Positions 1 to 64,000 of a DNA stretch of 64,000 nucleotides are shown here, one piece after another. The notes below the pieces were generated by a model. That model saw only the letters and a list, made by a program, of their open reading frames with translations. It was not told where the DNA came from and searched no databases. Made by a program: the position numbers and the translations under genes. Numbering within the stretch: position 1 is the first letter of the stretch; each line of letters opens with the position of its first letter. Source of the stretch: a virus (taxonomy: Duplodnaviria > Caudoviricetes); IMG/VR virus record IMGVR_UViG_3300024270_000002, one strand, 5' to 3'.

Positions 1-2
1 AA

Positions 3-485
3 AATCTTGATATCCTGTTTGTAGACCAGTATTCACTTTTGGAAGATAATAGCAGAGCCAAGGTAGCTCATGAAAAGGTTGCTAATATCTCCAAGTCTAT
101 TAAGAACTTACAGGTTCTCAAGCAGATTCCTATTATTGCTGTTTCTCAGATGAATAGAACTAAGAACGAAGATAAGTCTCAGGATACTTCTCAGATTGCT
201 CTTTCTGACCGTATCGGACAGGACGCCACTGTTATTCTGATGCTTGATAAGCAGGATGCTGAAGACCCTAATCACCCTGGAGCCCATAAGGTTACAGTTA
301 ATATCGTAAAGTCAAGAGACGGCGGGGACGGCAGAAAGCTCGATTATCTTTGGAACTTCAATACAGGTGATTATCGTTATATCTCAAACGGTAATGATGG
401 AGTCACCTCAGAAGAAGATTTTGAAGAGATTGAAAACAGTTACAGTGCGGATTATCCTGTAACTGATGATGAATGCCCGTTTTAA
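3..485 (+). CDS. dnaB: Replicative DnaB-family helicase, C-terminal part (5' truncated by window edge)
   Basis: Frame open from nt 3 (NLDILFVDQYSLL); motifs IPIIAVSQMNR, DRIGQDATVIL, IVKSRDG; followed by primase. Confidence 0.9.
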   Translation, partial: NLDILFVDQYSLLEDNSRAKVAHEKVANISKSIKNLQVLKQIPIIAVSQMNRTKNEDKSQDTSQIALSDRIGQDATVILMLDKQDAEDPNHPGAHKVTVNIVKSRDGGDGRKLDYLWNFNTGDYRYISNGNDGVTSEEDFEEIENSYSADYPVTDDECPF

Positions 486-495
486 GGAGTAGGTT

Positions 496-1461
496 ATGCC
501 AGTACTTAGAGTTGATAATTATATAATTGAAACGCCTCTTTATGAGATAGTATGTCAACTCAAGATGGCGTTGACAAATGGTAAACTAAGAGAAATAAAG
601 TCTTGGAGTGAGGGTGACGACAATATCGTTGTCACCTGCCCCAACAGACACCACAAAGGTGGCCGTGAAGCGCATGCTGCAATGAATATCTATGTAGGAA
701 ATAGTTCTAAGATTCCGTACGGATATTGCAAATGCTGGTCCTGTGACTTCCAGTGCAGTTTTGTTAAGTTTATAGCAGAATGCTTTGAATGCTCGGAAGA
801 GTTTGCTAAGAATTGGCTTAAGGACAAATATGGCAAGATTTCTAGCTCAGGCATTGTTTTATGTGACGATATTGTTATAAAACAAAACAAAATGCCTGTT
901 CGTATGCCAGCAAGTTATTTAGACGCTTTTCAGGACTGGCACCCATATTTAGCTGAACGAAAGCTTTCAAGAGAAGTTTGTGAGCTTTTCAAAGTAAAAT
1001 ATGACCCACAAACAAGCCAGATAATTTTCCCATGTTTTGATTTAGCAGGAAAAATTATTATGGCACCAAGAAGGTCTATCTATAACAAAACTTTCATTAT
1101 AGAAAAAGACATTGAAAAGGCTGTATATTGTCTTGATTATATTATAAAAAATAATATTTCAACAGCAATTCTTTGCGAAGGACCCGTAGACGTTTTAACG
1201 TGCTATTCTAGAAATTACCCTGCTATTGGTACTTGGGGCAATCCGTCACCAAGCCAGATAGAAGCGATAAATAAATCGCCAATTAAAGTATTATATCTTG
1301 GAATGGATAATGACTGGGCAGGTCAAAGAATGGCTAACGTTGTAAGAGCAGGTCTTGACCCCAGAATTATTATAAAAGAAATAAAGTGGCCTCAGAAGGA
1401 CCCAAATGCATGTTCTTTAGAAGAATTTCAAAAAGCTTTAGAAGAAGCTAAAAATTCATAA
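496..1461 (+). CDS. dnaG: DNA primase (Zn-binding + TOPRIM)
   Basis: CPNRHH...CWSC Zn finger; ILCEGPVD and MDND TOPRIM motifs; KDPN; AAGGAG RBS. Confidence 0.9.
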   Translation: MPVLRVDNYIIETPLYEIVCQLKMALTNGKLREIKSWSEGDDNIVVTCPNRHHKGGREAHAAMNIYVGNSSKIPYGYCKCWSCDFQCSFVKFIAECFECSEEFAKNWLKDKYGKISSSGIVLCDDIVIKQNKMPVRMPASYLDAFQDWHPYLAERKLSREVCELFKVKYDPQTSQIIFPCFDLAGKIIMAPRRSIYNKTFIIEKDIEKAVYCLDYIIKNNISTAILCEGPVDVLTCYSRNYPAIGTWGNPSPSQIEAINKSPIKVLYLGMDNDWAGQRMANVVRAGLDPRIIIKEIKWPQKDPNACSLEEFQKALEEAKNS

Positions 1462-1469
1462 AATCACAT

Positions 1470-1479
1470 TGTATTATAT
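1470..1479 (+). promoter_or_regulatory. Early/middle-class promoter motif YGTATWATAT (first of about 10 copies)
   Basis: Recurs upstream of genes at 1470, 2513, 5642, 7231, 11307, 15072 (variant), 16542, 17636, 35935, 44398; contains a TATAAT-like -10. Confidence 0.7.
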
Positions 1480-1552
1480 AATATCAGACGACAACTGATA
1501 AATATAAAAATAATAAAAAAATACTAAACAATACCAAAGGAGAAAATCAAAA

Positions 1553-2464
1553 ATGTCAAACAGTACTTTTAATTTCGCACAGTATCAGCAGATCGCAGCT
1601 CAGGAGCAGACCCAGTCCGGTGATGGTACCAAAGTCGGGTACTTTAAACTCAAAGAGGATGGCGACATTGCCATCGCTCGTATCAATCTTAGTTCTACTG
1701 ATGAGTTTATGTTCGCAGCAGTTCATACTCTTCAGGTAGGCGGTAAATGGATGAAGGTAAGCTGCCACAATCCTCTCGGCATGAATGCAGCTGGCTGCCC
1801 TCTTTGCTCTGCAAATCAGGCAAACCCTAAGGGCTCTATCGGTAAGTCCGCTAAGAAGATGTTTATTCCTATGCTTGTTTCTTACCGCGATCCTCAATCC
1901 GCAACTGGTTACACACCTGTTACTCCTGTTATTTGGGACCGTCCTGCTCAGTTCTCTCGTGAGCTTGCTAATAAGCTTATGGTAGCAGGTAATCTTAAGG
2001 ATGTTCTCGTTCTCATTACCCGTAACGGTAAGGCAGGCGACATGCAGACTACTTACTCGGTAGATGTTCTTCCTGCAACTCATCCGGTATTTAAGCCTGA
2101 GATGATTCCTGCTGACTTCAGTGCTTTCAATAACTTTAATATCGCTAAGCATTCTTACTGGGAGAAGACTGTTGAGGAAATTAACACCTTCCTTGCTACA
2201 GGTCAGTTCCCTGAGGTTCCTAAGGCAAACAACCAGCAAGCTGTAAATACTGTAGCAAATACTGCTACTGCTTATGCGGCTCCGGCTGCTCCTGCTTACA
2301 CAGCACCTGCTCAGGCTGCACCCACTCAGACAGTTCCGGCATATGCTGCTCCCGCAGCACCTCAGTATACTGCACCCGCAGCGCCCATGAATACTCCTGC
2401 AACAGCAGCACCTGATAACGCAGCAACAACTCCTGTAAGAAACTTCTCTGGCTTCAGCTTCTAA
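1553..2464 (+). CDS. Single-stranded DNA-binding protein, T4 gp32-like, with Ala/Pro-rich tail
   Basis: GYFKLK, H...C...CPLC Zn ligands, ITRNGKAGDMQTTY; position between primase and polymerase; low-complexity APAAPAY tail. Confidence 0.75.
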   Translation: MSNSTFNFAQYQQIAAQEQTQSGDGTKVGYFKLKEDGDIAIARINLSSTDEFMFAAVHTLQVGGKWMKVSCHNPLGMNAAGCPLCSANQANPKGSIGKSAKKMFIPMLVSYRDPQSATGYTPVTPVIWDRPAQFSRELANKLMVAGNLKDVLVLITRNGKAGDMQTTYSVDVLPATHPVFKPEMIPADFSAFNNFNIAKHSYWEKTVEEINTFLATGQFPEVPKANNQQAVNTVANTATAYAAPAAPAYTAPAQAAPTQTVPAYAAPAAPQYTAPAAPMNTPATAAPDNAATTPVRNFSGFSF

Positions 2465-2480
2465 TAATTAAAACAAATTT

Positions 2481-2510
2481 AAAGACGGGTCTGAAAACGA
2501 TCCGTCTTTT
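2481..2510 (+). terminator. Intrinsic terminator after ssb
   Basis: AAAGACGGGTC-loop-GATCCGTCTTTT. Confidence 0.8.
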
Positions 2511-2553
2511 ATTGTATTATATTATATGAAATATATTTTAAGTGAGGTTATAC

Positions 2554-4407
2554 ATGAATAGTTTATTTGGAGGCTTTGATTTATCAGTAAGTACAAAGCC
2601 AAAAGTATCACCTGAAGCTCTTATTAAAAAAGCAACACCGACTGTTGTAGCAGAGCCTAAGAAGATAACTAATCAGAGTTTATTTGCCTCTGAAGAATTA
2701 TCTGAATTTAATGTAGAACTTAATAAGCCTAAGCCTGAAGCCCTGGCACGTAAGATTGCAAGTACTGAAGAAGGCGAAGTTGACACGGCTAAGGTACTTA
2801 AGTCTAAGAAGGTTTCTCTTGCTGAAAAACTCGCCTTAATTAAAATTAAGGTACTTGAAGTACTCGGTAAGCAGAGAAAGAATGTAATTGTAATTAAGAC
2901 AAAAGAAGATTTTGAAGATTATGTTTCTAAAGCTATCCAGTTCGGCCGAATTGCGATAGACACTGAGACCAATAACTCTACTGACCCCATGACTTGTCAG
3001 TTAATGGGTCTTTGTTTGTATTATGAAGGCGGTAAGCAGGCTTATATTCCTATTAATCACGTTAACCCTGAAACTGGCGAGCGCCTTGATTGGCAGCTTA
3101 CTGAAGCCGATTGTAGAGAGCAGCTTCAAAGAATTAAGGATGTCGGCACTTTTGTAGTAATGCACAATGGTAAGTTCGATTATGAAGTTATTAAGTGCAC
3201 CTGTGGCATTGAGATTGAGCCTGACTGGGATACTATGATCGGTGCTCACACGCTTAACGAGAACGAGCTTATGGGTCTTAAGCCCCAGTATATCAGTAAG
3301 ATTGACCCTACTCAAGAAAAATATGATATTGAGAGCTTATTTGTAGTGCCTTATAAGTACGTAGACCCCGATATTTTTGCTCTCTATGCTGCGACTGACT
3401 CGTATATGACTGACCGACTTTACCTGTATCAAGTAGCTATTTTTGAACAGCCTGGTAATGAAAGACTTTATTGGATGTTTAAAACTATTGAAATGCCTGT
3501 TGTAAAAGTAACTGCTGATATTGAGCTTATCGGTGTATGTATTGACCAGGACTTTGGCGAAAAGCTGAAGGTAAAGTATAATCAGATTCTCGAAGGAATC
3601 GATGAAAAAATTGAGGCCGAGCTGAAAAATCTTGAGCCACTGATTAACAAGTGGAAAAGCAGTAAGGACGCTACTGACAAAACAAAGCAGTTCGAGCCCA
3701 AGAAGACAAAGCTCTCGCTTGCTAAACTTGAGGAGAAGTATCCTTTTGTAGATGAGAAAACGGGTAAGAGATATAAAGTTGGTAAGGCTAAGATTGAGCA
3801 GCTTGGTGATCCTATTAACCTTGCTTCACCTACACAGCTTGCTATTGTATTTTATGATATTTTAAAGTGTCCTGTGGTAAGCAAAAAATCGCCCAGAGGC
3901 ACCGGAAAAGACGAGCTTGAGGCAATAGCTGAGAGAACCGATATTGCGCTCTGTAAGCTGATTTTGGAGCGTCGTGGCATAGTTAAATTGATTACTACCT
4001 ATATTGATGTTATTCCTGCTCTTGCACAGCATTGGCCCGACGGAAGAGTTAGATATCGCCTTAATTCAGCTGGTACTGATACAGGCAGATATTCATCTGG
4101 TGGTGAATTTAAGTTCTTGGACGAGAATGAAAATCCTGTAGAAATGGCCTCTATAAATTCGCAGAATATACCTTCACGTGGCGATGGTAAAATTACTCGT
4201 ATGCTTTTTAAGGCCAGAGAAGATTTTAATACTATTACTACTGATGATAATTGTTACAGACTACCTGAAATTTCTGAGATTGAAACTGTCGATGGTTGGA
4301 AGTTTGGTAAAGACCTTATAGTTGGTGATAAGCTAATTTCAGATGAAGGTACTGATATTATTATAAATATTGTATATATAAATAAAGAATACTTAATTTA
4401 TGTTTAA
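2554..4407 (+). CDS. polA: Family A DNA polymerase, N-terminal fragment (3'-5' exonuclease + thumb) ending in a degenerate intein-like tail
   Basis: Exo motifs DTET, HNGKFD, YAATD; NLASPTQL, TGRYSS, NSQNIP, RMLFKA; last ~62 aa resemble an intein N-part (EIETVDGWKFGKDLIVGDKL). Start moved to ATG 2554 after GAGG. Confidence 0.9.
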   Translation: MNSLFGGFDLSVSTKPKVSPEALIKKATPTVVAEPKKITNQSLFASEELSEFNVELNKPKPEALARKIASTEEGEVDTAKVLKSKKVSLAEKLALIKIKVLEVLGKQRKNVIVIKTKEDFEDYVSKAIQFGRIAIDTETNNSTDPMTCQLMGLCLYYEGGKQAYIPINHVNPETGERLDWQLTEADCREQLQRIKDVGTFVVMHNGKFDYEVIKCTCGIEIEPDWDTMIGAHTLNENELMGLKPQYISKIDPTQEKYDIESLFVVPYKYVDPDIFALYAATDSYMTDRLYLYQVAIFEQPGNERLYWMFKTIEMPVVKVTADIELIGVCIDQDFGEKLKVKYNQILEGIDEKIEAELKNLEPLINKWKSSKDATDKTKQFEPKKTKLSLAKLEEKYPFVDEKTGKRYKVGKAKIEQLGDPINLASPTQLAIVFYDILKCPVVSKKSPRGTGKDELEAIAERTDIALCKLILERRGIVKLITTYIDVIPALAQHWPDGRVRYRLNSAGTDTGRYSSGGEFKFLDENENPVEMASINSQNIPSRGDGKITRMLFKAREDFNTITTDDNCYRLPEISEIETVDGWKFGKDLIVGDKLISDEGTDIIINIVYINKEYLIYV

Positions 4408-4440
4408 GCTTTTTAAAGCATGAAAGGAGAGTGATGCTAA

Positions 4441-5604
4441 ATGAGTAAGTCCGTAAGAACGAGAACCCGGTATAAACTGGTTGGTTCGGACTATTCTTAG
4501 TCTGCGCAGGAACCCCGATTGACTGCACACATGGCAAACGATGAAAATATGATTCAAGCATACAGAGAAGGTAAGGACCTCTACTGTGTTATTGCATCAA
4601 AAGTTTTTAATAATAAATACGAAGATAATCTTGAGTTCTACCCTGAGGGAACAGAAATCGAGCTTGATGGTAAGAAGATTATTTGTGGACATAAGACACA
4701 TTTAAATAAAGCAGGTAAAGAGCGTAGATCCCTGTCCAAAATGATACTTTTGGCGATTACGTATGGAATGTCAAGTAACACTCTTGCAGGCAGAATTAAT
4801 AAGACAAAAGAAGAAGCTCAGGAAATCATGGATAGCTTCTTTGATAGCTTCCCCAAAGTAAAGGCGCTGATTGAAGATTCTAAGCAGACTCTACGAGAAA
4901 ATGGTTATGTAGAAGACTGGGCGGGCAGAAGACGTCATTTGACTGACTACTTCCTTAACCCCTATGAAGCAGCCTATGCAAATCCAGAAAAGCTTATTGA
5001 GCAAACTTTTAATCCTATTCTTGGATGTGAGAGTCGTCCGCTTGTAGATGATAAGCTCACCTCTTGGGTTAACAGGGCTAAGATGGCACGTGGTAATAAA
5101 GAATTTGACCAGCTGGCTAAAGAAGCAGCAAAAGAAGGTATTATTTTATCTGCTAACACTGGGCGTATTGCTCAGGCAGAACGTCAGTGTTTAAATGCAC
5201 GTATTCAAGGCGGTGCAGGCTCATTAACGAAATTGGCGATGATTAATATTCACAATAGCCAGGAGCTAAAGGACCGAGATGCTCATCTTGTTATGACTAT
5301 TCACGATGAGGTTATGCTGGAATGCCCTGCCCTTTATGCAGAAGAAGTTTCAGAGATTCTTCCGAGAATTATGATCGAGACAGCAGTACCTTATATTTCA
5401 GTTGGAATGAAATGCGACCCTGCTGTAGAGTCTAGATGGTATTGCGGAGAATATGCTGTCGCCGTGCAGTCCGAATTTAAGAAGTACGAAGAAAAAGGCT
5501 GTACTCGTGAAGAAGCCTTCCAGAAGCTCTACGCAAATCATCCAGAGCTTCCTGAAGAAGCTATTTATAAAACAATTACTGAAGGTATTGACTTGGAGTT
5601 TTAA
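4441..5604 (+). CDS. polA: Family A DNA polymerase, C-terminal fragment; in-frame TAG at 4498-4500 inside motif A
   Basis: GAAAGGAG RBS then MSKSVRTRTRYKLVGSDYS*SAQEPRLTAH; motif B RSLSKMILLAITYG; motif C IHDE. ORF track start 4519 omits the catalytic Asp. Confidence 0.85.
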
Positions 5605-5609
5605 AATTT

Positions 5610-5639
5610 AAGGTGAGTTAGTAAAATAACTCACCTTTT
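5610..5639 (+). terminator. Intrinsic terminator after polA
   Basis: AAGGTGAGTTA-GTAAAA-TAACTCACCTTTT. Confidence 0.85.
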
Positions 5640-5685
5640 ATTGTATTATATAGTATGTAAAAATAAAATAAGGAGAAACTATAAA

Positions 5686-6825
5686 ATGATTTTAAAGACA
5701 AAGAATTTCCAGGAAGCAGCTAATAAGATTCTTTTGGCCGTTGGAGTAGATAAGGCAGCAGCAAATCTTGAGCTTGCCGCAAAGGATACCGCTCTTTACC
5801 TTAGAGTCACCAACAGAGAGTGGTATACGGCAATCAAGTTTGACCTTGAGAATCCCACTGAATTCCGGGCAGTAGTAGACGCTAATCTTTTCCTTAACCT
5901 TATTTCAGGCATCAGTACTGAAGAGTTTGAGCTTGAGATCAAGGACACCGTTGTAGTGGTAAAGGCAGGCAAGAGCTCTTATAAGCTCGCTATGATTTAT
6001 GAAAATGACCAGCTCATGAAGCTTCCTATTATTAAGCTTGACCCTGATCAGGTGACTGTAAGTATGACTATCTCTAATGATGTTCTTATGAGTATTCTTA
6101 ACGTAAACAGCCGCGAGGTTCAGAAGGCTAAGAAGGTTGAAGTAAACGAGCTTCAGCGTTATTATTACATTGACGAGACTGGTTGCTTTACTTTCACTAC
6201 CGGTGCTTGTATCAATGCTTTCACTCTTGAGAAGCCTATCAAGCTTCTTCTTACTGATAAGGTAGTAAAGCTCTTTAAGCTCTTTGGCTCTGACGCTTTC
6301 CTGTCTTATGGACATATCGTAAATGCTGATAACTCTCTTCAGCCTATTGTAGTTTTCCAGACTGAGGACGTTTATGTAGCAACTAGACTTCTTAGTGATG
6401 AGACTTGCATTCAGAAGGTTAAGGCGCCCTGTGATGCAATGAAGGCTCTTGCTAAGGAAGTATATGAGCATAACCTCGTACTTTCTGCTACTGATCTTTC
6501 TGCAGCAATCAGCAGACTTCTTATGTTCCACAAGAATAGTAGTGCAAAGGCAGACCTTTCATTTGTCCCTGCTTCTGTAGAGTTTTCTAATACTGAGCTT
6601 ACTATCTCTGACCTTTCTGGTGATAATAAGGAAGTTATTACTATCGAAAACGGTAGCTCAACTCCTGGCGGTTATTCTATGGGCGTAAACCTTATCGACC
6701 TTAAGGCCGTTCTTGATTCTTGCAAGAATGAGCATATTACTATGAACTGCGGTAACCACAAGTCTATTATTATCTGCCGAGCAAATATCAGTAATGTTAT
6801 TGCTGAGACGAGGACTAAGGAATAA
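5686..6825 (+). CDS. dnaN: DNA sliding clamp, Pol III beta-like
   Basis: About 380 aa with three-domain clamp pattern (LYLRVTNRE, DLSAAISRL, MGVNLIDLKAVL); clamp loader genes nearby; ATG 5686 after AGGAG. Confidence 0.75.
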   Translation: MILKTKNFQEAANKILLAVGVDKAAANLELAAKDTALYLRVTNREWYTAIKFDLENPTEFRAVVDANLFLNLISGISTEEFELEIKDTVVVVKAGKSSYKLAMIYENDQLMKLPIIKLDPDQVTVSMTISNDVLMSILNVNSREVQKAKKVEVNELQRYYYIDETGCFTFTTGACINAFTLEKPIKLLLTDKVVKLFKLFGSDAFLSYGHIVNADNSLQPIVVFQTEDVYVATRLLSDETCIQKVKAPCDAMKALAKEVYEHNLVLSATDLSAAISRLLMFHKNSSAKADLSFVPASVEFSNTELTISDLSGDNKEVITIENGSSTPGGYSMGVNLIDLKAVLDSCKNEHITMNCGNHKSIIICRANISNVIAETRTKE

Positions 6826-7319
6826 TGGCAAATACGACTATTGGGAAAAAATGGGAAAATAAATTCGCTTCAACTTTTGAAAAGCAGTTTCCTGATAAGC
6901 TTATCTACCGCCTGCCAGACCAGCAAAGTGGCTATGCAGGCGAAGGTGGCTCCAACCCCTGCGATTTCTTGTGTTATCCTGGCGATTGTGTTTTAATGGT
7001 TGAGTGTAAAGCAATAAAAGGTGCATCGATTAATTTTAGTGAAATTAGACAGTATAAACCAATGCTTGGTTATAAAGGCCGTTATAAAACGCATATTGGT
7101 GTATTAGTCTGGTTTTATGAGAAGGACCAGATCATTTGGGTCAGCATTGAAGAAATGGAAAAAATGGCTGCTGATGGTGAGAAGTCAATTGGGCTTAGAA
7201 TGATTAATGAGAAAAAACCTTACAAAAAATCGTATAATATAATTAAGGTTGACGCTCAAAAGTTACGTACTTTTATGGAAGCAGACCTTATTAAATTAGT
7301 GGAGGTTTTGAATGGCTAA
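6825..7319 (+). CDS. RecU-like Holliday junction resolvase (PD-(D/E)xK)
   Basis: GKKWE, RLPD, PCDF, VECK, Q motif. Confidence 0.7.
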   Translation: MANTTIGKKWENKFASTFEKQFPDKLIYRLPDQQSGYAGEGGSNPCDFLCYPGDCVLMVECKAIKGASINFSEIRQYKPMLGYKGRYKTHIGVLVWFYEKDQIIWVSIEEMEKMAADGEKSIGLRMINEKKPYKKSYNIIKVDAQKLRTFMEADLIKLVEVLNG

Positions 7320-7857
7320 AGATTTAAATAAAGCTCTCGAAGCAGTTGAGCTTACTTATGGTCAGATTAAAGAAATTGCCGATAGTATGCTCGCTGGGCC
7401 TTTTGAAGAGCCTAATAGAATTGTAGAAATGATTCAATATAATATTGAGTCTATGTCTATTGAAATGCTTAGAGATTCTATCCTGAGACTTCAGCTCGCA
7501 GTTTATTCTTTGAGTGAGCTTAGAGATAGATCTGGTATTAAGGCAGTTTGTGCCGAAGCAATTAAGAAAGAAGCTTATGCTGCATCGTATATTGGACAGG
7601 AAGGAACTGCCGGAGTAAAAGATTCTAATACTACTCTTGCTATTTCTGAGAATATCGTTGCTCAGTGCCTCTACGACCTTGTAGCAAGTTTGGTTAAAAC
7701 TAAGGTTGACATGTGTCTCAGATTAATTGATTCTCTTAAGAGTATTTTGATGAGTAGGATGCAAGAGGCAAAATTTATGCAGATGAGCACCACAGCTGAT
7801 GGAAGTAGCCCCTACGCTCAGCAGTCAACTAGACAGATTTTAAATGAAAACTATTAA
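7312..7857 (+). CDS. Helical protein upstream of recA, possible UvsY-like recombination mediator
   Basis: All-helical composition and adjacency to RecA only. Confidence 0.35.
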   Translation: MAKDLNKALEAVELTYGQIKEIADSMLAGPFEEPNRIVEMIQYNIESMSIEMLRDSILRLQLAVYSLSELRDRSGIKAVCAEAIKKEAYAASYIGQEGTAGVKDSNTTLAISENIVAQCLYDLVASLVKTKVDMCLRLIDSLKSILMSRMQEAKFMQMSTTADGSSPYAQQSTRQILNENY

Positions 7858-7872
7858 TAAGGAGTACAAATA

Positions 7873-9018
7873 ATGGCAAGTCTTTTAGACACTGTTAAAC
7901 GACTAAACAAAGAATTTAAAGATGATCAAATGATCATTAAGAGTAATATTATCCCCAAATATGATCGCCTTGCTTGCGGAGCACTCGGAAGTGACTATGT
8001 GCTCTTCGGTGGTTTGCCTTATGGACGTATTTGTGTATATTCAGGTCTTCAACATTCAGGAAAAACTACAGGAGCTTGCTGTCAACTTGCAGCGTATCAG
8101 AGAGCACATCCTGAGCAGACATGTGTTTATGTGGATGTAGAACATTCACTCGATCTTAAGTTCCAGGCAATTATGAATGGTGTAGACCTTGAGAAGCTTT
8201 ATTATGTAAATCCCAATGGTCTGTCTGGTGAGCAGATTCTTGATATGATTGTCGAATTCCAGAAATCAGATGATGTCGGTATGATTATTCTAGACTCACT
8301 TCCTGCGCTTATTCCTGCTTGTGTACTTGCTAATGATCTTACCAAGGATAATGGTATGAGAGCTACAATGGCTAAGCCCCTTTATCCTTTCTGTGCTATC
8401 ATGTCAGATCTTGTAGCTAAGAAGGGTAATATTTTCATTATGATTAACCAAGTCCGCGACGATGGTAAAACTTTTACAGGTATTCAGAAGTTTAAGGAAC
8501 CTTGCGGAGGAGCACCGCAATTTTATTCTTCTGTGTCAGTTCGTTTTGGCACGAGAAAGTTTACTCTCGGTGACGACATGGATGCTTGTGGTGCAAAGAA
8601 TGGTGAAGGTGCTGACGGCTTTAGACTTCAGTTTAAGATTATGAAGAACAAGACTGCTCCTTGTAATAGAGGCGGTGGTTTTATTACCTATAGATACGCA
8701 ACAGGCCTTGATTGGATGAATGACCTTCTTGAGATTGCCCTTGGTTTTGGTTTCATTAACCGCTTAAATAACGTTACGTATCAGCTGCTTAATCTCGAAA
8801 CTGGCGAAGTCTATAAGGATGAGCTTGGTAATGACCTGACCGGTAAAAAGGCTGTATTAATCGATTATATTAAAACGCATCCCGCTTTCCAGACAGAATA
8901 TCTTGGTATGCTAAATAGATTTATTTCTGCAAATGATAAGTCATATGGTTCACTTCTGGACGAGCGTGCTTCTGCAGAGATTGATGCTCAGGAAGCAGCT
9001 ATAGAAGTCTCGGAATAA
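7873..9018 (+). CDS. recA: RecA/UvsX recombinase
   Basis: GGLPYGRI, Walker A GLQHSGKT, YVDVEHSLD, IILDSL, FIMINQVR, KNKTAP. Confidence 0.95.
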   Translation: MASLLDTVKRLNKEFKDDQMIIKSNIIPKYDRLACGALGSDYVLFGGLPYGRICVYSGLQHSGKTTGACCQLAAYQRAHPEQTCVYVDVEHSLDLKFQAIMNGVDLEKLYYVNPNGLSGEQILDMIVEFQKSDDVGMIILDSLPALIPACVLANDLTKDNGMRATMAKPLYPFCAIMSDLVAKKGNIFIMINQVRDDGKTFTGIQKFKEPCGGAPQFYSSVSVRFGTRKFTLGDDMDACGAKNGEGADGFRLQFKIMKNKTAPCNRGGGFITYRYATGLDWMNDLLEIALGFGFINRLNNVTYQLLNLETGEVYKDELGNDLTGKKAVLIDYIKTHPAFQTEYLGMLNRFISANDKSYGSLLDERASAEIDAQEAAIEVSE

Positions 9019-9026
9019 AGTAATTT

Positions 9027-9060
9027 ATTGAGAGCCAAGTATCACCACAAGGCTCTCAAT
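9027..9060 (+). terminator. Hairpin/terminator after recA
   Basis: ATTGAGAGCC...GGCTCTCAAT followed by an AT/T-rich run. Confidence 0.6.
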
Positions 9061-9086
9061 AATTTTTAAATTTACTCAAAATTATT

Positions 9087-9095
9087 TGCTAAATT
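9087..9095 (+). promoter_or_regulatory. Late-class promoter motif TGCTAAATT (first of 11 copies)
   Basis: Recurs intergenically at 9087, 23258, 26122, 32252, 34607, 40516 (CGCTAAATT), 40987, 45952, 51500, 53922, 62244, mostly before virion genes. Confidence 0.8.
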
Positions 9096-9127
9096 TAATA
9101 GAAAACAAATTAAAGGAGACAGTTATT

Positions 9128-10162
9128 TTGGGTAGCTTAGTTGAAGTGCATCGCCCGCGTATGAAAAAAGCCGAGTATGAAGCACTTAAAAAGAATTTAG
9201 ACAGAGAGTATTTCTATGATTTCTATTTACATAACTGTAATGATTATGTATGCACAGAGTTTAATATTAACCTTAGTACTTTGTACAGGCTAATTAAAGA
9301 TTTTGGAATTGAGCTTACTAAAGATCAGTTAAAGTATAGAAATAAAATTGCAAGTGAGCAAAAATGCATTGAAACATTTGGGGTCAAAAATCCTTTCGGG
9401 GCAGAAGAGGTTAAAGCTAAAATACGAGATACTAACTTAAGTAGATACGGTGCTGAAAATCCTTTTGCTTCAGAAGAGATAAAAGATAAAATAAAGCAGA
9501 CACATTTAGATAAATACGGAGTAGAGTATATTTCGCAAAGTGCGGAGATTAAACAAAAAGTTGAAGAGACCTGTCTAAAACGATATGGCGCTGTTAAGTA
9601 TTCAAAAACAAACGAATGCAAAGAAAAAACTAAACAAGCGATTTTAGATAAATATGGTGTATACAGCACAACACTCTTGCCGGAAGTACAAACAAAGAGG
9701 GTTCAGACGAATATAGAACGGTATGGTGTTGATTGCTTTTTTAAAACTCTTGATTTTCATAAAAAAGCATATAAACATTATATCTACAATGACCAGTCAT
9801 TTGATAGCTTGCCTGAGTTGGCTGTATGGATATATTGTATTGACAACGGTATTGAAGTAAAAAGAAACCCGTGTTATTTTGATTATAACTTTGAAGGAAA
9901 AAATCACAGGTATTTTCCTGACTTTGAGATTAACGGTCAACTAGTAGAGATAAAGGGTGATCACTTCTTCAAAGAAAACGGTACAATGCAAAATCCTTTT
10001 GACAATAGCCAGGATGCACTATATGAGGCAAAGCATCAATGTGGTTTACAAAATAACGTGCAGTTTTGGCGCTCTGCTGAATATGAAAAATATTTGCAAT
10101 ACTTTATTGAAAATTATGACGTAGCTGATTATGTATTTAAAAAGAACAATGAGGTAATCTAA
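9128..10162 (+). CDS. Free-standing homing-endonuclease-like protein: (K/R)YGV-type repeats + C-terminal PD-(D/E)xK domain
   Basis: Six ~23-aa repeats (TFGV, RYGA, KYGV, RYGA, KYGV, RYGV); YFPDF...VEIKG; likely TTG start 9128 after AAGGAG. Confidence 0.7.
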   Translation: MGSLVEVHRPRMKKAEYEALKKNLDREYFYDFYLHNCNDYVCTEFNINLSTLYRLIKDFGIELTKDQLKYRNKIASEQKCIETFGVKNPFGAEEVKAKIRDTNLSRYGAENPFASEEIKDKIKQTHLDKYGVEYISQSAEIKQKVEETCLKRYGAVKYSKTNECKEKTKQAILDKYGVYSTTLLPEVQTKRVQTNIERYGVDCFFKTLDFHKKAYKHYIYNDQSFDSLPELAVWIYCIDNGIEVKRNPCYFDYNFEGKNHRYFPDFEINGQLVEIKGDHFFKENGTMQNPFDNSQDALYEAKHQCGLQNNVQFWRSAEYEKYLQYFIENYDVADYVFKKNNEVI

Positions 10163-10545
10163 TGGCATTAGGACTTAAACAAAGAGAAAAAGAAGGGTCA
10201 AAGCCGCTTCCGACAAGACACTTCTCAAAATTACAGGAAAATGCTGTAGCAAAAGCAATTGGTGGCCAGCGTACGCCTAACAGTGGTGCCACTACTTGGG
10301 TTAAGTCTGATGTTTTATCAGATAAATTTGCTATAGAGTGTAAGACTAAAACTTCCGCTTCTGAGTCTATTAGCATTAAAAAAGAATGGTTCACCAAACA
10401 AAAACAGGAAGCAGCTTTTATGGGAAAGCCTTATAGTGCGGTAGTTTTTAACTTCGGTCCCGATGAAGAAAATCATTATATTATTGATGAATATCTATTT
10501 CAGTTTTTAAAAGAAAAACTCGATGAGCTGGAGGAAACAATATGA
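10162..10545 (+). CDS. Small PD-(D/E)xK nuclease, Hjc-like resolvase
   Basis: QE...NSGA...KSDV...IECKT. Confidence 0.65.
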   Translation: MALGLKQREKEGSKPLPTRHFSKLQENAVAKAIGGQRTPNSGATTWVKSDVLSDKFAIECKTKTSASESISIKKEWFTKQKQEAAFMGKPYSAVVFNFGPDEENHYIIDEYLFQFLKEKLDELEETI

Positions 10546-10706
10546 AAACTATCTACTATGCTTTTGTTAAAACTCTCGAAGTTCCAGACGACGTAACGGA
10601 AGAAGAACTTGACTACCTTGTCTTTAATAAGACGTTTGAAGAAAATGATGAACAGCCTGCTAATTACATCTGGTCGGAGAAGCCAAATCTGTTTTGGGAG
10701 GACTAA
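10542..10706 (+). CDS. Small hypothetical protein (54 aa; not in ORF track)
   Basis: GGAGG RBS, ATGA overlap with upstream stop; MKTIYYAFVKTLEV...LFWED. Confidence 0.7.
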   Translation: MKTIYYAFVKTLEVPDDVTEEELDYLVFNKTFEENDEQPANYIWSEKPNLFWED

Positions 10707-10708
10707 CA

Positions 10709-10909
10709 ATGGATACTAAAGATTATAGAATTATTATGACTGTTGCCTCAAATATTGCACAGAAAACTTATTGTAACGGTGAAGTTTGTTACTTGCTAGA
10801 TCTTAAACAGTTTATCAACGCAATAGATAATATTTATCCTGATATTTGTATTCCGGTGTCTCGCAATGGTGTAGTCTTAAATCCTGGCGTCGAGGAGCAC
10901 GAAGAATGA
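10709..10909 (+). CDS. Hypothetical protein
   Basis: GGAGG RBS before ATG 10709; tight gene packing. Confidence 0.65.
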   Translation: MDTKDYRIIMTVASNIAQKTYCNGEVCYLLDLKQFINAIDNIYPDICIPVSRNGVVLNPGVEEHEE

Positions 10910-11271
10910 TTAGACCAATTATAAAAGAACAACTTGAAAAATGTCAGTTTGCTGACTTAAATAACTTTGACCCAAATACAAATACTTTTTATATTAAAAA
11001 ATACTCTAAGCCTACATATGAGATTAATCATTGTTATTTAGTTAAGCTTCCTTTGAATATTGTTAATGTCACTGATTCTGTTTTAGCCGTTAACTGGAAT
11101 AACGGAACTTGTCCTAAAACTCAATATCTAAAAATCTATATTTCTAAAGCACTCGGCACGATGATTTATGTAGACAGCATTGGTTTTGATTTTGATACCA
11201 AACAGGATCTTAATATGATGTGGTCTGGCTGGCTTGATAGTACGCAGTTAACTCAGATTTCTGCACTTTAA
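10906..11271 (+). CDS. Hypothetical protein
   Basis: GAGGAG RBS, ATGA overlap; start 10906 rather than 10846. Confidence 0.7.
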   Translation: MIRPIIKEQLEKCQFADLNNFDPNTNTFYIKKYSKPTYEINHCYLVKLPLNIVNVTDSVLAVNWNNGTCPKTQYLKIYISKALGTMIYVDSIGFDFDTKQDLNMMWSGWLDSTQLTQISAL

Positions 11272-11274
11272 AAT

Positions 11275-11304
11275 AAGAGGACCTACCAAAATAGGTCCTC
11301 TTTT
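11275..11304 (+). terminator. Intrinsic terminator
   Basis: AAGAGGACCTA-CCAAAA-TAGGTCCTCTTTT. Confidence 0.85.
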
Positions 11305-11351
11305 ATTGTATAATATAATATATAAAAATATCTAAAAGAGGAAATGATACA

Positions 11352-12386
11352 ATGAAAAGTTTGGCTGTAAAATATCGTCCTACTACTTTTGAAACTGTTG
11401 CTGGACAAAATGTAACTACAAGAATTCTTAATAAAGTATTGGAAAAGCAGGCTTTCAAGAATGCTTATCTTTTTGCGGGCCCTTCTGGATGTGGCAAAAC
11501 AACTTGTGCCCGTATTTTTGCTAATGCTATTAATGGAGGAATTGGTGAGCCTACGGAAATTGACGGAGCATCGAATAACGGAGTTGACCAGGTTAGAGCT
11601 ATCGTAGAGTCAGCTAATCAGAGAAGCCTTGTTGGCAATTATAAGATTTATATTATTGACGAGTGCCATATGATTACTTCCGCTGGTTGGAATGCTTTCT
11701 TGAAAGGACTTGAGGATTGTCCTGAATATACTATCTTTATCTTCTGTACTACAGAGCCTAATAAGATTCCTGTAACTATTCAGAACAGAATGCAGCGTTT
11801 TAATATTGCTAAGATTAGTGCTCAAGAAATCAAAGATAGACTCTTTTATGTTTGCCAGCAGGAAGGTTTTACTAACTATAAAGATACTTGTGAGCTTATT
11901 AGTAAGCTCTGTGATGGCTGTATGAGAGAAGCCCTTACAATGCTTGACCAGTGTGCTGACTTGTCTAATGATCTCAGCCTTGAAAATACCAAAGCAGTTC
12001 TCGGTGAGGCACCTTTTGAAAGAATGCTTAAGCTTACCAATTGTCTGATTGGTCATAATGAGCAGTTCACTCTTGTAGCTATTGAAACTCTCGCTCAGGA
12101 AGGTAAGGACCTTAAGCAGTTTGTAAACGAGTATCTTAGCTTTACTCTTGAGCTTACTAAGTATATCTTGTTCCAAAACATCGCCACAACAAATATTCCT
12201 GCTTATCTTGAGAACTCTGTTGACCCTATGATTAGTGTAAGGGCGACCACTTCTTTTGAGAATGCTTTAGGCTGGTTTAATAACCTTACTACTAAGCTTC
12301 TTGAGGTTAAGAATGCTATCAAATATGATACTTCAGTAAAGGCAGTTGTAGAAGCATATTTTCTTAACATTTGCCGCGGAATTTAA
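11352..12386 (+). CDS. dnaX: Clamp loader ATPase, DnaX (gamma-length)
   Basis: LAVKYRP, GPSGCGKTT, EIDGASNNGVD, IIDECHM, NAFLK, GCMREA. Confidence 0.92.
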   Translation: MKSLAVKYRPTTFETVAGQNVTTRILNKVLEKQAFKNAYLFAGPSGCGKTTCARIFANAINGGIGEPTEIDGASNNGVDQVRAIVESANQRSLVGNYKIYIIDECHMITSAGWNAFLKGLEDCPEYTIFIFCTTEPNKIPVTIQNRMQRFNIAKISAQEIKDRLFYVCQQEGFTNYKDTCELISKLCDGCMREALTMLDQCADLSNDLSLENTKAVLGEAPFERMLKLTNCLIGHNEQFTLVAIETLAQEGKDLKQFVNEYLSFTLELTKYILFQNIATTNIPAYLENSVDPMISVRATTSFENALGWFNNLTTKLLEVKNAIKYDTSVKAVVEAYFLNICRGI

Positions 12387-12401
12387 GTTTAGGAGGTCTG
12401 T

Positions 12402-13187
12402 ATGAATATTATTGGACAAACTAAACTACTCTCTAAAATAAATGCAATGGAGTACCTGCCTAAAACTTTAATGTTTCTCGGCACTGTAGGCTGTGGTAAA
12501 CATACAATCGCCAAGTATACTGCCGAGAGGTTTGGGCTTGACTTTGTAGAAATCGAAGAGTCTGTATCTGCCCAGGACCTTGAGGATTACACACATAAAA
12601 CTCTTGATACTCTTTATCTAATTAACTTAAATAAATTTACTGAAAAGCAACAAAACCAGTTCCTTAAGTTTATTGAAGAGCCTTCAAAGTCTGTTTACAT
12701 TATCTTAATTGCGAACTCTGAGGCGGGCATTCTTAATACTATTCTCAATAGAAGTATTAAATATCATCTTGAGCCTTACACAAAAGAGCAGATTGAGCAG
12801 ATTACTAATACAACAGTTAATGAGCTTGCTTTTAATATTTTTCAGACGCCAGGAAAGTTACTTAATTTAACAGAGCCGAGTTTTAATGATGTTATGGGTT
12901 TAGCGAATACAGTTGTGCACAGCATTAATAGAGCAACGTATCCGAATGCTCTTGTAGTGTCTACAAAAATCAATTACAAGGATCTGTATAATAAAATTGA
13001 TTTTGATCTGTTTTTTGATGCAGTTGAGTACCTTGCATTAGAAGATTACGTAAATAATAAAACCGAGCAGAGCCTTACAGTATTTAAAACAACAAATCAG
13101 TTTAAGCAATATGCCACGCAGCAGAATTTGATTAAAGAAATTCTGATGATAAACTATCTTACTACACTTTGGGAGGCCGTACAATGA
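12402..13187 (+). CDS. holB: Clamp loader delta-prime-like subunit
   Basis: IIGQ, GTVGCGK, QNQFLKFIEEP, ILNTILNRS. Confidence 0.75.
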   Translation: MNIIGQTKLLSKINAMEYLPKTLMFLGTVGCGKHTIAKYTAERFGLDFVEIEESVSAQDLEDYTHKTLDTLYLINLNKFTEKQQNQFLKFIEEPSKSVYIILIANSEAGILNTILNRSIKYHLEPYTKEQIEQITNTTVNELAFNIFQTPGKLLNLTEPSFNDVMGLANTVVHSINRATYPNALVVSTKINYKDLYNKIDFDLFFDAVEYLALEDYVNNKTEQSLTVFKTTNQFKQYATQQNLIKEILMINYLTTLWEAVQ

Positions 13188-14101
13188 CTTTAATGGAGCT
13201 TAAAAAATTTATTACTGACAAAATTGTACCGTCAGACTTTATGATTTTTGTTAGTAAGGATTGCCCGTTCCTGGCTTCTCAGTATGTAAAGGCTCTCGGA
13301 GATTTATCTATCAGCGGCATAAATAAAATCTCTAGTATTTATGAGCCTTTGCAGTCTTCTATTATGCTTCTTACTAACACTGAAGGAGCTCTTAATGTTT
13401 TGTATACTGATACTTTTGATGAGCGATCAGAAGATTATAGTCAGTTTGAAAATACTATCGTAGTATGTGAGCAGGTATCAAAAGATATTGCTAAAAATGT
13501 GGAAAATTATATTATTAAGTTTCCTAAGCTCACTGACTGGCAGATTTGTGATTATGCTAAAACTCTTTGTCCGCATGTAGAGGAAAGTGAGCTTATGTGG
13601 CTGGTCCAGGCGTCTGACAATAGTATTGAGAGAGTTTTAAACGAACTTGACAAGGTAGCTTTGTTTGGTAAGAACGAGCAGAAGGAAGTGCTTGCTGCTA
13701 TCAGATTTGACCCGCAGACTGACCTGTATAAAGCTGACCTTTTTGATATTGTCAATGCCTTAGTTGAAGGCGATATGCTGACTCTTAATGATTTTATTAA
13801 ACATAACGGCTGGGAAATTCACGAGCCTGTTGTACTTGTAAATAGAGCGTTTAATAGCTTGAAAAATATTATTTTGATTTCTCAAAACGCAAACTTGACC
13901 GCCGAAGACTGTGTAGCATCTGCCGGGCAGTTTAAGTTTATCAAATATAAGTATAAAAGCCTTAATGTGGTCGCAGTAAAGCAGAAGCTTAAGTTTCTTA
14001 CTAATTTTGATTTAATGCTTAAAACGTCACAGCTTGAGCTTAGTAAACGTGACATGATGAGTTATATCATTAATAATATGTATTATAAAATAACTAACTA
14101 A
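13184..14101 (+). CDS. holA: Clamp loader delta-like subunit
   Basis: NELDKVAL, LFDIVNAL, D-x-x-LKT C-terminal motifs; follows holB with ATGA overlap. Confidence 0.65.
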   Translation: MTLMELKKFITDKIVPSDFMIFVSKDCPFLASQYVKALGDLSISGINKISSIYEPLQSSIMLLTNTEGALNVLYTDTFDERSEDYSQFENTIVVCEQVSKDIAKNVENYIIKFPKLTDWQICDYAKTLCPHVEESELMWLVQASDNSIERVLNELDKVALFGKNEQKEVLAAIRFDPQTDLYKADLFDIVNALVEGDMLTLNDFIKHNGWEIHEPVVLVNRAFNSLKNIILISQNANLTAEDCVASAGQFKFIKYKYKSLNVVAVKQKLKFLTNFDLMLKTSQLELSKRDMMSYIINNMYYKITN

Positions 14102-14110
14102 GGAGGGCCT

Positions 14111-15067
14111 ATGGAAGAAACAGAACAGAAAGTTTTAGACAGGTACTCCTACTCTAAAATTAGTACGTACAAGCAATGTAAATTTAAATTTAAGCTAAAG
14201 TATTTAGATAAAAATTATTTATTTAGTGCTAATATCGCTACTGACTTCGGTAGTTTGGTGCACGCTATCGAAGAAGATATCGCAACTGCACTTCAGGCTG
14301 GCCAACCAGTTAATTATATTGCACTCAAAAATAAGTTTATTATTGAGTGCAGAAAACTCGCCATGAAGTATCCAACTGAATTTTTTATGCCGGATAAGTC
14401 CGATAGAACATACCGCGAAAAAATGTATCTCTATCTTGATTCTGCAATCTACAGACTTGAAAACTTTCTTAAACAAAATCCTAGCTTAAGAATTGTCGGA
14501 ATTGAGCAGAAGTTTGAGTATGACTACGACGGTGTACACTCATTTAACGGGTCTATCGACCGCGCTTTTATAAATATTGAAACCGACGAGCTTTTAATTC
14601 AAGATATAAAAACTTGGAGTGTGCCGGCACAAAACAACGAGTTAAAAGCACCACTTCAGTTTGCAGTCTATATGATGGCGGCTCAAAATATTTGGGGAGC
14701 AGACTTATCCAAAATTAAATGTGAATACGACCTTCCTTTATGTGATATTACTCAGCCTGCTTTATCTGATAATATTGTCGAAGAAGGCAGAGTAGTATTA
14801 GATAAACTTTTTAAAGGAATTCATGACGATGACTTTAGGCCAACTATCTCGGCTCTTTGTCATTGGTGTGAATATAACCCATTAACAAACCCAAGTATCC
14901 TTGAAACCAAGCCCGAAGCAATTTGCCCATACTTTAGCACTTGGCAAAAGTCTGGGGATAATGTACGTGATACCTTGATGACTTGGCAGGGCCTTGATTC
15001 TGTGGCAGTTGATAGGCAATTTTGTATTAGCCAATTAAAGCAGCAAGGTCTTAATAATGCTAAATAA
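14111..15067 (+). CDS. Cas4/AddB-like PD-(D/E)xK exonuclease with four Cys (possible Fe-S cluster)
   Basis: SYSKI..YKQC, GSLVH, GSIDR, DIKT, QFAVY, CHWC...CPY. Confidence 0.8.
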   Translation: MEETEQKVLDRYSYSKISTYKQCKFKFKLKYLDKNYLFSANIATDFGSLVHAIEEDIATALQAGQPVNYIALKNKFIIECRKLAMKYPTEFFMPDKSDRTYREKMYLYLDSAIYRLENFLKQNPSLRIVGIEQKFEYDYDGVHSFNGSIDRAFINIETDELLIQDIKTWSVPAQNNELKAPLQFAVYMMAAQNIWGADLSKIKCEYDLPLCDITQPALSDNIVEEGRVVLDKLFKGIHDDDFRPTISALCHWCEYNPLTNPSILETKPEAICPYFSTWQKSGDNVRDTLMTWQGLDSVAVDRQFCISQLKQQGLNNAK

Positions 15068-15108
15068 ATATCGTATATTATTATATAAAATAAACTAGGA
15101 GACTTTAA

Positions 15109-15915
15109 ATGAATTATCAAGTTGATGTAATTATAATTGGTGATAGCAAGAGCGGACATGAAATGTTAGATAAACTTGCTTCAAGTAAACCAAAGGTCAG
15201 GTTTGCTTTTGTCAGTCAAACTTTTAAGAGTACCACTACTCATGATTATAATAGTGTTAAATACTTTCGTGATGAAGTAGTTTACACTAGTTATAGACAT
15301 AGACTCTTTAGTTGTTATCTTAAAAATGGTGATATTATTTTTGGCACTCATATGATTATTGCCTCAGGCATAAATTATGAACCTCTAATGTTAAATAATG
15401 AACTTGTACCGTGTGTGTTTAATACTTTAGACGATTTGCCAAAAACAGCAAAAGACCAGCCTGCAGTTGTGGTAGCTAATCAGGTATCTGACTTTAAGTT
15501 TGCATTAGATGTTGCTAAAAAGTATAAGCAAGTGTATTTATGCACCGGAAATATTAGTCTTGGTGAAATTACAGAAGCTACCAATAAGAAGCTTACAAAG
15601 ATAGATAATCTTGTTGTGCTTCCAAATACTTCTATACAAAAGGCTATTTCTGAAAATAAAGCACTTAAGAAAATTGAGTTAGATAACTATTCCACTGTTA
15701 ATTGTTCCGCAATTTTTGTTAAAACTGCTACAAAGCCTGCTACTGATTTTATTCCAAAAAAACTCATGCTAAGAGATAACCTTGGATATTTAACTGTATC
15801 AGATACTTCTGAATCAACACTCGTACCAAAATGTTTTGCTATTGGTAATTGCGTCAAGAAGTACACAAAAGCTATCGAACAAAAAGTTATTGATGCAATT
15901 TTAAAAGATTTTTAA
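15109..15915 (+). CDS. Thioredoxin-reductase-fold protein with degenerate FAD/NADPH/CxxC motifs
   Basis: DVIIIGDSKSG, IIASG, ESTLVPKCFAIGNC follow the TrxB layout; no CxxC. Confidence 0.65.
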   Translation: MNYQVDVIIIGDSKSGHEMLDKLASSKPKVRFAFVSQTFKSTTTHDYNSVKYFRDEVVYTSYRHRLFSCYLKNGDIIFGTHMIIASGINYEPLMLNNELVPCVFNTLDDLPKTAKDQPAVVVANQVSDFKFALDVAKKYKQVYLCTGNISLGEITEATNKKLTKIDNLVVLPNTSIQKAISENKALKKIELDNYSTVNCSAIFVKTATKPATDFIPKKLMLRDNLGYLTVSDTSESTLVPKCFAIGNCVKKYTKAIEQKVIDAILKDF

Positions 15916-15927
15916 TTTGGAGGATAT

Positions 15928-16500
15928 ATGCTGACACTTGAACAAAAGAATAATAATGAAATCAAGTTCATAGAGCTGCTTGCTAAACTTAATATCGATC
16001 TTACTGAAGTTACGAAACTACTTGATGAAATCGATTATTTTAATAAGCCTGCAACGACTCAGTATGTAGGGGCTTATCCAGGTGGACTCTGTGAGTATGC
16101 TCTACGATTTGCTCACGAGCTTGGTATTTTGTGTAACGCATATTTTCCAGGCAAGTATTCAGAGGAAGACGTTATTAAAGTAGCATTCTTCAAAGATATC
16201 TACAAGGCTACGATGTATGAAGCCTATATGAAAAATGTTAAGGACGATACGACTGGACAATGGGTCACTGTGCCTGCCTATAAGACTAAGGAAGATTTTA
16301 ATCGTCCTGTTTACGGAGACCTTGGTTTTAGCTCTTATATGCAAATCAAAGACATTGTACCACTTAGTACTGAACAAGTTGAAGCAATCGTGTATTCGCG
16401 TATTTCTGACTTCGCACCCGATATTCATGCAGTGTTTAGAAGTTACCCGCTAGTAACTCTTACAAGAATGGCGGAGATGGCAGCTTTATATATTAACTGA
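15928..16500 (+). CDS. HD-domain-like protein lacking metal-binding histidines
   Basis: PATTQYVGAYPGGLCEY and AFFKDIYK align to PAS..HHxxxGGLxEH and ALLHDxxK. Confidence 0.6.
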   Translation: MLTLEQKNNNEIKFIELLAKLNIDLTEVTKLLDEIDYFNKPATTQYVGAYPGGLCEYALRFAHELGILCNAYFPGKYSEEDVIKVAFFKDIYKATMYEAYMKNVKDDTTGQWVTVPAYKTKEDFNRPVYGDLGFSSYMQIKDIVPLSTEQVEAIVYSRISDFAPDIHAVFRSYPLVTLTRMAEMAALYIN

Positions 16501-16504
16501 AAAT

Positions 16505-16529
16505 AAGCGGCTTTAAATGGCCGCTTTTT
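16505..16529 (+). terminator. Intrinsic terminator
   Basis: AAGCGGCT...GGCCGCTTTTT. Confidence 0.75.
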
Positions 16530-16587
16530 CTATTTATTTATTGTATAATATAAAGTATAGTAAAATAATTTGTAAAGGAAATATTAC

Positions 16588-17607
16588 ATGAAAATACTTC
16601 TTTTTGCTGACTTGCACATGTGCCCGAGAGCAAGTATTATAAATAAATGGGGCACGAAATATCCAAGTAGACTTGAAAATTGTATTGAGTCTGTAAACTG
16701 GCTAGAGAGGAAAGCAGAAGAGCTTGGCTGCGATTACATTATTAATCTCGGCGACTTCTTTGATAGACCTGACCTTACCAGTGAAACAATTACTGCATGT
16801 AATGAAATTAAGTGGTCTGATATAATGCATTACCATTTAGTCGGAAACCACGATGCATCAAATAGCTCGCTCACTTTTAATTCTGTAAACTGTTTAAGCG
16901 CTTCAAATCACGTTATCATTTCCGAGCCGACGGTGCTGCCTTACAGTAATATCTGTTTTTTGCCTTATATAACTGAATGTGATAGAAAACCACTAAAAGA
17001 GTACTTTCCAGAAATACCTAATCAGCCACGGATTATTCTTTCACACAATGATATTAGTGGAATTCAGCTCGGTCCAGTAATGTCTAAGACCGGCTTTAGC
17101 CTTGAAGAGATTGAAGCAAACTGTGACTGCTGGATTAATGGGCATCTGCACTCGGGCCAAGCAATTACACCTAAAGTCATTAATCTCGGTAACTTAACTG
17201 GCAAAGATTTTGGAGAGGACGCGCTAAAACACAAGCATAATATTGCAATACTTGATACTAAGGATTTGTCTTTAACTTACATAGAAAATCCTTATGCATA
17301 TAATTTCTATAAACTTCAAATTTACTGTGAAAGTGATATTTACTGCTTAGACCAACTTAAAAATAACGCGGTAGTATCAATTAAATGTGAGCAGTCTTTA
17401 GTAGATGCAGTTAAACAAAAGATAAGCGCTCTTGATAATATTATTGAATCAAGAATAATTTTGGTTAAAAAGTTTGAAGAGCGCTCCGATACTGCTGTAG
17501 AGCTAGACCTTATAGTAGACCATCTCGCACGCTTTATTGAATGTTGTAAAACAAATATTGAAAACTCTTCTTTACTTGACGAAGAGCTTAGTGAAATCTG
17601 TAAGTAA
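16588..17607 (+). CDS. sbcD: SbcD/Mre11/gp47-like nuclease
   Basis: ADLH, GDFFD, GNHD, SH, GHLH metallophosphoesterase motifs. Confidence 0.9.
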   Translation: MKILLFADLHMCPRASIINKWGTKYPSRLENCIESVNWLERKAEELGCDYIINLGDFFDRPDLTSETITACNEIKWSDIMHYHLVGNHDASNSSLTFNSVNCLSASNHVIISEPTVLPYSNICFLPYITECDRKPLKEYFPEIPNQPRIILSHNDISGIQLGPVMSKTGFSLEEIEANCDCWINGHLHSGQAITPKVINLGNLTGKDFGEDALKHKHNIAILDTKDLSLTYIENPYAYNFYKLQIYCESDIYCLDQLKNNAVVSIKCEQSLVDAVKQKISALDNIIESRIILVKKFEERSDTAVELDLIVDHLARFIECCKTNIENSSLLDEELSEICK

Positions 17608-17664
17608 TTATAAAATGCGACTTATACAAAATTATCGTATAATATAATTAGAGGAGATTTCATA

Positions 17665-17973
17665 ATGAACATAAAAACACGGTTGAGAAAAGCTTATATA
17701 AGAAGGCTAGGCTCATTAAATAAAAACTTTTTCAAAGATCCTAATTCTGGCATAAAGATATTTGTTGAGCATCTTAAATTTAAGCGAGATAGTTTAATAA
17801 TTCAATCAAATAATAATAATACTCAGCTCGCTTCACTTATGATGGCGATAGCTGAATTCGAAGCTTTTCAAACAAGTGAGGAAAACAAACAAAAAGAATT
17901 TCATTGGAATAATTTTTGTGATTTTGTTAAATTAAACCAGGAGGAATGGCAAGTACTCAATGATTCAATTTAA
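17665..17973 (+). CDS. Hypothetical protein between sbcD and sbcC
   Basis: GAGGAG RBS; own promoter motif at 17636. Confidence 0.7.
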   Translation: MNIKTRLRKAYIRRLGSLNKNFFKDPNSGIKIFVEHLKFKRDSLIIQSNNNNTQLASLMMAIAEFEAFQTSEENKQKEFHWNNFCDFVKLNQEEWQVLNDSI

Positions 17974-19822
17974 AAAGATTATTGTACACAATTTTGGTAG
18001 CTACGGCCACGTTGAGCTAGAACTACAGAATCGTGGCTTTTGTCTAGTGTCAGGACAAAATAATTATATAAAAGATAATGCTCTGTCAAATGGCTCAGGA
18101 AAAAGCTTTTTGTGGAGTGCTATCTGTTATGCATTGACTGGCGAAACAATCAACGGCATTAAAACAAATTTAAAGAATATTCATACAGAAGAGCTAGATT
18201 GCTGGGTGCAATTAGACTTTCTTTATAATAAAGATTCATTTAGTTTATATCGAACTATTGCACCAAAGTCCGACCTTAAGATTTTTAAAAATGATATAGA
18301 TTTGAGCGGCAAGGGCATCAGAGAGTCTGAAAAGAAACTACAAGAAATGCTGCCAGAGCTTACAAAAGACCTTATCGCGTCTACTATCATAATAGGGCAG
18401 GGGATGCCAAACCGATTTTCTTCATTTAGCCCGAGTGGGCGTAAGGACCTGCTTGAAAGACTTACTAAGTCCGACTTTATGATTGACGATTTAAAGACTC
18501 GTATTGCTTCCAGACAACAGGAACTCGGCACTAAGATAAGAGAGTATGAGGATAGTCTACTTGCTAATCGTACACAGCTTAACGTACAAACAGCTACCTT
18601 GACTAGATTAAAAACCAGTATAGACAGCCAGCAAAGACCTGATTTTGATGAGCTTCTTGCACAACAATTTATCAAAGTTTCACAACTCGAACAGCAAAGT
18701 AAAATTTATGATGTTCAGTTGGCTGCTTTAGAGACACAGCTTGAAAGTTTAAATAGCAAGCTTTTTGAAGTGTCTAATGAAAAATCAAAAGTGTGTAATG
18801 AAGAGCTTGCTGCCTATAACGCAGCACGAGTAGAGTTTTTTAATACAAAGGCTACTCTTGAAGCAAAAATTGCTAGCTTGGAAAAAGAAATTGCTAAGTT
18901 ACAGGCTATTACTGATGTTTGTCCGACTTGCGGTCAACACCTTCCAGATGTGCATAAGCCTGATACAAGCGAGCAAGAGGCTACTCTGAGAGATCTTTGG
19001 GCAGCACTAAAAGAAACTCTTGATGATATACAAAAGTGTGATAACAAACACAAAGATTATCAAGCTCAAATAGACGCCTCATTTAAAAATGACCTTGATA
19101 ATCTAAACGCAGATGTAACAGAAACAAAAAAGAGTTTGCAAGCAGCTAAAGTAGAGCAGTCTAAGGTTAACTCAAGTTTAGAGTTTGAGAAGAGTACTTA
19201 CAATAAATTTCTTTACGACAAGCAAAACTGGGACACGCGTATTAAAAAGCAGCAAGATGAAATAGCTGCTATTGAAACTGAGCTTGCAAGGCTGTCTAAT
19301 CTAATTTCTATAACAAGTCTTGCCAAGGAAGACCTCGACCAGCGTATAGCTATTGTCAAGAAAATGGATCAGCTTACTAAACGTGATTTCAGAGGTTATT
19401 TGCTTACCAATATAATCACTTATATTGATAATAAAGCAAAAGACTACTGCCAGACCGTTTTTGGCACAAGAGAGCTTTCATTAGAAGTCAGCGGTAATGC
19501 TCTTGATATCACCTATTGTGGCAAGGCTTTCGATGGTCTTTCTGGTGGCGAAAAACAAAGAGTAGACTTGATTCTACAACTTGCCATCAGAGACCTTCTG
19601 ACTTCTTATTTAGGTCTTAATGCAAATATTTTAGTGTTAGATGAAATTACAGATTTCCTTGATAAAAAGAGTTGCCAAGCAGTTATGCAACTTCTCGAGA
19701 AAGAACTTCAAACTGTTGAGTCTGTTTTCATAATCTCACATCATGCAGAGGAACTTGAGCTGCCAATTGACTCCGAAATTAAAGTAATAAAGAATGAGTA
19801 CGGCATCAGTGAGCTGTACTAA
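17960..19822 (+). CDS. sbcC: SbcC/Rad50/gp46-like ATPase
   Basis: NGSGKS Walker A, coiled coil with CPTCG hook, LSGGE, LVLDE, ISH. Confidence 0.92.
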   Translation: MIQFKKIIVHNFGSYGHVELELQNRGFCLVSGQNNYIKDNALSNGSGKSFLWSAICYALTGETINGIKTNLKNIHTEELDCWVQLDFLYNKDSFSLYRTIAPKSDLKIFKNDIDLSGKGIRESEKKLQEMLPELTKDLIASTIIIGQGMPNRFSSFSPSGRKDLLERLTKSDFMIDDLKTRIASRQQELGTKIREYEDSLLANRTQLNVQTATLTRLKTSIDSQQRPDFDELLAQQFIKVSQLEQQSKIYDVQLAALETQLESLNSKLFEVSNEKSKVCNEELAAYNAARVEFFNTKATLEAKIASLEKEIAKLQAITDVCPTCGQHLPDVHKPDTSEQEATLRDLWAALKETLDDIQKCDNKHKDYQAQIDASFKNDLDNLNADVTETKKSLQAAKVEQSKVNSSLEFEKSTYNKFLYDKQNWDTRIKKQQDEIAAIETELARLSNLISITSLAKEDLDQRIAIVKKMDQLTKRDFRGYLLTNIITYIDNKAKDYCQTVFGTRELSLEVSGNALDITYCGKAFDGLSGGEKQRVDLILQLAIRDLLTSYLGLNANILVLDEITDFLDKKSCQAVMQLLEKELQTVESVFIISHHAEELELPIDSEIKVIKNEYGISELY

Positions 19823-19843
19823 TGAAATGAGGTACTAATTAAA

Positions 19844-20668
19844 ATGTTATGGAAAAAACCGAGCTCCATGAAGTATACGGATATGTGCGTTTTCATAGAT
19901 GAAAATGTCCCAAAGATAGTAAATCCTGGAGAAAACCCGGAGCTGGAAAATACTATTTATAATTATTTATGGTTACTAGTAAAAGCACTAGCAATTAAAA
20001 AGTGTATGTTTAAAGATTTTCAAGATTATGATATGTATGCTTTTTACTCTGCAAATAGACTGTTCCTTGCCTTGCGCAAAAACCAGTTGAATCAAGGTAA
20101 GGTAATTAAAGGAAAGCAGATAAGACCAATTAAGTCTTGCTTAAATTATACAAAAGCTCTACTATATCCTATGAAAATTGAATATCAGCGGGAAAGTTTC
20201 AGAGAGGTTATTGAAGAGGAATTTGTATCAACTAAGTTCGATGCAATGGCGTATAAGGAGCAGCTTAAAGATCAGGCAAGGGAAAACGCGGAAGTCACCT
20301 CACGCTTTAAAGGTTATGTACAAACTGCTATTAAACAGAGTGATCGTTTATTAGAAGATGTACTACGAAAGTCCCCCTTTAATAGCTCTACTCCAGAGTA
20401 TCAAAATTTAAAAATTTCTATTCTTTTGACAAGTCTTCAAATTTTAAAAAATAAGAAAAAACTAAGTGCAACACCGCAAAGCGTAGTTTTGTGGCATTTA
20501 CCAAAAAATATGACAAATTACACTAAGGTACTGCTAAAGGAATTTTTTACAGCCCTTAAACTAGAGATAATGGACTGTTATAAAGAAGCAGATTTAAGTG
20601 AATTAGACATAGAAAATATTTTAGCTAATACAACGGAGGATTGGTATGCCAGCGAGGACCAATATTAA
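19844..20668 (+). CDS. Hypothetical protein; candidate divergent late sigma factor (gp55-like)
   Basis: Position next to gp46/47 homologues and loose resemblance to sigma region 2; function weakly supported. Confidence 0.35.
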   Translation: MLWKKPSSMKYTDMCVFIDENVPKIVNPGENPELENTIYNYLWLLVKALAIKKCMFKDFQDYDMYAFYSANRLFLALRKNQLNQGKVIKGKQIRPIKSCLNYTKALLYPMKIEYQRESFREVIEEEFVSTKFDAMAYKEQLKDQARENAEVTSRFKGYVQTAIKQSDRLLEDVLRKSPFNSSTPEYQNLKISILLTSLQILKNKKKLSATPQSVVLWHLPKNMTNYTKVLLKEFFTALKLEIMDCYKEADLSELDIENILANTTEDWYASEDQY

Positions 20669-21047
20669 AAAGAACCTCAATAATTTACATTTGTCGGATA
20701 TTTATTCGCTAATGCTATTTATTTTATTTAAAGTACAAGAAATACCTGAATATGCTGTTACAAGTGAGCTATGTTATCTTCTTGATGGCGCAAACATGAC
20801 GCGTTTATTGACATACTTCGCAGGTAAGACTGTTACATTTCCAACAGAAGCAGAAATGGCTATTGTAACAAATGCGCTACTTATGTATCAATACATAAAT
20901 ATTGATGGAGAAACTTTTACCGCGGCGCAGAATAAACTTGGAAAGCTGACAAAAAAAGAAAAGGACGATGTAACAGAGTTATATGTGCAGCTGTTACCAA
21001 TTATGAAACAATATAATATTGACAGGAGTCAGATTCAAAAAGGATAA
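20646..21047 (+). CDS. Hypothetical protein, possible Mor/C-like transcription regulator
   Basis: LLTYFAGKTVTFP resembles the Mor-family FGG-x-x-x-YIP motif. Confidence 0.4.
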   Translation: MPARTNIKKNLNNLHLSDIYSLMLFILFKVQEIPEYAVTSELCYLLDGANMTRLLTYFAGKTVTFPTEAEMAIVTNALLMYQYINIDGETFTAAQNKLGKLTKKEKDDVTELYVQLLPIMKQYNIDRSQIQKG

Positions 21048-21280
21048 TGGCAAAATTTGATAGAAACTCTAGAACTTTTGAAACGCGGGTTACTTTTATA
21101 CGAGACATTTTTTCTAACAAGTTTACCAATACAGAAATTATGGCTCATTGTATTCAATATAAACTAGATAAGTCTTATGAAGTGTATTTAAAAGATATCT
21201 TAAAAAGCGTGTGGAGCTTAAACGGTCAAGACCCTATGAAAATTTTAAAACGCGTTGATAGCGATGGAAAGGAAATATAA
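21047..21280 (+). CDS. Hypothetical protein
   Basis: TAATG overlap, operon packing. Confidence 0.65.
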   Translation: MAKFDRNSRTFETRVTFIRDIFSNKFTNTEIMAHCIQYKLDKSYEVYLKDILKSVWSLNGQDPMKILKRVDSDGKEI

Positions 21281-21281
21281 A

Positions 21282-21611
21282 ATGTCAACACAAGTAAATA
21301 TTGTAAATGATGTAGGCACTCTACTTAAGATACCTACTAAAGTATCGGCTGAGTTAGTAGACAAAGCTTGTCTTTGTATCGGCAGTGCTATTAATGATGC
21401 AAAGCATCGAGGAGAGACAGCTACTACCGTTAATATTGGTATAGGCAGTCTTAGTATTAATTTAGTAGATATGGAATGTAAATTTATACCAGGAAAAAAC
21501 TTAAAAACAGCCATTAAACAGGCGTTAACAAATCAAACTAACCCATTAGAACTTGTTTTGGAACAGGCTTTTGCAGATAAGCTTTTAGCTATTTGTGAAG
21601 AGGTGATTTAA
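21282..21611 (+). CDS. Hypothetical protein
   Basis: GAAAGGA RBS before ATG 21282. Confidence 0.65.
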   Translation: MSTQVNIVNDVGTLLKIPTKVSAELVDKACLCIGSAINDAKHRGETATTVNIGIGSLSINLVDMECKFIPGKNLKTAIKQALTNQTNPLELVLEQAFADKLLAICEEVI

Positions 21612-21613
21612 TT

Positions 21614-22177
21614 ATGCTAATCAATTACCAAGCAGATGAGAATGAGACTTCTGAAACTAGTTTAATTCCTGCTGGCACAGTTAAACTTAACGAAGAATCA
21701 AAAGCGTTAATCGAACAGCTTATTTCAGAAACAGATGAGCAGAAATTAAGAGATTTAACTCAGCTTTTTAATGCTAACCAAAATAAAAAAACTATAGCTA
21801 GAGTTAATAAGCTCAGTGATTTACTTGATACAATTACAGATCAGGCTTTAGCCAGATTTACTGCGAGACCTGATGAAATTTCTAATAAAGAGCTTTTTGA
21901 TGGTTTAAAAGTAGTACAAGACCTTATTGAGCGTGGCCAAAAACAGGTATCAGGTGCCGGCGAGACACCGTTGATACAAGTTAATCAACAGACAAATGAA
22001 GTCAACATCGGTGGTACCTCAAGCAATCTTAATAGGGATTCCAGAGAGCGCGTTAAATCTGCAGTGCTTAGCTTGCTTAACAGCATAACAACTCCGGCCA
22101 CTGCTGAAAGTACTACGGATATTATTGAGGTAGACGCAGAAGAAGCTATAGATGAGGAGGTTAACAATGATGAATAA
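21614..22177 (+). CDS. Hypothetical protein, possible terminase small subunit
   Basis: Two long helices followed by a QVNQQTNEVNIGG beta segment, as in gp16-like TerS; no TerS candidate next to terL. Confidence 0.35.
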   Translation: MLINYQADENETSETSLIPAGTVKLNEESKALIEQLISETDEQKLRDLTQLFNANQNKKTIARVNKLSDLLDTITDQALARFTARPDEISNKELFDGLKVVQDLIERGQKQVSGAGETPLIQVNQQTNEVNIGGTSSNLNRDSRERVKSAVLSLLNSITTPATAESTTDIIEVDAEEAIDEEVNNDE

Positions 22178-22472
22178 TCCTTTAAAAAGTATACTAGCGC
22201 GCTTAGAGCTTGAAGCTGCCGGCCGATATGATAATAAGTTTTATATTATTGATATCGAAGATAGTGATGAATATGCAAAAATGTACACAAAACTAAGTAA
22301 AAATGCAATTAATACCGAGTTTCCTACATTTGGCACTAATACGAATAACTCAACGGTTAAAGTCACTAATTACTTTGAGCTTGAAGAGGATAACGAAAAG
22401 TATAACTTATTTCTAATTGCGGACTTTGATAAAGATAAGTATTATCTAAAAATTGGAGGTTTTAATAACTAA
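22167..22472 (+). CDS. Hypothetical protein
   Basis: GAGGAGG RBS before ATG 22167. Confidence 0.7.
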   Translation: MMNNPLKSILARLELEAAGRYDNKFYIIDIEDSDEYAKMYTKLSKNAINTEFPTFGTNTNNSTVKVTNYFELEEDNEKYNLFLIADFDKDKYYLKIGGFNN

Positions 22473-22831
22473 TGGTTTTTGAGTACTCTGCACAAAGAAC
22501 GTTTACTGATTCTATCGACGTAGTGGATATAGGCAATACTGCGCTAAGATGTACAAATGTAAAATTGGATGATTACTATATTATCCTAAAAACCGTCATG
22601 GGCAAAACATCTATTATTAAATTTGGGCCGGTATGTCCTGATATCGAAATATTACTAAACGACTTTACAGTTACTTATAAAAAGATGGACTATAAAGAAG
22701 CTGGTATCTGCAAAGAGATTGATAAATTTATAAATGACTTTAGAAAAGAAATTAATTCAATAACAGAAATAACAGAATATGAGGCATGGCTGGCTTTTCC
22801 TGCCGTACAACAATATTTTGAAAATACTTAA
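22472..22831 (+). CDS. Hypothetical protein
   Basis: GGAGG RBS, TAATG overlap. Confidence 0.7.
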   Translation: MVFEYSAQRTFTDSIDVVDIGNTALRCTNVKLDDYYIILKTVMGKTSIIKFGPVCPDIEILLNDFTVTYKKMDYKEAGICKEIDKFINDFRKEINSITEITEYEAWLAFPAVQQYFENT

Positions 22832-22842
22832 GGAGGTTTCTC

Positions 22843-23208
22843 ATGGCAATAAAAGACGTAAGAAATTACTTCTATACAATGCTTATGCAGTACATAGAAG
22901 AAAAACAGAATTTAGCAGACTTTGAAGATGCACTTAAGGATGGTAATATTACAGAAGAGCAGATGCAAGATGCAATGGAAGTTGTCGCAAACCTTGAAGA
23001 AAACTACCATAGATTAGTTTATATTATGTATCTTCTTGATATGCCTAATCGCGGCTCAAAGAAAGCAAGCTATGTAAAACAGCATAAAACAATTTTAGAT
23101 GAACTTAAGAGATTGGGCGCAGATATTGATTCAATCAAAGAGGAAAACTCTGATGCGCTTATTCACTTTAAAACAGCTCTTGAGTCACTGAAGAAAGGCG
23201 AGCAATAA
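22843..23208 (+). CDS. Hypothetical protein
   Basis: AAGGAGG RBS. Confidence 0.7.
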   Translation: MAIKDVRNYFYTMLMQYIEEKQNLADFEDALKDGNITEEQMQDAMEVVANLEENYHRLVYIMYLLDMPNRGSKKASYVKQHKTILDELKRLGADIDSIKEENSDALIHFKTALESLKKGEQ

Positions 23209-23219
23209 GCTCGCTTTTC
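23194..23219 (+). terminator. Terminator overlapping the stop codon
   Basis: AAAGGCGAGC-AATAA-GCTCGCTTTT. Confidence 0.7.
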
Positions 23220-23295
23220 AAAAACTATTAAATTAATAATTTAATAAATTAATAATTTGCTAAATTAAATATAAAATAGAAAGTGAGAATACCAA

Positions 23296-24084
23296 ATGGA
23301 ATCAATTATTACTGACATTGAGATGCTATCAATACCGTCAGAGCCTCTGACATTTTTATCAGAGAAAGGAGCAGAGACAAGCGAAGGCAACGAAATTGTG
23401 ACTAAGCTTAAAGAAGTAATGGACGCTAATCCGGAGCTTTTAGCATTATCTGCCCCGCAAATTGGGATTAATAAGCGTATCTTTTGCCTACGTTTTAATG
23501 ACCAAATTAAAACTTTTATAAACCCTATTATCACAAAAAAGAATGGTCTAAATATAGTTATTGAAACCTGCACTTCTATGCCCGGTAAAGAGATCGTTAT
23601 AGGCAGGCCAGAGGAAGTTACTGTAGTTTATTACAATGACGAATTTAAATACGAAGATAATAAGCTCGTAGGTGTTGCGGCAAGTATGTTTGACCAGCAG
23701 GCACAAATTCTTGATGGCATACTTCCGAGTGAACTTGGGCTCGTTTCAGACATAGAAGAAGACGGTAAAATTGAAGAGGCTGATTTGGCAGAAATTATTC
23801 CCTTCTATAAAAATACCTTCCTTCCTAGTCGCCTCCACAGTCTACAAAACGCTATCCAGGCTGACGAAGAAGCAGAGAAGGATTTCCGACAGCTTAAGTT
23901 CACCGAGGGCGTTATAAATGGACGTATAACCGTTGTGGAGCCTTCTAACGAGACCACAGCGCATGCAAAGGCAAAGAAGGCAGCAAACAAGGCTATTCAA
24001 AATGTAAATGCAGCTGAGGTGGCTAAGCAGAAAGCTGAGTTTAAAAATTTTATAAATCGCGCCCAGAAAAAATCACGTAAATAA
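23296..24084 (+). CDS. Peptide-deformylase-fold protein, catalytically degenerate, with ~110-aa C-terminal extension
   Basis: ALSAPQIG (for GxGxAAxQ), FINP, ETCTS (for EGCLS), QQAQILDG (for HExDHLxG). Confidence 0.8.
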   Translation: MESIITDIEMLSIPSEPLTFLSEKGAETSEGNEIVTKLKEVMDANPELLALSAPQIGINKRIFCLRFNDQIKTFINPIITKKNGLNIVIETCTSMPGKEIVIGRPEEVTVVYYNDEFKYEDNKLVGVAASMFDQQAQILDGILPSELGLVSDIEEDGKIEEADLAEIIPFYKNTFLPSRLHSLQNAIQADEEAEKDFRQLKFTEGVINGRITVVEPSNETTAHAKAKKAANKAIQNVNAAEVAKQKAEFKNFINRAQKKSRK

Positions 24085-24095
24085 GGAAGAATGCT

Positions 24096-24245
24096 ATGGC
24101 AAAAAAGATGATAAGTTTAGAAATATCTGACGAGCTTAGAGAAGCTTTGAGAATAGAAGCTTTTAAACGCTCGACGAGTATTTCCGCCGTAATGCGACAA
24201 ATACTTGAAGAGGCTCTAGGGATAACCGGAGAAAAGCATGAGTAA
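24096..24245 (+). CDS. Ribbon-helix-helix (CopG/Arc-like) DNA-binding protein, 49 aa (not in ORF track)
   Basis: MAKKMISLEISDELREALRIEAFKRSTSISAVMRQILEEAL; AAGGA RBS. Confidence 0.8.
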   Translation: MAKKMISLEISDELREALRIEAFKRSTSISAVMRQILEEALGITGEKHE

Positions 24246-26091
24246 GTCAGATAAAATTCTGGTATTGGTCGAGTCGCCAACAAAAGTAAAAACCATCTCA
24301 GCAATACTAAAGCACGCCGGCTACGCAAAAGCAGTTGTTATGGCATCTGTTGGCCACATCATGAAATTGGCCGACGGAGGCCCTGCTTGGAACTCTGGAA
24401 TATACCCAAAACAAAAGTTTAAAATGAAACTTGAGATAGCAGACAATAAGAAAAAGGTTGTTGATGATATAGCGGAAGCCGCAAAAAGAGTCGATAAGAT
24501 CTATATTGGTACCGATCAAGACCGTGAAGGTTTTGTGATCGGATGGAGTCTAATTAAATTCTGCGAGCTACCTACTGAGAAGTGCTATAGAATTGTAATG
24601 CATGAAATCACTCCAAAAGCTGTTATTCATGCACTAGAAAATCCGGTGGCCTTTGATGAAAACTTAGTACACGCAGGCCTTACTCGAATGATGGTAGATA
24701 AATTTTTGGGCTATTCCCTGAGCCCAATTGCCAAGAAATACATCGGTGCAAAATCAGTAGGTCGCTGTCAGTCGGTAGGGCTTAAGCTCGTTTCAGACAG
24801 AGAAAAAGAAATACGTGATTTTATACCTGAAGTGTACTTTAACCTATATCTAAGCTTTATTAAAAACGGTATAACTTATAAAGCAAAATATTCAGGGTAT
24901 AATGATGAGTCTACTGAAAAGTTTACACGACAGGCTGACATTGATGCCGTTATAAGTAATTGTAAAAACGGAAATTATATAATAGAAGATATTAAAACAG
25001 TTAAACGTCATGAATCTCCTAAGCCACCTTTTTGTACTGCGGCGTTTCAACAGGAGGCTGCTAATAAACTGGGACTAAAAGTCAAAGATGCGATGAGTTG
25101 TGTACAAAAACTTTTCGAGGGAATTAAAGTTAACAGCGAGCATATAGGTTTAGTTACTTATTTGCGTACAGATTCAACAGAACTTGCACCCGAATTTATT
25201 CCTGAGCTGAAAGACTTTATAAAAAATACTTACGGCTCTGATAAATATGTAAACCCGAGAAAAGCAAAACAAAAGGATACGGACCAAAATGGGCATGAAG
25301 CACTCAGAATAACTGACCCTACTATGACTCCTGAAAAACTATCAGAGCTAATCAACAATGAGTTACTTGTTAGAGTGTATAAGCTAATTTGGCAACGAAC
25401 AATTGCCTCAGCAATGCCTGATGCTGTGATTTCCGAAACTATCTATACTATAGATAATAACGGGCATAAATTTACACTAAGTCAAAAAGAACTACTGAGT
25501 GCCGGATATAAGGCTGTGTATGAGTTCGAAGACGGTCAAGTATTTGGAAACAGCCAGACTTTTGACAGTGGTGAAGTGCTAAAGAAGGCAGAGCTAGAGT
25601 CTGAAATGCTTTTCACAAAGCCTAAGAGTAGATTTACTGAAGCTAGTCTTGTAAAAGAACTTCAACAAAGATCAATAGGGAGACCATCTACGTACTCGAC
25701 TATAGTAGAAACAGTACTAAGTCCTACTCGCGGATATGCAAAGTTAGAGGAAAAGCACATTGTACCTACTGACCGCGGCATGCAGTTAGCAGACTACTGC
25801 AATAGGTCTTTTCCAACTTTAATAAATTTAAACTATACTAAAGAAATGGAAGAGTCCTTAGATAAAATCGCCACTGGAAAGATTTCTTGGTTAGACTATA
25901 TGGAGAGTTTCTATCAAAACCTAAAGGAAATTGTCGATAACACAAACGAGACAGGCCTTGCGACAGACATGCCAGAAAAAGAATGTCCATTGTGTAGTAA
26001 GCCTATGGTAATCAGAAGAAGCCGTTTTGGAAAGCTTTTCTATGGCTGCTCAGGGTTCCCGCGCTGCCGGTCAGTTATTAGTATAGATTGA
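24238..26091 (+). CDS. topA: DNA topoisomerase IA
   Basis: VESPTK, ASVGH, TDQDREG, SVGRCQS, TYLRTDS, HEALR, GRPSTY, C-terminal Zn ribbon. Confidence 0.95.
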   Translation: MSKSDKILVLVESPTKVKTISAILKHAGYAKAVVMASVGHIMKLADGGPAWNSGIYPKQKFKMKLEIADNKKKVVDDIAEAAKRVDKIYIGTDQDREGFVIGWSLIKFCELPTEKCYRIVMHEITPKAVIHALENPVAFDENLVHAGLTRMMVDKFLGYSLSPIAKKYIGAKSVGRCQSVGLKLVSDREKEIRDFIPEVYFNLYLSFIKNGITYKAKYSGYNDESTEKFTRQADIDAVISNCKNGNYIIEDIKTVKRHESPKPPFCTAAFQQEAANKLGLKVKDAMSCVQKLFEGIKVNSEHIGLVTYLRTDSTELAPEFIPELKDFIKNTYGSDKYVNPRKAKQKDTDQNGHEALRITDPTMTPEKLSELINNELLVRVYKLIWQRTIASAMPDAVISETIYTIDNNGHKFTLSQKELLSAGYKAVYEFEDGQVFGNSQTFDSGEVLKKAELESEMLFTKPKSRFTEASLVKELQQRSIGRPSTYSTIVETVLSPTRGYAKLEEKHIVPTDRGMQLADYCNRSFPTLINLNYTKEMEESLDKIATGKISWLDYMESFYQNLKEIVDNTNETGLATDMPEKECPLCSKPMVIRRSRFGKLFYGCSGFPRCRSVISID

Positions 26092-26170
26092 TAAAAATTT
26101 TTATTAAAAAAGTATTTTAATTGCTAAATTATTTGATATAATAAATATATACAAAGGAGAGTTATTATAC

Positions 26171-27205
26171 ATGGCTCGTATTTTTACTACACCTGAGGCC
26201 GAAGCTACTGCGAAAGTATTTATGCATGACGTCGCAGTCGCAGGAGGCCTAAATACAAACAATCTGCATACTAATGCGCCGTGGTATTTATCTGATAGTC
26301 GCTACGTATCAGCTGCACAGACTATTTGTGATGAACTTATTAAAAGAGACTTTACTGATATCAATAAAGCTATCGCTTCCATCTCCAGGTTTCAATTTTA
26401 CCCAAATTATGACGGCAGCGGTAGACATAAGACTCTTAAGCCAGAAATTATAGCAAAAGCTATTGTCTATATGGCAGAACGTCTAGGTTTATACTGGGAT
26501 GATACCATCAGAACACCTTACGAAATAGATGAATTTAAGAAGACACTTTTAGGTACAGCTGTCTATACGTATAGTAGATACATCTCAGCTATTAAAGACA
26601 AAACTACTAAGACTCGTACAGCAACAAATGCTGGTACACCGAAAGTTGCTTCTTCTGCACCCCAAAATGGCTATAAATCATCTGGTCCTCAATCAGGCAA
26701 TGTAAGAGGTCTTATAGGAAATCCTGGTGATAAGGTATTTGCAGATGGACCGGTATCATATAAAATTGAAGGCGATAAAGTTAAATCAAATACTCCTAGA
26801 GTGTTTATTAAACCTCTGACGGCTTCTGGTGCTAACGGGAATAACTCTAATAAGATTTACATTAGTAGTGGTAACGGTTATACTGACTGTACATGCTATT
26901 TTGATGACCCTAATGACGCACAGAGTTTCTTGGATAAGGTTCTTACTGATTTACAGAAGATTATCCAAGATAAACGCGCTACTACCGATGTCGCTAACTT
27001 GCACGTAGCTAAAGTAAAGTCTGACTCTAATGGGTATTTCTTAGTAAACACTGAGTATGGTCCTTGTGCTGTTAGTGCTAAAACTTTAAATGAAGCAATG
27101 ACTGAAGCACTTAAAGAAGCGGAACCTTCAGGTTGGGAAAAAGCTACAGAAAGATATACTACAGAAGAACTTGAAGAGCTGCATACTTGGATGCGTAAAG
27201 ATTAA
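26171..27205 (+). CDS. Late hypothetical protein, possible head cargo
   Basis: Late motif at 26122; AAGGAG RBS; C-terminal LNEA/MTEA/LKEA sites. Confidence 0.6.
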   Translation: MARIFTTPEAEATAKVFMHDVAVAGGLNTNNLHTNAPWYLSDSRYVSAAQTICDELIKRDFTDINKAIASISRFQFYPNYDGSGRHKTLKPEIIAKAIVYMAERLGLYWDDTIRTPYEIDEFKKTLLGTAVYTYSRYISAIKDKTTKTRTATNAGTPKVASSAPQNGYKSSGPQSGNVRGLIGNPGDKVFADGPVSYKIEGDKVKSNTPRVFIKPLTASGANGNNSNKIYISSGNGYTDCTCYFDDPNDAQSFLDKVLTDLQKIIQDKRATTDVANLHVAKVKSDSNGYFLVNTEYGPCAVSAKTLNEAMTEALKEAEPSGWEKATERYTTEELEELHTWMRKD

Positions 27206-27223
27206 TTTGGAGGATAAATACCA

Positions 27224-28651
27224 ATGAAAATAAAGAAACAACTTATTACTGAAAGTAATCTCACAAAAGAAATTAAACAGCTTGAAGAGGCTGCTGATGA
27301 AACTGAAGCTGCTGCAGAAGAAATTCCAGAAGAAGATCTGATCGTTGATGATGTATTAAGTGCGTCTACGGCAGAAATTGCTGACGCTGTACAAGCAGCT
27401 GCGGAGGAAGCTTCTGATGGAAAAGAAACATATTCTGATAAAAACGCAGAAGCTATCGCAAACGAGCTTAAAACTTATGCAAGTGGTTTTGATGCTGCAG
27501 CTTGGGCGCCTCTCGACGTACCAAGTGAGCTTACTGACAAGCTAGATGACTGCCTTGCTAATGCTCTAGTAGCTCAGGCCTCAGGAACTAGGGATGGCGT
27601 AGACCTTCTTGTATGCGGACTTCCAGGTTCTGGTAAAACAGGTATTACTAAACAGTGGGCAGAAGATAGGGGCGTTAAGTTATTCTATTTAAATGCTAAG
27701 AATGACGACCTTGGCGCTATCCTTAATGGTTTCCCTGTTGATACAACAGAAGAAGATGAAGAAGGCAATAAGGTACATAAAGTAATAAGATCTTACTCTA
27801 ATGCGCTAGACCCTTTAAAACAGCCTAGGTCTGTTCTGTTTCTAGACGAATTTAATAGAGCAGCACCAAAGCTACGTGCGACTTTATTAACACTTATTAA
27901 CGAACACGAAATTGAAGGTCCTGGTAAAAAAGGAATATATCGTTTTGACAACTTACTTTTCACCATAGCTTGTATTAACCCTTCCGTACCTACTGACCCA
28001 GGTGCTATGGATCTAAATGATGCAGAAATGTCTCGTTTCGTTGATAAGCTAGACTGGGATTCAAAAGTTGATGATGCACTAAGGTATCTCGAATTCCATA
28101 TAAAAAAGATACTTGCTAGACACGATTCAAGCGATGCTAACTATGCATTCTTCTATGTACGTTATAATAAAATTCTAAATCTTGCCCGTGCACTTTTAAC
28201 TGACTATCGTTTTGAGTTTGACTCTCGTGATGACTTGCTAGATCTGTTTAATGATAAAGCAACAATGCTTAACCAGCGTGCTATTACTGACGCGCTCATG
28301 TCTCACGGTTATGATAAACAAAAATTCCTTAATTGGGTTGACAAGTACTCCAAGTTCCTAGAAAAAAACAAACAGATGATTCACGAGATACTTGATACTT
28401 GGGTTGAATTAGACGTAAAAGCGCCTACAGCTGGTGGAAATACAGCTACGGATACAGAAGAGCCTGAAAGCGCTTCTACTGGACAGGCGGCGGCTACAGA
28501 TGAAACTGATTTTGATAGTGTATTTGGTTCTGACGGAGAAGAAACTGACTCCGACCTATTTGGCACATCAACGTCAGCTGCAGGAAGTGCCGCAAAAGTA
28601 AGTGCGGCCGACGCCTTAGCTCGTATTAAAGGTTTTGACTTCAGTCTTTAA
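27224..28651 (+). CDS. MoxR/dynein-related AAA+ ATPase
   Basis: GLPGSGKT, LFLDEFNRA, ACINP, SRF; acidic termini. Confidence 0.85.
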   Translation: MKIKKQLITESNLTKEIKQLEEAADETEAAAEEIPEEDLIVDDVLSASTAEIADAVQAAAEEASDGKETYSDKNAEAIANELKTYASGFDAAAWAPLDVPSELTDKLDDCLANALVAQASGTRDGVDLLVCGLPGSGKTGITKQWAEDRGVKLFYLNAKNDDLGAILNGFPVDTTEEDEEGNKVHKVIRSYSNALDPLKQPRSVLFLDEFNRAAPKLRATLLTLINEHEIEGPGKKGIYRFDNLLFTIACINPSVPTDPGAMDLNDAEMSRFVDKLDWDSKVDDALRYLEFHIKKILARHDSSDANYAFFYVRYNKILNLARALLTDYRFEFDSRDDLLDLFNDKATMLNQRAITDALMSHGYDKQKFLNWVDKYSKFLEKNKQMIHEILDTWVELDVKAPTAGGNTATDTEEPESASTGQAAATDETDFDSVFGSDGEETDSDLFGTSTSAAGSAAKVSAADALARIKGFDFSL

Positions 28652-28677
28652 TTTTTAATATAAAGGAGATTTATATT

Positions 28678-29856
28678 ATGCAAATAAATAGAGCATTACT
28701 TGAATCTTCTGATATTACTAGACACTTTATGACCGACAGAGAGCGAAAAGTTAAAAAAGCTCTCTGTCAGCTTTTAATAGACAAAGGTCATAGAAAGTAT
28801 GCAGAACGATTTTGGAAATTAGATTTTAATATTATTGACTCAAAGAAACATCCTGACTTTACTGCTGCGATCTCTTTTGACGAGGCGACAGTATTTATAA
28901 GTGATGGCTTCTTGGGCAGTGGTCAAGGTATATTTAATCAGCTTGATGTGCTATTACGTCATGAAATGGCACACAATCTTATGATGCACCAAATTAGAAT
29001 GATGCATGTATTTAAAAAACTTCACGCACATGACCCAGAAGAAGCATATGAGCACATTAGGTATAGTGCAAGCTTACACAATATTTTAAATATTATCGAA
29101 GATTTTGAAATTTCTAATAAGCGTTATTCTTCTGAAGATAAAAAGATTGTAAGAACAATGCAGTTAAATGGTAGAGTAATCGGCGGGCTCGTAACTGAAG
29201 ACCACCGAGGCTGGGATAAACTACCTTTGGAAGCCATGTATGACGAGCTTTCTAAAGACTTAATTAGAATTAATAGTGAAATTAGAAGTGACCCTTACTG
29301 GCAGCCAAAGTCTAGAATAGAGAATAATCAACGTGTATATGACCCTATTGAAATGACCGGTAGCGGCGCAGTTGAAGAAACTAGAGTTATATCAATATAT
29401 AAAAATGCAATGAGGCCTTCCAGCATTAAAGCACCATTAGACATTTTTATAAAGTCAAAAACTTTTGATAAATGGGCAAAAATATATAAAAAGCTCGTAA
29501 CTACTCTATATGATAGATTAAAAGACCTAACTTCTGATGCTGAAAAAGCACTACTATTAGATATTGTAAATGAGATTTCTGTAACAAGCCCTAATGAAAA
29601 ATTTGATGTGCTACATCCAGTTGACGGCGATGTGGTCTGCATTTTATACACACCTGAGGATAAAATGATTGCAAACGACGTATTAAAAAATCTGGCTGGC
29701 AATATTAATTACGATCCTATGAAGTTTAAGGTAAAGAGAAAGATAAATACTCAGGAGTATAAAGATACTTGGAACAAGGTAGTTGCAGAACTAGACTCTA
29801 AGAAATTTGATAATGAAACCTTGAAGCAACTACGTGATGCTATTGAGTCAATGTAA
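28678..29856 (+). CDS. HExxH metallopeptidase-like protein (MoxR-VWA-associated type)
   Basis: FTAA, LLRHEMAH, NIIEDFEIS. Confidence 0.75.
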   Translation: MQINRALLESSDITRHFMTDRERKVKKALCQLLIDKGHRKYAERFWKLDFNIIDSKKHPDFTAAISFDEATVFISDGFLGSGQGIFNQLDVLLRHEMAHNLMMHQIRMMHVFKKLHAHDPEEAYEHIRYSASLHNILNIIEDFEISNKRYSSEDKKIVRTMQLNGRVIGGLVTEDHRGWDKLPLEAMYDELSKDLIRINSEIRSDPYWQPKSRIENNQRVYDPIEMTGSGAVEETRVISIYKNAMRPSSIKAPLDIFIKSKTFDKWAKIYKKLVTTLYDRLKDLTSDAEKALLLDIVNEISVTSPNEKFDVLHPVDGDVVCILYTPEDKMIANDVLKNLAGNINYDPMKFKVKRKINTQEYKDTWNKVVAELDSKKFDNETLKQLRDAIESM

Positions 29857-29882
29857 GTAATAAGAAAGGCGAGTTAAATTAT

Positions 29883-31739
29883 ATGGAAATTAATGATATA
29901 TTAAGTAAACTTGGTCTTGATTTATCTAATCCAGAAGTGCGAAAAGGCGCAATAGAAGCAATAGATGCAATTCTTACTTCTAGGACACCGGTTACTGCAG
30001 GAGACCTTGGAGGAGGTGGAGGTGGTGAACAGGATGTTGAACTTGACCCAGACCTGCTACAGCCTTCAGTAAAGCAAGCGCCTTCAGATGTTGATGACAG
30101 TGATATAGAAATTGAAGACGAAGAAAAGATTTTAGACCAGATAAAACACAATGATTCGGAAGATCCAATTGAGAATACAAACTCAGATGGAGATAACTCT
30201 GAGTCTGATGATGAATCGGACGACAATAATCAGAGTTCAGATGACACTAGCAGCACAGATGATTCTGACAAAGATGCCAAGCAGCCAGATAAAGATAAAG
30301 CCAGTGACAGCAAGCCCAAGGACTCTGAAGATGAAAATGATGAGCTTAAAAACTCAACAGAAGATGAAGAAGCTACTTCTACAGCTAAAGCATCGGATGA
30401 TGAAGATGAAGCAGATGAGGACGACGATACAGAAGATTTTGATAATGATGATGAAAATGATGAGTCTGATGATACTACCGATGAGGCTGGAAGTGACCAA
30501 GAGAACTTTGAAGACGACGAAGACGGTGATTTCGAAGAAGTAGACACTGGTGATATTAAGTCTGACGATGATGATGAAGATGCTGATAAAGAATTTGACG
30601 ACTTTGAAGACGAAGACGAAGATGAAAACGAAGATGAAGAGGATGAAGAATCTGAAAATGATTTTGAAGACTTTGATTTCGATGAAGATGACTTAATAGA
30701 TGATGAGCTTAAAAACTCAACAGAAGATGAAGAAATAAAAACAAAGCACGATGCTCGTAAAATAAAACGTGAACGCACTCTTGCGGCAGCTAAGGCAGCA
30801 TTAACAACCGCGCAAACAAACAAGGTTGCACCAGCCTTAATACGAGAACTTGAAAAGGCTATTGAGGCGCTTGAGGCACTAACGGAGGCGGTGACTAAAA
30901 GTCTAAAAGATATTTCTGATGAAGAATTTAACCTTTTAGTAAATCGAGTATTTGATGCTATCGATGCATGTGGTGGCGGTGGTCTAACCTTTACGTCTGA
31001 GGAAGAAAGAGAAGCACAAGTAAAAGAAATCAAAGATGACCTATCTAAGGCAGAAACGCAGAATGAACTTTCTGCTGAAGACGTTGCTAAAATACGTGCA
31101 GAAACTCAAGCGGTCAAGGCCAGAGAAAAAGAGGCTGCTAAGTACTCTCCTCGCGGCAGAGATACATTTAAAGGCTTCCAAGAGTTTTTAAGTAGCTTAT
31201 ATAGAGCAATAGCGCTGCAAGTATCTGCAGAAGAAACTCGTGACGACTCCTGGTCTGCTATTAGCCGTAGAAATAGCGGTGCTGGTGTATTACGACAGGG
31301 TCAAAAAGTTAATGAGCTACCAAATAAAAAAATACCGATTATCGATTTCTATTTTGATCAATCAACTTCTTGGAATGCAAATGATATCAAGGTTGGAATG
31401 AAAGCAGTTAGTCAATTAGCGGACATGGAAGAAAAAGGACAAATTAAACTTAACATCTTTTATTTTGCGGATGAAGTGTCAGAAACTCCGATTCGTGGTG
31501 GCACATCTGGCTGGAATGAAATTGTTAAAAATGTTGTTGCTACTCAAGCAACAAATGTTGTTGTTATGACTGACTCTGATATGCAAAATTGGTGGGTTGG
31601 ACCAAAACCATTATCCTACACTGTTCCTGGCTATGTATGGTATCTCTGGAAAGATGGCGAAAATGCACCTAGACTTCCTCGAGACCTTAAGGGACGCGGT
31701 GGTGTGCAGCAATTCTCTTTCAATATCAATGATATCTAA
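29883..31739 (+). CDS. VWA-domain protein with very long acidic linker
   Basis: MIDAS-like FYFDQSTS, GGT, VVMTD; about 230-aa D/E-rich tract. Confidence 0.75.
   Translation: MEINDILSKLGLDLSNPEVRKGAIEAIDAILTSRTPVTAGDLGGGGGGEQDVELDPDLLQPSVKQAPSDVDDSDIEIEDEEKILDQIKHNDSEDPIENTNSDGDNSESDDESDDNNQSSDDTSSTDDSDKDAKQPDKDKASDSKPKDSEDENDELKNSTEDEEATSTAKASDDEDEADEDDDTEDFDNDDENDESDDTTDEAGSDQENFEDDEDGDFEEVDTGDIKSDDDDEDADKEFDDFEDEDEDENEDEEDEESENDFEDFDFDEDDLIDDELKNSTEDEEIKTKHDARKIKRERTLAAAKAALTTAQTNKVAPALIRELEKAIEALEALTEAVTKSLKDISDEEFNLLVNRVFDAIDACGGGGLTFTSEEEREAQVKEIKDDLSKAETQNELSAEDVAKIRAETQAVKAREKEAAKYSPRGRDTFKGFQEFLSSLYRAIALQVSAEETRDDSWSAISRRNSGAGVLRQGQKVNELPNKKIPIIDFYFDQSTSWNANDIKVGMKAVSQLADMEEKGQIKLNIFYFADEVSETPIRGGTSGWNEIVKNVVATQATNVVVMTDSDMQNWWVGPKPLSYTVPGYVWYLWKDGENAPRLPRDLKGRGGVQQFSFNINDI
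30337..30734 (+). repeat. 35-nt perfect direct repeat (30337-30371 and 30700-30734)
   Basis: ATGATGAGCTTAAAAACTCAACAGAAGATGAAGAA twice, 363 nt apart, in frame. Confidence 0.9.
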
Positions 31740-31762
31740 ACAAAGTAATGAAAGGCTATTAA

Positions 31763-32209
31763 ATGAATTACGAATTAAAAGATAAAATAAATGTAACGCA
31801 AGAGTTTGTAAGCGAACTAGAAAAGAAGAGCTGGCAAGAAATTGAACATCTTCAAGCTCAAATAGCTAACTTAGCAGAAGGCCGTGTGAATGATAAATTG
31901 CGGCAGCTTTTCAATAATCTGCTTACTAGCTATTATGTATTTACTGGTGGATTAGAAAACCTCAGTAGTGAAAAAGCATTTGCAAAGGTTTCAAGCTTTG
32001 AAGACAAAGTTTGTGTAGAAAAAGAGCTCATTACTACTAAGCCTGCTCAATCAGAAATAAAAGCCGAACTTTGCACTGATAATGACTTATTAGAGCCGCT
32101 CAGTGTCAAAGAGGCAGAACAAGCAGAAATTGAGCCTTTTGAATATTTTGTAGACTTTGACGAGCCTATAGGTGACCCGATTTCTGACGAAGACCTTTAT
32201 GGTAATTAA
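31763..32209 (+). CDS. Hypothetical protein
   Basis: TGAAAGG RBS; last gene before a terminator. Confidence 0.75.
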   Translation: MNYELKDKINVTQEFVSELEKKSWQEIEHLQAQIANLAEGRVNDKLRQLFNNLLTSYYVFTGGLENLSSEKAFAKVSSFEDKVCVEKELITTKPAQSEIKAELCTDNDLLEPLSVKEAEQAEIEPFEYFVDFDEPIGDPISDEDLYGN

Positions 32210-32214
32210 TTTAA

Positions 32215-32243
32215 AGAAGCACTCTAAAATTTAGGGTGCTTCT
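32215..32243 (+). terminator. Terminator
   Basis: AGAAGCACTCTAA...TTAGGGTGCTTCT. Confidence 0.75.
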
Positions 32244-32261
32244 ACTTTATTTGCTAAATTA

Positions 32262-32320
32262 TATAGCGGCTGCGGCGGCGGACTTAGCCTTTCACCGTTG
32301 TCGTGGTCGCTTTTCTTTTA
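32262..32320 (+). ncRNA. Candidate ~60-nt hairpin small RNA / leader attenuator
   Basis: Directly after late motif 32252; 16-bp stem 32266-32281/32295-32310 with six G.U pairs, 13-nt loop ACUUAGCCUUUCA, then TTTTCTTTT. Confidence 0.6.
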
Positions 32321-32348
32321 AATACTTTTCAGAAGGAGACTACTTCTA

Positions 32349-33098
32349 ATGATTATAAATAAACCGGCTTTAATAGAAGCTAAAAGAAAAAAGCGTAAAA
32401 AGAAGCTACCGTATAGTTCTCTCAGTTATACTACCGGAGATATTGGATTAAATATCGATAGGTTTAATCAAGCGATGGGCACCGACTTTGGCCAAGGTAG
32501 TACCGACAGTGGAGCTAATACAGGAGCTTCTGAAGGTGGAGCCCTCTGTGAAGCTAAGAGATATGTGCGTAGGTATTACATTCGCCCGCAAAACCTATTC
32601 TGTAGTAATAAGGCTGAAATAATTAAAGCTCTTATTGAAATCGGTAACGCAAACTGCTCAGTATATACTCTTAATAACCTTGGAGATGATAAAGATGTTT
32701 CTAAGCTTATGAATAGCGATATCATCTATTACTACGATGATGGAATTCTTTATGACAAAAATAAGGTAAAAGTAATGGACTATGACCTTTCTATTAAAAA
32801 GGAAGAAGATCGTAAACATTTTGCAAATGTAGATAAAGCGTCCGATAAAGAATTTAAGGCAGAGTATGAAGACCGTATGACTGATGCTACAGAACTTGAA
32901 GAAGCTTTTAATTTAGACTTTGACGACTACAATGTTTTCGGTGAAAAATTGACTGAAGCTAAAGAAAATTTTTGCTGCATCTGTGGTGAGCCTATTGAAG
33001 ATTATGGAAATAATCCTGAGCCGTATATGTCGTCTGATAAAGGACGTTGTTGCTCTGGGTGTCATTTAAAATTCGTACTACCTATTTCGGAGGTGTGA
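32349..33098 (+). CDS. Late hypothetical protein with C-terminal CxxC...CxxC Zn finger
   Basis: CCICG...CCSGC; LIEA/LCEA/LEEA/LTEA sites. Confidence 0.65.
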   Translation: MIINKPALIEAKRKKRKKKLPYSSLSYTTGDIGLNIDRFNQAMGTDFGQGSTDSGANTGASEGGALCEAKRYVRRYYIRPQNLFCSNKAEIIKALIEIGNANCSVYTLNNLGDDKDVSKLMNSDIIYYYDDGILYDKNKVKVMDYDLSIKKEEDRKHFANVDKASDKEFKAEYEDRMTDATELEEAFNLDFDDYNVFGEKLTEAKENFCCICGEPIEDYGNNPEPYMSSDKGRCCSGCHLKFVLPISEV

Positions 33099-33099
33099 T

Positions 33100-34563
33100 A
33101 TGGCAACGCCTGTAATAACTGATCCAAGGCAAGTAATGCCGACCGCAGAAGATTTCAAAAGAATACTAAAATCTAAAATACTTTATGAAGCAGCACAAAA
33201 GCTTCCAACTAAAGATTCTTGGAATAAAGCACATTTTAATGATACTCCTTGGGGAATTTCTTATAATGTAAGTATTGGTAAATATAATAAGTCTATGGCT
33301 TCCTATAATAAGGTTAGGAGAAAAGGTGCAGTACCATTACCTAAGCTAGATATCGCCCTAAAATATCTTATAGTGGCCATCGCAATCGATTGGCAGGAGC
33401 TTATTGACCAGCTAAAGCGCGCAGTAAAAAATTGGGGCTACACCACTAATGACTTGAAAAACGTTGCAAAGAACGTATGGAACGCGCCCGGCAATGCAGA
33501 GGAAATTGCAAAAATATGTGGAAGCGTTGTAGTCGACCCGCTAGAAGAACATCTCTCATTAGATCATCTCACGGAAGCTATCGAAAAACACGACTCTTTA
33601 AATAGCAAACTCTTTACAAAAGATGAGGTGCTTAAAGATAAAGTTCGTGATAAGATGCTCGAAATTGTAAATACCTTTTTGGCTGACCTTAAAGAACAAG
33701 ATATCAAAATAAAAGTTGATGATGTTTTATTTATCGGTTCAAATGCTAGCTATAATTATACAAAAGATAGCGATATAGACCTTCATATTGTAGCTAATAC
33801 TAAATCGGTAGATTACCCAGCTGAACTCGGAAATGCTCTTTATAGTGCCTACAGAAGTATCTTTAATAAAAACTTAGATATAACTATCTATGATATTCCT
33901 CTCGAACTTTTTGTTGAAATCGAAGATAGCGCTCGAGTAAGTAACGGCGTTTATTCAGTAAAGAAAAATAAATGGGTCAAGAAGCCTGTTCAAGAAGATA
34001 TTCCTGAGTATGATAAAGAAGCTCTTGACAAACTCGTTGATGAGTGGGAAGAAAAATGCAAAAAGCTTATTGACGACATAAAAGCTGACAAGCTCGACGA
34101 TGAGACAGAAGTAGTTAAGATGCTTGAAGATATCTATGAGAAGCTCCGCAAAAAAGGTGTTGCTAAGGGTGAGTATGCTATTGAAAACTTGGCCTTTAAA
34201 GAACTGCGTAATAAAGGTTACTTAGACCAACTTAAGGATTATAGAAATGAGCTTACTTCCAAGAGACTTTCTCTCGAAGAAAAGCTAGACAGACAAACTC
34301 GTGTCGATATTTATAATCAGCTGACGAGAGCTGCCGGTACTCAGCCTATTATTCAAGATAATGGAATGTTCTTTATATACAACTTAAAATCATCTGATGT
34401 TAATAGAGTACTTAGTATTATTCGAAATCTTCCTTTCGTGGCTGATGCTCAAGCAAACGAAAACGGTAAATATGACTTTTCTAATACCCTTGAGCTCGCT
34501 ATGAACAAGATGCCAACTAAATACTACAATATTCGCGGTATGATTAACTATCAAAATAACTAA
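33100..34563 (+). CDS. Pol-beta-superfamily nucleotidyltransferase domain protein
   Basis: FIGSNASYNYTKDSDIDLHI, ELFVE, GVYS, ENLAFKELR. Confidence 0.8.
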   Translation: MATPVITDPRQVMPTAEDFKRILKSKILYEAAQKLPTKDSWNKAHFNDTPWGISYNVSIGKYNKSMASYNKVRRKGAVPLPKLDIALKYLIVAIAIDWQELIDQLKRAVKNWGYTTNDLKNVAKNVWNAPGNAEEIAKICGSVVVDPLEEHLSLDHLTEAIEKHDSLNSKLFTKDEVLKDKVRDKMLEIVNTFLADLKEQDIKIKVDDVLFIGSNASYNYTKDSDIDLHIVANTKSVDYPAELGNALYSAYRSIFNKNLDITIYDIPLELFVEIEDSARVSNGVYSVKKNKWVKKPVQEDIPEYDKEALDKLVDEWEEKCKKLIDDIKADKLDDETEVVKMLEDIYEKLRKKGVAKGEYAIENLAFKELRNKGYLDQLKDYRNELTSKRLSLEEKLDRQTRVDIYNQLTRAAGTQPIIQDNGMFFIYNLKSSDVNRVLSIIRNLPFVADAQANENGKYDFSNTLELAMNKMPTKYYNIRGMINYQNN

Positions 34564-34590
34564 GGTGTTCTTCTTGAGCACCTTTTCTTT
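34562..34590 (+). terminator. Terminator
   Basis: AAGGTGTTC-TTCTT-GAGCACCTTTTCTTT. Confidence 0.75.
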
Positions 34591-34647
34591 TTGTCCTAAA
34601 ATAATTTGCTAAATTATACAGTAATTCATTTGAAAGGATATAAAGTA

Positions 34648-35610
34648 ATGAAAAGACAAACACTACAAGAGCAATGTCTAACTGAATTACTTAAGCTAGA
34701 CGAGGCTACGCGTACTCAGCTGGTGGCACAGTCTAGAAATGCTGGAGTATATAAAGATCAATCTAGAGGCAAAACGAGATTCGAGCGTAAAAAATATTCC
34801 AAAATTGCTAATCAAGTAAAGAGTTTTAACCAGATTGACATGAATAAGCTCTTTAAACAAGATATTTTATTAGTAAATATTCCGGTAGTCGGAGAAACTG
34901 ATGAGTACACAGTTACAATCAAACTCGAGAGCGTCATAGCTGAGATACAGAAGAATATAAAAAATAACGGTAATAAATTCGAATATCGAACAGTACTTCA
35001 GTCGCTTACCAAGGTATTTAATACTACTGACGTCTATACAAAATGTCAATGCCCTGACTTCAAATATCGCTTCGCGCACTGGAACATTATAAAAAATGTT
35101 TCTGTAGACGACTCTGCTAGCGACCCTGGGCCAGGAAAAGGGATAGCTAACCCTAACGATGATAAAGGAAGAGGCTGTAAACATTTACTTTTAACGCTAG
35201 CCAATGGCGAGTGGATGATGAAGGTAAGTTCAGTAATAGTTAACTACTGTCATTTCCTATCCGAGAAAAAACCAGACGCGTTTTTGAAACTGGTATTCCC
35301 CAAACTCTATGGAGTTCCTGCTGACGAAGCTGACCAAAACGGAATTGTTGAAGATAATGAAGACCTAGAGACTGGTAAAGACTTAATTGATATTATTAAT
35401 GACTGGGCCAAGAAAAGAGGACACTTCAAGAAGGGAAGTAATATTAACCCCGTATATGCAGATAAGCTTTCTAAAGAGCAGGAAAAGAAAGCTAAAGAAG
35501 AACAGGAAAAAACGAAGGCTGAAGAACCTACTGAAGAGAAAGAGACTTCGGAAGAACCTGATACAAATAAAAACGAAACTGAAGAAGAAATGGAGAATCA
35601 AAGATCATGA
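34648..35610 (+). CDS. SWIM-type Zn finger protein
   Basis: CQCPDF...GCKH; ATG 34648 after TGAAAGGA; late motif at 34607. Confidence 0.7.
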   Translation: MKRQTLQEQCLTELLKLDEATRTQLVAQSRNAGVYKDQSRGKTRFERKKYSKIANQVKSFNQIDMNKLFKQDILLVNIPVVGETDEYTVTIKLESVIAEIQKNIKNNGNKFEYRTVLQSLTKVFNTTDVYTKCQCPDFKYRFAHWNIIKNVSVDDSASDPGPGKGIANPNDDKGRGCKHLLLTLANGEWMMKVSSVIVNYCHFLSEKKPDAFLKLVFPKLYGVPADEADQNGIVEDNEDLETGKDLIDIINDWAKKRGHFKKGSNINPVYADKLSKEQEKKAKEEQEKTKAEEPTEEKETSEEPDTNKNETEEEMENQRS

Positions 35611-35930
35611 CAAAGCATTTTTCTGATGCTCTTTTTGAAGGCATCTGGGACTATCAAACCTGGACACGTACTGGCCCTAGAAATAAACCTATTTATACAC
35701 TTACTTATGGACAAAATACTGTTGCTAAGTACGATAAAAATACTTTCGACTTTGCACTCTGTGCGGATTGGGAAAGGCATATTGATAAGCTACTAGAGTG
35801 GCTTAGTCAATACTATCCTGGATTCTTTATTCGCCGTGAGTCTCCCAGCTCAGCGTCATATGAAAGATTTTATCCGACAAGAGAAGAAGCTGTAAAGTAC
35901 ATTAAAAACAAAAATATAAACATTATTTAA
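35607..35930 (+). CDS. Hypothetical protein
   Basis: GGAG RBS, ATGA overlap. Confidence 0.65.
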   Translation: MTKHFSDALFEGIWDYQTWTRTGPRNKPIYTLTYGQNTVAKYDKNTFDFALCADWERHIDKLLEWLSQYYPGFFIRRESPSSASYERFYPTREEAVKYIKNKNINII

Positions 35931-35966
35931 AAACTGTATAATATATAGTAAGGAGATTTCGACTTG

Positions 35967-38012
35967 ATGATGTCAAACGAACTAAATTTAGAACAACTAA
36001 ATAATCTGTCTCCTGAAGAACGCGCGCTAGCTCTAGAAATTCTAAAAGAGTATTCTCAAGAAGGCTACTCAAGCCTTTTAGAAGACTTAAAATACTCGGA
36101 CTACGAAGAGATTCCTGTAGATATTATGACATTTATTTCAGAAGAAAGATATCTCGGTAGAGGCCTTTATATCGTAGACGACTTTACTGGAGAGAGAAAA
36201 TGCACAGTCTTTCCGTATTGGATAGAGAAGCTAAAAGAAATATTTCCTGATAACATAACAACTCGATATAATACAGTAATACTTACGGGCTCTATTGGTC
36301 TTGGTAAATCTTTTATTGCAGTTATCTGTCAACTCTATTTACTATACCGAATGATGTGCTTAAAAGACCCTTATACATTTTTTGGGCTTCAGCCCATAGA
36401 CAAGATAACGTTCTCCATGTTGAACGTAACCATAGAAGCTGCTCAAGGCGTCGGCTGGGACAAGATGCAGCAACTCCTCCAAAGCTCTGATTGGTTCATG
36501 GAACGTGGTAATATGAATGCCAGTAGAACAAATCCGCAATGGCAGCCGCCAAAAGGAATTGAACTAGTATTCGGTTCTAGTAATAGACACGTAGTTGGTC
36601 GTGCGCTATTTTCTAACTTCAGTGATGAAGTTAACTTCGGAGTTAGCAATAATGTAGAGAAGCAGAAAGCTAAGCTTAAGAAAATGATTTCTCAGATTGA
36701 CGCCCGTATGATTTCTCGTTTTGGTAAAGGTACATACCTTCCCACGATGAATATAATTGCGTCTTCTAAAGATTCTGAGCAGGCTTTCTTGGAATCTTAC
36801 ATAGAGACAAAACGACAAAATGAAAGTAAAACTACTCTTATTGTAGACGAGCCTCAGTGGGTAATTAGAAATGACAAAGGTACGCCAGATGATCCTGGAA
36901 GTTTCTATGTTGCTGTCGGAAACAAGTTCCTGGCTCACGAACTCCTACCTGTAGATGCTACAGAAGAAGAGGTAAATGCTTACAGAGAAAAAGGCTACTT
37001 CATGTTAAAAGTTCCTCCTATTTACAGAGAAGCTTTCGAAGATAATATGGACCTTGCTCTTACAGATAACGCCGGTATTTCTACTTCTAGTTCTACTAAA
37101 TATATTTCTGGTGTTAGACTAAATCAAATTAAACTAGACACCTATAAAAATCCATTCGTAAAAGATGTTATCGAAGTCGGTAATAGCCCGGAAGATGTGG
37201 TACAATACGCTAACTTCTTTGACTTAACACGAGTCAATCAAAGAGACTTAGTAAGACCTTTATTTATCCATCTTGATATGTCACTCTCCGGAGACAAAAC
37301 CGGTATTGCAGGCGTGTGGATAACGGGCAAAAGACCGCAAAAGGTTGGAGAAGAGCCGAGTAAAGAACTTGAGTTTAAGCTGGCTTTCTCAGTATCCGTT
37401 AAAGCTCCTAAAGGATTCCAGGTAAGTTTTGAAAAGAATAGAAACTTTATACGCTGGCTACGAGATAGGGGCTTTGCAATAAAAGGAGTATCAAGCGACA
37501 CTTACCAGTCTGCTCAAATTCAACAGCAATTAAAAGCAGATGGTTTTAATACAAAGATACTTTCAGTGGATAGAGTTGATAGCACAACCAAACTTTGCCA
37601 ACCTTATGCATTCTTTAAGTCAGCTATTTATGAGCGACACATTCAAATGTATAAAGATTGTCAGCTGTTAACAGAAGAGCTCGTAAGTTTAGAAAGACTT
37701 TCTGACGGACACATTGACCACCCGCAAAATGGAAGCAAAGACCAAGCCGACGCAGTATGTGGTTCACTCTATTTAGCGAGTGAGTTTGCAGAAGAGTATT
37801 CCTATGACTACGGCGAAAATCTTGAGACTTCTTTAGATGTCAATGTAGAAAGCTCTGATGAGTACAGAAAGCATCAAATGATAGCTGAATTCCAAGAGGA
37901 ACTTACTAAAATTTATTTTGATATGGCAGCTGCTGACGAAGCAATAGATTATAAGAAAAAACAAGAATACGAAATGTACCAAAATATAATGGACGGTATA
38001 ATCATTTTATGA
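35967..38012 (+). CDS. terL: Terminase large subunit
   Basis: GSIGLGKS Walker A, FSDE Walker B, IASS, HLDMS...DKTG, SDTYQS, DHP...KDQADA; directly before portal. Confidence 0.9.
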   Translation: MMSNELNLEQLNNLSPEERALALEILKEYSQEGYSSLLEDLKYSDYEEIPVDIMTFISEERYLGRGLYIVDDFTGERKCTVFPYWIEKLKEIFPDNITTRYNTVILTGSIGLGKSFIAVICQLYLLYRMMCLKDPYTFFGLQPIDKITFSMLNVTIEAAQGVGWDKMQQLLQSSDWFMERGNMNASRTNPQWQPPKGIELVFGSSNRHVVGRALFSNFSDEVNFGVSNNVEKQKAKLKKMISQIDARMISRFGKGTYLPTMNIIASSKDSEQAFLESYIETKRQNESKTTLIVDEPQWVIRNDKGTPDDPGSFYVAVGNKFLAHELLPVDATEEEVNAYREKGYFMLKVPPIYREAFEDNMDLALTDNAGISTSSSTKYISGVRLNQIKLDTYKNPFVKDVIEVGNSPEDVVQYANFFDLTRVNQRDLVRPLFIHLDMSLSGDKTGIAGVWITGKRPQKVGEEPSKELEFKLAFSVSVKAPKGFQVSFEKNRNFIRWLRDRGFAIKGVSSDTYQSAQIQQQLKADGFNTKILSVDRVDSTTKLCQPYAFFKSAIYERHIQMYKDCQLLTEELVSLERLSDGHIDHPQNGSKDQADAVCGSLYLASEFAEEYSYDYGENLETSLDVNVESSDEYRKHQMIAEFQEELTKIYFDMAAADEAIDYKKKQEYEMYQNIMDGIIIL

Positions 38013-38027
38013 AGGAGACCATAGATT

Positions 38028-39959
38028 ATGGCTGAGACTGAAAATAAAAATAAAACATCACATCCACTGGTCGGTAGTCAAACGCAGCCAGTTACACTAA
38101 ATAATACTACTACTTTGGACATTGATGTTAAAAATACGCTAGCAGATAATATCATAGAGGCAAGCCTAACTAGCAAATTAGATATGGCTGCTATTGAAAA
38201 CTTTACTAATATTTCTAATTCCCGTGACCAGATATATCAAATGATTGACACCATGGCACAAGACTCCTCTGTGGCAGCGATTCTAAGAACTTACACTGAG
38301 GATGTGTGTGAGCCGGCAGATAACGGACACGTTATTTGGTGCGAATCGAATGATCCAAAAATTAGTAAATTTGTTAACTATCTCTTAAATACTATGAATG
38401 CTGATAAGAATATGTACGGTTGGACATATGAGCTAATCAAGTACGGAGATGTATATTTGCGTCTTTTCAGAGAATCTGACTACGAAGATACTTTGTTTAA
38501 GCCAGCAAGTATTGACCAAGCTTACTCTGCTAGAAACACTCTTAATGAGGATTTCAAAGAAAAACTGGATGAAGCCGTTAAGCTAAATCTGCACTCCGCT
38601 TCTGACCCATATAGTTATTATGTTGAGGCGATAGACGACCCGGGCACTATGTTTGAGCTTACTAAGTTTGGTAAAACTTATGGCTACATAGAAACTCCTA
38701 ACGAGGATTCCGGATTAGATACTATATCAGCTTTTACTGGTACAAATACCTCAGGCACATACAATTTTAGAATGAAATCTGCTGACGTTAACGTCTATCA
38801 GGCTGACGACTTTGTACATGCCTGTCTTGAAGACAACTTTACGAGATTCCCAGAAACAGTTGATTTGTTTATCGATCCGGAAGGAAAAAAAAGTCAATCA
38901 TATAGTGTTCGTCGTGGTAAGTCATTACTATACGATGCTTATAAGATCTGGCGAGAAAAGGCACTTCTAGAAAATGCTGCACTCTTAAACAGAATTACTC
39001 GTTCAAGTATTGTTCGTAAAGTCGGTGTAGAGGTTGGTGATATGCCAAAAGAACAAGTACAACAAACACTCCGCCGTGTTAAAGACATGATGGAACAAAA
39101 AAGTTCTGTTAATGTCGGCAAATCTATGAATGAATATAATAACCCAGGACCAGTTGAAAATAATATCTACTTCGCGACTCACGGAGGTCAAGGTAATATC
39201 ACTGTAGAAGCAGTTGGCGGTGACGTAGAAGTTAAAAACCTCGCAGACCTTGATTGGTGGAATAATAAATTTTATGCTGCTTTCGGAGTGCCAAAAGCAT
39301 TCTTTGGATGGACTGATGATGCTGCAGGATTTAATGGCGGTACTTCACTTTCAATTATTTCTAGTGTTTATGCTAAAGGCGTTAAGAGAGTTCAAAATGC
39401 TATGATACAGGCTCTTACAGATGCTATTAATCTTTTCCTATTAAATAGAGGACTAAAGAGCTACCTAAATAACTTTACTCTAAAAATGAAAGCACCTGTA
39501 ACTCAAGAAGAAATTGACTATCGTACTGACTTAACAAACAAAGTTAATGCTATCAGCAGTATGCAAGGACTATTTACTGATATTGAGGATAAGCCACGAC
39601 GCCTACGTATTTTAAAAGCTCTACTAGCTTCCCTGAACTACGGAGATGCTATTAATGCTGAAATCGATGAAGAGATTAAGGCAATAGAAGAAGCTGCCGC
39701 AGCTGAAGTAGAAGATGAAGAAGATTTAGAAAATGTCGAGGCTACAGAAGAGGTTCCTACCGAGGCTGGTACTGAGCCAGAAACCTCTGGTGATGATATG
39801 GACCTTGGCACGCTAGATGCTCTTGAGTCCTTTAATACCGGAACAGGTGATATATTATTGGAAGACCAAGAAATCATTAGTAGCATGTTATTAACTGAAG
39901 ATGATCTTCCTTCGCCTGCTGACCTTGACGCAGAAAAAGATTTTTCAGAAAATAATTAA
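38028..39959 (+). CDS. Portal protein, T4 gp20-like
   Basis: KYGDVY, LLENAALLNRITRS, VEVGDMPK, KFYAAFGVPK. Confidence 0.88.
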   Translation: MAETENKNKTSHPLVGSQTQPVTLNNTTTLDIDVKNTLADNIIEASLTSKLDMAAIENFTNISNSRDQIYQMIDTMAQDSSVAAILRTYTEDVCEPADNGHVIWCESNDPKISKFVNYLLNTMNADKNMYGWTYELIKYGDVYLRLFRESDYEDTLFKPASIDQAYSARNTLNEDFKEKLDEAVKLNLHSASDPYSYYVEAIDDPGTMFELTKFGKTYGYIETPNEDSGLDTISAFTGTNTSGTYNFRMKSADVNVYQADDFVHACLEDNFTRFPETVDLFIDPEGKKSQSYSVRRGKSLLYDAYKIWREKALLENAALLNRITRSSIVRKVGVEVGDMPKEQVQQTLRRVKDMMEQKSSVNVGKSMNEYNNPGPVENNIYFATHGGQGNITVEAVGGDVEVKNLADLDWWNNKFYAAFGVPKAFFGWTDDAAGFNGGTSLSIISSVYAKGVKRVQNAMIQALTDAINLFLLNRGLKSYLNNFTLKMKAPVTQEEIDYRTDLTNKVNAISSMQGLFTDIEDKPRRLRILKALLASLNYGDAINAEIDEEIKAIEEAAAAEVEDEEDLENVEATEEVPTEAGTEPETSGDDMDLGTLDALESFNTGTGDILLEDQEIISSMLLTEDDLPSPADLDAEKDFSENN

Positions 39960-39988
39960 GTTTTGTTAAAAGAAAGGTACTTAAATAA

Positions 39989-40462
39989 ATGATCACAAAA
40001 AATGACTGCTTAACTGTTTTAGTAGCACTTGAAGATAGAGGCATTAATATTAATACGCCAATGCGAAAATTAGTAACTTCTAAGGAAGTTCCAATGGAAG
40101 TGCTAAAATTTATTTTAGACAATCGTGGAATTGAAGTCGCAAATTTTTATGAAATGCTACGCAAAAAACATAATCAGAAGAAATCGCCGCTATATCATAA
40201 TATAGTAAAAGAAATTACTGATACAGATGAGATTATTACTACCCTTGCCTGTTTACTTGTCCAGATTACTTTGTATAGTAAGAAACTCCCAACCAGCAAA
40301 GAAATTTTCCAACGCGAAGTAAGAGCTGAGGAAATTACTAGGGTCTTAAATAATTATTACAAGACAGGCGAATTCGACCAATGTTTGGCGCTACTCAAAC
40401 TGCTAAAAACTGACTTGCTCGTACTTGAGCACATCAGCGGACGCAGAGAATTATTAGTATAA
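39989..40462 (+). CDS. Hypothetical protein
   Basis: GAAAGG RBS, intact ORF. Confidence 0.7.
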   Translation: MITKNDCLTVLVALEDRGININTPMRKLVTSKEVPMEVLKFILDNRGIEVANFYEMLRKKHNQKKSPLYHNIVKEITDTDEIITTLACLLVQITLYSKKLPTSKEIFQREVRAEEITRVLNNYYKTGEFDQCLALLKLLKTDLLVLEHISGRRELLV

Positions 40463-40469
40463 ATAATTT

Positions 40470-40497
40470 AAACCGTGGTATTTTACCACGGTTTTAT
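40470..40497 (+). terminator. Terminator
   Basis: AAACCGTGGTA-TTT-TACCACGGTTTT. Confidence 0.85.
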
Positions 40498-40587
40498 TTT
40501 ATATTTAAAAATATTCGCTAAATTAATTGATTAGACGACAGTCTAAAAACGTTTTAAATATTATCTATTTATAAGGAGATTTTTATA

Positions 40588-40950
40588 ATGGATTTAAAAA
40601 ATGGCTATAAAGTAATTTACGAGAAGGCCGCTGACGGCGTAAGAACTTTCTATGCTTCTAAGAATGTTAAGTGCGACCCTACAGTAGACGATAAAATCGT
40701 TGAGGCTGAAATCGGTAAGTATAGACTTATCTATGAAAAGGCAGGACGTTTCTATGGCAGCGAAACAGGTATTCCAGCTGACAGTGATTACTGCTTTGAG
40801 GACTTTGACAAAGTTTTCGTAGAAGCAATGGCAGAGCCGACGGCAATTGCTGAAGATGAGGCAGTTACTCCTGTTGTTGAACCTACTGTTGAACCTGAAA
40901 TTGAGCCAGAGGTTGAAGTACCTGTGGTTGACCCTGAGGACGAAGAATAA
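40588..40950 (+). CDS. Late hypothetical protein with internal duplication and acidic tail
   Basis: YKVIYEKA / YRLIYEKA repeat; late motif at 40516. Confidence 0.7.
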   Translation: MDLKNGYKVIYEKAADGVRTFYASKNVKCDPTVDDKIVEAEIGKYRLIYEKAGRFYGSETGIPADSDYCFEDFDKVFVEAMAEPTAIAEDEAVTPVVEPTVEPEIEPEVEVPVVDPEDEE

Positions 40951-41026
40951 TTTATTATTAAATTATCAGTTTAATAATTTAATATCTGCTAAATTATTTA
41001 GAACACTGTAACTGAAGAGGATAACT

Positions 41027-42979
41027 ATGGAATTAAAAAATAAAAAGATTCTTGAAGCGTTACAGATGCAGCCACTATCACAGGAGGAAATGACCTCTAG
41101 ACATATTTTAGGCAGAATGTACGGTCCTATTGCTACTTGTGTTGATAGCACACGTAATGGCAGACTTTACAACAAGCCTCTTTGGGAGAAAGCTCTACAA
41201 GATGATATTTTTCTAGAGAAGGTTGCTACTAAAGCACTTTTCTTAGAACTTGGGCATCCTGCCGACCGTGAAGAAACGGACATGAAACAGACTTGTGCTT
41301 GTATTCCTGAAGTTCCTAAAATTGTCGGTGATGACCTATGTGCCTATGTTGATATATTAGACACGCCTAACGGCAGACTGCTAAAAACGCTTGTAGACTA
41401 TGGATTTGTTCCTGGAATCAGCTCGCGCGGTTCCGGTGACGTTATGGACAATAATCAAGTAGATCCTGAGACGTTCTTCTTAGAGACTTGGGACATTGTT
41501 CAATTACCTGCAGTTAAAAAAGCAAGATTGAATGTTTGTGAATCTTTAGACTCTGAAGGCCTCAAGCTTAAAAAAGCTTTGGCTGAGTCTTATAAGGCTG
41601 CAAAAGAAGAGGATAAAGATACTATGAAAAAAGCATTAGAAAATTTAAATATCGATATCGAAGAAGAAATTTCTAACGAAGAAGCTACTGAGGAAACTCC
41701 TAAAAAGGTTCTTACTGCTGATGATATTCCTTGGTCTGAGGACGAGAACGAAGTTCTTGTAGAAGAAATGCCCGCAGATGATGAGGATGAACCAGAAGAG
41801 AGTGAAGAGACTTCAGAGGAGCAAGTTGAGGTAGAAAGTTCTGAGGAGCCAACAGAAACAGATATAGCTGTAACTGATGAAGAGTCTGCAGAGGAAGCTG
41901 AAGAAGCTTCTGAGAAAGAAGTTATTGACGTAGACTCTACCGAAGAGGTTGAGCTTAATACTGTCGGTGATGCTATTGAAATGCTTCAGGAATATGACGA
42001 TGATGTTAGAATTGAACTCGAGCCTATTGAAATTGATGGCCAAGAGTATGCTTTAAATGGCATTACTTCCTTTGTCGACGATGAGGGCGAAAAAGATATC
42101 TTAGTTTTAGGTGTTACCTGTGAAGACTCTGAAGAAGCTTCAGATGACACAGATTCAAATATAGAGATTGAAACCGAAGAAACTCCTGTTGAAACCATTG
42201 AACAAGTAGACGATGGCGAAGACTCAGCCGACGATGACGGAGATGAAGAAGTAATCGAAAGCTTGAAAGAGATGATCAGACAGAAGGAAGCTTTGGAAAC
42301 CGAAGTTAGTGATTTGCGTAAAGCTAAGTCAGTTGGCGATGCCAAGGAGCAGGAGTTACAAGAAAAGCTAGACCGGTACAGAACTGCATTTAGAACCACT
42401 AGTGCAGAAGCAGCAAAAGTTCCAGAGCTGCAAAAACAGGTTAAAGAGCTCACTGAAAAATTAACACAATCAAGCAACCAAATTAAAACATTAACTGAAA
42501 AGGTTAATAACGCACGACAGCTAAAAGAGAGCATTGAAGGTAGCAAAGCTACTGAAAGACGCTTAACAGAAGAAGTGTCTATACTTACTAAAAAGTCTGA
42601 AACTCTTGAAGCTAAATTAGAAGGTCAAACTAAGGTTTATACTGAAAAACTTCAGGAACGAACTGACCTTGCAAAAGCTTATAAAACACGCTATATTGAA
42701 ACCCTCAATAGGTATGTAAAGTCTAAAGCAGATATGCTAGGTGTTGCGCCTTCTGAAATTACAAGCCGCCTCAATGAAAGTTACACTCTTAAAGATGTTG
42801 ATGCTGTTTGTGACCAAATTCTTGAATCTACTGTAAACTTCAGTAGACTTCCTTTCGGCGGAAGGGCAAAGGCTTCTGCACGTATTGCTGAGTCTATCTC
42901 TAAACCTACTGTAAAAGACACTGAATACGGCTATGAAATCGATGACGATCTTCTCGAGCTCGCTGGATTGAAGAAATAA
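41027..42979 (+). CDS. Prohead protease (gp21-like) fused to acidic/coiled-coil scaffold (gp22-like)
   Basis: NGRLY, ELGHP, ILDTPNG, GISSRGSG, WDIVQLP; long acidic and coiled-coil C-terminus. Confidence 0.9.
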   Translation: MELKNKKILEALQMQPLSQEEMTSRHILGRMYGPIATCVDSTRNGRLYNKPLWEKALQDDIFLEKVATKALFLELGHPADREETDMKQTCACIPEVPKIVGDDLCAYVDILDTPNGRLLKTLVDYGFVPGISSRGSGDVMDNNQVDPETFFLETWDIVQLPAVKKARLNVCESLDSEGLKLKKALAESYKAAKEEDKDTMKKALENLNIDIEEEISNEEATEETPKKVLTADDIPWSEDENEVLVEEMPADDEDEPEESEETSEEQVEVESSEEPTETDIAVTDEESAEEAEEASEKEVIDVDSTEEVELNTVGDAIEMLQEYDDDVRIELEPIEIDGQEYALNGITSFVDDEGEKDILVLGVTCEDSEEASDDTDSNIEIETEETPVETIEQVDDGEDSADDDGDEEVIESLKEMIRQKEALETEVSDLRKAKSVGDAKEQELQEKLDRYRTAFRTTSAEAAKVPELQKQVKELTEKLTQSSNQIKTLTEKVNNARQLKESIEGSKATERRLTEEVSILTKKSETLEAKLEGQTKVYTEKLQERTDLAKAYKTRYIETLNRYVKSKADMLGVAPSEITSRLNESYTLKDVDAVCDQILESTVNFSRLPFGGRAKASARIAESISKPTVKDTEYGYEIDDDLLELAGLKK

Positions 42980-43042
42980 AATAAGCTCAAATAAACTATT
43001 AAAATAAAAAAAATTAATTATTACTTTAGAAAGAGGTAAATT

Positions 43043-44365
43043 ATGAGACAGAATCTTTTAGAGACTTATTCTCGCCAGCTCAAGGTTGCTGAGGCTTATG
43101 TAGCTAAGAACTTTGAAGGCAAAACTATGTCTAGCAATACAGCTCTTACTACTGCTGTTCTTCTAGATAACACTAACCGTTGGATGACCGAGTCACTCAA
43201 CAACACTATCGGTGCAGTTAATCATACTGACCTTGGCGCTTGGAAGAAGTTCTGCTTGAACCTTACTAATATTGCAGTTCCTTCCCTTATCGCTAATGAT
43301 CTTGTTATCGTTCATCCTATGACTTCTTACTCTGGTTCTATCGCATACCTTGAGTACGTTTCTCTTACTAAGAAGGGCGGCGTTGAGGTCGGCGATATGT
43401 TCAACAGCGTATTCGGTCATGGCGCTATGGAAGGTGAGAAGGGCGAAGCTCGTATGAACTTCACTTCTCAGATCATCGTTGAGACTATCGGCGCTGATAA
43501 GAAGCTCGCTTTTGATAAGGTTGTTGCTGGCGGTCTTACTTACATGGACGAAACAAGTTCTGATGTTAAGAAAGCTACTTACAAAGTTAACGGCAAGTAC
43601 GTAGATGAGTACACTCCTGCTGAGGGTGACAAAGTTGCTTACGTTGCTGAGCAGTTCCAGATGGCTAAGGTTCCTGCTACAGAGATTCCTGCTATTGGTC
43701 CTCGCATGAAGCACATTCCTCTTGTTGCTGAGCCTCGTAGAATCGCTGTTCGTTACGACCAGATCACTGCTTTCCAAGCTAAGACTGACTATGGCTTCTC
43801 TCTTGACAAGCAGATCGCTGAGCAGGCTTGTGGTGAGCTTGCATACGAAATCGACACCGAGATCGTAGCAATGCTTAAGGAAGGTGCTGGTGAGGCTCTT
43901 GCTGAGCTTACTTGGAGCAAGACTCTTCCTGCAGGCGTTTCTAAGTTCGAGCATTACAACGGCTTCCTTGAGGTTGTTGAAATTGCTAGAGCTATTATCT
44001 ACAACAGAACTAAGAAGTTCCATCCTAACTACATGGTAATCGCTTCTGACGTTCTTCCTGTTCTTCGTTTCATCAACGGCTTCACCGCTGTTAAGAACGT
44101 TAAGATGAATGGTCCTTACAAGGTTGGTGAGCTTGACGGACTTGCTGTTTATGTATCTCCTCTTATGGGTGAAGGCGAGTTCTTCCTTGGTCTCAACGGT
44201 AACGATATGATGAGCTCTGCTGGTGTTTATGCACCATATATGGCTATAGTGCCTACACAGCTTCTCGGAACTCCTGATGGAGGAATGGCACAGGGCTTCA
44301 GTACCTGGTACGCTAAGGCACTCCTTAACAAGTCTCTCCTTGTTGCAGGTAAAATTGAGAAATAA
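43043..44365 (+). CDS. Major capsid protein, T4 gp23-like
   Basis: PSLIANDLVIVHPM, EIDTEI, YAPY; strong codon bias; follows scaffold. Confidence 0.92.
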   Translation: MRQNLLETYSRQLKVAEAYVAKNFEGKTMSSNTALTTAVLLDNTNRWMTESLNNTIGAVNHTDLGAWKKFCLNLTNIAVPSLIANDLVIVHPMTSYSGSIAYLEYVSLTKKGGVEVGDMFNSVFGHGAMEGEKGEARMNFTSQIIVETIGADKKLAFDKVVAGGLTYMDETSSDVKKATYKVNGKYVDEYTPAEGDKVAYVAEQFQMAKVPATEIPAIGPRMKHIPLVAEPRRIAVRYDQITAFQAKTDYGFSLDKQIAEQACGELAYEIDTEIVAMLKEGAGEALAELTWSKTLPAGVSKFEHYNGFLEVVEIARAIIYNRTKKFHPNYMVIASDVLPVLRFINGFTAVKNVKMNGPYKVGELDGLAVYVSPLMGEGEFFLGLNGNDMMSSAGVYAPYMAIVPTQLLGTPDGGMAQGFSTWYAKALLNKSLLVAGKIEK

Positions 44366-44473
44366 TCTAATATAATAAATAATTACATATAATTTATTGT
44401 ATAATATATTAAGGGTTCACTGCAGAACCCTTAATATTAAGTAAAATTAAAAACTAAGTAGGAGCAATAATGT

Positions 44474-45907
44474 ATGGCGAGGCTTTTATTTGAAGATTAC
44501 TTACAACAAATAGATAAAAATGAACTTATAAATAACTATATTACAGAAAATAAATCTGTTAAAGAGTGTTGCTTAATATTCAATATAGGGCAATCTATGC
44601 TTATGCGAATATTAAAGCATTATAAGATAAGAAAACCTAAAGACGCGCATGTACAAAACATTAAAAAGAGTAAGCTTGAGCACTTTGGAAATCCTAATTA
44701 TAATAATCATGCAAAAAGAACACAAACCAATTTAGAAAAATATGGAGTAGAAAACCAATTTCAAAGACCTGAGCTATTTCCACAGATACAACAACTAAAA
44801 AGAGACCGATATGGTTCTTACAATAATATAAAAAAGAATTTAGAAACGCGAGCTCAAAATAGCGGCTCTTTGGAAGCTTCTTATGCAGCTCAGCAAGAAA
44901 CCTATAAACAAACCTGCTTAAAAAAATATGGTGTACCAAATACAGCAAAAGTCGAAGGCATAAGACGACAGATCGCAAGTACACTAAAAGATACTTTTAT
45001 TGAACGCTATGGTGCAGAGAATTACTGGGCAATGCCAGATGCTAAGCGATCAAATGGTAGTAAAAATTCTAGAGCAAATCTGTACTTTAAAGATTTGTTA
45101 GAAACTGGCCAAATATCTTTCACAGTAGAATTTCCACTTGATGGTAAATGGTTTGACTTCAAGGTTGATAATTATCTAATTGAAATAAACCCAACAGCGA
45201 CACATAATAGTACTTGGGGTATATATTCATCTGAAGGATTAGCTAAAGATTACCACAAACAAAAAGCAGCTATTGCCGCTGCTAATGGTTATATGTGCAT
45301 TCATGTATTTGATTGGGATGACCAAAACAAAATTATACAAATGCTAGAAAACAAAGAGCGTATCTATGCGAGAGATTGCACTATAAAAGAACTTTCCGCG
45401 GCTGAAGCGGCTGAGTTCCTAAATAAAAATCATTTGCAGGGGTACGCCAAAGATAAAATAAGATTAGGTTTATTTTATCAAGACTGTCTAGTATCGCTAA
45501 TGACATTTGATGCTCCGAGATATAACAGAAAGTATGAATATGAGTTAATTAGGTACTGCACTGCAGCCTATAATGTTATAGGCGGTGCTGAAAAGCTTTT
45601 TAAACATTTCATTGATCAGTATTTACCGGCATCAGTCATAAGCTACTGTGATCTTAGCAAATTTACTGGTAAAGTATATGAAAAACTCGGCTTTAAGTTA
45701 GTAAGAAAAGCTGGGCCAAGCAAGCACTGGTACAATATGAAAACAAAGCAGCATATTACGGATAACTTACTTAGACAGCGAGGCTTTGATCAGCTCTTTA
45801 AAACCGACTTTGGCAAAAACAGCGATAATGAAGAACTGATGCTTAATCACAATTTTGTAGAAGTCTATGATTGTGGACAAGCAACTTATGTATGGCATAA
45901 CAATTAA
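44474..45907 (+). CDS. Homing-endonuclease-like protein: KYGV-type repeats + nuclease-like domain + C-terminal GNAT/Mom-like domain
   Basis: HFGN/KYGV/RYGS/KYGV/RYGA repeats; FDF...IEIN; FLNKNHLQG, YELIRYC, ISYCD, YEKLGF, YDCG. Confidence 0.65.
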   Translation: MARLLFEDYLQQIDKNELINNYITENKSVKECCLIFNIGQSMLMRILKHYKIRKPKDAHVQNIKKSKLEHFGNPNYNNHAKRTQTNLEKYGVENQFQRPELFPQIQQLKRDRYGSYNNIKKNLETRAQNSGSLEASYAAQQETYKQTCLKKYGVPNTAKVEGIRRQIASTLKDTFIERYGAENYWAMPDAKRSNGSKNSRANLYFKDLLETGQISFTVEFPLDGKWFDFKVDNYLIEINPTATHNSTWGIYSSEGLAKDYHKQKAAIAAANGYMCIHVFDWDDQNKIIQMLENKERIYARDCTIKELSAAEAAEFLNKNHLQGYAKDKIRLGLFYQDCLVSLMTFDAPRYNRKYEYELIRYCTAAYNVIGGAEKLFKHFIDQYLPASVISYCDLSKFTGKVYEKLGFKLVRKAGPSKHWYNMKTKQHITDNLLRQRGFDQLFKTDFGKNSDNEELMLNHNFVEVYDCGQATYVWHNN

Positions 45908-45910
45908 ATT

Positions 45911-45945
45911 TAAAGCACGTAGTGTAAAAAGCTGCGTGCTTTATT
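45911..45945 (+). terminator. Terminator
   Basis: TAAAGCACGTAG...CTGCGTGCTTTATTTTT. Confidence 0.8.
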
Positions 45946-45991
45946 TTTATTTGCTAAATTAATTAGTAATGTTAGCAAGGAGTTATAAACA

Positions 45992-46714
45992 ATGAAACTT
46001 GAAGATATTATAGACGAAGTTAAACTCGAACTCACTGGCTACATATTGGATATGGAGATAACAGATGAAACTTTGGTATCTGTTATTAAAAAAGCACTTA
46101 GAGAGCTAGAAAGATTCTGGGATGAGACAACTATGATCAGTGTACCATTTGCAAGCTGCATTGACTTAGATGGTGAGTTCTTCCAAGAAAAAGTAAGCTC
46201 TATTGTAAAAGTGTATAGAACTGAAGGCTTTGGCGACTCTGGTGGTGGACTTTCTGTAACAAGCGACCCGGTTCAAATGGCACAATTTGCTATTTTCAGC
46301 AACGGTGGTACAATGTACAGCTTACAGGATTATGTTATGAACTACGCTTCTTGGATGTCCATGCATCAGATAAGAAATACTATGTCTACAGACATGTCCT
46401 TCAAAGAAGATCGTCACAATAAAAAACTCTATATAAATAGTGCAAATAGCGCGCCCAATATGGTCACAATTGAGTACATACCAAAATTGCTCTCAGTAGA
46501 AGACATTAAAAGCGATTATTGGACGGACATTCTGGTTAAATACTGTGTAGCACTTACTAAAGTAGTTTTAGGAAGAATTAGAACACGCTTTAGTCAGACT
46601 AATGCACTCTGGACGCAAGATGGCGAGAAGATTTTAGAAGAAGGTAACACTGAGCTAAAAGAACTTCGAGAGCTGCTACGTCTAAATTCAAATATGATTT
46701 ATTTAATTGATTAA
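45992..46714 (+). CDS. Neck/head-tail adaptor, gp13-like
   Basis: Position after MCP; YCVALTKVVLGRIR...DGEKILEEG. Confidence 0.7.
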   Translation: MKLEDIIDEVKLELTGYILDMEITDETLVSVIKKALRELERFWDETTMISVPFASCIDLDGEFFQEKVSSIVKVYRTEGFGDSGGGLSVTSDPVQMAQFAIFSNGGTMYSLQDYVMNYASWMSMHQIRNTMSTDMSFKEDRHNKKLYINSANSAPNMVTIEYIPKLLSVEDIKSDYWTDILVKYCVALTKVVLGRIRTRFSQTNALWTQDGEKILEEGNTELKELRELLRLNSNMIYLID

Positions 46715-46733
46715 CAAATTAAGGAGAAATATA

Positions 46734-48899
46734 ATGAAAGAATCTGTTACTAAGTTTGATCTAGAGTCTGCTTTTAAGGCTCTTGATGAAATAGATATCC
46801 CAGTAGCTGATCAAGGTATTAGAGCTAACAGACCTGCACTTACGGAGATTTTTTCACGTAAATCTAAATTCGACTCTCTTTTCGAGGAGTACTATGATAT
46901 TGGTACTACTGACGGTCTTGATGGTGCTAAGGAAGCTCGTGAAGCTGAGGTAGCTAAAGCTAAGCTAGAGCGTATTGAAAAAATTGTTGATCTTGACGCT
47001 GAGTCTCCTGAAGACCTTCTTACGTCTTATGTTGGTAAGTATATTATGCAGTGTCCTCAGTGCATGACTCTTTTCTATAAAGATAAAGAAGATATTGTAG
47101 AGTCTGAGGAAGATCCTAATACTGTAAATGTAAATGAGATTTGTCAGCACTGTGGTAACGAATCTGGTTATACCCTAGTCGGTAAAGTGGGTGAAGCTGA
47201 GGCAGAAAATGCTGGAGAGCTACCTACTGACTTAGAGGCAACAGAAGCTGATGAGATTGACTTGGAGATGCCCACAGAAGAGCCTACGGAAGATGACCTT
47301 GAAATTGACCTCGATGCTATCAATCTTGACGAGGAGCCAGCGGAGGAAGAAGAAAAGACAGAGGAAGCTTTTGTAGTGCATACTGGCGAGTCTCTCATAG
47401 AGGATATCCAAGAGGACAAAGACCTTGATGCAAAGCTTGAGGCTCATAATGAATATATTGAGTATCTTAGGACTGCGATCTCTCAGGAAGAAGCAGCACT
47501 AGAAAAAGCTACTAATGAACAAGTTAAAGTTGCTATTCAAAGAAATATAGATGCTTTTAAAATTGACTTGGAGGCAGCACTTCCTGACGCAGTAAAAAAT
47601 GACGAGGCTATTGCTGAGAGTACTACAGAAGATACTACAGAAGATACTGTAGATGAGATGCCGGTTGAGGAAGCTCCTGTAGAGGTCGAAGAAGTTGTTG
47701 AGAGTCTGACAGAGTCTTTGCAAGAAGAAGCCGACCTTGAAGTATCTGCAGAAGAATTTGAAGAGCTTATTAACTCTCCTGAGTTTAAAAAGCCTATATC
47801 AGATACAGCGGCAAGAGCTATGATTGATGCTGAAAACGAGGAAGAAGATGTTAAAGAAAGTGCTGAGGCTAAGGAGGAAACTGACACCCTAGAGGAAGGT
47901 ATCTTCGACACACTTAAGTTAACACGTTCCAGTAAAGCAGAGTGGGTACTTAATAATGCATTAGTCGACTATGAGAAGGCTGTCGTGGATAAGAACGGCG
48001 GTGTGGAAACTAGTAAAGATAACAAACTTTTTAATGTTTTTGTTATTTTGTGTCTAAAGCCTGACGGTAACGGCGGTTTTGTAAGAGGTACAAAGTATGC
48101 TGACGTTAAGACAAAGTACAAAGATGCAGAAAATATCGCTAAAGGCTGGAGCATGAAGAGTGATGGTGGTCCTGCAGAAATCTATCTCACAAAGAGTGCA
48201 GATGCTGTTAACGGCGTATTCTTATGCAAATATATTAACGGCAAGCTTGATACTACTACAGATAAACTTGACGAAATTATTAATACAATAAAAAAAGACC
48301 AAAAAGGTAGTAAACTGCGTGTTAAAGGTGGAACTGACCAGTCTGAAACTCGTCAAATAGCCGCTTCTAATCTAAAGCAAGGTATGCAAATTAAAGTAGA
48401 TGACACAACTACGGGAGAAGTAGTTAAAGTAGCGCAGTCAAAGTCTAAAGCAGTTAAAAACCAATATGTTGTTAGTATTAAATACGCAGACGGTAAAACT
48501 GAAAATGAACGTGTTGATGGCAACTATGAGTTTACAGTTGTAAGAGACTCTATTAAAAACGAGAGTCTTGCTACAATAATGCACGATGTAGATGAATTAC
48601 AAGAGGCTGTGTTAGAGTCACTTATTTCTGACTCACTAGTAAAGACCTATGGTAATGTAGCAGGCTATAGATTAACTAACTGTAGTTATATAAATGAATC
48701 ACTTAATATTGCAGGCACTATCTATTTCACTTCTGGCAACACTAGAAAAACTACATATTCTTTCTACGAAGCTGGCACTGAAAATGATAAAGTCACGCTT
48801 ATTGGTCTAAATGAGAAGCTTGGTCACGGTAAGCAATTCGAACTTACCTGTAGCATTAAAAATAAAACACTTATTACTGAATCTTTCGGTCGTAAGTAA
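46734..48899 (+). CDS. Acidic virion-associated protein with CxxC pair
   Basis: CPQC/CQHC; many (L/V/I)xE-S/A sites; ATG 46734 after AAGGAG. Confidence 0.65.
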   Translation: MKESVTKFDLESAFKALDEIDIPVADQGIRANRPALTEIFSRKSKFDSLFEEYYDIGTTDGLDGAKEAREAEVAKAKLERIEKIVDLDAESPEDLLTSYVGKYIMQCPQCMTLFYKDKEDIVESEEDPNTVNVNEICQHCGNESGYTLVGKVGEAEAENAGELPTDLEATEADEIDLEMPTEEPTEDDLEIDLDAINLDEEPAEEEEKTEEAFVVHTGESLIEDIQEDKDLDAKLEAHNEYIEYLRTAISQEEAALEKATNEQVKVAIQRNIDAFKIDLEAALPDAVKNDEAIAESTTEDTTEDTVDEMPVEEAPVEVEEVVESLTESLQEEADLEVSAEEFEELINSPEFKKPISDTAARAMIDAENEEEDVKESAEAKEETDTLEEGIFDTLKLTRSSKAEWVLNNALVDYEKAVVDKNGGVETSKDNKLFNVFVILCLKPDGNGGFVRGTKYADVKTKYKDAENIAKGWSMKSDGGPAEIYLTKSADAVNGVFLCKYINGKLDTTTDKLDEIINTIKKDQKGSKLRVKGGTDQSETRQIAASNLKQGMQIKVDDTTTGEVVKVAQSKSKAVKNQYVVSIKYADGKTENERVDGNYEFTVVRDSIKNESLATIMHDVDELQEAVLESLISDSLVKTYGNVAGYRLTNCSYINESLNIAGTIYFTSGNTRKTTYSFYEAGTENDKVTLIGLNEKLGHGKQFELTCSIKNKTLITESFGRK

Positions 48900-48905
48900 C
48901 TAACT

Positions 48906-48943
48906 ATCAATACACAGTGTTTATTTAAGCACTGTGTATTGAT
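48906..48943. terminator. Long inverted repeat (terminator or mRNA-stabilising hairpin)
   Basis: ATCAATACACAGTG...CACTGTGTATTGAT. Confidence 0.7.
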
Positions 48944-48963
48944 GCTAAAAGAAAGGAGCTTAT

Positions 48964-49473
48964 ATGTCAAATAATGTAAAAGACTACGGTGTACTTATAC
49001 GTGACGAAATAAAATTACATCGTATGTGGTTTAAACAGTGCGTTGCCTTACATGGGATTAACTGCAAATATAGAGCTCCTATAGGTAAAGATTACGATAC
49101 ATATGGGGATCTTCAATCTGGGTACAAGCCAGAAATTATTGTAGGTTGTTTATTTGAAGAGCATCCAAACCAAAAATCCCTGAAAAAAGCGGGCTGGGTT
49201 GCTGAACTACAAGAAGGCTCATCTATAATACATGTACCATATGACTTACCAGGACTTCAAGTCGGTGCACTATTTAAAGTACCAAGTGGGCTAGACAACG
49301 GCAATGGTCGGCTATTCCGCGTGATAAGTATGTCAAACATCATGATATACCCTGCTTCTATTGCTTGCGAAATTGCACTTGAGTACGAGTCAGTTGATGA
49401 ACAGCGACTAAGCACGGCTGCCAACGAAAAAGAAGATATGCCACTACTTATAGATAGAGAGGATGATGACTAA
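48964..49473 (+). CDS. Neck/head-closure protein, gp14-like
   Basis: LHGINCKY, LKKAGW, LQVGALF..P; position in neck cluster. Confidence 0.55.
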   Translation: MSNNVKDYGVLIRDEIKLHRMWFKQCVALHGINCKYRAPIGKDYDTYGDLQSGYKPEIIVGCLFEEHPNQKSLKKAGWVAELQEGSSIIHVPYDLPGLQVGALFKVPSGLDNGNGRLFRVISMSNIMIYPASIACEIALEYESVDEQRLSTAANEKEDMPLLIDREDDD

Positions 49474-50486
49474 TGCCAAATACTCTGCTCGAAGCGAATT
49501 TTCCAACAGTTAACCTTCGCTCCATATATACGCAGACGGTAAATACTAATACAGCTAGCACCGAGTCTAGTGCAGACACAAAAGACGCTAATACAATACT
49601 AGCAGCAAAACTAGCTAGTCTTGGTTTCAATGATGACATTATTAAAAAACTAATTAGCTTTGGTGAACCATTTAAGAAGGTATGTACTGCACTTGGTTTT
49701 AAGCTGAATAATGCGACTGGTGGGAATCCTATACTTGCTTTTGTAAATCAAACATATGTACAAGAAAAGCTACTTAAAACAGATCTTTTAAATAGTCGTA
49801 CCTTTAAGGTTATCTATAATGCAGTTGCGAAAAAACTAGTGGCAGACAGCGAATTTTTTACTGAAAGAACCTATAACATAATCTATTGCCAAGACTTATA
49901 TAGTAAGTCTGTTCAGGAAATGGAAGAATATTTAATATTACAGCGCAGTATATTATCACCAACAGCTCAAAGCTATGATGGACAAACACAACTTAAAAAT
50001 AGACAAGTATTCCTATCTATAGATAACATTAAAAATTCAAATGGCGAAAAAGAGCTTGACCCAAATACATACGTAAAAAAAGTTAAAGCAATAACCCTTG
50101 ATGATAAAGCACTGCCAACAGTATTTAATGCTAAGCTCAACAGCATAGCAGTAGCTAAAGCAATCAGCGGTAGTAAACAAGAAGAGCCAAAAGCAATTAC
50201 TAAGAGCAATAAAGAACTTATTGCTATTTTAAAAAAGCTTACTACTATTGAAGACAAACTTGCTGTAATAATGTCATTGAGCGCAAGCACTAACAGCAAG
50301 AAAGCACAACAAGCACTAGTTGCTCCTGAGCTTGGCGGTGTTAGCGGGGATTTAGTTACAAAAGCTTTCTTACGGCTTTCTAAAGATGGTATATTACCAA
50401 AAGGTCAGTTAAGCACAGAGACTGCAGACACTTTAGTAGGTCTTATAATGGCTACACTTAAGTCAAAAGAAGAAGCTGATATATAA
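49473..50486 (+). CDS. Hypothetical virion-associated protein
   Basis: N-terminal LLEA site; in neck/tail operon. Confidence 0.6.
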   Translation: MPNTLLEANFPTVNLRSIYTQTVNTNTASTESSADTKDANTILAAKLASLGFNDDIIKKLISFGEPFKKVCTALGFKLNNATGGNPILAFVNQTYVQEKLLKTDLLNSRTFKVIYNAVAKKLVADSEFFTERTYNIIYCQDLYSKSVQEMEEYLILQRSILSPTAQSYDGQTQLKNRQVFLSIDNIKNSNGEKELDPNTYVKKVKAITLDDKALPTVFNAKLNSIAVAKAISGSKQEEPKAITKSNKELIAILKKLTTIEDKLAVIMSLSASTNSKKAQQALVAPELGGVSGDLVTKAFLRLSKDGILPKGQLSTETADTLVGLIMATLKSKEEADI

Positions 50487-50488
50487 TT

Positions 50489-50818
50489 ATGTTTTTTACT
50501 ATTAAAAACAAACGCAAGCAATCTACTGAACAATTGCGTACAGATACTTTGCTTGCTGCGTACTTTGTAATAAAAAATTATCCAATACATGCGTCTGACC
50601 TTATGCTGGACAGGTTTATTCAGCAGCAATATAAGGTGTCGTTAAAGGATATGTGTATTAAACTACTACTAAGCCTTACTTTTAGTATGGATAGTAAAAA
50701 CAATTTAATACTTCTATTTAAAGACCCTAGGTATGATAAAATTGCTCGCTTAATTACGTACGGCAACGGCGCAATACCTGGAAGCAAAATTCTTCAAATA
50801 GCACTAAATAATAGATAG
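50489..50818 (+). CDS. Hypothetical protein (possible tail completion)
   Basis: ARLITYGNG motif; position before tail terminator. Confidence 0.55.
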   Translation: MFFTIKNKRKQSTEQLRTDTLLAAYFVIKNYPIHASDLMLDRFIQQQYKVSLKDMCIKLLLSLTFSMDSKNNLILLFKDPRYDKIARLITYGNGAIPGSKILQIALNNR

Positions 50819-50835
50819 AAGGATGTGGACTACTG

Positions 50836-51483
50836 ATGGCAATAAGTTATTATGATGAAGCTATTACACAAAAAATTAAGGGTTGGCTAGCAGACTCTTC
50901 TCAACTTAGAGTGCTATCTCCTGACGAGTCAACAAGATTACTTCAGCTGCAAGCAGAAGACTCTAGTGACCAGCCGCTAAAGCTTCCGCTAATTGCGATA
51001 TCAAGAAATAGAGACATTGAGATTGAGTCAACAATAAAACAAAACAAATCTTTTAATGGTATTGTTATTGGTAAAGATACAGAAAGTGCAACTACCGTTC
51101 ACCTAAATGTGATACCAATAAAAACTACGTACCAGCTCGATATTTATACAAAACAGCGCATTGAAGCAGATGAATACGTACGACAATATTTATTTAAGTT
51201 AATAAATAATCCGCAAATAATTATTGATATTCCCTATAACAGCGCAAATAACGGCTGTGTAGTTAGACATACTGCGAATTTAAGAGTATTAAATACCGTG
51301 TCAGACACCAGTGACATACCTACACATATTTTCCCAGGTCAGTTTTATAAGTGGACAATACAACTTGAACTGCAGGATGGCTTTTTATTTAGTATACCAC
51401 AAAAGAAAAACTGGCGGTTCATTGGCTGTGAAGTAGCACTTTCAGACAAGATAGTTGACCCAACCTATGAACAAATAATATAA
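50836..51483 (+). CDS. Tail terminator/sheath stabiliser, gp15-like
   Basis: LPLIAISR, IPIKTTYQLDIY; immediately before sheath. Confidence 0.65.
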   Translation: MAISYYDEAITQKIKGWLADSSQLRVLSPDESTRLLQLQAEDSSDQPLKLPLIAISRNRDIEIESTIKQNKSFNGIVIGKDTESATTVHLNVIPIKTTYQLDIYTKQRIEADEYVRQYLFKLINNPQIIIDIPYNSANNGCVVRHTANLRVLNTVSDTSDIPTHIFPGQFYKWTIQLELQDGFLFSIPQKKNWRFIGCEVALSDKIVDPTYEQII

Positions 51484-51571
51484 CTAAATAAAAATAATTT
51501 GCTAAATTATTTGAAAGTCTTGAACAAATAGTTCAAATAAATTAATAATAAAAACAAGGAGATACATTAGT

Positions 51572-53209
51572 ATGCCAAGAATACGTATAAATGAAAAGGA
51601 CCTCACCAGCCCAGGCACGCCAGGTAGATACGGTAATTACGCTGTCTTAATTGCTGGATATCTAGGTGAGCCGTCTTCTGATCCAACAAAAGTGCAGGAT
51701 CCTGATGAGAATGGCGTTTATGAGTTTAGTTCTGCTCAAGCTTTTAAAGATACTATTGGGTTAGTAAGTGAGAAACCAGACGGAGAAACCGTTTATCACT
51801 ATGGTAATAAAATGGCTTATGAGCTATTAAACCTAGGTTATACCGTTATTTATAAACCTTTTAATACCGTCTTGGAAGAAAACGGTATTACTACAGAAAC
51901 TTTCTGGGAAATCTTTAAAGATAAAGCAAGCTATGACTTCAGATTTGTCAGCCATGGTCTACTTGAGGCTGTTAATGATACAACATATGATAGTAATTGT
52001 ATTAAACGCGATGCAATGGAAGCTGACCTAGAGCTGCTAAAAGAAATTGAAAAAGAGGCAGGAATTCCTGAAAACATTGAAGCATTTACTCTAGACCAGG
52101 TAAAGACTTGTGATGAGATCTTTGCCGAAAAGCTTGAAAATGGTAATTTCGGTAGTTTTTCTTCTGATAACATCTATGCAGTACCCTATACGCTGTATCA
52201 CGTGGCTGCAGGTTTTAGTAGTGATCAAGGCGGCAAAAAAGACACAACAAAAGGCATTCCTGGCGAGTTGGCTGGGGTAGTGGGTAATATCAAGTCTGCG
52301 GATGGTAGTAGCGTGACCGCTGGCGTTATTAATACAGTAAACAGTCATATTGCTAAGCTTGCTAGCTATAGAACCGATGACAGTGGCGTTGTATTAAGAA
52401 ACGGTCGTGGTGACTGTACTGCACTCATTGAACTTAATGAGGGCGCTTATAATAAGCCTGCAGCAACAGATAGACCTGAAGCGCTTATTATTAGTGGTAT
52501 TAAAGGTATGTCTAGATTTATTGGTGATGATGGTGAATACTGTGCGCTGACGGTTCCAAGTGTTCATTATTATGTTGATGGCAAAAAGACTGATAAGATG
52601 CCAGGCGCATTCCACTACCTGGCGTGCTTCATGAATTCTCTTGGTGCCGGTTTTGCAGAATGGTATGCGGCAGCTGGATATAATCGTGGTGTATCTAGTT
52701 ATGTAATTGATCATACGTCAGTCAAGCTCGGTGAAATTGCTATTAATGCGCTTGAACCTAGAAATATTGAAAATCAGGCGACACAGCCTCCTTTTGCGTG
52801 CAATGTAATTGCAAACTTTAGAGGAAGCTACTACCTATGGGGTAATAGAACTGCAGCGCCTCTTGGTGACGCAGCTGGCGGTGATGACCTAACTGCAAAG
52901 CACTTCCTTAACATTAGACAACTTTGTTCTACTATTAAGAAGCAACTCTATATTTCTTGCAGACGTTTCACATTTGACCCTAATAGCGATACCCTTTGGA
53001 TTAGCTTTGTAGATTCTATCACACCAACTCTCGATGCTATGAAAGCGGATCAGGGTATTAGAGATTATAAAGTTATTAAAGAGGCTACTGATAAGAAAGC
53101 AACGCTTAAGGCTAAAATCAGAATTATTCCTATCGAAGCTGTAGAAGACTTTGATATTATGATAACTCTTGAAGATTCCTTCGGTGTCGCTTCAGTTACA
53201 GCTGTATAA
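51572..53209 (+). CDS. Contractile tail sheath protein
   Basis: MPRIRINEKD, WYAAAGYNRG, LWGNRT, LNIRQL, FDPN, PIEAVE. Confidence 0.92.
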   Translation: MPRIRINEKDLTSPGTPGRYGNYAVLIAGYLGEPSSDPTKVQDPDENGVYEFSSAQAFKDTIGLVSEKPDGETVYHYGNKMAYELLNLGYTVIYKPFNTVLEENGITTETFWEIFKDKASYDFRFVSHGLLEAVNDTTYDSNCIKRDAMEADLELLKEIEKEAGIPENIEAFTLDQVKTCDEIFAEKLENGNFGSFSSDNIYAVPYTLYHVAAGFSSDQGGKKDTTKGIPGELAGVVGNIKSADGSSVTAGVINTVNSHIAKLASYRTDDSGVVLRNGRGDCTALIELNEGAYNKPAATDRPEALIISGIKGMSRFIGDDGEYCALTVPSVHYYVDGKKTDKMPGAFHYLACFMNSLGAGFAEWYAAAGYNRGVSSYVIDHTSVKLGEIAINALEPRNIENQATQPPFACNVIANFRGSYYLWGNRTAAPLGDAAGGDDLTAKHFLNIRQLCSTIKKQLYISCRRFTFDPNSDTLWISFVDSITPTLDAMKADQGIRDYKVIKEATDKKATLKAKIRIIPIEAVEDFDIMITLEDSFGVASVTAV

Positions 53210-53232
53210 TTAACTGAAAGGAGATTTAAAAT

Positions 53233-53844
53233 ATGGCAAGTACTAAAGAGTTACTATCTGCAACACACATTAGCTCACACTTAGAAGATTATGAAGCTGC
53301 TAGATCTGGTTTTTTTACACTTTTTGTCAACGGTCTTACTAATATTCCTAAAGCAACATTCTCAGGCGAAGGCGACCCACAAGCTGACGACAAGCTAAAA
53401 TCAACAGCATCGGATATTTTGCAGCTTAACGTTGTTCAGGCGCCAGTTCCGCACTTTCAGCTTGAGAAGCTAAGTTACAAACGCGGCAATGACACTGTAA
53501 CATTCGCTGGAGTGCCTACATTTAGCGATGGTGAAATTACAGTTGACGATGTTGTTGGTTTGAATACCAAAGCTATTCTTATGGCTTGGCAGGGGCAGGC
53601 TTATAATGTTCATACTCGTAAAGGTGGACTTATGAAGGATTATAAGAAAACTGCTACACTAATAGAGTATACGCAAGATTTTAAGCAAATCAGAAGCTGG
53701 AAACTCTATGGATGTTGGATTCAAAACATTACGGAAGATAACTTCAACAAAGAGCAGGATGGGGCAAGAAAAATTCGTGCAACAATCGTTTATGACCGTG
53801 CTGAAATGCAAGAGGTCGAGAATAGCGCAATTACGTACCCTTAA
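53233..53844 (+). CDS. Tail tube protein, gp19-like
   Basis: FAG..TF, YKK, WKLYGCW, IVYD; follows sheath. Confidence 0.88.
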   Translation: MASTKELLSATHISSHLEDYEAARSGFFTLFVNGLTNIPKATFSGEGDPQADDKLKSTASDILQLNVVQAPVPHFQLEKLSYKRGNDTVTFAGVPTFSDGEITVDDVVGLNTKAILMAWQGQAYNVHTRKGGLMKDYKKTATLIEYTQDFKQIRSWKLYGCWIQNITEDNFNKEQDGARKIRATIVYDRAEMQEVENSAITYP

Positions 53845-53855
53845 TAATTTAAACA

Positions 53856-53900
53856 AATAAAAATAAAGAGCAGAATTTAATCTGCTCTTTATTTTTATTT
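53856..53900 (+). terminator. Terminator after tube gene
   Basis: AAGAGCAGA-ATTTAA-TCTGCTCTTTATTTTT. Confidence 0.8.
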
Positions 53901-53975
53901 TTAATAAATCTATTTATCTTTTGCTAAATTATATGACGTGTTTATAAATATATCGTAAATGAAAGGAACCTTGCT

Positions 53976-54140
53976 ATGGGAAGAAAAAAAGTAGACAGGA
54001 GCGATAAAGTAATACAAACTTTTGAGTCGTCTAAGCCTTTAGTTGAAAGACTTAAACTTACTGCCAAAGAAAGAGATATTACAGTATCTGCGCTTATAAG
54101 ATATATTTTAGAGCACTATTTTGAAAATCGTGAGCTTTAA
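53976..54140 (+). CDS. Second RHH DNA-binding protein, 54 aa (not in ORF track)
   Basis: IQTFESSKPLVERLKLTAKERDITVSALIRYILE; TGAAAGGA RBS; late motif at 53922. Confidence 0.75.
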   Translation: MGRKKVDRSDKVIQTFESSKPLVERLKLTAKERDITVSALIRYILEHYFENREL

Positions 54141-54169
54141 AACTCACTCTAAAAGAAAGGTATATTATT

Positions 54170-54937
54170 ATGGAAATGAGACAAACTGACTTTACTATTA
54201 TGGAAGGCTATGAGCTTCCGTCAAAAGGAAAGATCTACAATGAAAATGTAAATCCACATGTTGAGCTGCGGTCTATGACAGCACGTGAAGAGATGCGCCG
54301 CTTGTCACCGTCTAGCACACCACTTAAGACCCTTGCAGATATTATCGAAGATTGCTGCATTGAAAAACCTGCCATACATGTATATGATATGAGCTTAGGC
54401 GACTATGAATTTTTACTCCATAAACTTAGAATAGTCACTTACGGCGAAGACTATAAAGTAGCACTACGCTGTTCTGAATGTGGAGAGCTGATTGAGACTG
54501 TTGCTAAGTTAGATCAATTAAATGTTAAGGAATTTGATGAGGAGCTTGTGCATAATCTTCAGACGTTTTCGCTCCCTAAGAGCGGTCGCACAATTACGCT
54601 AAACTTTTTAACACCTCGTAGAGTAGAAGAAACTGAGGTTAAAATAAAAGATATGAAACGTAGATATAAGACAGCTACTATCGATTTTGAAACACTTGTT
54701 CGTTTACTTATGAATATTGACCTTGTCGACGGAGATAAGAAAACAGAACACGAGCTTGAAAACTTTATTACTAACCTGCCGGCGCTTGACTTACAGAAGA
54801 TTTTAAACAATATTGATAAGCTAAATCAGCAGATTGGCTTGGATAATATTTTATATTTAACTTGCCCAAAATGTGGTGAGGAAATAACTACCTTTTTTCG
54901 CTTCGGGCCCGAGTTTTTTAGACCCTCAACTATCTAA
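54170..54937 (+). CDS. Tail/baseplate-hub assembly chaperone, gp26-like
   Basis: LPSKG, LRSMTAREE, LRIVTYG, CSEC and CPKC; FFRP end; before tape measure. Confidence 0.8.
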   Translation: MEMRQTDFTIMEGYELPSKGKIYNENVNPHVELRSMTAREEMRRLSPSSTPLKTLADIIEDCCIEKPAIHVYDMSLGDYEFLLHKLRIVTYGEDYKVALRCSECGELIETVAKLDQLNVKEFDEELVHNLQTFSLPKSGRTITLNFLTPRRVEETEVKIKDMKRRYKTATIDFETLVRLLMNIDLVDGDKKTEHELENFITNLPALDLQKILNNIDKLNQQIGLDNILYLTCPKCGEEITTFFRFGPEFFRPSTI

Positions 54938-55139
54938 CGATGGTACCCCTTACGGGCCTAAGCGTTATAAGGAAATTGTAAAAGAGTGCTGGTATATAAG
55001 TGACAATTTAAATACTAGCTATACTGATGTGCTAAACTTAGCATATCTCGATAGAATATTTTTAATTAATTGTATAAACGAAAAGAAGGAAGCTACTATG
55101 CAAGCGATGGCTGAGGCCAGACAGGCTGCAGGTCGATAA
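54915..55139 (+). CDS. Start-less gp51-like ORF in the +1 frame, probable frameshift extension of the chaperone
   Basis: Frame open 54888-55139: LDPQLSNDGTPYGPKRYKEIVKECWYISDNLNTSYTDVLNLAYLDRIFLI...; no RBS/start; overlaps T6 runs. Confidence 0.65.
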   Translation, partial: FLDPQLSNDGTPYGPKRYKEIVKECWYISDNLNTSYTDVLNLAYLDRIFLINCINEKKEATMQAMAEARQAAGR

Positions 55140-55165
55140 CTTTAAAATTAAGGAGGAAAGATTGT

Positions 55166-58100
55166 ATGGCAGATAGAGAGCTAGGCAAGCTATCATCAGA
55201 ACAAATACAAAAACTTGCTAACACAATTTCAGAAGCAAAAAGCCTAACCAGCCAGCAAGAGGAAATTATTACAAAAGTGCTTGAAGGCGAAATTGAGATT
55301 GGAAATACTAGAATTGCTTCGCTAGAAAAGTATTTTGATATATATTCTAGAAACCTTGATAAGGTAGCTAGTAAGTACAGTGACCTAGACGACGCTTTTT
55401 TAGTTCTTAACAACAAACTTACTGAAAACTACAAGAAGCTTTCCTCTGATATAACTAAGCTAAGTGAACAGCTAAAAAAGGCCACAGAGGACTCTGGTGA
55501 AGCTACTTCAAACAGGTCTTCAAAAAAATCTAATGAAACCGATGACACTAAAAATAATAAGCCTGCAACGCAAGGTCTTACTAGTGACCTTATAGATAAA
55601 GACACTGCAAGTGCTATTAGACAAATAGCAAAGGCACTCACAGAGCGACCTAGACCAGATACTGCGACTGCTTATACACCGCTAAGCGGTGGACAGATGC
55701 GAGACGCTTTTACTGTTAACGGATCTAGTGATGGAGGTGTTACAGGACAATCTGGACAACCGTCTATACCTGATACTGTTGACGTCGGGCAAATAGTTAC
55801 AGAAGCTTCCGGTGAATTACTACGACCAGAAAGAACATCTGCTGACATTGTGGAGCATTTGCGCAGCATTGAAACTGTTCGTAAGGCAATAGAAGAACTT
55901 CATGCGGCAGAAGAAGAAGCAAGAAAGACCGGAGATTATGCTAGACTAGAAGCTGCTAAAAATAATTATGATCAAATAGCGGAAAGTCACAACGAGCATC
56001 TAAAAACTTTAAAGTTAGCTCGTGATAAATATTTAAATAGCATAATAGAAGCAGAGGAAGCTACAAAGAAAAAATCTGCAGACCTTGAACTTGCTAAGTT
56101 ACATACACAAGAAATGCAAGAAGCTCGGTATACTGAATTTCGTCTAAAGGAGCTTGACAAGGTTTTAGATGCTGAACTAGCCGCTAAAGAATTTGAAAAT
56201 CAACTTGCAGCTGAAATTAAATTTGCAAACTCAGATGAAGGTATTGATCTCAGAATACGTGAAGCACAGGCCAAAGATGAGCTGGCTTCCGCTAAAGAAC
56301 TTGCTGCAAGGAAGGCTAATTTTATTGTCGAAGCCGAGCGACAAGCAAGACTCGCAGCTAAAAATGATGACGAGTATAAGGAAGCTGTTAAACGTATAAG
56401 AAAAGAAGCCGACATAAAGTTTAAAGCAGATAAAGAAACACTTGAAAAACTAACAAAAGAACGTCTTACTCAAGAAGCTAAAGAGGCAGACAAAAAGAAA
56501 GAAGCGAAAAAAAAGGAACTTCGCGAACTCGGTGAAAACATTTTAACTAGTGGCCCACTATTTGGTAAAAATGGTATAAAGGCAAGGTATAATGATTTCG
56601 TTGAAAACGCTGTAAAGAATGCAGAAGAAAATGGTGACGACGCAGAAGATGCAAAAACTGCAGCACAGATACAAGGCGCCGTGCTCGCTATTAGCAGCTT
56701 AGCTAAACAGCTTGAGAACACTGTCGACCAAATAGCATCTTATAAGGGTGATATTGATACTCGTCTGCAAGGCTCGAATAATGAAAAGTATGCTGGCTCA
56801 TACTGGGATCGACTCGCTAAAGATATGATAAGCGTCGGTGCAGTAACGCCATACTTCAAACAAGAAGACTTCGCTAATAATATAAAAACATTAGTAGATC
56901 GTGGTATTGCTTTTGATCTAAAGCAGCGCGCTTTCTTAATGACGATTCAAGAAAAGATTGCAAATACTTTTGATGTTGCTGACGGCACACTATTAAGGTT
57001 AATCCGAATTCAGCAAGAAGATTCTACCGCAGGCCGTCTTGGCATGGAATCCGCCCTAAACTCGTTTTTAAATGAGATGTACGAAAATACTGAATATTTA
57101 AAAGACGTGGCAGCGAGCGTTCGTGGTAGCTTACAAGAAATGGAAGCACTTATGGGCGGCGCAGAGGCAACAGAAGTTGAGTACCAGGTTCAAAAATGGA
57201 TGGGCTCTCTATATTCAGTAGGTATGTCGCAAGATGCCGTGCAGAGTATTGCTAACGCCCTTGGCCAAATAGCTGCTGGGCAGGTTGATGCTCTCACTAG
57301 CGGCAACGGAGCAGGAAATTTATTAGTCATGGCTGCTAATGAAGCCGGTATTCCTATTGCGGATATTCTAGCAGAGGGTCTAGATTCGACAGAGACTAAT
57401 AAATTATTACAGGCTACCGTAAACTATTTGGCCGACATCGCTGAATCCACAGAAGGCAATAATGTAGTACAGCAACAGCTAGCTAACGTATTCGGTGTTA
57501 AAGCCTCTGATCTTAGAGCGGCAACAAACTTAGCTGTTCCAGGAACTACTGAAGATATTTTTAAAGAGTCCCTATCATATGACAACATGTTGCGCCAACT
57601 ATATAAAATGGCAGGCAGTATGGGGTTAAGAACAAGTCTCGGTGAAAAGATGTCAAATGTCTGGGCAAACGGTCAATACACTTTAGCAGGAAGCATGGCA
57701 AGTAACCCAATGTCTTATTTACTTTATAAAACAGCTACGTTACTAGATAATACTGTTGGTGGCATCGACTTTAGCATACCACTAATAATGGGTAACGGTA
57801 CAGCTCAAACATTTAATGTCGCTGACATTATGCGCGTAGGTGCAATAGGTGGTGGCGTGCTTGGAAGTCTTGGTCAACTAGTAAAGGGCTTAGCGTCGTC
57901 TTTTAGTGGACACAGGATGCTGGCTAGTATGGGTATTGAGTCTGGCTCTGGTCTTAAAGTAACTCCAAGAGGTACTGGCGCAGGTGTCGGTGCGGGAGAT
58001 GCCGGAGATGGAGGCAAATCCACATCAGGCTCTGGCTACGTAGGAAACGCAAATGCGAGTGATATAAAGAAGTCTACTATACAAGAAACAAAGGACTCTG

Positions 58101-58447
58101 AAAAAAAGAAACTTATTGAGGCAAAAGAAGAAGCTGAATCAACGCAAGTAGACTTTATTAATATCAATGTATTAAAAATCTATGAGCTACTTGATGAAGT
58201 CGCATCAGGCAAACGTAGCTTAAATGTAAAAGTATCTGGCTACGGATTAACTAGAGCTAGTAATTCTGCAGCTCTAGGCAGCGCTCAAGGTGGTGTTGCT
58301 GGTCTGCTTAGCAACACGGCTGCTAGTGACTATACTGATAATGTACTTACTAAGGGTTTTGGTGCTAGCAGCGGTGCAAGTGGGAGCAGTTCTACTGATA
58401 GCTTCGGCAACACTAATATAGGCCTTGGTGGCTGGTCCATGACATAA
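55166..58447 (+). CDS. Tape measure protein
   Basis: 1093 aa, helical Ala/Glu/Lys-rich, follows chaperone. Confidence 0.75.
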   Translation: MADRELGKLSSEQIQKLANTISEAKSLTSQQEEIITKVLEGEIEIGNTRIASLEKYFDIYSRNLDKVASKYSDLDDAFLVLNNKLTENYKKLSSDITKLSEQLKKATEDSGEATSNRSSKKSNETDDTKNNKPATQGLTSDLIDKDTASAIRQIAKALTERPRPDTATAYTPLSGGQMRDAFTVNGSSDGGVTGQSGQPSIPDTVDVGQIVTEASGELLRPERTSADIVEHLRSIETVRKAIEELHAAEEEARKTGDYARLEAAKNNYDQIAESHNEHLKTLKLARDKYLNSIIEAEEATKKKSADLELAKLHTQEMQEARYTEFRLKELDKVLDAELAAKEFENQLAAEIKFANSDEGIDLRIREAQAKDELASAKELAARKANFIVEAERQARLAAKNDDEYKEAVKRIRKEADIKFKADKETLEKLTKERLTQEAKEADKKKEAKKKELRELGENILTSGPLFGKNGIKARYNDFVENAVKNAEENGDDAEDAKTAAQIQGAVLAISSLAKQLENTVDQIASYKGDIDTRLQGSNNEKYAGSYWDRLAKDMISVGAVTPYFKQEDFANNIKTLVDRGIAFDLKQRAFLMTIQEKIANTFDVADGTLLRLIRIQQEDSTAGRLGMESALNSFLNEMYENTEYLKDVAASVRGSLQEMEALMGGAEATEVEYQVQKWMGSLYSVGMSQDAVQSIANALGQIAAGQVDALTSGNGAGNLLVMAANEAGIPIADILAEGLDSTETNKLLQATVNYLADIAESTEGNNVVQQQLANVFGVKASDLRAATNLAVPGTTEDIFKESLSYDNMLRQLYKMAGSMGLRTSLGEKMSNVWANGQYTLAGSMASNPMSYLLYKTATLLDNTVGGIDFSIPLIMGNGTAQTFNVADIMRVGAIGGGVLGSLGQLVKGLASSFSGHRMLASMGIESGSGLKVTPRGTGAGVGAGDAGDGGKSTSGSGYVGNANASDIKKSTIQETKDSEKKKLIEAKEEAESTQVDFININVLKIYELLDEVASGKRSLNVKVSGYGLTRASNSAALGSAQGGVAGLLSNTAASDYTDNVLTKGFGASSGASGSSSTDSFGNTNIGLGGWSMT

Positions 58448-58459
58448 GGAGGAAAATAA

Positions 58460-59962
58460 ATGTTTAAGTATAATAATTCACATATTTTTACAGGTTATTT
58501 AAAACAATTATTAACCTCATTTAACCTGCCTGCAGGAAAGGTCTACACACATGAATTCGCAAAATACTTAGAAAAGCATGGCAAGGAAGACCCGAGGGTT
58601 TTAGAGTCATTTGACACTATTGATGAGAATCGATTAGGCGTACGTATAAACTATCTGAAAAATAACGAACTATATAACTATTTCTGGCGCTACACTAAAT
58701 CAGAACAGGACTTAGGACGGAGTAAAGCTACTTGGAAAAGCTGCCCAGGTACCTATTATGATAGTAGCAAAACAGTACACGGTATAACAAAAAGCTTATC
58801 TAGCCCTGGCACTATTTATGATGCAAAAACACATGAGTACTTAGGCGAGTACCTACGTTTTATGCGAGATTATCATAATATTAACTTAATGTCTTTGTAT
58901 AACTGCTTTACAGATAAAATTTATAATAATATAAACTTTAACTTTACCATAAATCCTAATAGCAGTACTAAAGCTGTTTTTAATACACAAGACCCTGGGT
59001 ACAGAATATATGCACTACCAGTTAAACTTTTTGCAGAGTACACCATAGCTATAGATAGTAGCCAGGGTATTGAGCTATTTTGCGGGCTTTATAATACTAA
59101 CCTAGACACGTCAGAAAAAGCCGAGGAGTTTGCGGCAATGACTTATAAAAAAGTTAATAAAGCATTATTTAGTCAACCGTTTATATACGATAACTTAAAT
59201 ATAGATAACTGGTTAGCCGAAGAAGACAAGCACGACTTTACCACTGTTAACGGAAAAAAAGTAATTCGTACTGACGTTTATACACGCTGGGATATTGCTA
59301 ATCGTGAAAAGGACTTAAAATTAATTATAAAAGTACCTATTTCCTGCAGATCTTCCATAACGATTTTGGAAGGTGATTTTCGATCTTTTAATGACACCAA
59401 GTATGCACCAAAAAACAAAGTGTTAACATATCAAAACAATCACAGTATTTTAAACTTTGACAGTTCTATACGCGGCGATAATATTGATTTAAATAACTAT
59501 ACTTTTAAACCAATAAGCAAGCTACAACTTCTAGCAATTAATACCGGCGAATCTTACCCATTCGCAGATAGACTAGTAGAGTATCTTAGTGGAAGTGCTA
59601 CTACATCGATAGATGAAATATCGGATAATATTAAACGAGCTCAAAGAATTATGAGTCAAAATAATCACTACTTCGCGATAGATGGACTTTGGGAAGGTAA
59701 GATGCAAAATATTCTATATGATTATGTAATGAACTCTGGGCCAATTGAACTTGATAAAGAGGCTGATAAACTGGTAGACAGGCGCCGTGGGCACCATGCT
59801 AGACAAGGCTACGGAGCAAAAAGTGCTCTGTATGATATATTAGGCTATGTAGATAAAGACACAGAAAAATTATACGCTAGCTGGAAAAAAGAAAACGGCG
59901 CCGCAAAGACTAAGAGCAGTATACAGAGTATAGATATATACAATGGACTATATGACATTTAA
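58460..59962 (+). CDS. Hypothetical tail/baseplate protein
   Basis: Position only; AAGGAGG RBS. Confidence 0.55.
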   Translation: MFKYNNSHIFTGYLKQLLTSFNLPAGKVYTHEFAKYLEKHGKEDPRVLESFDTIDENRLGVRINYLKNNELYNYFWRYTKSEQDLGRSKATWKSCPGTYYDSSKTVHGITKSLSSPGTIYDAKTHEYLGEYLRFMRDYHNINLMSLYNCFTDKIYNNINFNFTINPNSSTKAVFNTQDPGYRIYALPVKLFAEYTIAIDSSQGIELFCGLYNTNLDTSEKAEEFAAMTYKKVNKALFSQPFIYDNLNIDNWLAEEDKHDFTTVNGKKVIRTDVYTRWDIANREKDLKLIIKVPISCRSSITILEGDFRSFNDTKYAPKNKVLTYQNNHSILNFDSSIRGDNIDLNNYTFKPISKLQLLAINTGESYPFADRLVEYLSGSATTSIDEISDNIKRAQRIMSQNNHYFAIDGLWEGKMQNILYDYVMNSGPIELDKEADKLVDRRRGHHARQGYGAKSALYDILGYVDKDTEKLYASWKKENGAAKTKSSIQSIDIYNGLYDI

Positions 59963-59976
59963 GGAGGATTTTTGAA

Positions 59977-60564
59977 ATGCCAGATACAGACGTTATTAAT
60001 AGAATACTCCCAGACTGTTACATATACATTTCTCACTTAGATTTACCAGAGGAAGCTAAATATTGGATGTTACCAGGTTACCCAGAGGAAGTAACTGACC
60101 AAATGAACTCCACTTTTATGGAAAATAGTGCATTAGGTCGCTCTGCCCCAGTTTATACGTTCAGTAACTCCGGTCCTAGGTCCATTAACATTAGTCTAAC
60201 TTTCCATAGAGATATGTTTGATGAGATGCCGAGTAACGCGGCGCTAGCTGACGGTGAGGATAAAGCAGAAAACTTTATTCACGCTATTCAGGCAATAGCA
60301 GTCCCAAAATATAATTTGTCGAATAAAGCTATAGAGCCTCCCCTTGTTGCAATTAGACTAGGTAGTGAAGTTTTTATAAAAGGAATTGTGTCTGGTGGTG
60401 TCTCGGTTACCTATGGTAAACCAATTTTAGCAAATGAGAAATATGCAGTAATAAAGATCAGTTTTACAGTATCTGAGGTAGACCCATACGATGCAACTAC
60501 CGTTTTTAAAAATGGCTCATTTAGAGGCCTTACTGCAACGCTCCGGAATGGCATGCATTTTTAA
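59977..60564 (+). CDS. Baseplate tube-initiator-like protein
   Basis: LGRSAPVYTFSNSGPRSI, PKY...PP.V.IRLG. Confidence 0.65.
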   Translation: MPDTDVINRILPDCYIYISHLDLPEEAKYWMLPGYPEEVTDQMNSTFMENSALGRSAPVYTFSNSGPRSINISLTFHRDMFDEMPSNAALADGEDKAENFIHAIQAIAVPKYNLSNKAIEPPLVAIRLGSEVFIKGIVSGGVSVTYGKPILANEKYAVIKISFTVSEVDPYDATTVFKNGSFRGLTATLRNGMHF

Positions 60565-60583
60565 AATAAGGAAGTGAAAAACA

Positions 60584-60913
60584 GTGAATACTTTGAAAAA
60601 TAAAATGTATGCCAACTTTGATTATCTAAGTCGGTATACTAATACACCCTATTATTATGATACACTCGAAGATAGACAGGTCTATGGAATAGGTACTAAT
60701 CTAAAAACAAACACAGAATTTGTCACACATAAAATAAGAAGTAATGATACATTAAATTCGCTAGCTTTAAAATATTATAACAATCCAACATTTTGGTGGA
60801 TAATTGCATATTTTAATAATATCCAGGATCCATTCAAGCCGCTCAGAGATAAATACGTCACAATAAAAATTCCAAGTATTTCTAGTATTGAGTTCGGAAA
60901 GGTTAACAAATGA
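60584..60913 (+). CDS. LysM-type baseplate wedge protein (gp53 / P2 X-like)
   Basis: DTLNSLALKYYNNPTFWWIIAYFN..DPF...IKIP. Confidence 0.8.
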   Translation: MNTLKNKMYANFDYLSRYTNTPYYYDTLEDRQVYGIGTNLKTNTEFVTHKIRSNDTLNSLALKYYNNPTFWWIIAYFNNIQDPFKPLRDKYVTIKIPSISSIEFGKVNK

Positions 60914-62202
60914 GTGAGATAATAAAAAACAAGAGCCTGCTATCTAGCCAAGCTAGAATACAAGTACCTTGGGTAAAAGTTACTATAGGCGATTATACCT
61001 TTGGAGTTTTTGATGACCAAACAAAGGAGTGGGGCAGAGATAGCGCCGACTTTTATCAACCGTTTTCAATACAATTTCCACAGTATATAAAGACACTAGA
61101 AGTCACTAAAGTAAACGGGCAGGTAAATAAATATACCCTAAATATAAACTATCCAATTACTCAATTTGATGACCCCAACTTCTTTGAGAAGGTTTTCTCT
61201 AGCGTAAGCAATACTAGAAAAATAATATTTACTTATGGTGACGCAGAAAACCCTGCTTATGTGTATAAAAACGAAGAGGCTATTATAACCAGTGTATCAC
61301 AACAGTTTGCTTTACAAAATAGTTCAATCGACTACACTGTTACTGCTGTATCTAGTGCTGCTTTATCCACTGACGGTAGTATTACTAAAGTTGGAACAGG
61401 GAGTGGTATTAAAGTAAAGCCAAGTGACGAAATTAAAAATCTATTTAGAACTAATACAAGCCTTCGGAATACTTTTACTGGCATGTCTTCTGCCGACCTA
61501 GACAGTCTCATCGCTGGTGATGATATGGCAGTAGAGCTCGAATCTAAACGAAACATCTCTGCGATAGACTATATAAATTACCTAGCAGGCTGTATGATCC
61601 CAGAAGGGTCTGCTCCAGGACTAAGTAAAGAAATTTATATATTAACTATACACGACGACTCTATAACTAGTGCAGATAGGTCACTTAGCAAAGCAGGGCC
61701 ATATTTTGAAGTAAAAAAAGTATCTACTATCATGGATCGTGGAGATGCTTACGAAATTGATATCGGCATAAATACTTCTACAATAGTAAGAGAATTTCAA
61801 ATTAATAAAAATGAAAACTTCTCAATATATTATAATTATCAAAATCTAGCCCACCCGGAAAATTATAAACGAAAGCTAAATGCTGACGGACTTTGGGAAG
61901 ATGAATATGCACCAACAAGTATGGTGCGAGAAGGCAAGTTTGATATTAAGTCAGATGACAAAGTTTGGTGGACCAAAGCAACGCAATTCCCAATTAGCGC
62001 TACAATTAAAATTCAAGGACTACTAAGACCAGCTACGCTAATGCAATATGTAAAGCTCAACGTAATCTTTCCAGGAGGTAATAAACACCTCTCTAGCGGG
62101 CTTTATATTGTAACAAGTCAAGTAGATAATATTGGTCCAAATGGATATGCCACTAATCTAGGATTAACAAGAATAAAAGGCGACATGGATAAGATTCAAT
62201 AA
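60910..62202 (+). CDS. Baseplate hub protein (gp27 / P2 D-like)
   Basis: C-terminal ATIKIQG...SGLYIVT...GYATNL pattern; position. Confidence 0.65.
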   Translation: MSEIIKNKSLLSSQARIQVPWVKVTIGDYTFGVFDDQTKEWGRDSADFYQPFSIQFPQYIKTLEVTKVNGQVNKYTLNINYPITQFDDPNFFEKVFSSVSNTRKIIFTYGDAENPAYVYKNEEAIITSVSQQFALQNSSIDYTVTAVSSAALSTDGSITKVGTGSGIKVKPSDEIKNLFRTNTSLRNTFTGMSSADLDSLIAGDDMAVELESKRNISAIDYINYLAGCMIPEGSAPGLSKEIYILTIHDDSITSADRSLSKAGPYFEVKKVSTIMDRGDAYEIDIGINTSTIVREFQINKNENFSIYYNYQNLAHPENYKRKLNADGLWEDEYAPTSMVREGKFDIKSDDKVWWTKATQFPISATIKIQGLLRPATLMQYVKLNVIFPGGNKHLSSGLYIVTSQVDNIGPNGYATNLGLTRIKGDMDKIQ

Positions 62203-62205
62203 GCA

Positions 62206-62242
62206 TAAAAGCTTGACTATTGCGCAGTCAAGCTTTTATTTT
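62206..62242 (+). terminator. Terminator
   Basis: TAAAAGCTTGACT...AGTCAAGCTTTTATTTT. Confidence 0.85.
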
Positions 62243-62364
62243 ATGCTAAATTATATAGACTATTTTAGTATAAATTAAAGTAGCTATTGTATGTGAAAAC
62301 CTGAAATGATGGTTTTCTTATAACTCCAAATTTTGAAAATGATAAATTGAAAGGGGTACTCTTA

Positions 62365-64000
62365 ATGGCAGAAACAAAAGCCGTAAAAACAAGAATTCAA
62401 TCTAAACATGGTCTTGAAAAAGATTGGATTCAAGCAACAAACTTCAGACCACTACCTGGTGAAATTATTGTCTATGAGCCGCAGGTTACAGAAGCATCAA
62501 GAAAAATAACAGGTGATGTACGAAAAGACGAAGTCCTTCCTGTTATAAAAAGACCTAGATTTAAGGTTGGTAATGGAACTGACGTAGTTACTGATTTACC
62601 TTTCGCAGAACAAGAGCAAGTTGTGAAAAGAGGTGAGGGCGAATATTCTACAGTTAGTGGGCAAGACACCGAGGCAAAAGGTTTTGCAGCCCATGCTGAA
62701 GGATATAGCACCTCTTCAGAAGGTTTTGGATCTCACGCAGAAGGTGCGATGACACAAGCAATCGCAGAAGCTTCTCACACAGAAGGCAAGGGAACTGTCG
62801 CTGCAGGTATTCGTGGACACGCTGAAGGACTAGAAACTCGTGCTGTTGGTGAAGACTCTCACGCAGAAGGTATTGCTTCTTTTGCAATAGGTAAAGGAGC
62901 TCATGCAGAAGGCTATAAAACAAATGCAGGAGCGCCAGAATTTAAAATAACAACATTTGATGATGAAACTAAGACTTATACTAGTAACATAATTCCTGAT
63001 TTAACATATGTTGGAATTGACTTTACTAGTGAAAATCTTTGTGGATATATTAAAGTAAAGGATTATACGCAGACGCCACTACTTAGATATGCGTCATTGG
63101 GTCAAGTTGAATTAACAAGAGATTTAGATTCAAATACTTTCTCAATAAAAGTAATTGATGAAGATAAATATATATCTTATGAGAATATATTAAAATATGC
63201 TTCTGAAGTTTATTTTATTCTTGAAGATAGATATTTTGAAATAGAAGGCGGTGAAAGTGGAGATATCCCTGATATCCCAGAAGGTGAGCTTCCTATATTT
63301 GCTCTTAGTGAATTAGGAAGCTCTGCTCACACCGAAGGATTTAAAACTTATGCTTACGGCGGAAGTGCACACGCTGAAGGTAGATACACAGTAGCATTAG
63401 ACGATTTTTCACACGCAGAAGGCGTGCTGACTAAGGCTTTCGGATACGCTTCTCACGCAGAAGGTAGTGAGACCGAAGCTAGTGCAAATTATACTCACGC
63501 AGAGGGCGCTAATACAAAAGCTACAGAATATTTTGCTCATGCAGAAGGATACGGAACTAAGGCTACTCAAGCTGCAGCGCATGCAGAAGGTCGTGGTGCA
63601 ATAGCCTCAAATGCAGCTGCTCACGCAGAAGGAGAACACACTATTGCCTCAGGATTTTCAGCCCACTCCGAGGGCGATATGACTCGCGCGGCTGGTGGTA
63701 GTGCTCACTCTGAAGGCTACAATACAAAAGCCAGTGGTTATGCTGCTCACGCAGAAGGAAGTGGAACGCAAGCATCTGGAAACTATTCACATGCTGAAGG
63801 TGCAGATACTATAGCTCTTGCTGACTTCCAACATGTTCAAGGTAGATTTAATAAGCAAGATGATGCGCAAAAATATGCACATATTGTTGGTAATGGAACA
63901 AATGAAAATAATAGATCCAATGCGCACACAGTGGACTGGGAAGGTAACGGATGGTTTGCTGGTGATGTTATGTCAAGCGACAGCACGCTTGTCGGAATAA
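62365..64000 (+). CDS. Tail fibre/adhesin with YadA-head-like 14-aa (S/A)HAEG repeats; runs off window (missing from ORF track)
   Basis: ATG 62365 after TGAAAGGGG, no stop to 63999; N-terminal W...GE...FKVGNG...LP fibre-attachment-type domain; 6 + 13 repeat units at a 42-nt period. Confidence 0.85.
   Translation, partial: MAETKAVKTRIQSKHGLEKDWIQATNFRPLPGEIIVYEPQVTEASRKITGDVRKDEVLPVIKRPRFKVGNGTDVVTDLPFAEQEQVVKRGEGEYSTVSGQDTEAKGFAAHAEGYSTSSEGFGSHAEGAMTQAIAEASHTEGKGTVAAGIRGHAEGLETRAVGEDSHAEGIASFAIGKGAHAEGYKTNAGAPEFKITTFDDETKTYTSNIIPDLTYVGIDFTSENLCGYIKVKDYTQTPLLRYASLGQVELTRDLDSNTFSIKVIDEDKYISYENILKYASEVYFILEDRYFEIEGGESGDIPDIPEGELPIFALSELGSSAHTEGFKTYAYGGSAHAEGRYTVALDDFSHAEGVLTKAFGYASHAEGSETEASANYTHAEGANTKATEYFAHAEGYGTKATQAAAHAEGRGAIASNAAAHAEGEHTIASGFSAHSEGDMTRAAGGSAHSEGYNTKASGYAAHAEGSGTQASGNYSHAEGADTIALADFQHVQGRFNKQDDAQKYAHIVGNGTNENNRSNAHTVDWEGNGWFAGDVMSSDSTLVGI

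Follow-up and report, generated by a model that had tools for sequence, protein, structure and literature searches.

The closest described system to the locus considered in the present work is the gene 39/mobA/60 element of phage T4 (Bonocora 2011, as reported in bioRxiv 10.1101/2022.08.31.505936), in which the insert bypassed by ribosomes keeps the endonuclease from nicking the DNA (Manning and Atkins, bioRxiv 10.1101/2022.08.31.505936). The gene 60 cassette of this element was near-unique for a long time, and its origin is puzzling. As to shorter hops, a 2016 review knew of no natural in-frame stop-hops (PMC5009743). Genes split without splicing are also on record: the NrdA protein of Aeromonas phage Aeh1, split by MobE, is described in bioRxiv 10.1101/2022.08.31.505936 as reassembling unspliced and needing added tails for activity. 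Furthermore, the Hint fold has two pseudo-symmetric subdomains and is thought to have derived by half-domain duplication (PMC7664689).

The stretch of DNA analysed here (64,000 nucleotides, hereinafter the window) belongs to a viral record of 127.8 kb (G000), whose completeness is about 55%. It harbors a polA gene next to helicase, primase and recA-like genes, i.e., a replication cluster according to ORF content and Pfam labels. Most of its relatives come from metagenomes, the near-complete ones spanning 200–224 kb; no cultured phage is close, the nearest being only 37–41% identical. The polA gene is split, and the features of the locus are the following:

2554–4407, + strand: N-half of PolA, from ATG to TAA (4405–4407), 617 aa, about 70 kDa, with the 3'-5' exonuclease, the first polymerase part and, at its end, the putative half-Hint tail
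4216–4404, + strand: putative half-Hint C-terminal tail of 63 aa, predicted to be non-catalytic, pN/pS 0.26
about 4216–4257 and onward, + strand: inside the tail, an extra strand followed by the block-A-like start, position 1 being the Arg at 4258–4260 (Hint alignment)
4408–4440, + strand: spacer of 33 nt, where relatives have a free-standing endonuclease gene
4423–4433, + strand: Shine-Dalgarno (SD) site in the spacer, -15.5 kcal/mol
4441–4497, + strand: leader ORF of 19 codons from the ATG at 4441, pN/pS 0.21
within the leader, + strand: first ~8 residues, probable final strand of the half-Hint domain; the strand of motif A comes after them (alignment and model)
within the leader, + strand: codon of the catalytic Asp (4489–4491) and take-off codon TCT (4495–4497), from the sequence
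4498–4503, + strand: coding gap of 6 nt, made up of TAG (4498–4500) and the landing codon TCT, from the sequence
4504–5604, + strand: remaining C-half of PolA, with the end of motif A and motifs B and C, from the sequence

Pfam matched the N-half with exo1 and DNA_pol_A (10–149); the C-half would amount to 385 aa, about 44 kDa overall, provided that the 6 nt are skipped. Reads of a single sequencing run map to 4655–4848 only.

The resemblance to the T4 element concerns several aspects: an essential enzyme is split by a free-standing homing endonuclease; the chains have conserved C- and N-terminal extensions; a stop-containing insert flanked by matched take-off and landing codons lies soon after the new start; the endonuclease family is swapped (HNH, GIY-YIG, VSR) or lost and the insert kept; and there are fusions, possibly secondary, and repeated gains on the host tree. 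However, the split enzyme is PolA here and a topoisomerase in T4, the gap is 4–14 nt here and 50 nt in T4, and the leader has about 19–25 codons against 44–46 aa. Moreover, T4 has one homologous cassette, whereas here the inserts are unrelated and occupy six sites with six amino acids, the extensions would form a half-Hint domain, and a very strong SD is a constant feature. On these comparative grounds, the system of the window is analogous to the MobA element and not a member of it.

Its geometry, codon–stop–same codon, is that of the synthetic stop-hops (9 nt, one amino acid; PMC5009743), but the case of the window is natural and apparently required. The fractured genes (Dassa 2009, PMC2677866) share with it a phage DNA enzyme in two pieces, with Hint sequence on both sides and an endonuclease between them; those contain complete split inteins, for which trans-splicing is predicted, whereas here there would be half a Hint fold, non-catalytic, with a recoding insert next to it. 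The Aeh1 NrdA likewise consists of two chains with no splicing but, in the description given in bioRxiv 10.1101/2022.08.31.505936, it has no bypass and its tails are not described as Hint-derived. Short blocks are also skipped, at a slow codon and in an essential gene, in the terminase of Streptomyces phage Hau3 (10-nt bypass; PMC10732093) and in the Magnusiomyces mitochondrial byps (27–55 nt); unlike the window, these rely on a sense codon that is rare or unassigned, and the Hau3 terminase gene has neither a split nor an endonuclease cassette. In the literature searched, whose coverage is incomplete, we found no publication on this combination of split PolA, half-Hint and hop.

The comparison with the relatives indicates that the PolA split is real, old and conserved, because the N-half homologues of the best 120 clusters all have 612–658 aa and all end in the same tail of about 63 aa. 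The initial annotation had pointed out that joining the halves across 4216–4461 restores a normal PolA spacing, and in fact the deletion of this region yields the spacing of module-free relatives such as L027, where three residues close the loop. The stop of the N-half, the strong ribosome-binding site (4423–4433) and the new ATG at 4441 were also confirmed; with the stop and the separate ribosome-binding site retained across more than 100 clusters, the sequence indicates that each half is translated on its own. The frame shared by the two halves, to which importance had been attributed, does exist in the window but appears incidental, since the distance from the N-half stop to motif A, 72 nt in the window, is 71, 70, 73 and 69 nt in L018, L036, L061 and L108, respectively; in coupled splits it is 29–32 nt. 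Among the loci with known context, 17 have the half-Hint module fused in frame, 26 are without it and the remainder are split, the break falling in split relatives just ahead of the last strand of the module. Three loci display other arrangements: in L215 (1–2852) the N-half is broken once more, around a gene containing DUF7487, whereas the split is filled in L069 (1228–2472) by a GNAT gene with a P-loop-like part and in L098 (510–1040) by an ORF that is NADAR-like by eye, motif A having no insert in either of the latter.

The tail had been reported to resemble intein block A; profile and structural matches to Hint folds bear this out and carry the resemblance onward from that block. In a structural search on 48,161 solved chains, Hint folds occupied all of the first 17 ranks, with VIA Z-scores from 7.4 to 4.3 (values under 8 are moderate) and, for the best matches, an rmsd of 1.9–2.0 Å across 62–64 residues; the first non-Hint chain had a Z-score of 4.0. 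Probing with the tail profile retrieved PT-HINT-like proteins at E of about 1e-4 to 1e-5 and, as the best PDB matches, the gp41-1 and BIL domains (E 0.11–0.7). The Hint check proposed for the tail thus gave a positive outcome in the structural comparison and a negative one in Foldseek, which retrieved nothing from the PDB with E under 0.001. ESM Atlas matches, all below 0.9, to several Hint families are to be taken as a lead only, and Pfam gave no match for the window tail alone and a weak Hint_2 match in 3/46 members of the tail family. Overall, the scores are moderate and the family is consistent, which supports a tail derived from a Hint fold.

The Hint-like part of the tail reaches the strand preceding block B. 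The alignment places intein residue 1 about 14 residues past the junction, at an Arg in the window; none of the 120 close homologues has a Cys there, and the 90 distant ones have no Cys and two Ser. Any TxxH is present in one close tail out of 120 and in two distant tails out of 85, and a terminal HN followed by Cys, Ser or Thr is absent from all 85 tails and from the leader. The whole module has 77 aa, compared to about 130 or more for a complete two-subdomain Hint fold. Since it is half-sized and lacks the position-1 Cys, the block-B His and the terminal HN, splicing would be impossible; sequences and models alike indicate that the module is not an intein and matches in size a single one of the pseudo-symmetric subdomains of a Hint fold. 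The lack of TxxH and of HN plus nucleophile, for which splicing had been deemed impossible from the window alone, therefore extends to the homologues. The Cys is indeed off the junction, as had been observed, but it lies (4252–4254) two residues before intein residue 1 and occurs in only 16/120 homologues. Conversely, two interpretations have to be abandoned: the leader, compared in the initial annotation to the start of a DnaE IntC, would instead supply the final strand of this small domain, and a typical split intein decayed in place agrees neither with a single Hint-sized half bearing an extra strand before position 1 nor with a module that is also fused in frame and recurs at two other PolA sites. 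The suggested survey for intact inteins did retrieve complete ones (Pfam Intein_splicing, with LAGLIDADG in one) in P0260, P0300, P0344 and P0370, 20–25 residues before the tail; such true inteins are a plausible source of the half-Hint module.

According to AlphaFold2, a fused copy of the module folds as a confident all-beta domain (pLDDT 96.7, pTM 0.81), whose last strand corresponds to the leader of the window. The split tail alone gave a pLDDT of 65.8 and a pTM of 0.45, with the first strand disordered; this contrast is only suggestive, because the two predictions started from different lead sequences and alignments. When the tail was modelled in complex with leader and motif A (halves of L214; alignments A4, A5), the score was 0.18, which speaks neither for nor against contact. 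The module lies nearly always at the same PolA site, and no second copy was found in the five genomes searched. As for the non-covalent joint that had been proposed, its Hint ancestry, the two chains and the lack of splicing are upheld, and the joint itself is suggested by the fused relatives and by the two models; we infer that the leader strand may complete the half-Hint domain in trans, thus helping to join the chains without splicing.

The initial annotation had overlooked the homing-endonuclease context of the split and an in-frame TAG (4498–4500) in motif A, located after the catalytic Asp (4489), ahead of the conserved Glu (4510), and having identical Ser codons on either side. The same TAG is present in the independent assemblies L017, L018, L019 and L028, and a TCT-TAG-TCA variant occurs among the relatives, which harbor 28 distinct inserts of 4–14 nt at six codon sites (four in motif A, two in motif B), with six take-off amino acids and with TAA, TAG and TGA all represented. 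The stop directly follows the take-off codon in 26/28 types (chance about 0.07 each), the landing codon is synonymous in 23/28 and both features coexist in 22/28, with mismatches between take-off and landing codons distributed as 1, 2 and 17 over codon positions 1, 2 and 3; the relatedness among insert types and among loci makes these counts overstate independence. Six types break the rule, two lacking an adjacent stop and four having a non-synonymous landing codon. In the 23 intact relatives, the spacing of motif A is gap-free and the Asp-to-Glu distance is invariant. In the window, the insert makes up the 3' side of a local hairpin (about 4486–4504) that is better than 99% of random fillers; hairpins surpass random fillers at the 5% level in 12/28 types, motif B inserts have none, and the folding of the 121-nt region around the site is no better than that of shuffles (z -0.36). 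The comparative pattern of the inserts suggests that ribosomes most likely hop 6 nt, from TCT to TCT, over the TAG. A scan for other hop sites with a strong SD retrieved only 4441 in G000 (a match near 30022 is a run of Gly codons within an ORF) and nothing convincing in the near-complete relatives G001 and G006.

Different explanations of the in-frame stop were considered. The TAG might be decoded as an amino acid by suppression or recoding, adding two residues to motif A; the insert of the window is in frame, and gene callers reading TAG as Q give such proteins in four clusters. Alternatively, the C-half might be a pseudogene, or faulty assembly might have produced the TAG, with another polymerase in use, for which the partial completeness of G000 leaves room. 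These readings generally fail because 13/28 insert types change the frame, TAA and TGA versions occur, the identical TAG recurs across independent assemblies, leader and C-half are both under purifying selection at the insert-bearing loci, a single PolA locus is present in G001 and in G006, both carrying a 5-nt insert, with no PolB in G001, and no CUA-anticodon (amber suppressor) tRNA was found in either of these two near-complete genomes. Moreover, an intact start of motif A is missing from 35/120 close C-half clusters, the Asp-to-Glu spacing never varies, and genome-wide TAG recoding is absent according to the coding cover (0.85 with table 11, 0.88 with TAG read and 0.885 with TGA read), in agreement with the standard code. 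We therefore regard decoding of the TAG as distinctly improbable and a pseudogene or an error as highly so. A removal of bases at the RNA level, whether by transcriptional skipping, by a ribozyme acting in trans or as a micro-intron that is excised at the hairpin and rejoined by an RNA ligase of the phage, would agree with the hairpins of many inserts and with the bigger intron-like insertions in motifs A and B of other relatives. Nevertheless, Rfam finds no intron in 3500–5200, a group I catalytic core takes over 200 nt against the 6 nt of the insert, and the group I rule (5' exon ending in U, intron in G) can be satisfied in only 11/28 inserts; the variation confined to the wobble position and the stop right after take-off point to decoding by a tRNA. 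Removal from the RNA, which we consider improbable, would leave this codon pattern unexplained, and a ribosomal hop fits best.

Other explanations accept the stop but concern the two chains. The split and the hop might both be true and the half-Hint tail a tolerated passenger, the chains pairing by the polymerase's own surfaces; the module does lie in a loop that L027 closes with three residues. This appears unlikely, since selection on the tail (pN/pS 0.26) is similar to that on the polymerase (0.20), the chain ends directly after the module in 85/90 module-bearing PolA representatives, with the same break at a second site, and the model confidence is lower without the leader strand. A single chain could be obtained either by a 246-nt bypass from AGA to AGA, as the initial annotation had offered as an alternative, or by protein trans-splicing. 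The halves share the frame and AGA stands at both borders in the window's genome, but the bypass fails because these traits are not conserved: just 6/43 split loci have AGA as the codon following RxLFxA, and the frame is variable. Besides, the first AGA is not followed by a stop, the tail is translated and under selection, and the family has no nucleophile, TxxH or HN for trans-splicing; a single chain is thus scarcely credible.

Coming back to the hop and its context, the SD at 4423–4433 exceeds that of all 145 long ORFs of the window's genome. The SD duplex energy is -13.1 or stronger in 37 insert loci and -11.2 or weaker in 25 intact split loci, with L087 representing an exception omitted by the filter of this comparison. 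An endonuclease-like ORF lies within the split in 18/35 insert loci, compared to 1/26 intact split loci; the Pfam names are GIY-YIG and LAGLIDADG_3, the others being unnamed or weakly named. L059 harbors a frameshifted endonuclease remnant and the window just the 33-nt spacer. In L087 and L092, nuclease-like genes occupy the split but no insert accompanies them. The scan of the spacer for promoters and terminators gave no excess over chance. On a polymerase tree of 78 rows, 19 changes of the insert state are needed (mean of 24 for shuffled states), and the near-identical pairs L133/L214, L059/L161 and L022/L027 differ in it; the window and L132 have in common the tail, the spacer and 98% of the C-half, whereas leaders and inserts differ. 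This arrangement, from the tail and the endonuclease through the strong SD and a short leader to the hop, is found again before motif B. The best reading of these data is that the endonuclease context accounts for both the split and the stop.

The cassette before motif B was found in L008 (2630–4070), L009, L010, L082, L083 and L094, with a homologous half-Hint tail, a GIY-YIG/NUMOD gene (missing in L083), a strong SD, a short leader and 9- or 12-nt inserts with a stop between Leu/Leu or Thr/Thr codons; L082, L083 and L094 have putative hops in both motifs A and B, which would make a three-chain polymerase. A third half-Hint site, fused in frame, lies in the interval between motif A and the fingers in L089 (2279–2503). 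A short family-wide fingers insert (FYPEGT..., 4636–4690 in the window) is Hint-block-A-like, and the second-site module inserts directly after it. L087 (200–540) combines a strong SD and a nuclease-like upstream gene with a long in-frame insertion right after motif A and no stop insert; this insertion is possibly an alternative block to cleavage. Finally, noncoding insertions of hundreds of nt, probably self-splicing introns, occur in L096 (2270–2480) and in motif B of L015, L067, L093 and L096; Rfam gave no intron at gathering level in these four loci.

On the whole, we consider it probable, from the comparison of sequences, that the locus represents a homing-endonuclease cassette of the T4 39/mobA/60 kind, combining a joint with a very short hop, whose endonuclease has been lost in the window. 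In this scenario, the cassette would have split the phage polA in a surface loop directly before motif A, and the N-half tail and the first C-half residues would be two pieces of one small non-catalytic beta domain. The strand of the C-half, whose homology is supported, might complete this half-Hint domain in trans and contribute to holding the chains, without splicing. Ribosomes starting from 4441 would stall at the TAG following Ser19, and the peptidyl-tRNA-Ser would leave TCT and re-pair at the TCT six bases downstream, exactly restoring motif A, as the comparative pattern suggests. The insert would be present because it interrupts the conserved DNA site cut by the endonuclease, as in T4 gene 60, and the exceptionally strong ribosome-binding site may offset a probably inefficient hop; in synthetic genes, stop-hops are of low efficiency according to the introduction of bioRxiv 10.1101/2022.08.31.505936. 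The endonuclease gene would then have gone from the window's genome, with joint, ribosome-binding site and hop retained.

A broader scenario, possible but somewhat doubtful to us, is that of a mobile, non-splicing half-Hint module acting as a reusable connector of split proteins. Located at several loops of phage PolA and broken before its last strand, it would offer a safe landing place for free-standing endonucleases, each gaining its own hop of 4–14 nt in the nearest catalytic motif, for which a very strong ribosome-binding site would be the chief compensation. If true, a monomeric Hint half would exist in nature, together with a whole family of minimal stop-hops within an essential enzyme. 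The folding of a natural half-Hint by strand completion would test the origin of the Hint fold by duplication of half-domains, and the half-Hint pair would offer a small non-catalytic split tag. The dozens of natural variants (4–14 nt, six amino acids, three stops) represent an allelic series for minimal bypass, and near-identical relatives with and without the insert allow one to ask whether inserts arise against homing endonucleases. In practical terms, the annotation of about 29% (35/120) of the closest database C-half proteins leaves them lacking an intact catalytic motif A.

Lastly, some features outside polA are reported. Among the 29 tRNAs of G001, one gene (11081–11155, L221) has a TCA anticodon and is assigned to SeC by ARAGORN; it could be an opal suppressor. 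Between the recA-like gene and the next one, the window harbors a free-standing ORF with DUF7487 repeats and, by eye, a nuclease-like C-terminus (9086–10162), probably a further homing endonuclease. Moreover, three genes in the region 27218–31739 of the window form a cluster similar to those of MoxR type; they code for an ATPase of the AAA type, a protein with HExxH and an acidic one whose end is, by eye, VWA-like.

Follow-up and report, generated by a model that had tools for sequence, protein, structure and literature searches.

The codons TCT-TAG-TCT at positions 4495-4503 of the window (the whole stretch of 64,000 nucleotides analysed here) break motif A in the C-terminal half of a split family-A DNA polymerase, and comparison with related genes indicates that this site is probably a short ribosomal stop-hop of the programmed kind, left behind by a mobile homing-endonuclease cassette. 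Comparative evidence upholds the core of what an earlier note on this DNA had proposed, namely a stop-hop between matched codons that makes the catalytic motif, whereas the local hairpin as the main RNA element and the group I intron scar, both also put forward there, were not upheld. The window is part of a 128-kb record, 55% complete, of a large uncultured phage that occurs in faecal and ruminant gut metagenomes. No cultured close relative was found among GenBank phages, the best having about 41% identity; a host among the Bacillota is loosely indicated by matches to metagenome-assembled genomes, one of which is a Bacteroidales bin.

The polymerase is encoded by two ORFs, of which the first (2554-4407) carries the exonuclease and the first polymerase part and is followed by the C-terminal half (table 1). 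Family-A motifs A, B and C are all present, motif A being complete only once six nucleotides are skipped. Re-reading of the frame that opens behind a ribosome binding site at ATG 4441 confirmed that it meets TAG within motif A: it gives MSKSVRTRTRYKLVGSDYS, the stop and SAQEPR, and then stays open for 367 codons up to 5604. The stop (4498-4500) does stand between identical Ser codons (TCT 4495-4497 and TCT 4501-4503), as had been noticed, and the GGTTC at 4483 and the GAACC at 4463 and 4510 were found in their places. Removal of the six nucleotides yields GSDYSAQEPR, again in agreement with the note; this is the exact motif of insert-free relatives, and DYSAQEPR aligns without gaps with ADYSQIELR of solved PolI (6p5c). 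The predicted hop product of 385 aa has the length of insert-free relatives sharing its start (P0061). Substitution rates show strong purifying selection on the frame beyond the gap, with dN/dS of 0.009-0.07, comparable to insert-free pairs, and leader changes between insert-bearing relatives are mostly synonymous.

Table 1. Features of the split polA region (positions of the window)
Feature	Position	Strand	Basis or remark
N-terminal PolA half, 617 aa, with the 3'-5' exonuclease and the initial portion of the polymerase domain	2554..4407	+	Pfam DNA_pol_A_exo1 and DNA_pol_A over cut-off
C-terminal extension of N-half, resembling a Hint (intein) domain but truncated and lacking splicing residues	4216..4407	+	Model of fused relatives
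33-nt gap where relatives have a homing-endonuclease gene; gene absent in window	4408..4440	+	
Extended Shine-Dalgarno, strongest in window	4422..4435	+	Duplex with anti-SD -19.2 kcal/mol
Leader ORF, 19 codons, the last three encoding the catalytic Asp-Tyr-Ser of motif A, with TCT 4495-4497 as take-off codon	4441..4497	+	
Start-region helix, 5' arm (Lys-Ser codons)	4448..4453	+	Pairs with 4487-4492
Start-region helix, 3' arm, ending 2 nt before take-off; also 5' arm of local hairpin 4487-4504	4487..4492	+	
6-nt coding gap: TAG stop 4498-4500 and landing codon TCT 4501-4503	4498..4503	+	
Resumed frame: remainder of motif A, motifs B and C	4504..5604	+	Pfam DNA_pol_A, E 2.5e-47; dN/dS 0.009-0.06 against close relatives

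The six bases are real, because they are identical in one Logan contig (possibly the source sample itself) and in seven further JGI/ENA assemblies (L213-L219), all with TCT-TAG-TCT unchanged; these assemblies come from near-identical phage and attest the bases, not independent origins. In runs X11 and X18 the site itself is without coverage. The retention of TAGTCT in all of them answers the concern, voiced in the earlier note, that it might be an assembly error. Nor is the insertion private to this genome and accompanied by polA decay, as dozens of relatives carry inserts and purifying selection is strong. A broken gene or an assembly error, in a phage that relies on another polymerase, is scarcely credible: the genome is only 55% complete, which leaves some room for a second enzyme, but the available sequence holds a single PolA copy under strong downstream selection, the seven further assemblies are identical and an ordered pattern recurs across the polA insert family. 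On the sequence data, decay and assembly error are excluded by selection and repeat assemblies and can be regarded as largely refuted. The window differs from record G000 by four single bases, at 4929, 11724, 51914 and 54805; the difference at 11724 is a TAA inside the clamp-loader gene of G000 and is probably an error in that assembly.

Relatives gathered by protein homology provided about 100 distinct motif A regions, 34 of which have an insert in motif A (including the window and six from a pattern scan), and two more inserts lie in motif B. The DNA pattern scans required a matched codon, and their six true polA matches were excluded from the matching counts; the other matches were mostly chance. 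When the whole 128-kb record was scanned for further hop sites, with in-frame sites covered only, none was convincing. The inserts occupy four sites, after the Ser of DYS/DFS, the Glu of SAQE, and Leu or Thr in motif B, and they are 4-14 nt long, with nine different gap lengths and all frame relations. The matched codon-stop-codon arrangement for which the note had proposed comparing related polA genes is indeed conserved: at 28 of 29 homology-found loci the motif breaks off at a codon that is immediately followed by a stop, with TAG, TAA and TGA all represented, and at 25 of 28 the final codon of the insert is synonymous with the take-off codon, although the insert loci are mutually related and such counts overstate independence. 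TAG opens 26 of the 35 gaps and ends none of the 85 long genes of this genome that are led by a ribosome binding site. On a quick tree, from which rows with fewer than 230 aa downstream were excluded, 15 gains or losses are required to explain the insert label, and strong branches force at least nine of them.

Several loci illustrate the range of this variation. L168 (91% protein identity to the window) has a 6-nt gap and L173 (99%) a 7-nt gap, 7 nt being found in run X10 as well, while an 8-nt gap at the Glu site is present in L169 and likewise in run X11. The shortest gap, of 4 nt, is that of L172 (968-1000), where TGA and the Glu codon used for landing overlap. In L073 and L144 the landing codon has a first-position mismatch, and L122 lands on GAT after GAA, a third-position mismatch that leads to Asp. 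L039 (3495-3520) has a 5-nt frame-breaking motif A insert that lacks a stop and is accompanied by no more than a modest helix; this insert is possibly an assembly error.

Since 25 of 28 landing codons are synonymous with the take-off codon but only 13 are identical to it, the match appears to be at the level of decoding; the wobble-position differences likewise argue for decoding rather than nucleic-acid slippage. Slippage of RNA polymerase, or at the DNA level, between short direct repeats would drop the insert in some molecules, and TCT is directly repeated in the window. However, the repeats are 2-3 nt long and keep to the codon frame, about half of them have different wobble bases, and the source-like run holds no insert-free form (contigs drop rare variants), so that slippage is highly improbable. 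Many inserts look like inverted copies of upstream codons. Given this resemblance, part of the codon match could stem from the way in which the inserts originated; as a lead only, they may have been created by fold-back repair.

Stop-codon readthrough, or a suppressor tRNA, would produce a polymerase with two extra motif A residues. It would suit the in-frame insert of the window and the rarity of TAG in this genome, and DYSQRKS forms do exist in databases, but in these forms the gene caller has translated TAG as Gln, and the four extra motif A residues of P0014, P0027, P0029 and P0068 arise in the same way (checked for P0014 and P0029). A relative with 99% protein identity has a 7-nt gap, and therefore plain readthrough is not the general mechanism; inserts whose length is not a multiple of three make up 15 of 28. 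In addition, TAA and TGA are also used, motif A is gap-free relative to PolI, and no tRNA gene was found in the available sequence, which leaves readthrough highly unlikely. TAG reassignment was rejected as well.

Another way to use the same frames is termination at the stop followed by re-initiation at 4519 or 4531, with the 19-aa peptide that bears the catalytic Asp serving as a third subunit. The gene is already in pieces, and loci of the L022/L169 type have an ATG that overlaps the stop in the right frame. This is nevertheless very unlikely: AQEPR would be lost, though its codons vary only synonymously in close relatives; the Shine-Dalgarno values at 4519 and 4531 are -4.3 and -4.6; 5-25 conserved codons separate the landing site from the next start codon; and at the majority of insert junctions there is no start codon in frame.

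The main alternative to the hop, pending RNA reads, is that the insert is a micro-intron cut from the mRNA, either by a trans-acting group I core or by an endonuclease and ligase that recognise a hairpin. Its U...G ends fit the window, local hairpins recur among the relatives, with 29 of 35 loci below the null mean, and group I-like introns, as judged by eye, occur at motif B in the related phages L178 and L184. Across the family, excision at such ends gives back the motif for only 13 of 35 inserts, none of them at the Glu site or in motif B, which removes the basis for the group I intron scar that had been suggested. Hairpin geometry and length vary, and splicing would need neither an in-frame stop of any of three kinds nor wobble-position matching. 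The insert of the window is only 6 nt long; there was no Rfam match at 2400-7000, and no RF00028, other group I intron or RtcB in the available genome sequence, which at 55% completeness is weak evidence. Taken together, a micro-intron is unlikely.

A stop-hop is further consistent with the RNA signals around the start of the C-terminal half. The Shine-Dalgarno duplex of the window (-19.2 kcal/mol) compares with a best value of -13.6 and a median of -9.5 for its other genes, and the medians are -19.2 kcal/mol for insert loci and -8.1 for insert-free split loci. A helix between the start region and the bases just upstream of take-off is predicted in all 35 insert loci, where it ends 0-3 nt before take-off, and is absent from insert-free loci; its medians are -10.8 (Ser site) and -12.2 (Glu site) versus -4.7 and -3.0 without insert. 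The helix shifts with the take-off site, as Glu-site loci pair at the Glu register and not at the Ser register. Among loci fetched later, all three with inserts have both Shine-Dalgarno and helix, and all three insert-free split ones have neither.

RNAalifold recovered the start-region helix unaided. At the Ser site four of five helix pairs are invariant and one covaries: pair 12-48 takes the forms C-G, A-U, U-A, G-C and G-U, with 12 compensatory (two-sided) changes, a result reached in none of 500 shuffles, whereas the arms of Glu-site helices change jointly, Ser-Thr with AGT and Ser-Arg with TCT. Lys-Ser-Val/Ile is found near the start in 20 of 23 loci, and in the 20 Ser-site loci with the motif the leader Lys is always AAG and the Ser always TCN (20/20), as against 46% and 63% in ordinary genes. 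The fixed codons suggest that the conservation of Lys-Ser-Val/Ile is explained by RNA pairing; the motif might additionally act as a nascent-peptide stimulator.

The earlier note had drawn a hairpin at 4487-4504 around the stop. It can be drawn as described, but it does not exceed chance (z -0.6 to -1.0 against shuffles and -1.6 against synonymous redraws), and in full context its pair probability is 0.03, compared with 0.93 for the competing helix 4449-4452/4488-4491. The two structures exclude each other, because both use the same upstream bases, which the weaker local hairpin pairs with the landing region. Preference for the sense over the antisense strand across the family is 22 to 13, which is not decisive. 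The geometry of the local hairpin also differs from that of the T4 bypass, with the take-off codon in the loop and the landing codon in the stem, and it is weak here. What relatives conserve, with covariation, is mainly the start-region helix and not the local hairpin. The polA halves lie between terminator-like hairpins at 2481-2509 and 5610-5637; after each of these comes a similar TATTGTATTAT motif, which may be a phage promoter element.

In the stop-hop as we picture it, the ribosome would stall with UAG, a stop that is rarely used, in its A site and peptidyl-tRNA-Ser on TCT 4495; the anticodon would release, the mRNA would slide by 6 nt, and the tRNA would re-pair at TCT 4501, giving DYSAQEPR. 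A single rule, by which the tRNA lets go at a codon followed by a stop and pairs again with the next synonymous codon, would explain the four sites, the nine lengths and all frames. At take-off the 3' arm of the helix would lie inside the ribosome, and it would become free to pair with the start region only once the ribosome had moved forward. The helix may thereby pull or lock the ribosome forward, as has been proposed for the 5' stem-loop of T4 gene 60, which lies 9 nt before take-off (10.1101/2024.12.09.627546). The helix over the start region may also space ribosomes, and the very strong Shine-Dalgarno would offset both this cover and losses at the stop or a low hop yield, unstimulated stop-hops being low-level events (10.1101/2024.12.09.627546). 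A more far-reaching reading of the same signals is possible and is offered tentatively: the start-region helix would both gate initiation and drive the hop, with the landing region competing for it; the inserts would form a repeatedly evolved, minimal class of natural 4-14-nt bypasses in the polymerases of gut phages; and hop yield would be tied to ribosome loading and could set the polymerase level.

Inserts are confined to split genes, with none in 47 fused polA genes. An endonuclease-sized ORF (244-608 aa) lies between the halves at 9 of 31 insert-bearing loci and at none of 20 insert-free split loci. GIY-YIG is over the Pfam cut-off in L006, L022, L078, L186, L008 and L009, and L138 and L211 have a LAGLIDADG call; Pfam endonuclease matches are weak for L093, L122 and L144 and absent for L073. 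A contig of a close relative from run X10 has, upstream of 4420, the same 14 nt as the end of the GIY-YIG gene of L006. The window itself has a free-standing 358-aa ORF after recA (9086-10162) with DUF7487 repeats, a family also weakly matched by the cassette ORF of L122, and the ORFs next to it appear intact; this is a probable homing endonuclease. Split polA genes with no insert yet with a strong Shine-Dalgarno or an MSKSV-type start were seen in L028, L043, L107, P0060 and P0061, and sequence comparison suggests that these have likely lost the gap secondarily.

The tail of the N-terminal half, together with the first strand of the C-terminal half, resembles a half-size Hint domain in structural models. 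For modelled fused relatives the top 18 structural matches were all Hint, with a middling best Z of 7.5 (rmsd 2.2 over 63 residues). Neither the window nor the aligned relatives have the splicing residues of inteins (N-terminal Cys/Ser; C-terminal His-Asn followed by Cys/Ser/Thr), and the tail and that first strand likely join the two PolA halves.

In L008 (1399-3915) and L009 (1417-3912) PolA is in three pieces, with a second Hint-like tail and a GIY-YIG gene. The third piece has a new strong start, a stop-led gap of 12 or 9 nt in motif B and its own start-region helix; both motif B cases come with their own new split, their own nuclease and their own start. Group I-like introns, judged by eye, are seen at motif B in L178 (near 3810), L184 (near 3580), L079, L092 and L160. 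Motif B is one homing hotspot with two solutions, the introns (as judged by eye) or the gaps of L008 and L009.

An insert of this kind would disrupt the target of the endonuclease within the most conserved codons and leave the protein unchanged. Its evolutionary use is probably immunity to the cassette nuclease, by analogy with mobA, for which such immunity has been reported (10.1101/2022.08.31.505936), and this genome would since have lost its endonuclease. The surroundings of the site suggest that it is what remains of a homing-endonuclease cassette like T4 mobA, which the earlier note had not recognised; nothing supports the switch on replication that it had imagined.

What the family offers to further work is dozens of natural variants around a 60-nt signal, with gaps of 4-14 nt, three stops, four take-off amino acids and three frame relations; the model in which pairing of the exiting mRNA pushes the ribosome is therefore simple to test. 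Homing endonucleases would gain a third way, besides introns and inteins, of protecting a conserved target. Stop-led gaps can mimic reassignment of the genetic code, and many gut-phage polymerases annotated as truncated or TAG-recoded are probably intact. Elsewhere in the window, genes judged from their translations only as beta-clamp-like (5641-6825) and DnaX/HolB/HolA-like (11352-14101) accompany the family-A polymerase, which ends in IDLEF.

To our knowledge, the only two established cases of programmed bypassing are T4 gene 60, together with its homologues, and the byps of yeast mitochondria. A literature search, with most subscription journals outside its coverage, found no published description of this polA insert family. 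In-frame stop-hops were not known from nature at the time of a 2016 review (PMC5009743), and sequence comparison suggests that the polA site is most likely a very short natural bypass of a kind so far described only in engineered test genes. The synthetic stop-hops of E. coli (PMC5009743) have the same layout, but they are low-level reporter events without stimulators, whereas the polA site is natural, lies in an essential motif and has conserved signals. The byps of Magnusiomyces mitochondria are also many small inserts in essential genes that are skipped by matched-codon hopping; they differ in their length of 27-55 nt, in using an unused sense codon instead of a stop, and in being read by yeast mitochondrial ribosomes. 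Fractured genes (Dassa et al., PMC2677866) share with polA the break of a gene for phage replication at a Hint domain, an endonuclease gene lying between the halves. They were described without a coding gap (PMC2677866), and the Hint relic of polA is about half size and has no splicing residues.

The closest parallel is the gene 39/mobA/gene 60 cassette of T4 with its 50-nt programmed bypass (10.1101/2022.08.31.505936; 10.1101/2024.12.09.627546), for which terminal extensions, nuclease, bypass and stepwise nuclease loss have been described as parts of the mobA element (Manning and Atkins, 10.1101/2022.08.31.505936). In both cases an essential replication gene is split in two with added terminal extensions; a free-standing homing endonuclease lies between the halves and is often lost; and the gap comes early in the second ORF, with matched take-off and landing codons, a stop 3' of take-off and a stem 5' of it, which in polA is predicted. 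The target, however, is polA and not topoisomerase, the gap measures 4-14 nt instead of 50, and the leader has 17-24 codons (32-36 at motif B) instead of 46. The polA family also has several endonuclease families, four sites and common wobble-matched codons; its gap is too small for an A-site stem-loop or a mini-SD, and its 5' helix uses the start-codon region. Homology in sequence between the two would not be expected. MobA of T4-like phages is an HNH enzyme in the gene for the topoisomerase large subunit, with a cassette of about 50 nt, whereas the endonucleases of the polA relatives are GIY-YIG and LAGLIDADG. By this analogy the polA element would work like the T4 mobA cassette but is not a member of it, being in another gene, with other nucleases and with a gap about a tenth as long.

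Follow-up and report, generated by a model that had tools for sequence, protein, structure and literature searches.

A conserved phage hairpin RNA with an anti-Shine-Dalgarno-like loop behind a probable late promoter

The hairpin locus and its surroundings

The stretch of DNA analyzed here (the window; 64,000 nucleotides, whose numbering is used throughout) belongs to a 128-kb contig that is part of the genome of a T4-like myophage, with Gp23, a Gp20 portal, a gp19 tube, and a prohead protease. The closer relatives of this phage measure about 200 to 237 kb. At the locus under study (Table 1), an intrinsic terminator ends the upstream operon and, as judged from its predicted structure, shields the next transcription unit from upstream read-through. 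That unit reads, on the + strand, TGCTAAATT (32252-32260), four bases, a perfect 17-bp stem, a 13-nt loop, and a U-rich tail, followed by ORF 32349 and a nucleotidyltransferase (NTase) gene. There are 15 copies of TGCTAAATT on the + strand of the 128 kb and 1 on the − strand, and the motif is found ahead of the prohead protease, tail sheath, RHH/hub, and putative fibre genes. Because these strand-biased copies precede structural genes, it is reasonable to infer that TGCTAAATT is a late promoter.

The hairpin was originally predicted as a stem with six G·U pairs that would work only as + strand RNA. All six pairs are present, and the stem reaches 17 bp once an outer A-U pair is included. Folding is indeed confined to the + strand, with a minimum free energy of −27 kcal/mol (z = −3.98, equaled in 0 of 200 shuffles) versus −11.4 kcal/mol (z = +0.35) for the − strand. 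Of all perfect stems of ≥13 bp in the 128-kb contig, this one has the most G-C pairs, and the CCUUUC core of its loop is predicted to be unpaired with a probability of 0.88 to 0.99. The U-rich tail is possibly a leaky terminator or a processing site, and it is not conserved across the family described below.

The AlphaFold model of ORF 32349 was unusable (pLDDT of 45), and an Atlas search gave low-score leads only. Both ORF 32349 and the NTase are modular, with (L/I)xE sites between domains in the window (32349-34563) and in G006, G008, and G010, and inserted domains enlarge relatives to 640 to 1212 amino acids. A short pyrimidine run able to fold back over the Shine-Dalgarno (SD) sequence often lies 3' of the ORF 32349 ribosome-binding site (RBS), both in the window and in homologues.

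Table 1. Features of the hairpin locus and candidate target sites, in window coordinates
Feature	Position	Strand	Basis or remark
RBS of neighbouring gene 31763	31749..31758	+	Match to the loop real here, not conserved
Intrinsic terminator of upstream operon	32215..32243	+	13-bp stem and U-tract
Probable late promoter of the phage, TGCTAAATT, resembling T4 late promoters	32252..32260	+	Motif counts and downstream genes
Stem, 5' arm; probable RNA 5' end	32265..32281	+	+5 spacing from promoter motif
Loop, 13 nt	32282..32294	+	CUU and CCUUUC (32288-32293) near-invariant
Stem, 3' arm	32295..32311	+	Compensatory changes in 15/17 pairs
U-rich tail	32312..32319	+	7 U in 8 nt here
ORF 32349 RBS (AAGGAG) with short CUUCU able to pair over the RBS	32331..32347	+	Read from sequence
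ORF 32349 (Cys-rich C-terminus, unassigned function) and Pol-beta-type NTase, co-transcribed	32349..34563	+	Weak NTase hits
GAAAGG RBS of gene 34648-35610	34632..34637	+	Candidate target in part of family
GAAAGG RBS of 157-aa gene after portal	39972..39977	+	Candidate target; 6/9 genomes
GAAAGG RBS of RHH/Arc-like repressor gene 53976-54140	53961..53966	+	Candidate target
GAAAGG RBS of baseplate-hub gene 54170-54937	54155..54160	+	Best-conserved candidate target

A conserved RNA family with a covarying stem

Searches anchored on neighboring proteins or based on the pattern itself returned 59 distinct homologues, and several more were found later, bringing the family to about 65. They occur in T4-like phages of 160 to 237 kb that differ in GC content (27 to 52%), gene order, and genetic code. 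Covariation, which the original prediction had named as a check, is pronounced: in a 44-sequence alignment, 15 of the 17 stem pairs have changed on both sides while 94% of the cells pair. None of 500 shuffles reaches the observed level, and no slid register approaches it. This alignment was partly chosen on the loop, so the protein-anchored loci constitute the unbiased set, and they have the same fixed loop and covarying stem.

The architecture of the family is constant in some respects and loose in others. In 55 of the 59 homologues, the stem begins at +5 relative to the promoter motif, and nine out of nine genomes at 46 to 72% average amino acid identity carry a single copy at the same site. 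The stem varies from 13 to 19 bp and tolerates bulge insertions in its 5' arm. Across the deep lineages, the loop is invariant only at CUU and CCUUUC, the middle being AG, UG, AU, AUU, or GU, and the sole substitution within the CCUUUC core is a C-to-U change (L014) that can still pair with G. The loop end of L201 resembles the tail of 16S rRNA, and in L299 (4130-4230) the hairpin is extended by an inserted sub-helix and has the loop core CUUGUCCUUUC. Richness in G·U pairs, at first taken as a defining trait, turned out not to be one, as homologues range from 0 to 7 such pairs with a mean of 3.6.

A comparison with Rfam had also been suggested at the outset. No Rfam 15 model was hit at the gathering threshold by the window or by 12 distant loci, and searches in E-value mode gave sub-threshold matches only. 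Annotated phage genomes likewise contained no match to the element. On this comparative evidence, the hairpin is a real RNA family that lacks an Rfam entry and is hitherto undescribed. The analysis thus supports one part of the original prediction, a strand-specific, noncoding hairpin RNA with a promoter-proximal start and an anti-SD-like loop, and shows it to be conserved.

GAAAGG ribosome-binding sites as candidate targets

The invariant CCUUUC corresponds to the distal end of the Firmicute 16S anti-SD (in five Lachnospiraceae genomes, 16S rRNA terminates in CACCUCCUUUCUA), and its exact complement, GAAAGG, stands before roughly a tenth of the phage genes. The longer word TGAAAGG had been noted at 4421, 34631, 53960, and 62348, all of which we confirmed; further copies are at 53215 (the tail tube RBS) and at 11701 (within a gene). 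The accompanying claim that such sites mark a regulated subset of genes fared unevenly: the GAAAGG class is conserved on the RHH gene and on gene 34648 but not on the polA C-fragment, which has GTGAGG in G001 and G004. The label "SWIM" given to gene 34648 was not returned by Pfam; a CxC...CxH pattern in the protein is recognizable by eye only.

When orthologous RBSs were compared between lineages, GAAAGG ranked first of 134 words in conservation (kappa = 0.355). Because SD classes are fairly conserved in general (kappa = 0.30 for GGAGG), GAAAGG is at the top of the range rather than an outlier. RBS counts here depend on gene starts from a purpose-made, SD-scored caller, which may bias them. 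The baseplate-hub gene has kept its GAAAGG in all 18 readable copies, including homologues with as little as 44% protein identity. The RHH gene has it in eight of nine genomes and at six of seven further loci, and in G008 and G010 its RBS and the cognate loop match perfectly over 12 bp. Of the 21 near-clade copies of gene 34648, about 20 have GAAAGG, which has been lost in several distant lineages, and an NrdD-like gene has it in six of seven cases. The RHH and hub genes form a two-gene unit after a late motif (53922-54937), with the repressor gene first and GAAAGG at both RBSs, and the two follow each other in this way in the genomes in which both could be read.

The bases next to GAAAGG also vary with the loop. 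Loops with a G before CC go with C or U after GAAAGG in 38% of RBSs versus 14 to 17% elsewhere, and loops with an extra U go with AA after GAAAGG in 60% versus 15 to 25% elsewhere. At control AAAGG sites, C or U stays at 7 to 12% and AA at 13 to 15%. The co-variation of loop and target that had been proposed as a check is therefore partial: the bases after GAAAGG shift as predicted, but the shift comes from only two independent loop changes. G006, of similar GC content, also has AA after 42% of its GAAAGG sites.

Other observations temper the case for these targets. The seed is typically 6 to 7 bp, short for stable repression, and no single long duplex is conserved from genome to genome. G002 carries the hairpin and has an RHH RBS without GAAAGG, while G012, with no hairpin at the usual site, still keeps GAAAGG at the hub. 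Retention of GAAAGG in hairpin-less lineages is mixed (0 of 10 in G013, 2 of 8 in G012), and the two genomes would be invalid as a negative control if the RNA has relocated to their unsequenced parts. In G013, no GAAAGG RBS is present among 100 called genes.

A possible late regulator of translation

The reading that we prefer, and in which we place about half of our confidence, is that this is a late small RNA (sRNA) that pairs in trans with GAAAGG-type RBSs and works like RsaE or RNAIII. A hairpin sRNA of ~50 to 60 nt would be transcribed from the phage late promoter, with its 5' end buried in the stem and thereby probably protected from exonucleases. In the near clade, the RNA would be the first part of the 32349-NTase transcript, from which leaky termination or trimming back to the stem could release it. 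Its pyrimidine loop would then present the CCUUUC core as a copy of the distal host 16S anti-SD and pair with GAAAGG RBSs, mostly over 6 to 8 bp and at most over 12, so as to compete with the 30S subunit for these sites. The expected outcome would be lower translation of mostly late genes (baseplate hub, RHH repressor, 157-aa gene, and 34648) and possibly also of host messages with a GAAAGG RBS, while the commoner AAGGAG and GGAGG sites would be largely spared. Shut-off of early genes is not favored because GAAAGG precedes 14% of the first genes behind late motifs and 6% of those behind sigma-70-like motifs. We also considered and rejected a host shut-off through RBS avoidance: relative to Lachnospiraceae genomes, the phage does not avoid GAAAGG (5 to 13% against 11 to 16%), an observation that also counts against the preferred reading.

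There is precedent for such a mechanism. RsaE/RoxS, RNAIII, and FsrA are established cases of C-rich loops that pair to SD sequences (PMC4152353, PMC6158497). Like these RNAs of Staphylococcus aureus (RNAIII) and Bacillus subtilis (FsrA), and like RsaE/RoxS, the phage hairpin carries an unpaired pyrimidine loop motif complementary to the SD, and as in those systems several targets and a Firmicute host are probable. With its conserved unpaired motif, it may belong to the C-rich-loop anti-SD sRNAs as a functional class. What sets it apart is that it is encoded by a phage, behind a probable late promoter, that it consists of one ~55-nt hairpin instead of 100 to 500 nt, and that its seed is CCUUUC (the distal anti-SD, reading GAAAGG), where the others use UCCC or CCUCC. 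There is no sequence homology to them and no Rfam match, and the targets of the phage RNA are predicted only. Membership in the RsaE/RoxS family itself was rejected, given the absence of an Rfam hit and a single CCUUUC loop in place of a duplicated UCCC.

Sorting of mRNAs by an SD word is also known from T4, whose RegB endoribonuclease cuts GGAG (PMC3014915). The likeness, a T4-like phage that distinguishes messages by their SD, is a functional analogy only: RegB is an early protein nuclease, whereas the sorter proposed here would be a late RNA that reads another SD word. On the comparison of these sequences with known systems, we regard the mechanism suggested for the RNA family as plausible.

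Plasmids and phages also encode antisense RNAs with U-turn (YUNR) recognition loops, such as CopA and the c4 RNA of P1 and P7. The present RNA resembles them as a short, stable hairpin with a recognition loop and a YUNR sequence at the 5' side of that loop (CUUA, CUUG, UUUG). Unlike them, it has neither an overlapping antisense target nor long complementarity, and its loop is 13 nt.

Alternative explanations

Pairing to GAAAGG leaves one feature of the loop aside: target pairing does not explain the invariant 5' CUU and final A. It is conceivable, although we judge it on balance unlikely, that the trans-acting RNA binds a protein rather than mRNA, as a decoy or ligand that mimics the 16S 3' tail or the anticodon loop of tRNA-Glu(UUC) (CUUUCAC). 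Such an RNA could soak up a host defence nuclease or RNA-binding protein or could partner a phage protein. What makes this a serious rival is that CUU and the last A have stayed the same with no target to match them, and the entire loop is conserved beyond what targets would need. It is in line with the lack of a conserved long mRNA target, the loop could close through C·C, U·U, and U·U mismatches, and in G001 an apparent tRNA-Glu has CCUUUCAC in its anticodon arm as well. Yet there is no tRNA-like 5-bp stem with a 7-nt loop, and five homologues (L201, L200, L300, L133, and L299) deviate at the positions that would correspond to A37/C38. Contig-edge genes excepted, no phage gene in the shared region was lost together with the hairpin in G012 and G013, and protein binding would predict neither the conservation of the RBSs nor the concerted shifts of loop and RBS. 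The narrower idea of a tRNA anticodon-arm mimic was rejected, as the flanks of the 13-nt loop form no 5-bp stem around a centered 7-nt anticodon loop.

Trans pairing and protein binding both treat the RNA as acting away from its own transcript. The hairpin might instead act in cis on the 32349-NTase operon, as a 5' leader or an attenuator, in which a stabilizing stem and a leaky terminator would dose a possibly toxic NTase. We consider this quite improbable, even though the 32349-NTase pair is syntenic with the RNA in most of the family, the tail is U rich in the near clade, and no further late-promoter motif precedes the downstream genes. A long GC-rich stem at the 5' end of a transcript, with a U-rich tail in the near clade, does recall an intrinsic terminator or a 5'-stabilizing stem-loop. 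However, the number of U residues in the 8 nt after the stem ranges from 2 to 7 across the family (mean of 5.0; mostly 4 to 7 in the near clade and mostly 2 to 5 in distant members), whereas true upstream terminators ahead of syntenic homologues average 6.5. Among homologues, the SD lies anywhere between 9 and 31 nt from the stem, pairing of the loop with the RBS downstream of it is weak (mean of −4.3 kcal/mol), and an attenuator would have no need of an invariant 13-nt loop.

RNA and gene also separate in both directions. In three distant genomes (G321, G322, and G323), the same promoter, stem, and loop stand in unrelated gene surroundings, each copy ending in a terminator of its own or a U9 tract, and no ORF 32349 homologue was detectable in G321 (94% complete) or G323 (100% complete). 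Conversely, the gene is found without the hairpin in G012, G013, L458, and L459. The promoter motif is present in all copies of the RNA; a clear terminator is present only in the three relocated ones, and the tail in the window is at best a leaky U-tract. Since the RNA occurs without the gene and the gene without the RNA, the unit under selection would be the RNA itself, and we conclude from these genome comparisons that the hairpin is a free-standing RNA and not an attenuator. The suggestion that it doubles as an attenuator for ORF 32349 is not supported as a conserved function, and assignment to the attenuators or intrinsic terminators as a class was rejected for want of a conserved U-tract and a fixed gene linkage. 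Attenuation may be a side role of the hairpin in the near clade. The sister lineages G012 and G013 retain the promoter with no hairpin before the 32349 homologue (L184:2597 and L185:3819).

The loop was originally proposed to be antisense to the RBS of the neighboring gene 31763. Positions 32285-32294 are indeed the exact complement of that site, the coding strand has no second 10-mer of this kind, and the pairing is the second best among the RBSs of the contig. Because TGAAAGG is an ordinary RBS word (the near clade has it in 29 out of 917 RBS windows) and a 10-nt match to some RBS of the contig has an estimated chance of about 10%, the match alone is weak evidence. In G009, the homologue of gene 31763 also has GAAAGG and matches its own, different loop over 9 nt. 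Of about 30 homologues of the gene, however, GAAAGG is found in one, that of the window itself, the others having unrelated RBSs in the presence of the same or a similar loop, and L006 has the hairpin with the gene missing at the site. A dedicated antisense RNA for gene 31763 is therefore very improbable and, as a conserved function, largely refuted; cis-encoded antisense was rejected in that the complementarity is not conserved with the RNA.

A short leader peptide, an ordinary terminator, or a chance GC island is hardly credible and, on the alignments, already refuted: some gene callers do start the downstream protein within the hairpin and an ATG lies near the 5' end in about half of the variants, but it is missing in the others, frames differ, insertions in the stem cause frameshifts, and third positions in the loop hardly change, while a real terminator lies just upstream and covariation excludes chance.

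Two other RNA targets were considered. A conserved complementarity of the loop to the Cas9 tracrRNA nexus (AAGGCU.GUCCG), which would make the hairpin an RNA anti-CRISPR, was discarded since GCC is replaced by UCC in distant members and the GGAC flank is missing from them. A presumed complementarity to 23S rRNA was dropped as well, with 12-mer hits in five Lachnospiraceae genomes that were scattered and had no multi-copy rRNA pattern.

A second small RNA and RBS wording as a possible address

Beyond the window, at about 85105-85195 in its numbering, lies another conserved small RNA, which ends in a CCUCC-loop hairpin followed by a U-tract. It is present in six genomes (the contig itself, G001, G002, G004, G007, and G009) and, in the near clade, stands behind a sigma-70-type promoter. 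Its presence in the family counts in favor of the preferred reading. We tentatively suggest, while thinking it rather doubtful, that the anti-SD is split between the two sRNAs, with the RNA behind the sigma-70-type promoter directing CCUCC against GGAGG and the late one CCUUUC against GAAAGG, so that the type of RBS would serve as an address for staged translational control of phage and host messages.

To our knowledge, trans-acting sRNAs of lytic Firmicute phages have hardly been described, and our literature search for the CCUUUC-loop motif found no such phage sRNA. The family adds a compact, deeply conserved RNA to large gut-type phages. If late pairing in trans to GAAAGG sites is correct, phages could use the wording of RBSs as a regulatory address, and it would be explained why an uncommon RBS is retained on a low-copy baseplate gene in every relative examined. 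The 55-nt scaffold would be easily tested in a laboratory Firmicute.

Hosts and genetic codes

SD usage in these genomes suggests a Firmicute host. Among 301 genomes of the family of G015, there was no spacer-like match, and placements in metagenome-assembled genomes point to Bacteroidales, Lachnospiraceae, and Waltera, which may be mis-binning.

TGA is read as Trp in G006, G007, G008, G010, G012, G017, G324, L342, L457, and L459, and the standard code is used by the present genome, G001 to G005, G009, G011, and G014. This mix resembles the mixed-code clades described previously (bioRxiv 10.1101/2021.08.26.457843). An in-frame TAG breaks polymerase motif A in the present genome (4441-4530) and in G009 near 49234, and G001 and G004 read through at this motif.
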